Virus record (IMG/VR): IMGVR_UViG_3300048574_000389
Span: 1-41,545 of that record
Source of the DNA: a virus
Taxonomy: Duplodnaviria > Caudoviricetes
Reading direction: 5' to 3' (one strand)
Length of the DNA stretch: 41,545 nt
Part shown: piece by piece, positions 1-41,545 of the stretch
How positions within the stretch are numbered: the first letter of the stretch is position 1
Layout: each line of letters opens with the position of its first letter
Notes under the pieces: model-generated
Seen by the model: the letters and a program-made list of their open reading frames with translations, nothing else
Told to the model about the DNA's origin: nothing
The model's database searches: none
Position numbers and translations under genes: made by a program

Positions 1-2487
1 ATGACAGACAATCTCTACAACACGCAGGTCGCCCTTGAGGAGGAAGCTCGGGGGCTGACGATCCAAAAGTTCCATAAAGATCACTTAAAGGGTACCTTAG
101 AGGACACCTTTAGTGAAACCTTCATTGGTTCTTCTCTCCTTGGAAACTACTTAGTTCCCTATACCGCCGCCATCACCGAATGGCTGGCATCGTCCAATTC
201 AGGTAAGGCAGGAAGGCGTAGTCGAGCGTCGGTTCTGGTCGAGAAAGTTGACCCCGCGCTCCTCGCCTTCCTGATGCTCAAAGCGATCCTCAACAAGGTT
301 GGTCTCTACCAGGAAGGTAGTTCGACCACGTTCACCGCTCTCGCCATCTACGGCGCGGGTCTCATTCACGATGAACTCCGGCTCCGCGAGTTCGACAAAG
401 AGCACTCCAAGCTATCCAAGCGCATCCACGCCGACTTCGCATCCCGCGAGTTGCCCCGTGAGAAGCGCGAGGAGTACATGCAGAAGGCCTTCGCCAAGGT
501 GGACATGGAATGGTCCGTCTGGTCGAAGACCGAGATGGTCCAAGTAGGAGCCGCGCTCCTGGATGTCTTCCGGGCAGCAACCGGCGACATCTCGATCCGC
601 ACCGAAGGTGTCGGCAAGGCCAAGCGTGACGTTGTCGACCCCTCCGAGGGCCTCTTGAAGGCCGTCGAGATGATCGCGGAACACTGCGAAGCGTTGTTCA
701 CCACGCACTTCCCGACAGTGATCCCCCCGAAGCCGTGGGCGGCTGACACGCTTGAGAGTGGTAACTACTTCACCCTCAACGTGACCCCGTACCCGCTGGT
801 CAAGTCGTCCAAGAAGGTCTACCGCCGCATCCTCCGGGACGCTGTGGAGGCCGGGAAGCTCGACCGGGTGCTCAAGGCGCTCAACGCCCTCCAGAACACC
901 CGCTGGTCCGTCAATACCCGCGCTCTCGATGCAATCGAGGCTGTCTACGCCCGGAACATCCCCTGTGGGAAGCTCCCCAGGGCCGACCGCCAGATACCGG
1001 ACCCGCCCCCTAAGTCCCTTGAGGACCTCCCGGCGGATCACCCGGACGTCAAGGCGTACCGCGTGTATTGCTTCGGCGTCCACGAAGGAAACCGGCGAGT
1101 GATAGGGAAGCGCGTGATGGCCTCAAGAGCCTTCGCCGTGGCCCGGAAGTTCTCCGAGTACGAGGCAATCTACTTCCCGCACGACCTGGACAGCCGGGGC
1201 AGGGCATATCCCAAGCCCTCCGGCCTGAACCCCCAGGGACCCGACTACGTCAAGGGCATCCTCCAGTTCTCCGAAGCCAAGACGCTCGGCAAGGACGGGG
1301 TCTATTGGCTCGGCATCCACGGCGCTAACTGCCACGGCAAGGATAAGCTTCCTCTCGGTGAGCGGTACGCATGGGCAGTCGAGAACGTAGACCTGGCTCG
1401 GAGGATCGCGGGTGACCCACTGAGGCACACTGAGTGGACGCGCTGCGACAACCCTGTCCAGTTCCTCGCATGGTGCTTCGAGTGGGCCGAGGCTCACGTC
1501 TATGGTGACCCGGCGATCTACAAGTCGCGTCTCCATGTGGACCTCGACGCAACCTGCTCTGGCCTCCAGCACTTCTCGGCAATGCTCCGGGACGCTGTTG
1601 GTGGGTTTCACGTCAACATGACGCCGAACGACAAGCGACAGGACGTCTATGGGGCCGTCGCCAAGGAAGCGATCAAGCTGATCGAGGCCGAGGATGACGA
1701 CGAGAAGAAGCCGCTCGCAGCCAAGTGGCTTGAGTTCGGCATGACCCGCAGCACGACCAAGCGATCGGTCATGGTGAAGCCCTACGCTGGCACCCGCCAG
1801 TCTTGCACCAACTACGTCTCCCAGGCGGTCGAAGAGGCCCTCCAGTACGGCGTAGCCATGCCGTTCCCACGGGAACTCATGTGGGAGTTCAAGATGTACG
1901 GCGCTGACAAGGTCTGGAAGTCCATCCCGAAAGTGGTGGTCGCCGCCGATGTGGCCATGCAATGGCTCATGACGGTCTCGCGCCTTGTCGGACGGTCGCA
2001 GCCGAAGGAACGCCGTATCGAATGGGTGACCCCTGTGGGCTTCCCGGTACACCAGTACAAGTTCGACACTCGGTCTAGACGCATAGAGACCTTCTTCGAT
2101 GGCAAGCGCCTCCAGCCTCGGATCACCGAGGACCTGGACAGCCTCGACCCTCGCCAGATGGCAACCTCGGTGGCCCCGTCGTTCGTCCACTCGCTGGACG
2201 CGGCGCATCTCCAGGCAACCATCGCCGACGCTTCGGACGAGGGCATCACCGACTTCGCCGCTGTCCACGACAGCTTCGGGGTTCATGCCTGTGATGTCGC
2301 CCGGTTCACCACGATCATCCGTCAGGCCTTCGTGGACATGTATGAGGAACACGACGTTCTCGCCGAGTTCCTTGAGACTGCGCTTCCCTTCATCGCCGCT
2401 GATCTGCGGGATGATGTTCCCCCGCTTCCCCAGAAGGGCAATCTGGACCTCCAGGGCATCCTTCAAAACCAGTTCTTCTTTTCCTGA
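1..2487 (+). CDS. T7-like single-subunit DNA-directed RNA polymerase (gp1 homologue)
   Basis: 828 aa; DSRGRAYP, DATCSGLQHFSAML, RSTTKRSVMVKPY, PSFVHSLDAAHL, AVHDSFG, C-terminal FFFS. Confidence 0.98.
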   Translation: MTDNLYNTQVALEEEARGLTIQKFHKDHLKGTLEDTFSETFIGSSLLGNYLVPYTAAITEWLASSNSGKAGRRSRASVLVEKVDPALLAFLMLKAILNKVGLYQEGSSTTFTALAIYGAGLIHDELRLREFDKEHSKLSKRIHADFASRELPREKREEYMQKAFAKVDMEWSVWSKTEMVQVGAALLDVFRAATGDISIRTEGVGKAKRDVVDPSEGLLKAVEMIAEHCEALFTTHFPTVIPPKPWAADTLESGNYFTLNVTPYPLVKSSKKVYRRILRDAVEAGKLDRVLKALNALQNTRWSVNTRALDAIEAVYARNIPCGKLPRADRQIPDPPPKSLEDLPADHPDVKAYRVYCFGVHEGNRRVIGKRVMASRAFAVARKFSEYEAIYFPHDLDSRGRAYPKPSGLNPQGPDYVKGILQFSEAKTLGKDGVYWLGIHGANCHGKDKLPLGERYAWAVENVDLARRIAGDPLRHTEWTRCDNPVQFLAWCFEWAEAHVYGDPAIYKSRLHVDLDATCSGLQHFSAMLRDAVGGFHVNMTPNDKRQDVYGAVAKEAIKLIEAEDDDEKKPLAAKWLEFGMTRSTTKRSVMVKPYAGTRQSCTNYVSQAVEEALQYGVAMPFPRELMWEFKMYGADKVWKSIPKVVVAADVAMQWLMTVSRLVGRSQPKERRIEWVTPVGFPVHQYKFDTRSRRIETFFDGKRLQPRITEDLDSLDPRQMATSVAPSFVHSLDAAHLQATIADASDEGITDFAAVHDSFGVHACDVARFTTIIRQAFVDMYEEHDVLAEFLETALPFIAADLRDDVPPLPQKGNLDLQGILQNQFFFS

Positions 2488-2493
2488 AACTCT

Positions 2494-2511
2494 CTACGAT
2501 AACGGAGAAAA
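2494..2511 (+). promoter_or_regulatory. Repeated 18-bp motif copy (CTACGATAACGGAGAAAA): phage promoter or operator
   Basis: Near-identical copies at 3550, 7195, 33057; degenerate copies at 32823 and 37975; sits immediately after the RNAP stop. Confidence 0.6.
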
Positions 2512-2515
2512 TAGC

Positions 2516-2878
2516 ATGACGAAGTTCAAAGTTGGTGACAAGGTTCGCCGCACGTACCGATCGGGACACCTTGGAGTCTGGCAGGGAGATTGTGGCATCG
2601 TGACCGCAGTGTCGCGCGATGGTCAGTACATCCAACTAGAAGGCATCAATTCAACCAGCAATTTTCCCTTCTCAGCGTCGGCCTTCGAACTCGTAGAAGC
2701 CGCTCCGGCTCCTGTACCGCCATCCCTCCCGCTCACCTTCGTCCTCAAGATGGACCGTGAGATCGCCAAGGCGGGAGGCTCCCACGGTATCCTAGAAGAC
2801 TGCCTCGACCGTCCGCTGAACGAGTTCATCCAGCACGTCATGATCCCGAACAACATCACCCTCCAGTTCAACAGCTAA
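2516..2878 (+). CDS. Hypothetical protein with N-terminal KFKVGDKV SH3/KOW-like start
   Basis: ATG 2516 behind GGAGA; in frame with the 2099..2878 ORF. Confidence 0.75.
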   Translation: MTKFKVGDKVRRTYRSGHLGVWQGDCGIVTAVSRDGQYIQLEGINSTSNFPFSASAFELVEAAPAPVPPSLPLTFVLKMDREIAKAGGSHGILEDCLDRPLNEFIQHVMIPNNITLQFNS

Positions 2879-2892
2879 CCGGGAGTTCCCCC

Positions 2893-3012
2893 GTGGCTTC
2901 ATCCTTGTTTGACGAGTTCGACCGACCGCTCCCGCCGTTCTACCTGCCCCCGGCGGCGGTGATCATCTCCATACTCGCCGTCATCATTTCCGTCATCATC
3001 TCGATCCAGTGA
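2893..3012 (+). CDS. Small membrane protein (39 aa)
   Basis: GGGAG then GTG; MASSLFDEFDRPLPPFYLPPAAVIISILAVIISVIISIQ has a hydrophobic C-terminus; fills the intergenic gap. Confidence 0.55.
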   Translation: MASSLFDEFDRPLPPFYLPPAAVIISILAVIISVIISIQ

Positions 3013-3020
3013 GGTCCCCA

Positions 3021-3260
3021 ATGTTCCCCTTCACTCCGACCACCGCCAGGGCTCTCAAGGGCCTGAACCGCGCCCTGGCAACCCTCAAGGCCGCTGAGGC
3101 CGCTGCGGACCGCAAGGTTCTCGCCGAGGAGCGCCTGATCGACAAGCACTTCGCCCGGAAGGGCGTGGCACTCGAAGAGCGCGACCGGGCCACCCGCGTC
3201 AGCGCGACCGGGCCACCCGCGTCAGCGCGAAACTCGAAGACCTCCTGGCGTAAGGATTAG
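3021..3260 (+). CDS. Small helical protein (T7 gp4.3-like), C-terminus frameshifted by a 23-bp duplication
   Basis: GAGG-ATG 3021; Ala-rich helix; removing one repeat copy gives ...RATRVSAKLEDLLA-stop. Confidence 0.65.
   Translation: MFPFTPTTARALKGLNRALATLKAAEAAADRKVLAEERLIDKHFARKGVALEERDRATRVSATGPPASARNSKTSWRKD
3178..3230 (+). repeat. Tandem duplication of 23 bp (AGCGCGACCGGGCCACCCGCGTC x2 + AGCGCGA)
   Basis: Exact copies at 3178-3200 and 3201-3223. Confidence 0.95.
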
Positions 3261-3264
3261 ACCC

Positions 3265-3516
3265 ATGAACGAATTTCATACCATTCTCCAGGAAACGCGG
3301 GACACCGAGCGCCGCAGCGACCTGACCAATCTCGCCAACGCGCTGCTCCGTGTCCAGGCCGACATGAAACACGCCCGTAAGCGCCTTGATGACCTGTCCG
3401 CACTCCACCTGGAAATCGAACAGGTCGCTGGAGACCGCGAGGCCGGTGACGTTCCATATGAGCGCATCAAGGACGTCTACGAACGCTCCCAAGGCTACGA
3501 CCGCAAGTCTCGCTGA
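3265..3516 (+). CDS. Hypothetical protein
   Basis: 83-aa ORF, phage-like codon usage, tiles with neighbours. Confidence 0.75.
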   Translation: MNEFHTILQETRDTERRSDLTNLANALLRVQADMKHARKRLDDLSALHLEIEQVAGDREAGDVPYERIKDVYERSQGYDRKSR

Positions 3517-3549
3517 CACCACCATCAATCCCTCCCTGCATTCAATTCC

Positions 3550-3567
3550 CTACGATAACGAAGAAAA
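3550..3567 (+). promoter_or_regulatory. Repeated 18-bp motif copy (CTACGATAACGAAGAAAA)
   Basis: Intergenic, upstream of ATG 3576. Confidence 0.6.
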
Positions 3568-3575
3568 GAGACTAC

Positions 3576-3803
3576 ATGACCCCGACTGCACAGATGCGCA
3601 TCATCCGCTCCAACGCTCGCTACGTCGAAGCCTCGGTTCACTACAACCGCCGCAAGTTCGACAAGAAGTTCGAAATCGTCGCCCGTCTGCGAGACGACGC
3701 CCTGGAAGACCTCGGCGTCACCATTGGCGGCGAGATTGTCCTGGACGTCCGCGACGACCGGATCGAGGCGCTCGAAAGCGTCAAGTTCTTCCGCAACCAC
3801 TAA
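3576..3803 (+). CDS. Hypothetical protein
   Basis: 75-aa ORF, tiles with neighbours. Confidence 0.7.
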   Translation: MTPTAQMRIIRSNARYVEASVHYNRRKFDKKFEIVARLRDDALEDLGVTIGGEIVLDVRDDRIEALESVKFFRNH

Positions 3804-3813
3804 GGAGCCGACC

Positions 3814-4095
3814 ATGCGAGCACGACGCTGCCCAGGCTGTGGTGACATGTTCTACGTGAACCCCGAGCACCCCTCAGACCAATGCCAGAACTGCGACGGG
3901 TCTCACGATCCGTCCGCACAGGCCAAACAGGACGCCGACCGGATTGCCCAGGTGAACACTGCCCGGGTCGCCGGTCGCCGCCAGACGGTGGACCTCCGAA
4001 CCCTCCAGGAAGCACAGGCCGCAGCGGCGACTGCGGCTTCGGATGCGGTCGCTGAGGCCACCCAGTCCACGCGAGGACGCCGCTCCAATGCATAG
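3814..4095 (+). CDS. Hypothetical Zn-ribbon protein
   Basis: AAGGAG RBS, ATG 3814; CPGC...CQNC. Confidence 0.7.
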   Translation: MRARRCPGCGDMFYVNPEHPSDQCQNCDGSHDPSAQAKQDADRIAQVNTARVAGRRQTVDLRTLQEAQAAAATAASDAVAEATQSTRGRRSNA

Positions 4096-4354
4096 CGCAT
4101 ACGCAATACTGCTCCCGGATCGCTCCAACGCGCTCTACTCAGCCGACAACCCGGGCGAGGTCATTGAACTCGTCCTGGAACAGGTTCTCCGCCCTGCGGA
4201 TGACCAGGACTTCTCCGACGCGATCCAGGACGACTGGGACGACGAGGAGCTTCGCCTGGAGGTCTTCGGTCCGCACTTCACCGAAGAGACCCTCAAGGAC
4301 ACTCTCGATCTCTGCGAATACGTAGAGGCTATCTCCAAAGGCTACATTCTTTAA
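4088..4354 (+). CDS. Hypothetical acidic protein
   Basis: GAGG upstream of ATG 4088; stop overlaps the SSB start (TAATG). Confidence 0.7.
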   Translation: MHSAYAILLPDRSNALYSADNPGEVIELVLEQVLRPADDQDFSDAIQDDWDDEELRLEVFGPHFTEETLKDTLDLCEYVEAISKGYIL

Positions 4355-4965
4355 TGGCAAATCCGATCCTGACACTCGCGAAGGGTGTCGCAGTTTATCC
4401 GGCACTGAACCGCCCGGACACCAAATTCGATGAACTCGGTCAGTACAAGGCCGACGTCAAGCTCAGCGCCGAGGACGCTGCGCCGTTCATCTCCAAAATC
4501 CAGGCAGTCGCCAAGGAACACATGGGCAAGGTAATGCCCAAGGCCAAGAACTCGTGCTTCGAGATGGTCCTGAACGATGACGGCGAGGAGACCGGTGAGG
4601 TTCTCTTCAAGGTCCGCGTGAAGAACAAGCTCCGCAAGAGCGACGGCAAGCTGTGGGACCGGCGACCGCTGGTGATCGACGCCAAGAAGAAGGACCTCCC
4701 GGTAGACGTGGCGATCTGGGGCGGCTCGGTGATCCGAGTGCAGCTTGAGGTCTACCCGTGGAACACCGGGGCCAAGAAGGGCATCTCGCTCCAGCCGATC
4801 ATGGTTCAGGTCATCGACCTCGTAACCGGCGGCGGTCGCGGTGATGCTGCCGCCTTCGATGAGGAGGACGGCTACGAGGCAGACGAGGAAACCGTCGCCA
4901 ACACGAGCGCCTTCGATGACGAAGACGACGATGCAACCCCTGACACGAGCGATGACGACTACTAA
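4354..4965 (+). CDS. Single-stranded DNA-binding protein (gp2.5 homologue)
   Basis: YPALNRPDTKF, IWGGS, GISLQPIMVQVIDL, acidic tail ending in an aromatic residue. Confidence 0.93.
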   Translation: MANPILTLAKGVAVYPALNRPDTKFDELGQYKADVKLSAEDAAPFISKIQAVAKEHMGKVMPKAKNSCFEMVLNDDGEETGEVLFKVRVKNKLRKSDGKLWDRRPLVIDAKKKDLPVDVAIWGGSVIRVQLEVYPWNTGAKKGISLQPIMVQVIDLVTGGGRGDAAAFDEEDGYEADEETVANTSAFDDEDDDATPDTSDDDY

Positions 4966-5344
4966 TCGTTATCGCTCCGGTCTGGAGAGAACAGTGGCCC
5001 GTCAACTGGAGTTGGCGGGTCGCTCCTTCGGGTTTGAAGAAGACAAGATCGAGTACATCAAACCCGCACGTCGCGCCAAGTACAACCCAGACTTTCACGT
5101 CCTCAAGAAACGTGACGGCTCCAAGATGTACCTGGAGAGCAAGGGCCGCTTCCTCACCGAGGACCGCGCCAAGCATCTCCTGATCCGCGACCAACACCCC
5201 GAGTTGGACATCCGCTTCGTGTTCCAGAACGCGAACGCGAAGATCAGTAAGACCTCGACCACGACCTACGCCAAGTGGTGTCGCGACAAGGGCTTCAAGT
5301 TCTCCGACAAGGGCATCATTCCGAAAGAATGGCTCCAAGAATGA
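4952..5344 (+). CDS. Endonuclease I / Holliday junction resolvase (gp3 homologue)
   Basis: YRSGLE, YNPDF, ESKGRF, HPELDIRFVF, TTYAKWC. Confidence 0.95.
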   Translation: MTTTNRYRSGLERTVARQLELAGRSFGFEEDKIEYIKPARRAKYNPDFHVLKKRDGSKMYLESKGRFLTEDRAKHLLIRDQHPELDIRFVFQNANAKISKTSTTTYAKWCRDKGFKFSDKGIIPKEWLQE

Positions 5345-5538
5345 AGTATGCTTTCCGCATCTGGTGCGAGTGGGACATCGGCCAAGAGTATGCCGTTTAC
5401 GCGACCGAGGAGGCCGCACGGCGATCCCTCAAGGACGACCTGAATATCCAGGAAATCCTCAGGAACGACGGGTGCACCCTGGAGGACCTCTTTAACGAAG
5501 GTATCGTCAGTATCGGGCAGGTGGCGTTCGTTGAGTGA
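5341..5538 (+). CDS. Hypothetical protein
   Basis: ATGA overlap with the endonuclease stop. Confidence 0.65.
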   Translation: MKYAFRIWCEWDIGQEYAVYATEEAARRSLKDDLNIQEILRNDGCTLEDLFNEGIVSIGQVAFVE

Positions 5539-7225
5539 AGCAATCCTGACGCACCAACCGTGCCCAGACTGCACGTCGTCTGACGCCCTCTCGATCTACC
5601 CCGATCACACCTATTGCTACTCCTGCGAGAAGTACACCAAGACCGATGACGATGGATCGCCCATTTCTGAGCATCGCGCTCGTGATACCTCAGAGAGCCC
5701 TCCAGACCTTTACCGATGCACCTACAGTGCCCTCGCGAAGCGCGGGATCAACGAGGAAACCGCCCGGTTCTGGTCCTATGGCCGGACTGACCTTCGTGGA
5801 AAATCCGTCCATTGCGCCAACTACCTTGATGATAACCGCAGAGTCGTCGCCCAAAAGCTTCGCCTCCCGGACAAGACGTTCCCCTGGACCAACCGATCAG
5901 CTTTCCATGGCCTCTACGGTCAATGGCTCTGGCGTGACGGTGGTCGCCAAGTGGTCATCACCGAGGGTGAACTTGATGCCCTGAGCGTCTCCCAGGTCCA
6001 GCAAAACAAGTGGCCCGTGGTGTCCCTCGTGGACGGCGGCGGGAAGAACGCGTTGCGCCCGATCAAGGAGGCCTACGAGTGGCTCCAGAAGTTCGAGAAG
6101 ATCATCCTGTTCTTCGACAACGACGAGAAGGGCCGCGCTACGGTCGATCTGGTCAAGAAGATGCTGCCAATCGGAAAGGTCTACATCGCGTTCGCCCCTG
6201 AGGGCTACAAGGACGCCAACGACCTCCTGATGGCTGGTAAGGGCAAGCTGATCATCGACACGATCTGGGGAGCCAAGCACTACACCCCGGAAGGCATCGT
6301 GACCGGCTCGGCGATCCTAGATCGTCTCCGCAACCGCCCGAAGGTCCAAGCCTACCCCTATCCAGACTTCATGGAACAACTCAATCACAAGACCGGCGGA
6401 GGCTTCCGCCTCGGCGAGTTGGACACCTGGACGTCAGGCACCGGCATGGGCAAGACGACCATCATCAAGGCGTTGCAGAACTGGGTGTTCCACACCACAG
6501 CGTTCAATCAGGCCCTCATTCACCTTGAGGAACCCCTGGAGGACACCGGCGACGACCTGATCGCCTACGAGGTTGGCAAGCGCTTCCAGATCGATGACCC
6601 GGACTTCAAGGACACCTTGGAGTACAGCGAGGTCGCCGAGAAGCTCTTCCTCGCGAAGGACGCTGAGGGCCACCCCCGGCTCCAGCTTTACGACGCCTTC
6701 GGTTCCCTTGAGGACGAGAGCCTCTACAGCACCATACGCTATCTGGCCCAGGCTTGCGGCGTGAAGGTGTTCTGGCTCGACCATCTGTCCATCCTCGTGT
6801 CCGACATGGGCGACGACGGCGGTGACGAGCGCAAGAGGATCGACAGCATCATGCACAACCTCAAGTCCCTCACGGTCGAACTTGGCATCTACATCGGCCT
6901 GATCTCGCACCTGAGGAAACCCCCGGGTAACGGGAAGTCCTTCGAGCAGGGCGCTGTCCCGTCGCTGGACGACCTTCGCGGCTCCGGCGGCATCAAGCAG
7001 TTGTCCAACGGGGTCTTCGCGATCTCCCGAGACCAACAGGCAGATGACCCCGAGGTTCGCAACACGTCCACGATCACGGTGCTCAAGTGCCGCAAGACCG
7101 GACGAACAGGTACCGCGGATTTTCTGACTTTCTCCGACGCCACAGGGCGCATCGAGAAGGGCAGGGACCCCGCACTTTCCGCTGGCAAAAATGCCTTCGA
7201 TAACGAAGAGAACGGAGAATACTGA
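5531..7225 (+). CDS. Primase-helicase (gp4 homologue)
   Basis: Zn finger CPDC...CYSC, TOPRIM ITEGELDA and FDND, Walker A SGTGMGKTT, LDHLSI, DLRGSGGIKQLS; TTG start. Confidence 0.96.
   Translation: MSEAILTHQPCPDCTSSDALSIYPDHTYCYSCEKYTKTDDDGSPISEHRARDTSESPPDLYRCTYSALAKRGINEETARFWSYGRTDLRGKSVHCANYLDDNRRVVAQKLRLPDKTFPWTNRSAFHGLYGQWLWRDGGRQVVITEGELDALSVSQVQQNKWPVVSLVDGGGKNALRPIKEAYEWLQKFEKIILFFDNDEKGRATVDLVKKMLPIGKVYIAFAPEGYKDANDLLMAGKGKLIIDTIWGAKHYTPEGIVTGSAILDRLRNRPKVQAYPYPDFMEQLNHKTGGGFRLGELDTWTSGTGMGKTTIIKALQNWVFHTTAFNQALIHLEEPLEDTGDDLIAYEVGKRFQIDDPDFKDTLEYSEVAEKLFLAKDAEGHPRLQLYDAFGSLEDESLYSTIRYLAQACGVKVFWLDHLSILVSDMGDDGGDERKRIDSIMHNLKSLTVELGIYIGLISHLRKPPGNGKSFEQGAVPSLDDLRGSGGIKQLSNGVFAISRDQQADDPEVRNTSTITVLKCRKTGRTGTADFLTFSDATGRIEKGRDPALSAGKNAFDNEENGEY
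7195..7212 (+). promoter_or_regulatory. Repeated 18-bp motif copy (CTTCGATAACGAAGAGAA)
   Basis: At the 3' end of the helicase gene, upstream of the next ATG. Confidence 0.5.
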
Positions 7226-7728
7226 TGGAAGACAAGGTTACGCAAGCAGACCTCGCGGCTGGTTATTCGCTCGCCGCGTGGCTCCCTGGGGCTTTTGTGA
7301 GTGGCTCTGCGATCCTGGACCTCGACACGGCCAAGGATGTTGACGTCGTTGTTCCGGCTTCATCGTGGAGCCCGAGCGCCGCGTTCCTCCAGAGTTATGG
7401 TCTGGAGAGCTACGAACCGCTGGAAGACGCAGCGTATGCGGCGGATGTGACGGCAAACGAGATCGTTGCTCTCTATCGCGGACGTAACAAGATCAATGTG
7501 ATCGTCGTGAGCGATCTCTACTATCCTGCGTATAAGGCCGGGGAACTAGAGTACCTCAGGAACCCCCAACTCTACGTCAACAGCAAGCCTGTGCGCGAGG
7601 CGCTACACAAGGACATGAAGGCGGAAATCCGCTCGATGTTGGACGGCTCGTGGCAGGAGAAGCACCGAACGCCGGTCGCTGTCACCGGCCCTCATGGAAT
7701 GCCCGTATTCTGGGGGTTTGGAGCCTGA
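7225..7728 (+). CDS. Putative Pol-beta-superfamily nucleotidyltransferase
   Basis: VSGS...KDVDVVV (GS + DxD) and a later hydrophobic strand INVIVV. Confidence 0.6.
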   Translation: MEDKVTQADLAAGYSLAAWLPGAFVSGSAILDLDTAKDVDVVVPASSWSPSAAFLQSYGLESYEPLEDAAYAADVTANEIVALYRGRNKINVIVVSDLYYPAYKAGELEYLRNPQLYVNSKPVREALHKDMKAEIRSMLDGSWQEKHRTPVAVTGPHGMPVFWGFGA

Positions 7729-7883
7729 TGACCGACACTGTGACAATCACCCGCAAGGAATACGAGAGCCTCCTGGAGGACTCCGCGTTCCTCCGTCGCC
7801 TGGAAGCGGCAGGGGTGGACAATTGGGAGTGGTATCACTTGGCCTTCCCCGATGAAGAAGAAGACGGGGACTTTGACGACTGA
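7728..7883 (+). CDS. Small conserved phage protein (LEAAGVDNWEWY type)
   Basis: TGATG overlap; motif TVTITRKEYESL..D..FL..LEAAGVDNW is common in phages. Confidence 0.75.
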   Translation: MTDTVTITRKEYESLLEDSAFLRRLEAAGVDNWEWYHLAFPDEEEDGDFDD

Positions 7884-8022
7884 TCCCGACCGCGTTTTCC
7901 ACCGCGCAGAGCGGCTGACCCTTGAGGCCACCGCCGAACCCAAACTGATCCCCGAATACACCGAAGCAATGAAACAGGCCCGGGCACTTGAAGGTGCTCC
8001 CGGCTGGAAAGGACGAACCAAA

Positions 8023-8253
8023 ATGACGCAAGTCGAGAAAATCCTGAACCATATCAAGAAGAACGGCTCGATCACGCAGCGCGAAGCCTACCTGGACTAT
8101 GGCATCCAGAGCTTCCACCGCCGCCTCTCGGACATCCGCGAGATGGGCATCACGTTGCTCCCTGTACAGAAGGTGCACCCGACTACCGGGCAGGAGTACA
8201 CGCGCTATTTCATGGCCGGTGATAAGGCCAACGGCAAGGCCCGGAAGTCCTGA
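8023..8253 (+). CDS. Winged helix-turn-helix DNA-binding protein (start may be further upstream)
   Basis: AAAGGA RBS; MTQVEKILNHIKKNGSITQREAYLDYGIQSFHRRLSDIREMG pattern. Confidence 0.75.
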   Translation: MTQVEKILNHIKKNGSITQREAYLDYGIQSFHRRLSDIREMGITLLPVQKVHPTTGQEYTRYFMAGDKANGKARKS

Positions 8254-8375
8254 TGGACCTCGGGGGAATTGCGGTAATCGCCGCCACACTGCCCTTCCTT
8301 ATCTTGGTTTGGGCCGTGACCATCTACGCAGTCGTTGGGCTGTCTAAGGACTTGGCTAAGGCCTTTCGCAAGTGA
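8253..8375 (+). CDS. Small membrane protein (40 aa)
   Basis: TGATG overlap; MDLGGIAVIAATLPFLILVWAVTIYAVVGLSKDLAKAFRK. Confidence 0.55.
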   Translation: MDLGGIAVIAATLPFLILVWAVTIYAVVGLSKDLAKAFRK

Positions 8376-8521
8376 ACTCTCACACCAACGAAAATCTCCC
8401 AAGTGATCTCAAGGTCTCCCGCAAGGGGGACCTTCTTGTTTTAACGACACGGACCGCGACCATCTCGCTCACCTTCGAGCGCCGTCGCGAATTGGTTGAG
8501 GCCATCCTGTCGCTCTCATAG
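8372..8521 (+). CDS. Hypothetical protein (49 aa)
   Basis: GTGA overlap with the upstream stop; fills the gap before polA. Confidence 0.45.
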   Translation: MNSHTNENLPSDLKVSRKGDLLVLTTRTATISLTFERRRELVEAILSLS

Positions 8522-8538
8522 CGTACCGGGGCAACCCA

Positions 8539-10458
8539 TTGAAAACTTTGATATTTGACATCGAGACCGATGGGTTCCTCGAAACGATGACTCGCGTCCA
8601 CTCGCTTGTCATCAAGTGCTTCGAGACCGGTGAGGTCTGGAGCATCCGGCAAGACAAGGTCGCTGACGGCCTGAGGATGCTCATGGAGGCTGACATCATT
8701 GTCGGCCACAACATCATCAAGTTCGACCTCCCGGCCCTCCAGAAGCTCTACCCGTGGTTCACCTACGACCGCAAGAAGGTCCTCGACACGATCATCATGT
8801 CGCGCCTGATCTGGACACAGATCGTGGACACCGACATGGCAAAGATCAGGGCAGGGACCACCACCCTGACCCCCGCGCTGGCCGGTTGGCACAGCCTGGA
8901 AGCCTGGGGGCACCGCCTGGGTAACTGGAAGGGCGACTACTCCAAGATGATGGAGGAGCGCGGCCTGGACCCATGGGCCGAGTGGTCCCAGGAAATGCAG
9001 GACTACTGCGAGCAGGACGTCTCCGTAAACGAAGACCTGTTCAAGCTGATCCTCGGCAAGGAATACGACCCCCGCGCCATCGAGCTGGAGCACTCCCTGG
9101 CCTTCATCATGGCCGAGATGGAGCGCACCGGCTTCGCCTTCGACATCCCCGCCGCCGAGCGTCTCTATGTGGACCTCGCGGGGAAACGCGAAGAACTCTC
9201 CCAGGAACTCCGCGACCTCTTCCCGCCGTGGTTCGTCCGCGACGGGACGGCGCTCACCAGCGTTCGGACGCCCAAGAAGGCCCACAAGACCCTCGGGTAC
9301 TGGGGCGAAGAGGGCGAGCCGTACATGGAGGAGTATGTCAAGGCATACGATCCCGACGACGGCTCCCCGATCATGCGGTTCCGCAAGGTCAAGCCGTTCA
9401 AGGGCTACCCGTACACCAAGATCAAGCTCAACATCTTCAACCCGAACTCCCGGGACCAGATCGCCGACCGCTTGATGCGGGTGCGCGGCTGGAAGCCCCG
9501 CGAGATGACCCCCGGCGGGAAACCGAAGGTGGACGAAGATGTCCTCGGGGAACTCAAGTACCCCGAAGCCAAGCGCCTCACCGAGTACATGTTGCTCCAG
9601 AAGCGCATCGGTCAGCTTTCCGAAGGCGACAACGCTTGGCTCAAGATGGTCAAGCCGAACGGACGCATCCACGGGTCCATCAACCAGAACGGTGCAGTCA
9701 CCGGACGTGCCACTCACAGCCGACCGAACATCGCCCAGGTCCCGAAGGTCGGGACGCTCTACGGAGCCGAATGCCGCGCCCTGTTCTACGCCGCGATGCC
9801 CGGAAGGGTTCAGCTAGGCTGCGACGTGTCCGGCCTGGAACTTCGAATGCTCGGCCACTTCATGGCGAAGCACGACGGCGGGGCCTATGGCCGCGAAGTC
9901 ATCGAAGGCGACATCCACACGCTCAACCAGAACGCCGCAGGACTACCGACCCGCGATAGCGCCAAGACCTTCATCTACGCCTTCCTCTACGGGGCTGGCG
10001 ACGGGAAGATCGGCTCGATCATCGGGAAGGGACGCCAAGCCGGTAAGGCCCTCAAGGCCAAGTTCTTCAAGCAGGTCCCCGCGCTCAAGAAGCTGATCGA
10101 GGGTGTCCAGAGGACCGCAGCGGCCAAAGGTCACCTAAAGGGCCTCGACGGGCGCCTCCTTCATGTCCGCTCGGAACACTCCGCGCTCAACACTCTCCTA
10201 CAATCAGCAGGTGCAATCGTGTGTAAGGCCTGGATCATCGAGTTCGACCGGCTCCTCCGCGAACGCGGTCTCCACAACGTGGTCTCGATTGTCGCCTGGG
10301 TTCACGACGAACTCCAGATGGAAGTCGTGGCGGAATACGCTGATGAGGTCGGAAAGGTTTGCGTCGAAGCTATTGAAAACGCAGGGATTTTCCTCGGCAT
10401 CCGTGTGCCGCTCACTGGTGAATACAAGATCGGAAAGAATTGGAAGGAATGTCACTAA
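8539..10458 (+). CDS. Family A DNA polymerase (gp5 homologue)
   Basis: Exo motifs FDIETDG, GHNIIKFD, YCEQDV; pol motifs DVSGLELR, RDSAKTFIYAFLYG, VHDE; TTG start. Confidence 0.97.
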   Translation: MKTLIFDIETDGFLETMTRVHSLVIKCFETGEVWSIRQDKVADGLRMLMEADIIVGHNIIKFDLPALQKLYPWFTYDRKKVLDTIIMSRLIWTQIVDTDMAKIRAGTTTLTPALAGWHSLEAWGHRLGNWKGDYSKMMEERGLDPWAEWSQEMQDYCEQDVSVNEDLFKLILGKEYDPRAIELEHSLAFIMAEMERTGFAFDIPAAERLYVDLAGKREELSQELRDLFPPWFVRDGTALTSVRTPKKAHKTLGYWGEEGEPYMEEYVKAYDPDDGSPIMRFRKVKPFKGYPYTKIKLNIFNPNSRDQIADRLMRVRGWKPREMTPGGKPKVDEDVLGELKYPEAKRLTEYMLLQKRIGQLSEGDNAWLKMVKPNGRIHGSINQNGAVTGRATHSRPNIAQVPKVGTLYGAECRALFYAAMPGRVQLGCDVSGLELRMLGHFMAKHDGGAYGREVIEGDIHTLNQNAAGLPTRDSAKTFIYAFLYGAGDGKIGSIIGKGRQAGKALKAKFFKQVPALKKLIEGVQRTAAAKGHLKGLDGRLLHVRSEHSALNTLLQSAGAIVCKAWIIEFDRLLRERGLHNVVSIVAWVHDELQMEVVAEYADEVGKVCVEAIENAGIFLGIRVPLTGEYKIGKNWKECH

Positions 10459-10721
10459 TGGCAAAACAGAACAGCGCTTTGGAACAGCGTGAAGTCGCCC
10501 CCGGGCTGATCGGAATGTCCCGTGGGGACACTACAATCAATGCGATTGTCTACGGCGTGGACGGCCTCTTCTACTTCTACCCAGTCACAGTCGAACAGGC
10601 CAACGCCTTGGAAGACTGGCACCTTGAAGGGGTGTGGTACGACGACCTGGAAGACATCCTCCCGGACGCCTCGAAGTACGACCTCGACATGATTTTAGCT
10701 GGCGAGGAACTGATCGATTGA
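10458..10721 (+). CDS. Hypothetical acidic protein
   Basis: TAATG overlap with the polA stop; AAGGA RBS. Confidence 0.7.
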   Translation: MAKQNSALEQREVAPGLIGMSRGDTTINAIVYGVDGLFYFYPVTVEQANALEDWHLEGVWYDDLEDILPDASKYDLDMILAGEELID

Positions 10722-11527
10722 AGACCCTTCTGATTGACGGCGACATGCTCGTCCATCGTTCCTGCATCGCGGTCGAGAAAGACACGCGGTTCCTGGATCG
10801 CTACCATATCCTCTTCTCCGACGCCGAGAACGCCTGGAATGTCCTCGTGGAAACCCTGGGTGAACTCGCGAACGCCGCAGACACCACCAAGGTAACCTTC
10901 ACGTTCTCCGACCCCGAAGTGAACTTCCGCAAGGACTTCGTCGGGGCAGACTACAAGTCGAACCGCGCCGGTTCCCGCAAGCCGCTGGCCTACTGGGACA
11001 CCCGCAAGCGCGTCGAGGAGAACTTCGAGAGCTTCATGTACCCGACCCTGGAAGCCGATGACGTGATGGGCATCATCATGACCTCGGCCCCAGACAAGTA
11101 CATCCTGTGGTCCCTCGACAAGGACCTCAAGCAAATCCCCGGGCACCACCTGGTGGACGACGAAGTCATCGTACGCGACCTCGCGTCGTGCGACCGCTTC
11201 TTCTACCTCCAGACCCTCGCGGGTGACGTGACGGACGGCTACTCCGGGTGCCCAGGTATCGGAGTGGATCGCGCCTCCAAGTACCTCGACCAGGGCCTCA
11301 AGGTGGTCCCGGTACCCTACGAGCTGACCCGTGGTCCCCGCAAGGGACAGACCGAGACTCGGTGGGAAGACACACTCTCGGACAGTCCATGGGAAACCGT
11401 GGTGTCCCACTACGAGAAGGCCGGTCTCACCGAAGACGACGCCCTCCTCAATGCCCGGATGGCTCGCATCCTCCGGGACGAAGACTACAAGAATGGGAAA
11501 GTCATCCCTTGGCACCCGCAGACGTAA
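10718..11527 (+). CDS. 5'-3' exonuclease (gp6 homologue)
   Basis: LLIDGD, YKSNR, LEADDVMGI, DKDLKQIPG, GDVTDGYSGCPGIG; TTG start at 10718. Confidence 0.95.
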   Translation: MKTLLIDGDMLVHRSCIAVEKDTRFLDRYHILFSDAENAWNVLVETLGELANAADTTKVTFTFSDPEVNFRKDFVGADYKSNRAGSRKPLAYWDTRKRVEENFESFMYPTLEADDVMGIIMTSAPDKYILWSLDKDLKQIPGHHLVDDEVIVRDLASCDRFFYLQTLAGDVTDGYSGCPGIGVDRASKYLDQGLKVVPVPYELTRGPRKGQTETRWEDTLSDSPWETVVSHYEKAGLTEDDALLNARMARILRDEDYKNGKVIPWHPQT

Positions 11528-11805
11528 CGCAGAACTTCACCACTCCAGCCCCGCCAGCGCCCTGGTTGGCTGCTCCCCCAACCACGCCTTCGGCGTTCGC
11601 CGCCCAGGTTGGTGGCTCCCACTACAAGGACATGGCGATCCAGCCCCTTGAGTACATCATGGCGAATGGCATCCCCTTCGCCGAAGGCAACGTGATCAAG
11701 TATCTCTCGCGATGGCGGAAGAAGAACGGCCTCCAGGACCTCGAAAAGGGTCTGGACATGCTCCAGAAGATCATCGAGCAGGTCAAATCTGGCGACTATA
11801 AATGA
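11509..11805 (+). CDS. DUF3310 / gp1.7-like nucleotide kinase domain protein (start uncertain)
   Basis: QVGGSHY...QPLEYI...FAEGNVIKYLSRWRKKNGLQDLEK. Confidence 0.8.
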   Translation: MAPADVTQNFTTPAPPAPWLAAPPTTPSAFAAQVGGSHYKDMAIQPLEYIMANGIPFAEGNVIKYLSRWRKKNGLQDLEKGLDMLQKIIEQVKSGDYK

Positions 11806-11810
11806 CATCA

Positions 11811-11840
11811 AGGGGTCTCTTCGGAGGCCCCTTTTTGTTT
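11811..11840 (+). terminator. Intrinsic terminator ending the DNA-metabolism block
   Basis: AGGGGTCTC-TTCG-GAGGCCCCT followed by TTTTGTTT. Confidence 0.9.
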
Positions 11841-11854
11841 GTCAAGAGAAAAAT

Positions 11855-11877
11855 AATTACCCCTCCATATAGAGAGA
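11855..11877 (+). promoter_or_regulatory. Candidate phage-RNAP late promoter
   Basis: AATTACCCCTCCATATAGAGAGA resembles the T3 consensus AATTAACCCTCACTAAAGGGAGA; lies right after the terminator and before the structural genes. Confidence 0.55.
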
Positions 11878-11890
11878 TACGAAGAAAATC

Positions 11891-12067
11891 ATGAATGTTC
11901 TTCAAAGACCCCAAGATAACCCTCCAGTTACTCAGGCTCTTATAGACTACTTGGAAAAAAGATACCCTCTAAGGTTATTCAAGTCTTTCAAGAGTCTAGA
12001 GCAGATGTACTCATACCAAGGCACCTTAGAGGTCGTAGACCACTTGAAGAGCCTTCTCACGAAATAG
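11891..12067 (+). CDS. Small protein at the gp6.5-like position (58 aa)
   Basis: MNVLQRPQDNPPVTQALIDYLEKRYP...YQGTLEVVDHLKSLLTK; too short to appear in the ORF track. Confidence 0.65.
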   Translation: MNVLQRPQDNPPVTQALIDYLEKRYPLRLFKSFKSLEQMYSYQGTLEVVDHLKSLLTK

Positions 12068-12079
12068 TGAGTTACCCTC

Positions 12080-12343
12080 ATGTGCTTCGCAGCTAAGGCC
12101 CAGAAGGTCGCTGCCCCTGCGGCACCCGCAGAAACCCTCCAGCAGCCTGTCCCGGACAAGAAGACGGATACCGCGTCAGCCCCTACCACCGATAGCGGTG
12201 AGAAGGTCTCGACCATCGCCGATCCGACGAACCCGACGAGCACGCTCGCCATCGGTACGAAGAAGTACCGCAACGATAGCGGACTCGGTTCAGCAGGTCT
12301 CACGATCGCTGGTGCACCGACCGGCATCCCCCTCGCGACCTAA
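12080..12343 (+). CDS. Virion assembly protein (gp7.3-like)
   Basis: MCF start, Pro/Ala-rich, immediately upstream of portal. Confidence 0.7.
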   Translation: MCFAAKAQKVAAPAAPAETLQQPVPDKKTDTASAPTTDSGEKVSTIADPTNPTSTLAIGTKKYRNDSGLGSAGLTIAGAPTGIPLAT

Positions 12344-12349
12344 TCACTG

Positions 12350-13999
12350 ATGACCGAACAGGAAACAACTGTCCTGCCGGTGGATGACGCCGACGCGGCA
12401 CTTTACGCACGGCTGGAGACAGCCCGGGCGGATTTCCTGTACCGCGCTCGGGCAAACGCCGAGCTAACCATTCCGTCCCTGATGCCCCCCGAGGGGCACT
12501 CAGCGGCCTCCCAACTCTACAAGCCGTGGCAGTCCATCGGCTCGCATGGCGTTAACACGCTGACCTCCAAGCTAATCATGACGCTGCTGCCGCCGAACTC
12601 TCCGATGTTCCGGTATTCGTACAGCGATCAGGTGATCGAGGAGCTGGCCCAGGACAAGACGCTCCGCGCCGACGTGGACAAGAAGCTCAACGAGATCGAG
12701 CGAGCCGTCCAGGACGAGATCGAAGGTCTCAGCATACGTGCCGCCCTTGTGGAGGCCGTGAAGCACCTGATCGTCTGCGGGAACGTCCTGATCTACCTGC
12801 CGAAGTCCGGTAACCTCCGCATCTTCCGCCTGGATCGCTACGTCGTCCAAAGGGACTACGAGGGCAATCTGCTGCGCATCATCATCAAGGAAACCGTCGC
12901 GAAGGAAACCCTTCCCGAGCAGGTCCAGTTGATGCTCCAGACCCCGAGTGAACTCCCGTCCGACCAGAACGGGAAGGTGGATGAGAAGGAGTTCGACGTC
13001 TACACCGTGTTCCAGCGCCAGGGCGACCGCATCGTGACGCACCAGTCCATCAAGGGCATGGTCCTCCCAGGCTCTACCGGGTCCTGGAAGCTCGATAAGT
13101 CGCCAGTGATGGCCCTCAGGTGGACCTACATCCACGACGAGGACTACGGACGCGCCTACATTGACGAGTACATCGGTGACCTGACCGGCGCGGAAGCGCT
13201 CTCCAAGGCTCTCAGACAGGCCGCAGCGGCTTCCTCCAAGATCAACCCGATGGTCAACCCGACCGGCCTCACGAGGGCCGAGGACATCGCGAACGCCGAG
13301 AACCTTGAGGTCATCTCGGGCCGCGCCGATGACGTGACCATGTTGCAGTTCGACAAGCAAGCCGACATGCAGGTGACCCAGAGTGTCCTCCAGGACCTAA
13401 TCGCCCGTCTGTCCCATGCGTTCATGATGAACAAGTCGGTGCAGCGTAACGGCGAGCGCGTGACAGCCGAAGAAGTCCGCACCATGATCTCCGACCTGGA
13501 CGACGTCCTTGGCGGCATCTACTCGCTCCTGGCTCAGGAACTCCAGTTGCCTCTAGTCTCCCGCATCATCGACCGGATGGAGCGCGAGAAGAAGGTTCCG
13601 AAGCTTTCGTCGCTCAAGGGTCCCGATGGGAAACCTGTAGCTCGACCGAAGATCGTTACCGGTATCGAAGCGCTTGGCCGAGGCCATGACTACAACAAGT
13701 ACATGACGTTCGTCCGCGACGTGCTGGCACCGATTGGTGACATGGCATGGCAGGAGGTCAACGTCAGCGACTTCATTAAACGAGCAGCCGTATCGCTATC
13801 CATCGACACTGATGGTCTCCTCAAGTCCGAGGAGGACAAGCAAGCCGCGCTCGCTAAGCAGCAAGGCCTCCAGCAGGGCCAGATGAACCAGCAGATGCTT
13901 ATGGACATGGTGAAGGGGGCAGCGCCCCAGGTCGCCAAGGTCGCATCTGAGGGTATCGCTGCACAGATGACAGGAGCGCCGGATGGCCTCGTTCAATAA
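12350..13999 (+). CDS. Portal / head-tail connector (gp8 homologue)
   Basis: LTIPSL, PWQSIGSHGVNTLTSKL, YVVQRD, EDYGR, ERVTAEEVR, LGGIYSLLAQELQLPL, TGIEALGRG. Confidence 0.97.
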   Translation: MTEQETTVLPVDDADAALYARLETARADFLYRARANAELTIPSLMPPEGHSAASQLYKPWQSIGSHGVNTLTSKLIMTLLPPNSPMFRYSYSDQVIEELAQDKTLRADVDKKLNEIERAVQDEIEGLSIRAALVEAVKHLIVCGNVLIYLPKSGNLRIFRLDRYVVQRDYEGNLLRIIIKETVAKETLPEQVQLMLQTPSELPSDQNGKVDEKEFDVYTVFQRQGDRIVTHQSIKGMVLPGSTGSWKLDKSPVMALRWTYIHDEDYGRAYIDEYIGDLTGAEALSKALRQAAAASSKINPMVNPTGLTRAEDIANAENLEVISGRADDVTMLQFDKQADMQVTQSVLQDLIARLSHAFMMNKSVQRNGERVTAEEVRTMISDLDDVLGGIYSLLAQELQLPLVSRIIDRMEREKKVPKLSSLKGPDGKPVARPKIVTGIEALGRGHDYNKYMTFVRDVLAPIGDMAWQEVNVSDFIKRAAVSLSIDTDGLLKSEEDKQAALAKQQGLQQGQMNQQMLMDMVKGAAPQVAKVASEGIAAQMTGAPDGLVQ

Positions 14000-14471
14000 C
14001 TCCTTCGCAGCCGCCCGGAAAGCCGGGAAGTCCACGTTCATGTGGAACGGCAAGAAGTACAACACCAAGATGGCGTCGTCCTCGACCCCCAAGAAGGGTC
14101 CGGTACCGAAGGCCAAGCCATCCCAGGCGAAACCCGCAGCCGCACCCGCGAAGCCTCGGCCCGTTCAGGGTCCCCAACCGGCTAAGGCCGTGGGGATCGC
14201 CCGTCCGAACTCGCCTATCGCCAAGGCAGCAGCCCGTCAGGCCAATGCCCCGAAGGCCCCTTCGAAGCCCCCTACCGGACTAAGCGCTAAGCCTTCGCAG
14301 ATCGCCGCAGGTGTATCCGCCCGGAAGGCCAAGGAAGACCTAGCTTCTCGCAAGCAGGGTCCGCAGCCCGAAGGCGTCTGGTACGCCAAGAAGGGGTCCC
14401 CGATGTCCATCGGTGCGGCCCGTCGAGCCAACGCCCCGAAGCCTAAGAAGCGGACCGGCGGCGGCTGGTAA
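13983..14471 (+). CDS. Highly basic K/A/P-rich protein with N-terminal F..AR..G...F.WNGKKY.T module
   Basis: AGGAG RBS; composition; overlaps the portal end. Confidence 0.75.
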   Translation: MASFNNSFAAARKAGKSTFMWNGKKYNTKMASSSTPKKGPVPKAKPSQAKPAAAPAKPRPVQGPQPAKAVGIARPNSPIAKAAARQANAPKAPSKPPTGLSAKPSQIAAGVSARKAKEDLASRKQGPQPEGVWYAKKGSPMSIGAARRANAPKPKKRTGGGW

Positions 14472-14598
14472 CTGAAATGAACCCTCCACGCCTCTCGAAG
14501 AAGCGCACCCGGAGGGTCCCTCTTGTATCCCCCGGACCGGCCTCTGCTTGCAAGCCGCCGGGGCATGTTCCTTTCATCCCCCAACGAAGAGCAAACCA

Positions 14599-15447
14599 TT
14601 GACATCCGTACAGACCACGACAATCGCAGAAACCTCCAGTTCCGACCCGTCCCTCGAAGCCCAGTATGAGGCACTCAAGGCCGAAGGTCTTGTTTCCGAT
14701 GACGCCGAAGGCGCGTCCACCGAGACCCCGCAAGTTGCTCAAGGGGGAGCAGAGGGTGAGCAGGACGGTGGCGAAGATCGCCCCTCCTGGCTCCCTGAAA
14801 AGTACGCCACGGTCGAAGACTACCTCGCTTATGTGAAAGAGCTTGAGGAAGGCAAGACCCAGGAGGACCCCGAAGAAACCCCGGAGTACGCCGAGGCCAC
14901 CCCGGAAGAGCGGAAGGCAGCCGAAGAAGCCACCGCCCGTGCCGGTCTCGACCTCAACAACGTCTCCAAGGAATGGTTCGACAACGGTGGTCTCACCGAC
15001 GACACCTACGCCAAGCTTGAGAAGGCCGGTTATCCGAAGGACATGGTGGACATCTATATCGAAGGTCTCACCAGCCGCACGAACTCCGCAGTAAACGACG
15101 CCTATGCGCTCGTCGGCGGCGAAGACAAGTACGGTGAGATGATTGATTGGGCCGTGGACAATCTGTCCGACGCTCAGCAGAAGGCGTTCGACGCCGCCAT
15201 CAACTCCAATAACCCCGCCAAGGCGATGCTCGCCATCAAGGGTCTCAAGGCCGACTGGACCGCAGCACTCGCCGCTGACGCCTCCGAGGAACCCGAGGTC
15301 CAGATCAATGGCAAGGGTGGCCCGAAGGCTGACACGTATGCGTCCCTGGACGACTACATGGAAGACTTGAACGACCCCCGCTACGACACCAACGAGACCT
15401 TCCGCAAAAAGGTTGCCCAGAAGCTCTCCCGCTCGAGGATCATGTAA
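14599..15447 (+). CDS. Capsid scaffolding protein (gp9 homologue)
   Basis: RPSWLPEKY, YAKLEKAGY, VGGEDKYGEMIDWA, DPRYDTNETFRKKV; probable TTG start. Confidence 0.92.
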   Translation: MTSVQTTTIAETSSSDPSLEAQYEALKAEGLVSDDAEGASTETPQVAQGGAEGEQDGGEDRPSWLPEKYATVEDYLAYVKELEEGKTQEDPEETPEYAEATPEERKAAEEATARAGLDLNNVSKEWFDNGGLTDDTYAKLEKAGYPKDMVDIYIEGLTSRTNSAVNDAYALVGGEDKYGEMIDWAVDNLSDAQQKAFDAAINSNNPAKAMLAIKGLKADWTAALAADASEEPEVQINGKGGPKADTYASLDDYMEDLNDPRYDTNETFRKKVAQKLSRSRIM

Positions 15448-15633
15448 ATGCACGTCGAAATCCAGAGAAACGAGAGCAGTCAGCCGTTGGTCTACGAAGG
15501 CGTCCTGAACTCCTACACCAAGGGTCCGATGTACTGCGTCATGTTCCTCAAGGATGGCGAGCGGGTGACCCACAAGTTCCCTCTCTGCTCGCTGTTCCGT
15601 GTGATTGAGGACTACCTCCCAAGTAAGAAATAG
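15448..15633 (+). CDS. Hypothetical protein (61 aa)
   Basis: Starts immediately after the scaffold stop. Confidence 0.7.
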   Translation: MHVEIQRNESSQPLVYEGVLNSYTKGPMYCVMFLKDGERVTHKFPLCSLFRVIEDYLPSKK

Positions 15634-15640
15634 GACCTCC

Positions 15641-15877
15641 ATGGCGAGAGACTACAAGAAGGAATATGCGGCCTCTCGCCGTCCTGATCGCCGCGCCGAC
15701 AACATCGCCCGGAAACGGGCACGGCGGCTCATGATCAAGAAGCATGGGACAGCCGCCCTCAAGGGCAAAGAGGTTGACCACAAGAAGCCCCTGGCAACCG
15801 GGGGTTCCAACTCGATGAGCAACCTCGCCATCCTTTCTCGCGCTGCCAATCGCAAGAAGCAGCCGAAGCGTAAATAA
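15641..15877 (+). CDS. Small HNH-like protein
   Basis: AGGA RBS; MARDYKKEY...EVDHKKPLATGGSNSMSNL...ANR. Confidence 0.8.
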   Translation: MARDYKKEYAASRRPDRRADNIARKRARRLMIKKHGTAALKGKEVDHKKPLATGGSNSMSNLAILSRAANRKKQPKRK

Positions 15878-15890
15878 CCCAGGAAATCCC

Positions 15891-16337
15891 GTGCGTAAGA
15901 TCAATCTCCTCGTGTGGCACTGCACCGCCACGCCTGAGGGCAAGGACTTCACGGTCGATGACGTTCGCCGCTGGCATAAGGCCCGTGGCTTTAGCGCTGT
16001 CGGCTACCACTTCCTCGTCCATCTGGACGGACGCATTGAGGCCGGTCGCCCCGTCGATCAGGTCGGTGCTCACGTCCAGGGCTACAACACCAACTCCATC
16101 GGATGCTCCTATTTCGGAGGCGTCGATGCGGACAACCCGGCGAAGGCCGAGGACACACGCACGGAAGCCCAGAAGAAGGCCATGATCGCCCTCACGAAGA
16201 AGCTCGTGAAGGAATACCCAGGCATCGAGCGGATCGCAGGACACAACGAGTTTGCCGCCAAGGCTTGCCCGTCCTTCGATGTCCGAACGGACGCCCTGGG
16301 GAACATCCCAGGCTTCAAGGCAGGTAAACGCCAGTGA
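15891..16337 (+). CDS. Endolysin, N-acetylmuramoyl-L-alanine amidase (gp3.5-like)
   Basis: VWHCTAT, WHKARGF..VGYHF, GAHVQGYN, GHNEFAAKACPSF. Confidence 0.95.
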   Translation: MRKINLLVWHCTATPEGKDFTVDDVRRWHKARGFSAVGYHFLVHLDGRIEAGRPVDQVGAHVQGYNTNSIGCSYFGGVDADNPAKAEDTRTEAQKKAMIALTKKLVKEYPGIERIAGHNEFAAKACPSFDVRTDALGNIPGFKAGKRQ

Positions 16338-16564
16338 CCCAGAAGACCTCGAAACGGAGGACCTCGAAGTTACTCCTCGGGGTCAACACGGTCCTCGCGT
16401 GGGCCGCGATCTACTTCGCCATCGCGATGAACCAAGCCGCAGCCGTGGTCACGACCCTCGTCGGCGTGATCCTCGCTGGCTATGGCATCTACACAGGCAT
16501 CGGACACCTAGACCTCCGGGTCGCCATGTCCCAACTCAAGGACCGAGATGATCCTGTTTCTTAG
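16334..16564 (+). CDS. Putative holin
   Basis: 76 aa, two hydrophobic segments, basic N-terminus, between endolysin and spanins. Confidence 0.7.
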   Translation: MTQKTSKRRTSKLLLGVNTVLAWAAIYFAIAMNQAAAVVTTLVGVILAGYGIYTGIGHLDLRVAMSQLKDRDDPVS

Positions 16565-16874
16565 GAAATACTGGACGCACATTGCCGTCGTCCTAGCGCT
16601 CGCCGTCGCAATAACGGCCATCTACCAGAAGGGTGTCTCTGACGCCGCTTCACGACAGACCAGAAAGCAGCTTGCCGCGGCCATTGAGACCATCAAGGTC
16701 ACCAAAGCGGCCTACGCCGAAGACGCCAAGGCCCTCATTACCTCCAAGGTTCGTGAGGCTGAACTGGACGCGCAGATAGGCGAATTGAGCGAGTATGTCT
16801 CCGATCTCGAAGACGCTAATCACGAGTGCCTTTCTGGCGCTGACACTGACCAGTTGCGTAAGCTCTGGAAGTAA
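16548..16874 (+). CDS. Rz-like inner-membrane spanin
   Basis: N-terminal TM helix, coiled coil, C-terminal Cys. Confidence 0.75.
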   Translation: MILFLRKYWTHIAVVLALAVAITAIYQKGVSDAASRQTRKQLAAAIETIKVTKAAYAEDAKALITSKVREAELDAQIGELSEYVSDLEDANHECLSGADTDQLRKLWK

Positions 16875-17067
16875 CTGGAGGCTGGACTACCCGGTGCTCC
16901 CCGCAGACCTCCAGGTCTGTTTCGACAAGAAGGTTCCAGCTCCAGAGCGCGGCACCAAGTCAAAAGCGCAGCTAATCCAACTCATAGCTGCCCTGAAAAG
17001 GTCTGATGACGCGAAGTCCGACTGCGGTCGCCGACTGATCGCGTTCTACGAGAACCTCTCCAGATAA
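16795..17067 (+). CDS. Rz1-like outer-membrane spanin lipoprotein
   Basis: Overlaps Rz; lipobox LTSC; Pro-rich with further Cys. Confidence 0.75.
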   Translation: MSPISKTLITSAFLALTLTSCVSSGSNWRLDYPVLPADLQVCFDKKVPAPERGTKSKAQLIQLIAALKRSDDAKSDCGRRLIAFYENLSR

Positions 17068-17127
17068 CTACCCCCTTACTTCGCACGGCCTCAGTTGCCG
17101 TGTGCTCGATTTATTCGAGAAAAATCA

Positions 17128-18096
17128 ATGGCTCAGTCCACTTCTACCACCGCTGGCATCCCGGCGGGTCCGTCGCATTCGGACAACCTGTACCTCAAGG
17201 TATTCTCCGGCGAGACCATGAAGGTCTTCAACAAGCGCACCGTCCTCAAGGGTCGCCACCGCGAACGCACGATTACCTCGGGTAAGTCGGCTCAGTTCGC
17301 CGCAATCGGTAAGGCCGCAGCCGAGTACCATACCCCGGGTAACCTCATCCTGGGTCAGGACATCAACCACGGCGAGAAGGTCATCACCATTGATGACATG
17401 CTCATCTCCTCGACCTTCGTGTCCAACTACGAAGAGGCGATGAACCACTACGAGACCCGCAGCGAGTACGCCTTCCAGATGGGTGACAGCCTCGCCCAGG
17501 CCTACGACCAGCATCTCTTCGCAATCGCCACCAAGGCGGCTGTGAACGCCACGACCGGCGCGGTCGCTGAGATGGGTCCGGCCACGGAAGACAAGATCGG
17601 CGCAACGCCGTCCATCGCCAACGTCGTAGACGCCATCTACAACGCAGCCGCGTACTTCGACGCCACGAACATCCCGGACACCGAGCGTGTCGCGTTCGTG
17701 ACCCCGTCGCTGTACTGGGACCTCGTCCAGGACGGCTCGTTCCTCGACCGTGACTTCGGTAACGAGGGCAACGGCTCGCGCTCGAAGGGCGGCATCTACC
17801 GCGCCGCAGGTATCGAGATCGTTCCCACGAACAACCTCGCCCTGAACTTCGGTGTCGCCACGCTCGGCGGTAAGCGCTCCGGCGCTGACATCACCGACTA
17901 CACCGTAGACGGCTCGAAGTCTCTCGTCCTCGTCATGCAGAAGCAGGCCCTCGGTACTGTCAAGCTGATGAACCTCGCGACCGAGAAGGAATATCAGGTT
18001 GGCCGTCAGGGTACCCTGATGGTCTCCCGTATGGCTTGCGGTCACGGCGTCCTGCGCCCCGAGTGCATTCGCCTCATCTCGGCTAAGGCCGCTTAA
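17128..18096 (+). CDS. Major capsid protein (gp10 homologue)
   Basis: LYLKVFSGE, RTITSGKSAQF, EKVITIDD, GHGVLRPEC. Confidence 0.97.
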   Translation: MAQSTSTTAGIPAGPSHSDNLYLKVFSGETMKVFNKRTVLKGRHRERTITSGKSAQFAAIGKAAAEYHTPGNLILGQDINHGEKVITIDDMLISSTFVSNYEEAMNHYETRSEYAFQMGDSLAQAYDQHLFAIATKAAVNATTGAVAEMGPATEDKIGATPSIANVVDAIYNAAAYFDATNIPDTERVAFVTPSLYWDLVQDGSFLDRDFGNEGNGSRSKGGIYRAAGIEIVPTNNLALNFGVATLGGKRSGADITDYTVDGSKSLVLVMQKQALGTVKLMNLATEKEYQVGRQGTLMVSRMACGHGVLRPECIRLISAKAA

Positions 18097-18103
18097 TACC
18101 CCT

Positions 18104-18136
18104 GGGGGTCCCTAACCGGACCCCCTTTTTTCTTTT
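18104..18136 (+). terminator. T-phi-like terminator after the capsid gene
   Basis: GGGGGTCC-CTAACC-GGACCCCC followed by TTTTTTCTTTT. Confidence 0.9.
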
Positions 18137-18150
18137 CAGGCAACATCCCC

Positions 18151-18750
18151 ATGGCTTTCCTCCAGTACACCGAACTTGAGGCCGTAAACCTCATCCTCCG
18201 CAACATGGGTGAAGTGTCGATCAACTCACTCATCAATCCGCCGCTCGATGCCTCAGAGGCCCTAAAGACACTCGAAGAAGTCTCCTTCGATGTCCAGAAG
18301 CGCGGGTGGTATTTCAACACCGAGACGATGACCCTCAGTCCCAACCACAATGGGAACATTCTTCTTCCGAGCAACCTCCTGCACGTCGAAACCGTAGCCT
18401 CCTCCAGGGGTATCCCGGTGACCGTGCGTGATGGAATGCTCTACCGGCTCACCCCGTTCAACAACGGCAACACCTTCGAAGGCCCCGTGGCCGTCAAGTT
18501 GATCCTCGGGCTGACCTACAACGAACTTCCAGCTTCCGCTCGCTCCTACATCGCCCTCCGCGCTGCTCGCGTGGTCCAGGTGCGCACCGTTGGTGACGCA
18601 ATGACCGCAGACGAGGACAACCGCGACGAAACGATGGCCCTCGCCGAACTCAAGGCAGAACAACTTGCAGCGTCGAAGCTCACTCTCACGAATGCACTCT
18701 CTGTCTCCAGTGTGCTTTCAAGCGCTTACAGCCCTTTGGTCCTTAGATGA
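18151..18750 (+). CDS. Tail tubular protein A (gp11 homologue)
   Basis: TELEAVNLIL..MGE, VQKRGWYFNTE, LPASARSYI..RAAR. Confidence 0.93.
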   Translation: MAFLQYTELEAVNLILRNMGEVSINSLINPPLDASEALKTLEEVSFDVQKRGWYFNTETMTLSPNHNGNILLPSNLLHVETVASSRGIPVTVRDGMLYRLTPFNNGNTFEGPVAVKLILGLTYNELPASARSYIALRAARVVQVRTVGDAMTADEDNRDETMALAELKAEQLAASKLTLTNALSVSSVLSSAYSPLVLR

Positions 18751-21122
18751 CAGCAATCTCCGGCGCCTTCGCCAACCTGATCGGTGGCGTCTCGCAGCAG
18801 CCGCCCGAAATCCGAACCGTTAACAGCGCCGAGAAGCTCCTGAACACCTGGAGCGACGTCGCTACCGGCCTCTCCACCCGACCTGCATCCCAGTTCGTCG
18901 CCAACGTCTCCGCAGCCCCGCTCGCCGGGAACACTGTGGCTGACCATACGATCCAGAAGCCCTCGGGGAACTACAAGATCGTCATCCATGGCGGCAACAT
19001 CTTCGTGTGCAACCTTGACACCGGCCTCAACGAGCCGGTGACGATCACAGGCGCAGCGCTGGACTACATCGCCACCGCCGATGCCGCCAAGAACCTCAAG
19101 TTCGTTACGGTCGGCGATACGACCTTCATCTACAACACCACCAAGATTTGCACGGCAGCAGTCGTAGACGAGGCTGGCCTGACGGGCCTGACCGAGGGCA
19201 GCGTCCTCCGGCTGAACCCGAACCGCTATGGGACCTTCTGGGTTCGCCAGCGAGCCGGGTACAAGTCGAACTATGCTCTATATCTCAACGGAAGCCGAAA
19301 GTCCCTCACGGTCACTGACACGTTCACCCCTACCGAGATCGCGTCAGACACGGTCACCCAGGCGACAGCCGCAGGGGTCTCCCTGGCGAAGGTCGCAGAG
19401 ACCGTCGTGTCCATCACGTTCGCGAACGAGAGCGACTTCGTAACCAGTCATGACGACTTGGCGAACACCGCGATCCGGTGCTTCAACGACTTCGTTGACG
19501 AGTTCACCGACCTGCCCAACTTCGACCGTCAAGGCCGCTTGGTTCTCATCAAGCAGTCCCGGACGACCAAGGAAGACGACTATTGGGTTTGGTACAAGAA
19601 CGGCTCGTGGGAAGAGACCTACGGGTGGGACGCCTACGAGAAGCCGAACAACTCTACCATGCCGCATGTCCTCGTGGACAACCGGGATGGCACCTGGACC
19701 TTAAAGGCCCACGAGTGGCCAGGGCGCACCGTAGGTGATGCTGATAGCAATCCGACTCCGACCTTCATTGGCCGGACGATCAACGCCATGTTCCTCTACA
19801 AGGGTCGCATGGTGATCCTCACCGACGAGAACTTCCTGGCTTCCCAGGTGGGCAACTACGAGAACTTCTACCGTTCCTCATGCACCCAGTTGCTCGATGA
19901 GGACTGCATCGACGTTTCCTCGCCGAACAGCCGAGGGGCCAAGCTCCTTTTCGGGAAAGAGTTCGACGGGAAGCTCGTCCTCTCTAGCTCTTTCGACCAG
20001 TTCACGGTCGAGGGGTCGAACGATGGGACGCTTTCGCCCAATTCGGTCTCGATCAAGCGCGTCAACACCTATAACACGTCCCCTGACGTCGATCCGGTGT
20101 TCATCGGTCCCAATTTCGTCTTCGTGGACGACTTCCAGAACCGAGGGTTCGCCCTTCTCCGGGAGTACCAGGTGGAGCGCGTGTTCGGTCGCCAAGTGGC
20201 CCTCCCGATCACCGACCAAGTCCCCGAGTACATCCCCAGTGGTGTCTATAAGCTGGCCGCATCGGCCTCCGACGACATCATGGTGTTGCTCTCCAAGGGC
20301 AACCGCAAGTCCGTCTGGCTCTACAACTACTACTACAACAACGATGGCAAGGTTCTATCGTCGTGGCAGGAGTGGGAGATGCCATTCGAGGTCTACGGAG
20401 GGGATTTCCTGGATGACATCCTGACACTGACGGTCGCCTTTGACACCCAGTTGTACATCGTGTCCTTCAAGTTCGAGGCAGGTGCAGACCGGCTCCTGGA
20501 TGACGAGAGCGTCCTTCTGGATCTCCGTGTTCACTCGTCCGGCCTGATCGTTTCCTACGACGGAACGCACTCCCATGTGACCATCCCCTACGACCTGGAC
20601 GATCCCGAGCTTCTCCAGCAGAGCATCGCGGTAATCTCCCCGGTCAACTCCGGGACGATGACCAAGGGATACATCCTGACGCCCTCCGGGTTCTCCGGTG
20701 GTGTCGTCACGTTCCCCAATGTGAACCTCACCGGCCAAGAGTTCCTCTTCGGCCTCAAATACCGCTTCTTCTGGCAGCTAAACCCGATCTACGTCCGCGA
20801 CAACAACCAAGTCGCGATCCAGGATGGACGGCTACAGCTTCGAAATGTGTCGTTCCTCTACAACAACTCCGGTCCGTTCGAGGTCCAAGTGACCCCTCAG
20901 GGCCGCGAGACCTACCGGGACAAATACGCAAACTTCCTCCTCGGGTCTTCTGGCAGCGTCCTGACGCGCCTGGAGCTTTCCAGCGGGGAATTCCGCACCG
21001 CCGCCTACGGGCGAGGGGACAGCGTGAAGATTTGTGTCGAGGCCTGGACGCCGTGGCGTGTCCGCTTCTCGTCCCTTGAGTGGGATGGAGCGTACCGAGG
21101 ACGCTACAAGAGGACAACCTAA
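18747..21122 (+). CDS. Tail tubular protein B (gp12 homologue)
   Basis: NLIGGVSQQP, TMPHVLV, RTVGDADSNPTPTFIG, GRLQLR. Confidence 0.95.
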   Translation: MTAISGAFANLIGGVSQQPPEIRTVNSAEKLLNTWSDVATGLSTRPASQFVANVSAAPLAGNTVADHTIQKPSGNYKIVIHGGNIFVCNLDTGLNEPVTITGAALDYIATADAAKNLKFVTVGDTTFIYNTTKICTAAVVDEAGLTGLTEGSVLRLNPNRYGTFWVRQRAGYKSNYALYLNGSRKSLTVTDTFTPTEIASDTVTQATAAGVSLAKVAETVVSITFANESDFVTSHDDLANTAIRCFNDFVDEFTDLPNFDRQGRLVLIKQSRTTKEDDYWVWYKNGSWEETYGWDAYEKPNNSTMPHVLVDNRDGTWTLKAHEWPGRTVGDADSNPTPTFIGRTINAMFLYKGRMVILTDENFLASQVGNYENFYRSSCTQLLDEDCIDVSSPNSRGAKLLFGKEFDGKLVLSSSFDQFTVEGSNDGTLSPNSVSIKRVNTYNTSPDVDPVFIGPNFVFVDDFQNRGFALLREYQVERVFGRQVALPITDQVPEYIPSGVYKLAASASDDIMVLLSKGNRKSVWLYNYYYNNDGKVLSSWQEWEMPFEVYGGDFLDDILTLTVAFDTQLYIVSFKFEAGADRLLDDESVLLDLRVHSSGLIVSYDGTHSHVTIPYDLDDPELLQQSIAVISPVNSGTMTKGYILTPSGFSGGVVTFPNVNLTGQEFLFGLKYRFFWQLNPIYVRDNNQVAIQDGRLQLRNVSFLYNNSGPFEVQVTPQGRETYRDKYANFLLGSSGSVLTRLELSSGEFRTAAYGRGDSVKICVEAWTPWRVRFSSLEWDGAYRGRYKRTT

Positions 21123-21601
21123 TGACCTACGCGATCAGGGAGGGCCGGGAAACCGACCTTCCCTTCATCGCCGCGAACCTCCGAGGCGCTGATGCCAAGG
21201 AACTCGTGGCAACCTACGGCCATCCCAGGCTCCTTGAGGGCCTCAAGGCTTCCTTCGAGGCCTCCGATGAGGTCTGCATAGCCGTAACAGCAGAAGACCG
21301 CCCTCTGGCGATCTGGGGCCGCTTAGCCCACACCCGGGCCTCTATGGTCATCTGGTGCGTGGCAACCCACGAAATCACCAAGTACCGCAAGGCTTTCGTC
21401 TCCGAGAGCCTTGGCATCCTCCGTCGCTGGTTCCTAGAGAACCCGGAGGTCTCTTTCATGTTCAACTTCGCCCACGCAGACAACGCGCTCCACCACAAGT
21501 GGCTCCGTTTCATGGGCGCACAGTTCTTCCCTCCGGTCCCTAGTGGTCCCCTGGGGGAACCTTTCAGCCCCTTCGTAATTCGGAGAGAAAACTATGTGTG
21601 A
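21122..21601 (+). CDS. Internal virion protein A (gp13-like, acetyltransferase-like fold)
   Basis: Position; NLRGADAKE, NFAHADN..HHKWLRFMG. Confidence 0.8.
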   Translation: MTYAIREGRETDLPFIAANLRGADAKELVATYGHPRLLEGLKASFEASDEVCIAVTAEDRPLAIWGRLAHTRASMVIWCVATHEITKYRKAFVSESLGILRRWFLENPEVSFMFNFAHADNALHHKWLRFMGAQFFPPVPSGPLGEPFSPFVIRRENYV

Positions 21602-22055
21602 CCTCGGCCTTGTTCTTGGCCTAGCATCGGGCGTTGCCTCCGCAGCGGGGGAAGCCAAGGCCGCTCAGGCCAACATGGACATGTCTGTCCAGCAGTCCAA
21701 ACTTGAATACGCCGCCCAGGAACGTGAGTTCTTGGTCGAAGCCGACGCCGCGAACAAGGAGGGCTACCAAGCCGCCCTTGAAGCCGACCGCAACTCTTCC
21801 GCCGTCAAGACGATGGGCGAGGGGATGGGCGGGGCTACCGCAGGTGCCCAGGTGGCCGAGCAGCAGCGCCAGGGCGCGTTGTCCATCGAGAACGCCAAGG
21901 ATCGCCGTGACGCCGCCCGAGCCAACTACACGATGGCCGGTAAGAACACCCAGATCACCACGCAGAACGACGTCAACCGACAGGCAATCAGCCCGATGAC
22001 GTCCTTCATGAACATCGCCTCCTCAGGCATCGGCAACTATGGAGCATTCAAATAA
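21594..22055 (+). CDS. Internal virion protein B (gp14-like)
   Basis: MCD start, Ala/Gln-rich, position. Confidence 0.75.
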   Translation: MCDLGLVLGLASGVASAAGEAKAAQANMDMSVQQSKLEYAAQEREFLVEADAANKEGYQAALEADRNSSAVKTMGEGMGGATAGAQVAEQQRQGALSIENAKDRRDAARANYTMAGKNTQITTQNDVNRQAISPMTSFMNIASSGIGNYGAFK

Positions 22056-24025
22056 TGCCAGCACCGCAGCAGTCTTCTATCCCGGTCTACAAGGAAACCT
22101 CCGGTATCCCCACGCCGCGCACGATCAACGGCCTCTACAACGCCCGGGACACCCCGGGTGCCGCCCTGGCTAACCTCCTGGGGGCAACCTCCAGCGCCCT
22201 CAAGCGCAACCAGGAGCAACAGGATAAGGGCAAGTCCGAGATGGAGCAGCAGCAGCTTGCCGCGCTGGCCTCCGTTGGTGCCGAGCAGGACCGCTTGAAG
22301 CTGGCCGGTGGCCGCAGCGTGTTCGGGACCATGAATGACCCCGACGCCTCCATCGACTCCTATCAGCTTAACCGAGGTCGCCGCGAGGCTGACATCTACG
22401 CCGGTCAACTCCGGGACGACTACGCGGCCTCAGGCCTCGCCGACAACGATGACCCGAAGGCTTTCCAGGCCTTTGTGGACAGCCAGCGGAACCAGATATT
22501 CAATACGGTCCTAAAGGACGCCGACGCATCCTTCCAGCACGGCTTCCTGACCAACATCGCCTCTTCCTTTGACGACATGACCAAGGCCCACGCGGGACAC
22601 CTGGACACCTTCATCACGAGCCGAAGTAAGGCCGCGATGGAGAGCCGGATCAACGCCAAGGCCGAGGTAGATATGCTCATGAACAAGGAGCGCGGCGCGT
22701 TCGGTGCCTTCATGGATGAGATCATCGGCGGCGAGAGTGGTGGCAACTACAACGCCTTCCACGGAAACGGGAACAACTCCAGCATCCGCTTCACGGACAT
22801 GACGATCCAACAGGTCCTCGACTGGCAGAACTCCGGTCAGTGGAAGAAGTACGGAGGTAAAAGCTCAGCCGTGGGCAAGTACCAGTTCATCGACTCCACC
22901 CTCGCAGAAGTCGTGAAGGGGTCCGGGATAGACCTGAACACCAAGTTCACCCCAGCTGTCCAGGACAAGCTCATCCTATACCGGCTCATGACGACCCGGA
23001 AGCTCAAGGACTACCTCGACGGCAAGATTTCCGATCAGCAGATGCTCGACGGCGGTCTCGCCCCTGAGTTCGCAAGTCTCCAGAAGACCAACGGGCGAGG
23101 GGAGTACGACGGTGACGGCCTGAACAGCGCATCTGTATCAGCTCGCCGCACGATCGCTGCTCTCCAGCGCTTCAAGGCGGCGTACATGAACGACCCCGCC
23201 ACGGTCCCCGGGAGTGACGCTCTGGTAATCGGTGGTGCCCCGTCGAACGTGGGGGCCGCAGTCGAGAACGCTGAGGCCGAATTTGGTCTCCCGAAGGAAC
23301 AGGCCGCAGCCGCCGCCGCCAACGCATACATCAAGGCGCTCGAAGCGAACCCCGAGATGGCCGACAGGGACGACCTGGAGGACCTCATGGAGAACGCCCG
23401 GTTGCCCCAGGGTGAGCGGGACCGTGTCCTCCAGACGCGGGATCGTCTGCGCGAGGAGAATGACCACAACGCCACGCTCCAGCAGCGCGAGCGGGACACG
23501 GCCATCATGTCCTCTGCCGACACCTTCATCCGCTCCGGCGATAAGGCCTCGCTCGAAGAGGTCAAGCGCCTCGATCCGGCCATCCACGGGAAGCTCCTGA
23601 CACTCGCGGCCAAGCCGCCGGTGATCGAAGACCCCGCCATGGCAGAGCGCGAGTTCCTCTCGGTGACCCAGAAGACGGACCCGGACTTCAAGCTCAAGGC
23701 CCTCAAGGCCTACGCGGACGGACAGATCACCCAGTCGTCCTACGCCAAGATCGTCAAGCAGTACGAAGTGACGGAGAACGCCAAGGAAGCCCTGGAGCTT
23801 CCCGGTGTCGAAGCCTTCGTGTCCTCGCTCGAACAGACCCTCCCGGCGTCCACCCGGTCCCAGTTCAGGGAAGCCCTCGCGGTTGCCGCAGAGGACCTCC
23901 GGGAAGCCAATGGGGGCAAGCGCCCGACCATCTCAGCGATCCTCGCCGAGGCCCAGACGCTACACAGTACGCTGTCCACGGGTTCCCCGCAGGACGTCTC
24001 GGCCCTTGAGGCCAAGTACCAGTAA
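22055..24025 (+). CDS. Internal virion protein C (gp15-like) with lysozyme-like muralytic domain
   Basis: GESGGNYNA...MTIQQVLDWQ...SAVGKYQFI..TL...QDKL. Confidence 0.8.
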   Translation: MPAPQQSSIPVYKETSGIPTPRTINGLYNARDTPGAALANLLGATSSALKRNQEQQDKGKSEMEQQQLAALASVGAEQDRLKLAGGRSVFGTMNDPDASIDSYQLNRGRREADIYAGQLRDDYAASGLADNDDPKAFQAFVDSQRNQIFNTVLKDADASFQHGFLTNIASSFDDMTKAHAGHLDTFITSRSKAAMESRINAKAEVDMLMNKERGAFGAFMDEIIGGESGGNYNAFHGNGNNSSIRFTDMTIQQVLDWQNSGQWKKYGGKSSAVGKYQFIDSTLAEVVKGSGIDLNTKFTPAVQDKLILYRLMTTRKLKDYLDGKISDQQMLDGGLAPEFASLQKTNGRGEYDGDGLNSASVSARRTIAALQRFKAAYMNDPATVPGSDALVIGGAPSNVGAAVENAEAEFGLPKEQAAAAAANAYIKALEANPEMADRDDLEDLMENARLPQGERDRVLQTRDRLREENDHNATLQQRERDTAIMSSADTFIRSGDKASLEEVKRLDPAIHGKLLTLAAKPPVIEDPAMAEREFLSVTQKTDPDFKLKALKAYADGQITQSSYAKIVKQYEVTENAKEALELPGVEAFVSSLEQTLPASTRSQFREALAVAAEDLREANGGKRPTISAILAEAQTLHSTLSTGSPQDVSALEAKYQ

Positions 24026-24033
24026 GGAAAACC

Positions 24034-27000
24034 ATGCCTAATTTTGAACCGCAGCAGGACGGGACTTACCTCCCGTCTGCTGAACTTATGGCGCGAGTAC
24101 GCGCTAACCCGCAGCAGTTTCCTGACGCGGCTACAGACTTCGCCAAGCTCTCCGGTAAGACCCCCGAGGAGGTCCAGGCCATCATCGACAACCCCGGGTC
24201 CTCCGGTTTCTGGGGGACCATCGGCGGCTCAGCCATCGACGTTGGTCAGGGCCTCATGGAGGCCGGTGCCATCGCAGCCGAAAACCTGATCCCCGCCGAG
24301 ACCCTCGGGGAAGGGGCCAACATGGTCCGTGACTTCTCGCAGCGCCTGGACCCGAAGTTCGAGAGCGAGAAGAGCTTCACCGAGGGTGCCCTGGAGACAG
24401 TCGGCCAAGCCATTCCAGCCGTAGCCGTGACCATTGGCACGGGCGGGTGGGCTGGTATCGCCCTAGGTGCCGGCATGTCCACGCTGACCATGGCTGACGA
24501 CGAGAACTTCACCAACGCCATGAACGAGATCGCCCCAGGGATCACCCCGGACATCCTCGTGGTCAACCCGGACGACGACGAGTTCACCAAGACCTCCAAG
24601 GCCCTCGTCACCAATGTCGTGATCGATGGGATGATGCTCGGGGCCTCCAGCGTCGTCGGTAAGGCCCTCAAGGCCCTCAAGTCCGGTGCGCCGGTCGAGG
24701 AGATCGCCAAGATCGCCAAAGAGGCCGAAGGCGTGGCAGTCGATAAGGCGTTCCCGCTGGTCCAGGCCCAGGAAATCTCCAAGGCCGCAGCGCGTAAGCA
24801 TATCGGCCAGCAGTTGGACCTCTTCGAGAAGACCGGCTCGGTCGCTGTGGCTCAGCAGGTGGACCCCCAGGTCCGCAAGGTCTTCATGGACAACGTGTTC
24901 GCGTCCTTCAAGAAGCTCGGCGAGCGTACCTCAGAGGTCGCCGGGGGCTTGGAGAAGTTCAGCGCGGAACGCACGGTGGACCTCTCGGTCTATGCGGACC
25001 GCGTCCTCAACGCATTCGCCTCCTCCGACAAGCAGCAGCTTGTTTCGCTTCTCAAGAAGGGCGTCAAAGCAAACGACGCCGTCGAAGCCGCCTACATCAA
25101 CCCGTTCCAGAACGCAGTCATCAAGTCAACCCTGGACCTCGTGGACGCCCGGTTTGATGACGCGGTTAAGCTGATCCGTGAGAACCCTGACAGCACGACC
25201 CGAGCGGCCTTCAAGGCAACCCTCCAGGACGCCGCTGAGTACAAGGTCGAGATCGGTGAGCTTTACCGGCTCTACGGCTCGTCGCCGTCCTACCAGATGC
25301 TCGACCGCAAGGGTGTTCTGCCCTCCGGTGGCTTCGAGGAAGTCATCAAGGCCGAAAAGGCCCTCAAGGAGTCCGTCAAGGACTTCGGGTTCGACCTATT
25401 CTCCGACAAGGTCGAGTTCATGCACTCTCAGGTCAAGACCTGGGACGACCTTGGGATCGACGTGTCGAAGGTTATCCCCGAGCTTGAGGACATGTTCAAC
25501 AAGTTCGACGTCGAGCGCCAGGGCATCCTCGCCAACATGGGCAAGAACGCCACGATGAAGCTCTCCCCAGAGCAGCGAGCAACCATGACGGCGTCTTACG
25601 TCCGCATGGTGAAGGACATCCAGTCCGCTGCGCTCCTCGGGCAGTTCTCCACGACCGGCCTGGAAGTCATCTCCAACACCCTGAACAACATGCTGCTTCC
25701 GTTCATCGAGCACGGCCTGGGTAAGCGAAACCTCGCCAGGGCTGGAGCCGAGTACGCCGGTTACGCATCGGCCTTCAAGACCGCCAAGGGCATAGCCTGG
25801 AAGACCTTCGTCAAGGGCAAGGGTGTCCTGGATGACGCCGACCTGATGGAAGGCGCACACTCCGGCATCCTGGACTACGCCAACCTCTCCGATAAGCCCC
25901 TGCGTCACCTGATGCTGCGACTGTTCAAGTTCGCAACGGACGTCTCGCTGGCATCCTCGGAGTTCTGGAAGTCCACCCGAGCCTACGGCCTCGCTTACGC
26001 GGACGGCCTGGAGCTTGCCTTGAAGTCAGGGCAGGGAAGGGTAGCTGCCAAGCAGTCGGCCAAGGCCTTCGCCGCCAAGCAGTTCGATGAGACTGGTGCT
26101 CTCGTGAACGCCTTCTATCGCAACGACGTCTCTAAGACCTCGTGGCAAGCCGCGTTCGATACTCGCTATTGGACCGGGAGCCTCGCGCAACAGGTGGACA
26201 ACTTCCGCCACCGGGACGACGTCACGGGACTCCTGGCTCGCTCGGCGATCCCGTTCTTCCGAACCCTGGTCAACATCGGCTCAGACGCCTCGCAGTACCT
26301 CGTGCCTCCGGGTGTCCCCAAGATGCTCCGCATGATGTCTGAGCAGAACCGCTTCCAGTGGCTCAAGCGTGTCCCCAAGGTCCTCAAGACCCTGGACGAC
26401 TTCACGGGTGCCAACGGTGTCCGCGCTCAGACCCGCGCCATCGGTCGCAGCCGCCTCGGCCTCTCCTTCACTGCCTCAGCGCTCAGCGCCGTCGCAATGA
26501 GTGACAAGGTCGAGTTCACTGGTGCGTCCGGCTTGAAGCGTTGGGATGCTCGCAAGCGTTCCTTCGAGGAATACCCGCCGAACTCGATCATCATCGGGGA
26601 CGTCTCGGTTGACCTCAGCCGCCTCCTGCCGTTCTCGTCTCCGCTCATGTTGGCGGGGATGATGCGCGATCTCGAGATCGAGAACCAGCTTAACATGCAG
26701 GGCGGGAACTATGCCCCTGAGAGTGGAGCCACCGAGGCCCTCGCTCGATACGGACAGGCCCTCGCGTTCACCAGCATGACCCTGTTCCAAGACAGCGCTG
26801 CCGCTCAGGGCGTCTTCGACATCGCCACGGCGTTCGATGAGGCGCTCTCGGAGGGCAACGCTGGTCCGCTCCTGCGGTACGCCCAGAAGTACGCCTCCCA
26901 GTTCACCCCGGGTCCGCTCAAGATGGCCGCGAAGAACACGAACTTCGACCAGTACGAAGGATACGACTTCTTCTCAGCCTATGCAGCAGCCTCCGGGTTC

Positions 27001-27699
27001 CCGGTGGGCTACAAGCGCCTGGACTTCATCGGCGAGCCTATCGTCCACGGCTTCGGTCGCGGCTTCGATCCGCTCAACATGAAGCGTCTCCACAACGACA
27101 GCCCGATCCACAAGGAGTTCATCTTCCTGAACCAGACAGGCGGTCTCGCCCTTGTCCCTCCGCGTCCCGATGCGGTCTTCGACAAGTCGTTCTGGAAGAG
27201 CATGGGGATCGATGTCGGCGGTGCGTTCTCCTCTGGGAACATGCCGTCCCTCACGGACCTGGAGACCATCGACGGGAAGAACGGTTGGGACGCATACCGC
27301 GACCTCCTCTACAGGGGTCAGGTACCCAAGGACACGCTTGTATCCACGAGTTCCCAAGGCGACAAGATCGACATCGGCAAGGTGTTGATCAAGAAGGGCG
27401 AGAACTTCAAGTCCGCAATGGACCGCCTGATCTCCGATGGGAACTACGACAACCTCACGCCCGACGCCCGGGCCAAGGTTTGGAACGCTGTCTTCGCCTA
27501 CTTCAAGAAGCAGACGAAGGACCAGCTTGCGGATACCCTCGTGGTCACCCCGAGTGTCTTCCAGGACGGCCGCTACGGCTCGCCGATCACCGCACCAAAC
27601 CCGCTTGCCGTAACCGAGGATGCCGCCAAGGACCTCGGGGCTTCTATTCAGCAGACCAAGGGTTCGCCCCTTGATGCTGCCTTCTCGATCAAGAGATAA
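24034..27699 (+). CDS. Internal virion protein D (gp16-like)
   Basis: 1221 aa, position before tail fibre, IPFFRTLVNI-type motif. Confidence 0.8.
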   Translation: MPNFEPQQDGTYLPSAELMARVRANPQQFPDAATDFAKLSGKTPEEVQAIIDNPGSSGFWGTIGGSAIDVGQGLMEAGAIAAENLIPAETLGEGANMVRDFSQRLDPKFESEKSFTEGALETVGQAIPAVAVTIGTGGWAGIALGAGMSTLTMADDENFTNAMNEIAPGITPDILVVNPDDDEFTKTSKALVTNVVIDGMMLGASSVVGKALKALKSGAPVEEIAKIAKEAEGVAVDKAFPLVQAQEISKAAARKHIGQQLDLFEKTGSVAVAQQVDPQVRKVFMDNVFASFKKLGERTSEVAGGLEKFSAERTVDLSVYADRVLNAFASSDKQQLVSLLKKGVKANDAVEAAYINPFQNAVIKSTLDLVDARFDDAVKLIRENPDSTTRAAFKATLQDAAEYKVEIGELYRLYGSSPSYQMLDRKGVLPSGGFEEVIKAEKALKESVKDFGFDLFSDKVEFMHSQVKTWDDLGIDVSKVIPELEDMFNKFDVERQGILANMGKNATMKLSPEQRATMTASYVRMVKDIQSAALLGQFSTTGLEVISNTLNNMLLPFIEHGLGKRNLARAGAEYAGYASAFKTAKGIAWKTFVKGKGVLDDADLMEGAHSGILDYANLSDKPLRHLMLRLFKFATDVSLASSEFWKSTRAYGLAYADGLELALKSGQGRVAAKQSAKAFAAKQFDETGALVNAFYRNDVSKTSWQAAFDTRYWTGSLAQQVDNFRHRDDVTGLLARSAIPFFRTLVNIGSDASQYLVPPGVPKMLRMMSEQNRFQWLKRVPKVLKTLDDFTGANGVRAQTRAIGRSRLGLSFTASALSAVAMSDKVEFTGASGLKRWDARKRSFEEYPPNSIIIGDVSVDLSRLLPFSSPLMLAGMMRDLEIENQLNMQGGNYAPESGATEALARYGQALAFTSMTLFQDSAAAQGVFDIATAFDEALSEGNAGPLLRYAQKYASQFTPGPLKMAAKNTNFDQYEGYDFFSAYAAASGFPVGYKRLDFIGEPIVHGFGRGFDPLNMKRLHNDSPIHKEFIFLNQTGGLALVPPRPDAVFDKSFWKSMGIDVGGAFSSGNMPSLTDLETIDGKNGWDAYRDLLYRGQVPKDTLVSTSSQGDKIDIGKVLIKKGENFKSAMDRLISDGNYDNLTPDARAKVWNAVFAYFKKQTKDQLADTLVVTPSVFQDGRYGSPITAPNPLAVTEDAAKDLGASIQQTKGSPLDAAFSIKR

Positions 27700-27701
27700 C
27701 T

Positions 27702-29276
27702 ATGGCAACAAGCGTTGTGACCCCCGGGCTTACCGGGGGCCAGACTGACTTCCTCCTACCGTTCGACTACCTGTCTCGGTCGCACGTCTATGCCCAGGTT
27801 GAAGGGGTGCCAGTCGCCCTTTCATTCCTATCTACCTACATGGTCCAGATCACCCCGTCACCCGTGGGAACCCTCTTCATCTACCGAAAGACCCCCTCCG
27901 ATGAACCGATGAACGTCTACTCGGACGGCTCGGTTCTCATCGCGAATGACCTGAACCTCTCGTTCATCCAGTCGCTCTTCATCTCCCAGGAGCTTGAGGA
28001 CGTCTCGCTGAACAAGGACGCGCTCGGGCAGTGGGACATGGATAACCTCCGGGTCACCAATGTCGCCGCTCCGGTCAATCCGAACGACGCCGCTAACAAG
28101 ACCTGGGTGACCACTCAGTTCAACTCGGGTGTCGATGCCGGTGTCGCCAAAGCTGCCGCCGAGGCCGCTCGGGATGCCGCGATCCTTGCCAAGACCGGCT
28201 CGGAGAGCGCTCGCGACACGTCGATCCTTAAGGCCTCCGAGGCCACCGGGAAGGCGAACGACGCGGCGGCTAGTGCTGCATCTGCCCTGGCATCGAAAGA
28301 CACCGCGGTATTGAAGGCCGCTGAGGCATCTGCCTCCGCAGTGGCTTCCGAGGCATCCAAGGTGACCGCAGTCACCAAGGCCACCGAGGCGTCGTCCTCG
28401 GCCACCAGCGCGGCCACCAGCGCCACAACGGCGACCACCAAGGCCTCCCAGGCCAGCACGTCGGAAGCGAACGCAGCAGCCTCCGCAGCGGCGTCCCTGG
28501 CGAGTAAGAACGCATCGGAAGACGCCAAGGTTCTCTCTGAGGCCGCTCGGGACGCCGCCATTGTGGCGAAGAACGCAGCCGAGACCGCCGAAGACTCCGC
28601 AGGGACCTCCGCGTCCTCCGCGTCCATGTCCGCATTGACGGCAACCACGAAGGCCTCCGAGGCTTCCGCGAGTGCTACGAGTGCAGCGGGAAGTGCCTCG
28701 ACGGCTACCACCAAGGCCTCTGAGGCCGCAGCGTCGGCAGCGGAAGCCGCGAGCTATGCGGGTGTCCTGGACCCGTCCAACATCTACACCAAGGCGGAAG
28801 TAGATGCAGCCCTCGCCGGGATCGACATGTCCACCAAGGCCGACCTCGACAGCCCGACGTTCACCGGAACGGTAACGCTCCCGGAGACGACCGCAATTGG
28901 TGGCGTGACGGCCACAGAAATCGGCTACCTTGACGGCGTGACGTCATCAATACAGACGCAGTTTAACGGCAAAGCAGCAGCAGCGCACGGGCACTCTTAC
29001 ACCGACATTTCAAACTTCGCCGCTGGTGCTGTAGCGGCTCAAGTTGGCGCTACAGCCGGTGGTGTCGGGTCCTACGCTATGCTGTCGGCCTATAGCTACA
29101 GTATCAACTTCGTTCAGGGAACCAGCTACGCAGGTAGTAATCTTCGTTTCTCTGGCATGGCGGGTGGTACCGTCTCACTTGACACTGACGCCCCTTCTGG
29201 AACTTGGCGGTGTATGGGCAGGGTCAAGAGCGCCTCCGGAGCCATATCTCTTACACTGTTCCTGAGGATCGCATAA
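27702..29276 (+). CDS. Tail fibre protein (gp17-like N-terminus, Ala/Ser/Thr-rich shaft)
   Basis: FDYLSRSHV..., IYRKTP, DGSVL..NDLN; TTKASEA repeats; C-terminal GTWRCMG..LFLRIA. Confidence 0.9.
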   Translation: MATSVVTPGLTGGQTDFLLPFDYLSRSHVYAQVEGVPVALSFLSTYMVQITPSPVGTLFIYRKTPSDEPMNVYSDGSVLIANDLNLSFIQSLFISQELEDVSLNKDALGQWDMDNLRVTNVAAPVNPNDAANKTWVTTQFNSGVDAGVAKAAAEAARDAAILAKTGSESARDTSILKASEATGKANDAAASAASALASKDTAVLKAAEASASAVASEASKVTAVTKATEASSSATSAATSATTATTKASQASTSEANAAASAAASLASKNASEDAKVLSEAARDAAIVAKNAAETAEDSAGTSASSASMSALTATTKASEASASATSAAGSASTATTKASEAAASAAEAASYAGVLDPSNIYTKAEVDAALAGIDMSTKADLDSPTFTGTVTLPETTAIGGVTATEIGYLDGVTSSIQTQFNGKAAAAHGHSYTDISNFAAGAVAAQVGATAGGVGSYAMLSAYSYSINFVQGTSYAGSNLRFSGMAGGTVSLDTDAPSGTWRCMGRVKSASGAISLTLFLRIA

Positions 29277-29705
29277 ATGGAATACCGAAACGCTGCCTAT
29301 TCATCTCCAACATCTATCGACATGGAGATCGAACACCCTGTCTTCGGGTGGATACCATTCACTGCCACGTCAGACGACGTTGAGGAGAACGGAAGGCTTC
29401 TCTTCGAAGCAGCAAGGGGCGCAACAACTCCCTGGGTCGAGCCGGAACCCGGACCCCAGGAGTTCCCCGCTCTCACCGCGAAGAAGTTCTGGAAAGCCGC
29501 CGCCCTCATGGGTGTCACCGAGGAAACCGTCCTGGCCCTCGTAAACCAGATCGAGGACCCGGTCGAACGCTTGACCCTCTCGGTGGACATCCGGCGCTCA
29601 GAAACCTTCTGGCGCACCGATCCGCTCATCGCATACTTCGCCCCGCTCGTGGGTCTCTCGGACACCGAGATCGACACCATGTGGCTTTGGGCGGCAGACC
29701 TCTAA
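29277..29705 (+). CDS. Tail fibre assembly/chaperone-like protein
   Basis: IDMEIEHPVFGWIPFTA..DD.E..GR.LF; follows the fibre gene. Confidence 0.75.
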   Translation: MEYRNAAYSSPTSIDMEIEHPVFGWIPFTATSDDVEENGRLLFEAARGATTPWVEPEPGPQEFPALTAKKFWKAAALMGVTEETVLALVNQIEDPVERLTLSVDIRRSETFWRTDPLIAYFAPLVGLSDTEIDTMWLWAADL

Positions 29706-29745
29706 GGGTCCCTAGTGGACCCTCTTTCCCAACTCGAAGAATGAA

Positions 29746-29973
29746 ATGGAAAGCAATCTCCTCAACGAAGTACAGCGCTCCCTCGGGCGCATTGAAGGCA
29801 AGCAGGACGCCCTCCTGATCAACCAGGAGCGTCTCCGTGAAGACTACGACGGTCTCCGCAAGGACGTCGATCACCTGCGCTTCAAGCTCAACTGGTACTC
29901 CGGCGCTATCGCCGTCGCGGGTACCGCATTCATGCTGTTCAAGGAACGCATCACCCAGTTGATCCTCGGGTAA
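29746..29973 (+). CDS. Small coiled-coil + C-terminal TM protein (holin-like, gp17.5 position)
   Basis: LGRIEGKQD coiled coil then a hydrophobic tail. Confidence 0.6.
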   Translation: MESNLLNEVQRSLGRIEGKQDALLINQERLREDYDGLRKDVDHLRFKLNWYSGAIAVAGTAFMLFKERITQLILG

Positions 29974-29976
29974 CCC

Positions 29977-30204
29977 ATGAGCGCCGCATCTCTAGACATC
30001 ATGGCTCGACTCCACGGCGTCGTAGCCGAGGAACTCCTGAACCGCATCAAGGATGGCACTGCGACTGCCGCTGACATCTCGAATGCCATCAAGTTCCTCA
30101 AGGACAACAGCATCGAAGCGCGAGCGGATAAGAACGCCGCCGTTGCCTCGCTGGCATCCCAGTTCCCGACCTTCTACGACGAAGACGAAGCTCGGTCACA
30201 TTAA
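29977..30204 (+). CDS. terS: Terminase small subunit (gp18 homologue)
   Basis: LHGVVAEELLNRIKDGTATAADISNAIKFLKDNSI. Confidence 0.88.
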   Translation: MSAASLDIMARLHGVVAEELLNRIKDGTATAADISNAIKFLKDNSIEARADKNAAVASLASQFPTFYDEDEARSH

Positions 30205-30261
30205 GCCTCGTGGGGGACCTATCGGTTCCCCTCGTCGCCCTTCTTCACCCTCAGTTTCCCC

Positions 30262-31989
30262 TTGACCTACAAAGACGCCCTCAAGTCCTCCACCGCCGGT
30301 GTTGAGGCCGATCCGCTGCGCTCCGATTTCAGGAAGTTCATGTGGCTCGTCTGGAAGTACATCAACCTTCCGAACCCAACCGCAGCCCAGTACGACATCG
30401 CCCGGTTCCTCCAGACGGGGCCGAACAAGATTTGCATTGAGGCTTTCCGAGGCATCGGGAAGTCGTTCATCACGTCGGCCTTCGTCCTCTGGGTGCTCTA
30501 CTGCAATCCGCAGATGAAGATCATGGTTGTCTCGGCCTCGAAGAACCGAGCCGACAACTTCGTTACCTTCACGCTCCAGCTCATCAACCTCATTCCCGAG
30601 CTTCACCACTTGAAGCCCCGGTCGGACCAGCGTTCCTCGCGTGTCGAGTTCGACGTCGGCCCCGCCGAGCCTGACCAGACACCCTCGGTGTTCGCCAAGG
30701 GCATCGACAGCCAGCTTACCGGTGGTCGTGCCGACATCATCGTCTCCGACGACGTCGAGGTCATGAACAACTCCATGACGGTTGCAGCGCGAGACCTCCT
30801 GGTCGAGAAGACCAAGGAATACTCGGCTATCTTGAAGCCGCTGGCCCACGCTCGCATCATCTACCTCGGGACCCCGCAGACCGAGGACAGCATCTACAAC
30901 AAGCTGCCTGAGACCTTCACGACGCGCATCTGGCCAGCCCAGGTGCCCACGAAGGACGAAAGGCCTGGTTACGGTGACAGCCTCGCTCCCTTTGTCGAGG
31001 CGATGTACGCCGCCGGGAAGCACGGTTCCCCTGTGGACCCTGAGCGCTTCGACAGCGCGGAACTCCTGGAGCGCCGTGCCGAGTATGGTGCTGCTGGCTA
31101 TCAGCTCCAGTTCATGCTCAACACCAAGCTCTCCGACGAGGAGCGCTACCCGCTCAAGCTCAAGAACCTCGTGGTCATGCCGGTTCCGCCCCAGAAGGCC
31201 CCGTATGACGTCCATTGGCTCCCGAACCCCGACAGGTACCTCAAGGACCTCCCGACCTACGGGATGGCCGGTGACCGCTACTTCGCAGCCGCAGGACACT
31301 CCTCGCAGTTCGAGGACTACCAGCACCGCGTCATGTCCATCGACCCATCGGGCCGAGGCAAGGACGAGACCGGCTATGCCGTGGGCTTCATGCTCGCCTC
31401 GAACATCTGGGTCCCCAAGGCCGGAGGTTTCCAAGGCGGCTACGAGACGGAGACATTGGATGCCCTGGTGAAGATCGCCAAGAAGTACAAGGTGCAGACC
31501 TTGGTCATCGAAAGCAACTTCGGTGACGGCATGTTCGCCAAGCTCCTGGAGCCGGTCCTTCTCAAGCATTGGGTGTTCTGCGAGATCGTTGAGGTCCGCT
31601 CGAACACCATGAAGGAACAGCGCATCCTCGACGTCCTGGAGCCTGTGGTGTCTCAGCACCGCCTCATCGTTGACCCTGCGGTTATCGAGGAGGACCACCA
31701 GAACATCCAGCAGTACGAGACGTTGGTTCGACAGCACAAGAGCCTCTTCCACCAGATGACCCATATCTGCCGGACGAAGGACGCCCTACGCCACGATGAC
31801 CGCCTGGACGCCCTGGCGATGCTCGTGGGTCACTTCGTTGAGAAGATGAACCAGGACGGCGCTAAGACAGCCGCCAGGGTCCACGACGAAGCCATGAGGG
31901 CCGAGATCGCCAAGCTCCACCAAAGCCCACTCAACAAGGTCTTCGGGGGACACCGACTGACATGGGGCGGGAAGACCGGCCTAGTATAA
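30262..31989 (+). CDS. terL: Terminase large subunit (gp19 homologue)
   Basis: AFRGIGKSFIT, LTGGRADIIVSDDVE, YLGTPQ, IDPSGRGKDETG, ESNFGDGM, HDDRLDAL. Confidence 0.97.
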   Translation: MTYKDALKSSTAGVEADPLRSDFRKFMWLVWKYINLPNPTAAQYDIARFLQTGPNKICIEAFRGIGKSFITSAFVLWVLYCNPQMKIMVVSASKNRADNFVTFTLQLINLIPELHHLKPRSDQRSSRVEFDVGPAEPDQTPSVFAKGIDSQLTGGRADIIVSDDVEVMNNSMTVAARDLLVEKTKEYSAILKPLAHARIIYLGTPQTEDSIYNKLPETFTTRIWPAQVPTKDERPGYGDSLAPFVEAMYAAGKHGSPVDPERFDSAELLERRAEYGAAGYQLQFMLNTKLSDEERYPLKLKNLVVMPVPPQKAPYDVHWLPNPDRYLKDLPTYGMAGDRYFAAAGHSSQFEDYQHRVMSIDPSGRGKDETGYAVGFMLASNIWVPKAGGFQGGYETETLDALVKIAKKYKVQTLVIESNFGDGMFAKLLEPVLLKHWVFCEIVEVRSNTMKEQRILDVLEPVVSQHRLIVDPAVIEEDHQNIQQYETLVRQHKSLFHQMTHICRTKDALRHDDRLDALAMLVGHFVEKMNQDGAKTAARVHDEAMRAEIAKLHQSPLNKVFGGHRLTWGGKTGLV

Positions 31990-32000
31990 GACAGCAAAAG

Positions 32001-32191
32001 TGAAGAGTAGGAGGATTGACTTCTACTCTTCATCTATGCTACCCTATATAACCTAGAGATATCTCTAAGACATCCTTAGTTATCTCTTAGTCTTTAATAG
32101 GTTATAAGTAGAAGTATACCCCTAGAGGACACTGACAGTTCTCTATCAGTTCCCTCCGAGTTCACTCTAAGTGTCCTCCCAGGGGCATACT
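32001..32191. repeat. Cluster of inverted repeats after terL (probable genome-end/concatemer-junction region)
   Basis: TGAAGAGTAG/CTACTCTTCA (32001-10/32023-32); TATAACCTA/TAGGTTATA (32047-55/32098-106); GAGGACACT/AGTGTCCTC (32125-33/32170-78). Confidence 0.75.
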
Positions 32192-32806
32192 CCTCATACT
32201 CTCCCCCATCTTGGTTGGATGTTGGAAGATAGGGATCGCCATAGAGGCCCCTGGAGGGCCTTGGAGTGCTCCCGGCTACCACCATAGCCGACACTCTCCC
32301 CATCGCGCTGTGTGGCCTCGACGGAGTCACGGAGAATGGATTGTTTCCACAGGGGACCCTCGGCGACCTTTTTCTCAAAAAGTCTGTTTCGATATACGTT
32401 ATATGGTGCAACCGCAAATCCCCCCGTGGGGGTACCCGGTGCAACCTAGAATGCCCTATACGGCACGGTTGCTGGCACTGCCCGGCACTAAGCCCTTGAT
32501 TTCATTAGGCTCACCGCTAGATATAGTATCGGATAAGGGCAGGGAATGAGGGGTAAACCCTAGGTTTCCCAATGGTTTACGCGTGACCCTAAGCTTGCGC
32601 GTGTCCCTTCCCACATTTTTCCACCTAGGGTGCACCTTGAGGGCACCGGAAGCCTGTCACCACCGATCACGAAATGTAACAGACTGTAACACTCTCGGTT
32701 AACTCCGGGCTTGCCCATATATAGCACGGGCGCACGGCGCGTGTTCTCCGGATCACAATGGGCACCTATACCGGCCTCCCGCGCCATCCGGCGCATAAAA
32801 AATTCC

Positions 32807-32846
32807 TACGAAAGCGTATTGACGACGATAACGAAACTATGCCAAT
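32807..32846 (+). promoter_or_regulatory. Candidate early sigma70 promoter (copy 1)
   Basis: TTGACG at 32819; 26/29 identity to the unit at 33041-33069; -10 element weak. Confidence 0.45.
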
Positions 32847-33040
32847 GTTTAGTCACGGTGATCGAAACGGTCACCGGGCAGGGGCCTCCGGGCCTCTGGG
32901 TTCTTCTACATCGCTAGACGGTCCCACGGGTAACGTGCTGTTATTCCACCGGTCCAATTGGTTCCTAAGCACTCTACGCCACGGCTAGAAGAGACGGACA
33001 CTGACGGACACGGCAGGAAACAAAACGACGGCAAGAAAGT

Positions 33041-33081
33041 TACGAAAGGGGATTGACTACGATAACGAAGAGAACTAGATT
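33041..33081 (+). promoter_or_regulatory. Early sigma70 promoter with the 18-bp motif in its spacer
   Basis: TTGACT(33053)-17 nt-TAGATT(33076); also fits rhizobial CTTGAC-N17-CTATAT. Confidence 0.75.
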
Positions 33082-33131
33082 GAAGACACATTGAAGAGCG
33101 GCGGTTGAGCCTTACGGGGAACCAAAGCGGT

Positions 33132-33162
33132 CAGGAGTGGAAGCCTCCTGTGTTCTTTGACA
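33132..33162 (+). promoter_or_regulatory. boxB-like hairpin + boxA-like antitermination signal
   Basis: CAGGAG-loop-CTCCTG directly followed by TGTTCTTTGACA (rrn boxA is TGCTCTTTAACA). Confidence 0.65.
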
Positions 33163-33163
33163 T

Positions 33164-33775
33164 TGCTGGAGGATTGACGGTGCGGGGCCTGACAAGCGGC
33201 CCCTAGTGGGAAAACCACGGCACAAGAAATCCGTAAAATCCGCTCACAGGCCGGAACGAAACGTCTGTAAACCCGCGTCCCATTGAACGCGGTCCCATGT
33301 AGCGAAAGCGGCGGAAAACAGGGAACGGTCACGGTGTCCAAACCCGTGAAGCAAAGTAGGGGAGGGCGTCACGTAAAGGGTGGCGTCATCCCCGAAAGTT
33401 CCAGCTAGTAAACCGTGAGTACGGCAAGGGATCGTCAATAGGTGAAGGCGCGGTAGGACTAGCTTAGGCTTGGCAGTCGGCCTTTCTAAGACTGCCCGGC
33501 ATGGAACCGGCTTAAAAATAGGTTCCCGTCTCGTTCTAGGCGTACCAGCCGCTAAGTGTCGTGAGGCCACGGCAACCCGCAAGGGTCGGATAAGGGGAAT
33601 AGACCCCATGACGATTAGCTTAAAGGCAACACCGACCGTCACCGCGTCCTTTCGAAACCGCTAGCATCGAGGCTCGGCAAGCCGCTATCGGATGGACCAC
33701 TGGACCAGCCAGCGACCCTCGCTTGAGAGGGAACGCGGTCCCACCGGATCAATGGCCGTCGCAAGGTGTTGCCCG
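33164..33775 (+). ncRNA. Candidate large, highly structured ncRNA (~610 nt core)
   Basis: No credible + strand ORF; more than 15 helices found by eye, including long-range 33173-81/33431-39, 33447-54/33641-48, 33164-69/33661-66 and crossing pairs 33403-09/33458-64 and 33625-33/33765-73; GNRA loops; many G-U pairs favour the + strand. Confidence 0.7.
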
Positions 33776-33803
33776 TTAAACTAATCAACCAAGGATCGAA
33801 CAA

Positions 33804-34052
33804 GTGACTAAGTATCTTGTCATCTATCAGCCGAAGGGTGCGCTTCGTTGCGAGACGAAGTATTTCGGACCCTTCAACAACTTTGGGAACGCCTACAACT
33901 ATCTGGCGCAGCTTCCCGCCGCCATCGACTGCGAATGCAAGTTTGTTCAGGAGATCGATGCTCCTATACCGCTCGGCGGGGTGCCCTCTGGGTGGTCCCT
34001 CGTGGGAGAACTGTGTCCAAATGCCTACGAAAACGGAGTATCTGCGCCATGA
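33804..34052 (+). CDS. Hypothetical early protein
   Basis: AAGGA RBS, GTG start; first ORF after the structured region. Confidence 0.65.
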   Translation: MTKYLVIYQPKGALRCETKYFGPFNNFGNAYNYLAQLPAAIDCECKFVQEIDAPIPLGGVPSGWSLVGELCPNAYENGVSAP

Positions 34053-34107
34053 CACGCAAGGACTATGAACTGATCGCTTCCTCAAGGCTTGCGGGGTCGA
34101 AACGTGA
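34049..34107 (+). pseudogene. Internally deleted remnant of an MTRKDYELIA...DRFLKACG family small phage gene
   Basis: GGAG RBS; N-terminal MTRKDYELIA fused out of frame at TGATCGC to DRFLKACGVET-stop. Confidence 0.65.
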
Positions 34108-34184
34108 TCCCGAAGGCTGACCATTTCAATCTCGGGGGCATCGTGCTCCTCGCCGTCTTCGCGGCGGTCCTGATCCAACTGTAG
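34104..34184 (+). CDS. Small membrane peptide (26 aa)
   Basis: GTGA overlap; MIPKADHFNLGGIVLLAVFAAVLIQL. Confidence 0.4.
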   Translation: MIPKADHFNLGGIVLLAVFAAVLIQL

Positions 34185-34195
34185 GGGAACCCATC

Positions 34196-34531
34196 ATGCG
34201 CCTTGCGAAATACTCGATGCTCCACATGGAAGCGGTAGCTTGCCTGTGGGAAGCCATGCTGGAGGAGCGCCAATTCTCCACCTTGCACAAGGCCTTTGCC
34301 GATCTCGGCACGGTCACGATGCGCCACCATGCCATCTATCTGTCCGACATGATGCTCAAGGTCTGGGACTGTATGTCCGAAGATGAGCGCGAAGAGTGTA
34401 TCCCCTATGATTGGGAGTTCGCGCCAAGGTTCCTCGAGGTAATCCAATGGGGATCCAACGGACCCGAGTACCCTTCTGATCCCCGCGAGTTCGCGGAGTT
34501 GATCCTGGTCCAGGGCGTAACTGCGCCCTAA
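34196..34531 (+). CDS. Hypothetical early protein
   Basis: AGGGGA RBS; 111 aa. Confidence 0.75.
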   Translation: MRLAKYSMLHMEAVACLWEAMLEERQFSTLHKAFADLGTVTMRHHAIYLSDMMLKVWDCMSEDEREECIPYDWEFAPRFLEVIQWGSNGPEYPSDPREFAELILVQGVTAP

Positions 34532-34588
34532 TCCCTACGATATCGCAGTCATTCCAAATTCAACGCTATTCCACGAAGGAACACGACA

Positions 34589-36301
34589 ATGCCGAACATC
34601 AGAGACTTCATCGACATCGAAACCCTCGACCTTGACAGCCCCAACCTCGGGCTTACCGCGCGGAGCCTCATGGACACCGCTCGCCTCCTGTATGGATCGC
34701 GCCCTGCATCCTACTTCACCGACACGGGACGCATCCGTTACCCTGATTTCCAGAAGCTTCCGAAGGGCGTTCCTGTACCGATGATCGACGCCGAGCCGTG
34801 CGCCAGGGAACCCGTGAAGCGCGTTCGTCCCGCTTTGCCGGAAGGCATTGTCTACGTTAACGAAGACGATGACCACCTGACCATGACCGATCTCGGTCGC
34901 GCTGATCCCTCCTTGTTCCTCGACAAGGACCACCAAGGGAATACCATCGCCTACCTGTATCGACCGAGCACAGGGCAGTTCTCCATGTGCCCGAACACGC
35001 CGCTCAACCGCGAGAGCATCACGCGGTACTACGCTGAAACCGCACGGCTGCACATCATCCTGACCCCGGTGTCTACCTCTGCGCCGTATTACCACCAGGA
35101 CCCGCATGGTCACCCGTGGGCCAACTATGACTTCTGGCGGAACAACTGGCTGCGCCACGTTGAGCACATGGTCCAGCCATCCGCGCAACATCCCGGCTAT
35201 GTGACCTACTACCAGAACGCCGAAAAGCGTGCTCGCGGTATCCGCACCCCGATCAAGCCCTCGCGCTACCTCAACAAGTTCTTCTCGGACATCCTCAAGC
35301 CCGAAGAGATCAATGACTTCGGGGTCCTCTGGGCAACCCAGACCATGCCGCCGGAACTCCGTGTCACCCAGGATGCTGACGAGATCGAGACGGTATACCG
35401 TGGGGCTTACCTTGGCTCTTGTATGCACTTCGGCGATGGCGGCTGGTCCGGCCCGTGCCACCCGGCGCGTGTCTATGCCGGTCCTGATCTGGGTATTGCC
35501 TACATCGGCGACACCGACGATGCCGCTGCCCGGTGCCTCGTGTGGCCGGATAAGAAGCTCTACTACCCGAAGTTCTACGGGGACTTCCGCCGGATGCGGC
35601 TCGCCCTTGAAGCGGCGGGGTACTCCGATGGGTCCGAAGATGACTTCGTCGGCTCGCGCCTCCAGCGCATTGAGTACCGCAAGGGCTTCGTCGCGCCATA
35701 CCTCGACTTCTGCGCGTATGCAAACGACGACGGCGAGTTTCTGGTGACGTCATATCACGGTCGCATTGGTTGCCGTAACACCAACGGCCTCTCGGCCAAC
35801 GCGGGTTACACCTGCTCCTATACCGGGGAGTTGTACGACGAAGAAGACGATCTGACCTACGTGGACGGCTACGGCGACGTAGGCCCGGACGCTCTCCGCG
35901 ATTACTTCTTCTTCGACGTCATCGCCGAGGAGTATTTCCACCGGGACAACCTGCACCGCGAGACGCACCCGGATTACCCGATTGCTCGCTCGACCATCGC
36001 CCGGACCAGTATCTACGGTAACCGCTTCTTCTACGATGCGTATTCCTTCCGGTACCTCCCCGATGATTACTTTGACTACGTCGTGATGGCAGACGGGGAC
36101 CTCTGGGAGGAACACGCATTCTTCCAGCACGGGAAAACCTGTGACCTGACCGATGGCCGTTACCCCAAAGACGAAGTGGTCTCCTGCGACAACGGCATGA
36201 CCATCGCGCTGGATCACTATGACCTCAACAACCCCGAAGTCCGCGCCCTCGCTGGCCTCGAACCCCTCGAAGAAACCTCCGAAGAACAGGTAGCGGCGTA
36301 A
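34589..36301 (+). CDS. Large early protein with SCM-motif (possibly PcfJ/GNAT-like) domain and Cys/aromatic-rich C-terminal repeats
   Basis: AAGGA RBS; KPSRYLNKFF, VY...GSCMH, HPARVYAG.DLGIAY, ARCLVW, FVAPYLD. Confidence 0.7.
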   Translation: MPNIRDFIDIETLDLDSPNLGLTARSLMDTARLLYGSRPASYFTDTGRIRYPDFQKLPKGVPVPMIDAEPCAREPVKRVRPALPEGIVYVNEDDDHLTMTDLGRADPSLFLDKDHQGNTIAYLYRPSTGQFSMCPNTPLNRESITRYYAETARLHIILTPVSTSAPYYHQDPHGHPWANYDFWRNNWLRHVEHMVQPSAQHPGYVTYYQNAEKRARGIRTPIKPSRYLNKFFSDILKPEEINDFGVLWATQTMPPELRVTQDADEIETVYRGAYLGSCMHFGDGGWSGPCHPARVYAGPDLGIAYIGDTDDAAARCLVWPDKKLYYPKFYGDFRRMRLALEAAGYSDGSEDDFVGSRLQRIEYRKGFVAPYLDFCAYANDDGEFLVTSYHGRIGCRNTNGLSANAGYTCSYTGELYDEEDDLTYVDGYGDVGPDALRDYFFFDVIAEEYFHRDNLHRETHPDYPIARSTIARTSIYGNRFFYDAYSFRYLPDDYFDYVVMADGDLWEEHAFFQHGKTCDLTDGRYPKDEVVSCDNGMTIALDHYDLNNPEVRALAGLEPLEETSEEQVAA

Positions 36302-36343
36302 CAGCGCCGCACCACCCTCCCTCATATCGTGAAAGGCTTAGCC

Positions 36344-37375
36344 ATGGGCAAGCGAACGACTGACGAAAAGAACATCATCAAGATGTTCAGTTACATGCGC
36401 CCGTCAGGGAGTATCACCGAACAGATGTTTGTGGACGTATACCTGACGCCGCTCGGGTTCCAGCGGGACCAATTCGGGAACCTCGTGGTAACCGTGGGTG
36501 ACGCGCCGAATATCCTGTGGTCCTCCCATGTGGACACCGTGCACCACGACGAAGGCATCCAATCGTTGCACTATGACGGCGAGTTCCTCGAACTCTCGCG
36601 CCATGCCAAGGCGAACGGATCGAACTGCCTGGGTGCGGACGATACCGCCGGTATCTGGATGATGACTGAAATGGTCAAGGCCGGGGTGCCGGGGGTCTAC
36701 GTCATCCATGATGCGGAAGAGAGCGGCTGCATCGGATCGGGGAAGCTCGCCAAGGGCAACCCGGATTTCTTCAAAGGGATCGATGCGGCCATCGCCTTCG
36801 ACCGCATGGGTTACAAGAGCGTGGTCACGCACCAGATGGGACGACGCACCGCGTCGGATGCCTTCGCCAACTCGTTCGCCCTGGCGATCTCTGAGGCGGC
36901 GGGGTTTGACTCCGAGTATGCGCCAGACGACGGCGGGGTCTATACGGATACCAACGAGTATTCCAGCCTAGTCCCCGAGTGCACCAACATATCCGTGGGC
37001 TACTTTAGCCAACACGGGAGGAGTGAGAGCCAGAACGTCCGGTTCCTCATCGCCCTCCGGGACCTCTTGGTGAAGGCCGATTTCTCCAAGCTTGTCATCG
37101 AGCGGGACCCGTCCGTTGTCGAGAGCCGCTATGGCGGGTTCGGCTACGGGTTTCACCGGGGCAGCTATGGGGACGACGACCTTTATGATCCCTGGGATGA
37201 TCCCAACAGCTACATTCGGTCGCCTGAGAACCGCTCCGGTGACTCTATGGAGGAGCTGGTGAAGCTCTACCCTGAGGTAGCAGCAGCAGTCCTCAATGCC
37301 TACGGCGTCACTCGTTCGAACTTCCTGGACGAAATCAGCGACGTCTACGGATCGCCAGCGGCATCGGCCTTCTAG
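36344..37375 (+). CDS. Zn-dependent peptidase/hydrolase (M20/M28/M42 clan)
   Basis: SHVDTVH, LGADDTAG, DAEESG, AFDR, TNISVGY..QH metal-ligand pattern. Confidence 0.85.
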   Translation: MGKRTTDEKNIIKMFSYMRPSGSITEQMFVDVYLTPLGFQRDQFGNLVVTVGDAPNILWSSHVDTVHHDEGIQSLHYDGEFLELSRHAKANGSNCLGADDTAGIWMMTEMVKAGVPGVYVIHDAEESGCIGSGKLAKGNPDFFKGIDAAIAFDRMGYKSVVTHQMGRRTASDAFANSFALAISEAAGFDSEYAPDDGGVYTDTNEYSSLVPECTNISVGYFSQHGRSESQNVRFLIALRDLLVKADFSKLVIERDPSVVESRYGGFGYGFHRGSYGDDDLYDPWDDPNSYIRSPENRSGDSMEELVKLYPEVAAAVLNAYGVTRSNFLDEISDVYGSPAASAF

Positions 37376-37376
37376 C

Positions 37377-37553
37377 ATGGTGCTCCCTCCGATCTTCCGG
37401 GCCATCGTCAAGCACGACACCGACAAGCCGGTCCTTAGCGGACCGGTGGTGCCCTTCGCGGCCCTCAAAGCATACCGGGAATGGAAGGCTCGCCGAAGGT
37501 CCCTTGTGGAAAAAGCGCTCCTATACCGAACCCCAATGAAACCCTCCAGATAA
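37377..37553 (+). CDS. Hypothetical protein
   Basis: ATG immediately after the peptidase stop. Confidence 0.5.
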   Translation: MVLPPIFRAIVKHDTDKPVLSGPVVPFAALKAYREWKARRRSLVEKALLYRTPMKPSR

Positions 37554-37565
37554 CCGAGAACTTCA

Positions 37566-37805
37566 ATGGCTGTAACCTCCACCATCACCCCCGAAGAAAT
37601 CGTAGAAGCTTCGAGCTTCCCGGCGATCATGATTGATCCCATGGACGGGGCAATCATGCTGATGCATGACAATTATCGTGGCATCGTTCTGCATCGCGGC
37701 AATGGGCCTCACGCCCCAGGCCACATGTACACGGCGCTGGCCGGGCCTGTTGCTCGCCGCATCCGCAAGTACACCGGCATCGTCACCCTGGAGAACCCGA
37801 AGTGA
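37566..37805 (+). CDS. Hypothetical protein
   Basis: 79-aa ORF tiling the region. Confidence 0.65.
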   Translation: MAVTSTITPEEIVEASSFPAIMIDPMDGAIMLMHDNYRGIVLHRGNGPHAPGHMYTALAGPVARRIRKYTGIVTLENPK

Positions 37806-37966
37806 TCCGCATCCATGAAGAGTTCATGACGCCCCATGCGGCTGACGAATTCCTTAACGACCAGTTGCGTCAGTTCCCTCCAGCGACCTACGGAACGACG
37901 CTGCGGCTATTTCGGGAACGACTCACCGGAGAGTGGGTAGTCGCTGGTTCACGCTTTGTTTCGTGA
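37802..37966 (+). CDS. Hypothetical protein (54 aa)
   Basis: GGAG RBS, GTGA overlap; MIRIHEEF...FPPATYGT...WVVAGSRFVS. Confidence 0.55.
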   Translation: MIRIHEEFMTPHAADEFLNDQLRQFPPATYGTTLRLFRERLTGEWVVAGSRFVS

Positions 37967-37993
37967 CATATTCGCCACGTTAACGAAGAATAA

Positions 37994-38042
37994 GCTTGAA
38001 ATGGTGGTTAACTTGTAGTCACCTACTTCCACCATTTCGAGC
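37994..38042. repeat. 14-bp inverted repeat / hairpin
   Basis: GCTTGAAATGGTGG (37994-38007) / CCACCATTTCGAGC (38029-38042), one G-U pair. Confidence 0.8.
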
Positions 38043-38185
38043 CTGTGATTTATATGATTGCGAGCATACGACGTAGTGCCCCTAAGAACTCATGGGTTTT
38101 AGTTGGGGAGGGAGTTCTCGCGGTCTTGGAACCGGCTAGGGTAGGGGAGCCTTCCTTAGCTAACCGATGGAAAGCAAACGATAAA

Positions 38186-38338
38186 ATGAAAATCGAGTTC
38201 TACAACCATGCTGGAGAGAAAATCGTGGCCGTCCTGGCCGACGCGGAGGATCATTGGGAGGCCTGTGAAATTGGACACACCTACCTCCGACACAACACGA
38301 TTGCTGACGCTGAGGATTTCCAGGTAGTGGAAGACTAG
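38186..38338 (+). CDS. Hypothetical protein (50 aa)
   Basis: ATG 38186 in the 38045..38338 ORF. Confidence 0.55.
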   Translation: MKIEFYNHAGEKIVAVLADAEDHWEACEIGHTYLRHNTIADAEDFQVVED

Positions 38339-38360
38339 GGATGTTCCCTGTCCGTTCTCA

Positions 38361-38389
38361 TTGACGCTTTCGTGGTTAACGTCTATTTT
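38361..38389 (+). promoter_or_regulatory. Candidate sigma70 promoter for the repressor-integrase operon
   Basis: TTGACG-17 nt-TATTTT upstream of AGGAG-ATG 38417. Confidence 0.55.
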
Positions 38390-38416
38390 GACAACTCTAC
38401 GTTAGGAGAGATAATC

Positions 38417-38794
38417 ATGAACGCAGAACGGGCAAAACTCCATTCACTGATCCGGGCGTTGAAGCGCTTCAATCAGTTCGACACCAAGATGCAGGTGTCC
38501 ACGATGCTGACCCTCTTGGAGATCGCTGCGGCTAACGAGGATCGTAAGGACATATCCGTCCAGGACCTTGAACGCTCTATCGGTCTCCTCTCAGGGACCG
38601 CATCACGCAACGTTTACTATTGGGCTGACGGCGGCAAGGACATGACCGGCGCTCACCAGATGGTGACAATCAGAATGAACCCCGAGGACCGCCGCCGACG
38701 TGAGCTTGTGCTAAACGCGAAGGGCAAGGCCTTCCTCGACACAGTATTAGGAGAGATCAATGGCTCGACCGCGAGGGAAGAAGTTCCAAGCTGA
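38417..38794 (+). CDS. MarR-like winged-helix regulator (putative repressor)
   Basis: AGGAG RBS; ISVQDLERSIGLLSGTASRNV HTH; PEDRRRRELVLNAKGK wing. Confidence 0.85.
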   Translation: MNAERAKLHSLIRALKRFNQFDTKMQVSTMLTLLEIAAANEDRKDISVQDLERSIGLLSGTASRNVYYWADGGKDMTGAHQMVTIRMNPEDRRRRELVLNAKGKAFLDTVLGEINGSTAREEVPS

Positions 38795-39725
38795 CGTAAT
38801 CATCGACGGTGTCCGCAAACGTCCGACGTTCGACACCCTGGAAGAAGCCGTCGCCTATGAGCGATCGGTCGAGTTAGGCCTCCCCGAAGCGGGGGCTGTC
38901 ACCTTCAAGAAGTTCCACGAAACTCATTTCGACTTCATCTGGGGCGACAACAAGGCCCCTCAAGCAACCCGGTATGGCCTCGACGCCCTCGACCAGTTCA
39001 TTCCAGCCGGGAAACCCCTAAGCGAGATCAGTTCTGCTTTCGTCATCGAGATGGTCTCGAAGATGAAGAGCACGGGTGTGTCCAACGCGACGATCAACCG
39101 CCGCCTATCGGTTCTCTCCAAGCTCCTCAAGCACGGGGAGAAGCTGGAGTTATGCCGCAAGCCTACCTTCGATTTCCTCAAGGAGAACGAGGGGAGGGAG
39201 CGCGTCCTGTCCCGCGTCGAAGAGGCGAAGATGTTTCAGTTCTTCGACCATATGGGACTGCGCATGTCTGGGGCTATCGTAAAGTTCCTCCTGTACACCG
39301 GATGCCGTCTCGGCGAGGTTTACACGCTCTCAAGGGACCGCGTCAGTGATGGGCGGGTGACGTTCCACTACACGGTCACCAAGACCAGTAAGACCCGCTT
39401 GGTTCCTCTCGTGGGACCCGCTGAGGACGCCTGGAAACTCGCGTGTAAGCTGTCCGACCTGGACACGCCGTTCTCAGGGGTGCCTAGGGACACCTTCCGT
39501 GGTCACTGGAACCGCTTCCGGGAACATATGGGCCTCCTGGAGGACGACGAGTTCGTCCCTCACATGCTTCGGCACACTTGCGCTAGTCGCTTGGTGTCTA
39601 AGGGTGTCCCGCTGCCCCAGGTCATGCAGTGGATGGGACACCGCAACATCATGACGACGATGCGGTATTCCCATTTGGCCCCTAAGGACCTCGACATGGC
39701 CGCTAAGGCCCTGATGGATGCTTAG
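38760..39725 (+). CDS. int: Tyrosine integrase
   Basis: ATINRRLS, TGCRLGE, TKTSKTRLVPL, HMLRHTCASRL, MGH, TTMRYSH catalytic set. Confidence 0.95.
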   Translation: MARPRGKKFQADVIIDGVRKRPTFDTLEEAVAYERSVELGLPEAGAVTFKKFHETHFDFIWGDNKAPQATRYGLDALDQFIPAGKPLSEISSAFVIEMVSKMKSTGVSNATINRRLSVLSKLLKHGEKLELCRKPTFDFLKENEGRERVLSRVEEAKMFQFFDHMGLRMSGAIVKFLLYTGCRLGEVYTLSRDRVSDGRVTFHYTVTKTSKTRLVPLVGPAEDAWKLACKLSDLDTPFSGVPRDTFRGHWNRFREHMGLLEDDEFVPHMLRHTCASRLVSKGVPLPQVMQWMGHRNIMTTMRYSHLAPKDLDMAAKALMDA

Positions 39726-39892
39726 TCCAGTCCGTATCTGGCGCACCCAGATATGTCTGCCATGTTATTCTGACAGGCCTGTCGGGCCAACTCGCGCAGT
39801 TCGCTGGTTGCTCTCCACTGGTACGCGTTGAAAATGACGCTTACCGCAAGGAGTATGGTAACCAAGGTCAGTCGGTGTTCCAAAGCTCGCTC

Positions 39893-40108
39893 CTAGGGCG
39901 TAACGCACTTGAAGTAAGCCATGAGGTCTCCCGCCTTATCGAGTTGGGCGACCTTGCCATACTTGGCGCAATGCTTGTCTGCGGCCTGAGCCGTGGACGT
40001 AATGTTGAGGTTTCCTACCATTGTGTAGGTGATCCCCGCCGAGTTCCCGGTACCAGTCCCGGAGCATCCGGCGAGAGCCGCTAGGGCGGCTATGAGTGCA
40101 ACGCGCAT
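39893..40108 (-). CDS. Small lipoprotein, candidate superinfection-exclusion/lysogenic conversion factor
   Basis: AAGGGA RBS; MRVALIAALAALAGC lipobox; two more Cys; only credible minus-strand gene. Confidence 0.75.
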   Translation of the reverse strand: MRVALIAALAALAGCSGTGTGNSAGITYTMVGNLNITSTAQAADKHCAKYGKVAQLDKAGDLMAYFKCVTP

Positions 40109-40191
40109 TCCAATCCCTTTCTTAGTGTCAACCAGCGGTATTTGATTGATTTGCCACGGCATTTCAAGCCGCAAACCTGTGAGATTTGAAC

Positions 40192-40863
40192 ATGCTCAAG
40201 CAGAATGAACGCTTCCGTTTCTCCGCGACCGCCGACCAGATAAAGGCCGAGACCATGTTATTCTCGGCTTCCCCTCAGTTCGCCATGGACAACGGCGGGG
40301 CCATCACCCGAGGGGCCGTTGACTTCCTTATGAACTCCATGGCCGCTTTCGGACATAACTCCGCAGTCGTCATCGACACCCGCGTCCACATGCTCATGCC
40401 CGGGATGCTCCCGGCGATTGGCGGATGGCACTGCGATGCGATCCCGAGGGGCCAGGATGGCCAGACTGACTTCTCCAGGAAGAGCATCATCGACAACATC
40501 CGGCATTACCTCCTGGTGGTCGATGCGGGGACGGGGTCTGTGACGGAGTTCCTGGACGAGGACGACCTGTACCAGAAATCTATCTTGGACCTCAAAGTCC
40601 CGGAGGGCGAGATCAATACATGGGGCTTCCATAGCCGCTCGATTGACGCCTTCCTCAAGGCCGGAATGACGAAGGCCAAGCGTGTCGAGAGCGGAAAGCT
40701 CTACGAGTTCGCGGCCCATGACTACCACCGGGCAATCCCGGCGACCGGTTCAGGCTGGCGCTACTTCCTCCGCGCATCGGTCAACACGCTGACCCGTGGA
40801 CCGCTGAATGAAATCCGAAACCAAGTGCAGGTCTACCTGCCGAGCGAACACCTGGGGTGGTAA
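40192..40863 (+). CDS. Putative 2OG-Fe(II) dioxygenase-like protein
   Basis: GWHCD (HxD) ... DYHRA (H) ... WRYFLR (R) double-stranded beta-helix pattern. Confidence 0.7.
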   Translation: MLKQNERFRFSATADQIKAETMLFSASPQFAMDNGGAITRGAVDFLMNSMAAFGHNSAVVIDTRVHMLMPGMLPAIGGWHCDAIPRGQDGQTDFSRKSIIDNIRHYLLVVDAGTGSVTEFLDEDDLYQKSILDLKVPEGEINTWGFHSRSIDAFLKAGMTKAKRVESGKLYEFAAHDYHRAIPATGSGWRYFLRASVNTLTRGPLNEIRNQVQVYLPSEHLGW

Positions 40864-40864
40864 T

Positions 40865-41545
40865 ATGCTGAAACTCATCATCAACAACGACGAACCGCGC
40901 ATCCTGGACACGGACCTCGCAGAGGCCCTGGGGATGAGCCGACCACGGGACATCCGCTCAAACCTGATCGTGCCCAACAAGGAGGAACTGGAGACCTATG
41001 GGATTTTGCGTTCCTCTAACGCAAATTCAGGAAAGCGTGGTCGGCCCTCCTGGGTGTACCACCTGAACAAGGATCAGGCCCTCCTGGTCGCCATCCTCTC
41101 CCGCGTCCCCAAGGCCGCTGAGGTTCGCGCCGAGGTCATCAAGGTGTTCAACGCCTACCAGAAGGGACACCTGGAACTCAGCGACACCGGGAAGTCGGCC
41201 CTTCCGAACTTCGCGAACCCCGCCGACGCCGCACGGGCCTGGGCCGAGGTTTGGGAGCAGGGGCAGAAGGACCGCGTGACCGTCGCCGAGCACCTAGAGA
41301 CGCTGACCATCAACGAGTTCTTCGCGCTGAACCACCAGTACGGAACGATGCCGGACAAGACGCGGCTCTCCGCTCGCGCTCGTAAGCTCTGCAACGCCCG
41401 GGGTATCTTGGTAGGCAAGCAGGACCGTGTGACGACCGATGGGTACGAAACCCAGGTCAACGTCTACCCGCTCAAGGAACTCATGGAAGCCGCCAAGGAC
41501 CTTGGCATGTGCACTGATCCGCTTGACCGGTTGGTCTCTGCGTGA
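40865..41545 (+). CDS. Antirepressor-like DNA-binding protein
   Basis: DLAEALG, GRPS..YHLNKDQALLV..LS...AAEVR; LPNFANPADAARAWAE linker typical of phage Ant proteins. Confidence 0.8.
   Translation: MLKLIINNDEPRILDTDLAEALGMSRPRDIRSNLIVPNKEELETYGILRSSNANSGKRGRPSWVYHLNKDQALLVAILSRVPKAAEVRAEVIKVFNAYQKGHLELSDTGKSALPNFANPADAARAWAEVWEQGQKDRVTVAEHLETLTINEFFALNHQYGTMPDKTRLSARARKLCNARGILVGKQDRVTTDGYETQVNVYPLKELMEAAKDLGMCTDPLDRLVSA

Follow-up and report, generated by a model that had tools for sequence, protein, structure and literature searches.

The window analyzed in this study is an entire IMG/VR provirus record of 41,545 nt. PHROGs matches identify RNA polymerase, primase/helicase, DNA polymerase, portal, capsid and terminase genes in T7 gene order, with a single-subunit RNA polymerase, and the gene set also includes an integrase, a transcription regulator and an antirepressor. 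The coexistence of T7-like genes with these three genes indicates a temperate T7-like phage. Relatives were collected via the terminase and comprise 47 viral loci and six genome loci. Because the closest terminase relatives in bacterial genomes are Rhizobiales prophages (86% for L050 and 75% for an Aminobacter prophage), Rhizobiales are suggested to be the host group of the window phage.

Between the terminase gene, which ends at position 31989, and the early genes, the window harbors a gene-free stretch at 33087-33786. The stretch is flanked by a sigma70-type promoter with an rRNA-leader boxA on one side and by the first early ORF on the other. The left end of the virion DNA, if placed according to T7 gene order, presumably lies in the same terminase/early-gene interval. 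The first early ORF (+ strand) starts with GTG at 33804, behind a ribosome-binding site (RBS) at 33792-33795, and ends at 34052; its 82-residue product belongs to no family, and no homolog was found among the related loci compared. No terminator was found at the 3′ end of the stretch, which continues into the RBS and the ORF. Further downstream, a small early ORF of ~60 residues in L008 and L050 is shortened in the window at 34050-34120 (+), and sequencing runs X1 and X7 contain 133 extra letters at 34077.

Two structured segments lie elsewhere in the window. The segment at 32001-32250 (+), directly 3′ of the terminase gene, has the lowest folding z of all genome windows sampled (−5.1) and contains a 14-bp hairpin. 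A resembling sequence is also found 3′ of the terminase in relatives, and the segment is possibly a packaging or late-promoter region. Rfam also matches abiF RNA at 14482-14517 (+; 39.8 bits, gathering threshold 37, E 0.0006), in the gap that separates the scaffold gene from the ORF at 13983-14471. The matched segment may encode an antitoxin-like RNA or form a hairpin by chance; no abiF-like copy was found in the related loci compared, most of which do not span that region.

The gene-free stretch contains structured non-coding RNA. As originally predicted, it lacks a credible ORF: none of its three overlapping ORFs has a Pfam family or a convincing tblastn match in 21 related loci, where the best hit (E 0.01) falls on the antisense strand of the conserved boxA leader, and stop codons interrupt all six frames of module A (described below) in five of five homologs. 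A coding function was ruled out on these grounds.

Promoters and boxA leader

The predicted sigma70-type promoter (P2; 33053-33081, + strand) was recovered by a scan as TTGACT-17-TAGATT and is conserved in L003, L008, L050 and others. Its spacer contains an operator-like CGATAACG motif. Upstream of P2, a candidate host promoter (P1) and a leader of ~200 nt occupy 32819-33050 (+). P1 was identified solely by homology, as 32807-32835 is a 29-nt, 90% copy of P2 that also contains the CGATAACG motif in its spacer; it is absent from the consensus promoter scan and has a weak −10 element in the window, and the L050 copy displays the full consensus. The P1 leader is conserved in L003, L008, L050 and L051 and consists of two hairpins, a boxA-like run and a long irregular stem, with 9 of 39 predicted pairs altered on both sides. 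Short motifs are common to this leader and module C, in a different order. A transcript from P1 would read through P2. The host-type promoter that was proposed to produce the first transcript of the phage is present, but the stretch may not be the very first transcript because of the likely further promoter at 32819.

The CGATAACG-type family is represented at 10 sites in the window (2497, 3553, 4967, 7198, 16609, 32826, 33060, 34538, 34855 and 37978), mostly in the early and middle regions, and nine of the sites are located outside structural genes. These motifs are likely to be repressor operators.

A 5′ leader at 33087-33150 (+), which begins at the putative start site, forms two hairpins at the boxB position and is conserved in five phages. 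The hairpin at 33132-33150 precedes boxA and is maintained in run X3 by the compensatory substitutions A33133T and T33149A. The boxA (TGTTCTTTGACA; 33151-33162, +) is identical in all 12 letters to a sequence ahead of 16S rRNA in a host-type genome (G002; L182), and the rrn-like boxA leader that was anticipated behind a host-type promoter in a T7-like phage is present in the sequence. Most related leaders contain boxA-like copies, and the promoter, the hairpin pair and boxA are common to the terminase-found relatives. The G002 genome also contains five dispersed GC-rich elements that end in boxA outside its rRNA operons (L178, L181, L183, L184 and L185). A boxA element for antitermination is described behind the early promoters of T7 (PMC3709561). 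rRNA operons display the boxB-boxA-boxC order, a Nus/SuhB chaperone ring and an RNase III stem, as outlined in the available part of PMC8632103. Judged from its sequence, the promoter-boxA part of the locus is the known layout of the T7 early control region.

Structured modules behind boxA

Does the stretch behave as one RNA? The original prediction described a single ornate RNA of ~700 nt with an overall closing helix, two closed domains and two pseudoknots. Its five long-range or crossing pairings are complementary (6/6, 9/9, 8/8, 7/7 and 9/9), and both arms of the 14 short stems checked are present within the region. The folding excess over shuffled sequence (z −2.9 for 694 nt) is modest, as 6 of 42 sampled 250-nt genome windows reach z ≤ −2.1. 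However, the nearly complete pairability does not exceed chance: 12 Watson-Crick helices of ≥7 bp are found, versus 11.7 ± 3.4 in 20 shuffles. In the partition function, the pairing probability is 0.00 for the overall closing helix and for the closing helices of domain 1 (33173-33181/33431-33439) and domain 2, and it is below 0.1 for pseudoknot 1. The helix assigned to pseudoknot 2 (33625-33633/33765-33773) is real, with probabilities of 0.83-0.98, but it is the nested inner part of a ~20-bp stem, 33613-33633/33765-33786 (stem D). The proposed single RNA, with its domains and pseudoknots, is not supported; the region is instead a patchwork, and other phages carry its components individually.

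Module A (33171-33416, +) consists of three linked multi-helix domains at 33171-33232, 33242-33303 and 33312-33415. Its homologs in L008, L050, L004 and L175 are each 59-60% identical to the window, which makes five phages in total and fewer independent lineages, given that L004 and L175 are 88% alike; model R1 detected no further members in 28 sources. In an unadjusted MAFFT alignment of the 5′ domain, 9 of 20 pairs are changed on both sides, a result matched by 0 of 500 shuffles. Across the 11 helices, with P9 and P12a counted as 3 bp, 228 of 230 cells are paired and 30 of 46 positions are changed on both sides in the five sequences, although hand placement inflates these values. Close relatives in sequencing runs offer a separate check on the pairs. 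T33174C and A33229G in X1 and X3 together preserve helix 33171-33175/33228-33232 (A.P1), which competes with the earlier domain-1 closure, and C33202T and G33250A also keep module A pairs; at least two substitutions (T33400C and G33383T, in the register used here) break one pair each. These compensatory changes across homologs uphold most of the local domain-1 hairpins listed earlier and show, by covariation, that module A folds as a separate unit. Module A is apparently an uncatalogued RNA family.

Module C (33634-33760, +) is a three-way junction RNA with nine instances, invariant unpaired bases at the junction and a conserved C·C mismatch in the closing helix. It was encountered in another phage group through an early-gene search (nine loci; L186, L187 and L191) and is also present in the cultured Rhizobium phages RHph_Y1_20, Y48, Y86, Y2_7 and TM34. 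Its location varies: it follows attP in RHph_Y1_20 and TM34, lies between early genes in L215 and L224, and is missing from L192 at the place where L187 and L191 carry it. Seven of the eight other carriers encode a T7-like RNA polymerase with 34-39% identity to the enzyme of the window, or share that locus layout; L186, L187, L199, L205, L215 and L224 were assigned directly and L201 by record taxonomy, and L191 is a fragment without an RNA polymerase match. In eight aligned copies, which represent few independent lineages because L199/L205 and L215/L224 are near twins, 95% of the cells are paired and 14 of 32 pairs are changed on both sides (slid controls, 22-44%). Model R3, built without L201, nevertheless recognizes that copy with 55 bits (E 1.4e-11). 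At least one change in close relatives (G33738A) breaks a module C pair, and module C alone has a folding z of +0.2. Covariation shows that module C, like module A, folds as a separate unit, and it too is apparently an uncatalogued RNA family. A likeness of its distal arm to T-box stem I was considered and rejected, as Rfam gives no match and neither the window nor L201 has a corresponding loop. A target-site duplication as the sole origin of the closing helix was also rejected because L199 keeps the pairing (7/7 plus the mismatch) better than the repeat identity.

Behind the second helix of module C, a self-complementary loop at 33650-33657 (+) is a candidate dimerization site. Its core hexamer is self-complementary in all nine copies in spite of sequence change, being UUCGAA in five, GUCGGC in two and CUCGAG in two; the CUCGAG type belongs to L215 and L224, which were retrieved by a search that left the loop positions free. 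The outer pair of the palindrome is kept in five of the eight aligned copies and broken in three. For OLE and GOLLD, PMC12286853 backs the proposed intermolecular pairs with covariance of adjacent loop bases. By the same reasoning, module C probably dimerizes via its palindromic loop, although the inner pairs could instead form a tiny intramolecular hairpin of one or two pairs.

Module C is enclosed by stem D, whose 5′ arm (33613-33633, +) pairs with its 3′ arm (33765-33786, +) and resembles, as a long irregular stem, the RNase III site of T7. The base of stem D is conserved in six phages, with 30 of 30 cells paired. The window has one copy; in L003, L004, L008, L050 and L175, stem D lies directly ahead of the first ORF, with a short loop and without module C, and L003 has a second copy before another early ORF. 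Enclosure of module C by stem D is confined to the window lineage; L186 has a comparable stem upstream of the module. A stem-D pattern returned nothing in 10 of 16 sequences.

Block B (33467-33612, +), a row of local hairpins with a folding z of −1.1, is present or absent between close relatives. In three runs from three studies (X1, X3 and X7), the 155-nt block is missing and only 12 letters separate 33466 from 33634; X8 retains the block. Near-direct repeats flank the block, namely the stem-D 5′ arm copies at 33457-33466 and 33613-33622. The first copy (33457-33466, +) acts as the 5′ arm in relatives without block B, where A33784G matches the 3′ arm to it. Without block B, most of the earlier domain 2 is missing; one strand of pseudoknot 1 is explained as well. 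nhmmer found no block B homolog in 29 loci.

Other structured segments occupy the same slot in L003, L051/L006, L009, L052 and L012. Among these, a conserved segment of ~165 nt fills the post-boxA slot of L051 (11085-11250) and L006 (10395-10560; nhmmer E 1e-23). A second phage group (L187 at 1240-1590, L186, L189, L191 and L192) has its own boxA leader and more shared structured modules, with no Rfam match.

Rfam 15 covariance models yielded nothing relevant in the window or its homologs, with no match to ROOL, GOLLD or OLE at E up to 5. Rfam and ARAGORN gave no match to tRNA, tmRNA, RNase P, group I or II introns, catalogued ribozymes, riboswitches or T-box; no rRNA gene matched in the window, and blastn of the region matched no cultured phage or plasmid. 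Pattern scans with the promoter motif (49 stretches), the leader (11) and a module A motif (13) hit mostly by chance and added no new module A member. A metagenome scan returned 49 stretches, with one new module A member (L175) and three L003 copies. Module C patterns returned 3, 6 and 29 stretches; apart from the new L205, L215 and L224, these were copies already known or chance hits. Among 151 host genomes, model R1 matched a prophage copy in one, and R2 and R3 matched none. The module C pattern hit 4 of 401 host genomes, below the reversed control, and R2 and R3 rejected all four. No RNA sequencing run in the index contains the stretch; two runs labeled RNA-Seq are marked as probably DNA and offer contigs only. 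The full-text literature, most subscription papers aside, provided no published account of modules A and C. The readable supplements of an IMG/VR structured-RNA screen contain no match, and its alignment archives may hold these motifs unnamed (PMC10690425).

Possible roles of the early RNAs

What is the function of the modules in the early region? We tentatively propose that the stretch is a T7-style gene-free early head whose separately conserved modules are released by RNase III as accessory RNAs, possibly directed against host defense. Host RNA polymerase would likely start near 33087, probably under repressor control via the operator-like promoter motif. The boxA would then likely load the Nus complex for read-through and as a folding chaperone, as in rRNA operons, a role transferred from T7 and rrn on the basis of sequence identity. 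Modules A and C would fold as separate units. RNase III would likely cut stem D, freeing module C from the loop and the A-bearing 5′ piece from the mRNA; here, the stem is observed, and cutting is what we infer from it. Module C would likely use its palindromic loop to pair with another copy of itself, as its covariation suggests. Finally, the freed RNAs may act in trans as swappable early cargo, which is the least supported step. The anatomy, from transcription start to the folding of A and C, is very probably correct; the whole chain, trans action included, is a working proposal that may well fail at some point.

A cis role is the closest competitor and is possible, though less likely. The modules could act within the early mRNA as RNA antiterminators, 5′ stabilizers or translation control elements. 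The modules are all in sense orientation, within leaders or between genes, no terminator was found at the end of the region, and module C is located 10-46 nt upstream of an RBS in nine of nine copies, which suits a cis role equally well. The HK022 put RNA sets a precedent, being described in the available part of PMC8632103 as a cis RNA antiterminator of early genes. However, module C precedes genes that share no kinship, namely GP88 in L187, another small protein in L199 and an orphan in the window; clean losses of B or C set close kin apart, and boxA already offers antitermination. Moreover, a covarying palindrome is not expected of a cis element. We favor released accessory RNAs over cis elements for two reasons: swaps, losses and relocations of the modules take no account of the gene behind them, and module C bears a dimer signature.

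Three further explanations are improbable. Self-cleaving ribozymes are frequent at intergenic sites before small phage genes, and module C is likewise mobile among such sites; together with its compact three-way junction, invariant unpaired junction bases and C·C mismatch, this mobility would fit a new self-cleaving ribozyme (module C or A) that processes the early transcript. Yet no Rfam ribozyme match or pseudoknot was detected, and stem D already provides a processing route, so we consider a ribozyme unlikely. The modules might also be selfish or near-neutral cassettes, spread by short-repeat recombination and tolerated in leader loops. The near-direct repeats around block B, the closing arms of module C, which are near-direct repeats as well, and the patchy distribution point in this direction, and the cassette explanation may hold for block B. 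For the modules in general it is equally unlikely: compensatory changes across phages at 34-39% RNA polymerase identity argue for selection on the RNA fold, and G·U wobbles in the palindrome and helices argue for RNA, not DNA, as the selected form. A single ROOL/GOLLD-like RNA spanning 33087-33780 would suit the size, the z of −2.9, the many covarying helices and the module C dimer signature, and L050 has a 9/9 complement to the segment aligned with the domain-1 closing helix, a helix that a single further A>G substitution in each run, not itself observed, could restore in X1 and X3, but we judge it improbable in view of the near-zero probabilities of the long-range helices, best complements to the domain-1 closing helix of just 7/9 in L008, L004 and L175, the co-occurrence of modules A and C only in the window lineage, the loss of block B in ~90-94% identical relatives and the missing 3′ terminator.

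If the released-RNA proposal is extended to its broadest form, T7-like temperate phages that infect Rhizobiales imitate the way in which the host produces rRNA, with the boxA-Nus chaperone and RNase III stems, to make swappable structured ncRNAs on entry or induction. Module C would then be a new self-dimerizing class of phage RNA that acts in trans as an anti-defense or host-takeover factor, an RNA counterpart of T7 early proteins. This extension is speculative and, in our estimate, doubtful. The T7-like early region is a known place for swappable anti-host proteins; in the window phage, the early-region slot holds swappable, covarying RNA folds that are absent from Rfam 15. The early-leader layout is known from T7, and modules A and C look new. 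Module C is a short RNA with a testable dimer signature, and its carriers include cultured Rhizobium phages. Trans action, if true, would reveal a new class of RNA host-takeover or anti-defense factors and a phage whose own RNAs are folded and processed along the rRNA pathway, and modules acting in cis would still represent new regulatory RNA families.

Comparison with known systems

T7 early RNA is transcribed from the host promoters A1-A3 and cut by RNase III, with an RNase III site before the first gene. The window resembles this early control region in its T7-like genome, its host-type promoter P2 with the candidate P1 upstream, the downstream boxA and a long irregular stem that immediately precedes the first ORF. 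Unlike T7, it places ~450 nt of additional conserved structure between its boxA and this stem, with a further 127 nt inside the stem loop, and the window phage is temperate, with an operator-like motif in its promoter and an orphan as its first ORF. The second likeness is to the rRNA operon leader, which shares the hairpin-then-boxA order, a boxA identical to that of the host-type 16S leader, structured RNA downstream and an RNase III-type stem. In contrast to the operon, the window has no rRNA in this place, and the stem encloses module C only and not the whole RNA.

The modules share a phage or prophage origin with ROOL and GOLLD and many covarying helices with ROOL, GOLLD and OLE. They differ from these RNAs in having no Rfam match, no nearby tRNA and no terminator of their own, and they are not conserved as one unit, the conserved units being 127 and 245 nt. 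The palindromic loop covariation of module C is similar to that of OLE L9.3, as far as the available text of PMC12286853 describes it. Finally, like HK022 put, the stretch is a structured RNA that heads early phage transcription by the host polymerase. Unlike put, a double hairpin of ~65 nt in the accessible text of PMC8632103, the modules of the window phage are larger, multi-branched and located behind boxA.
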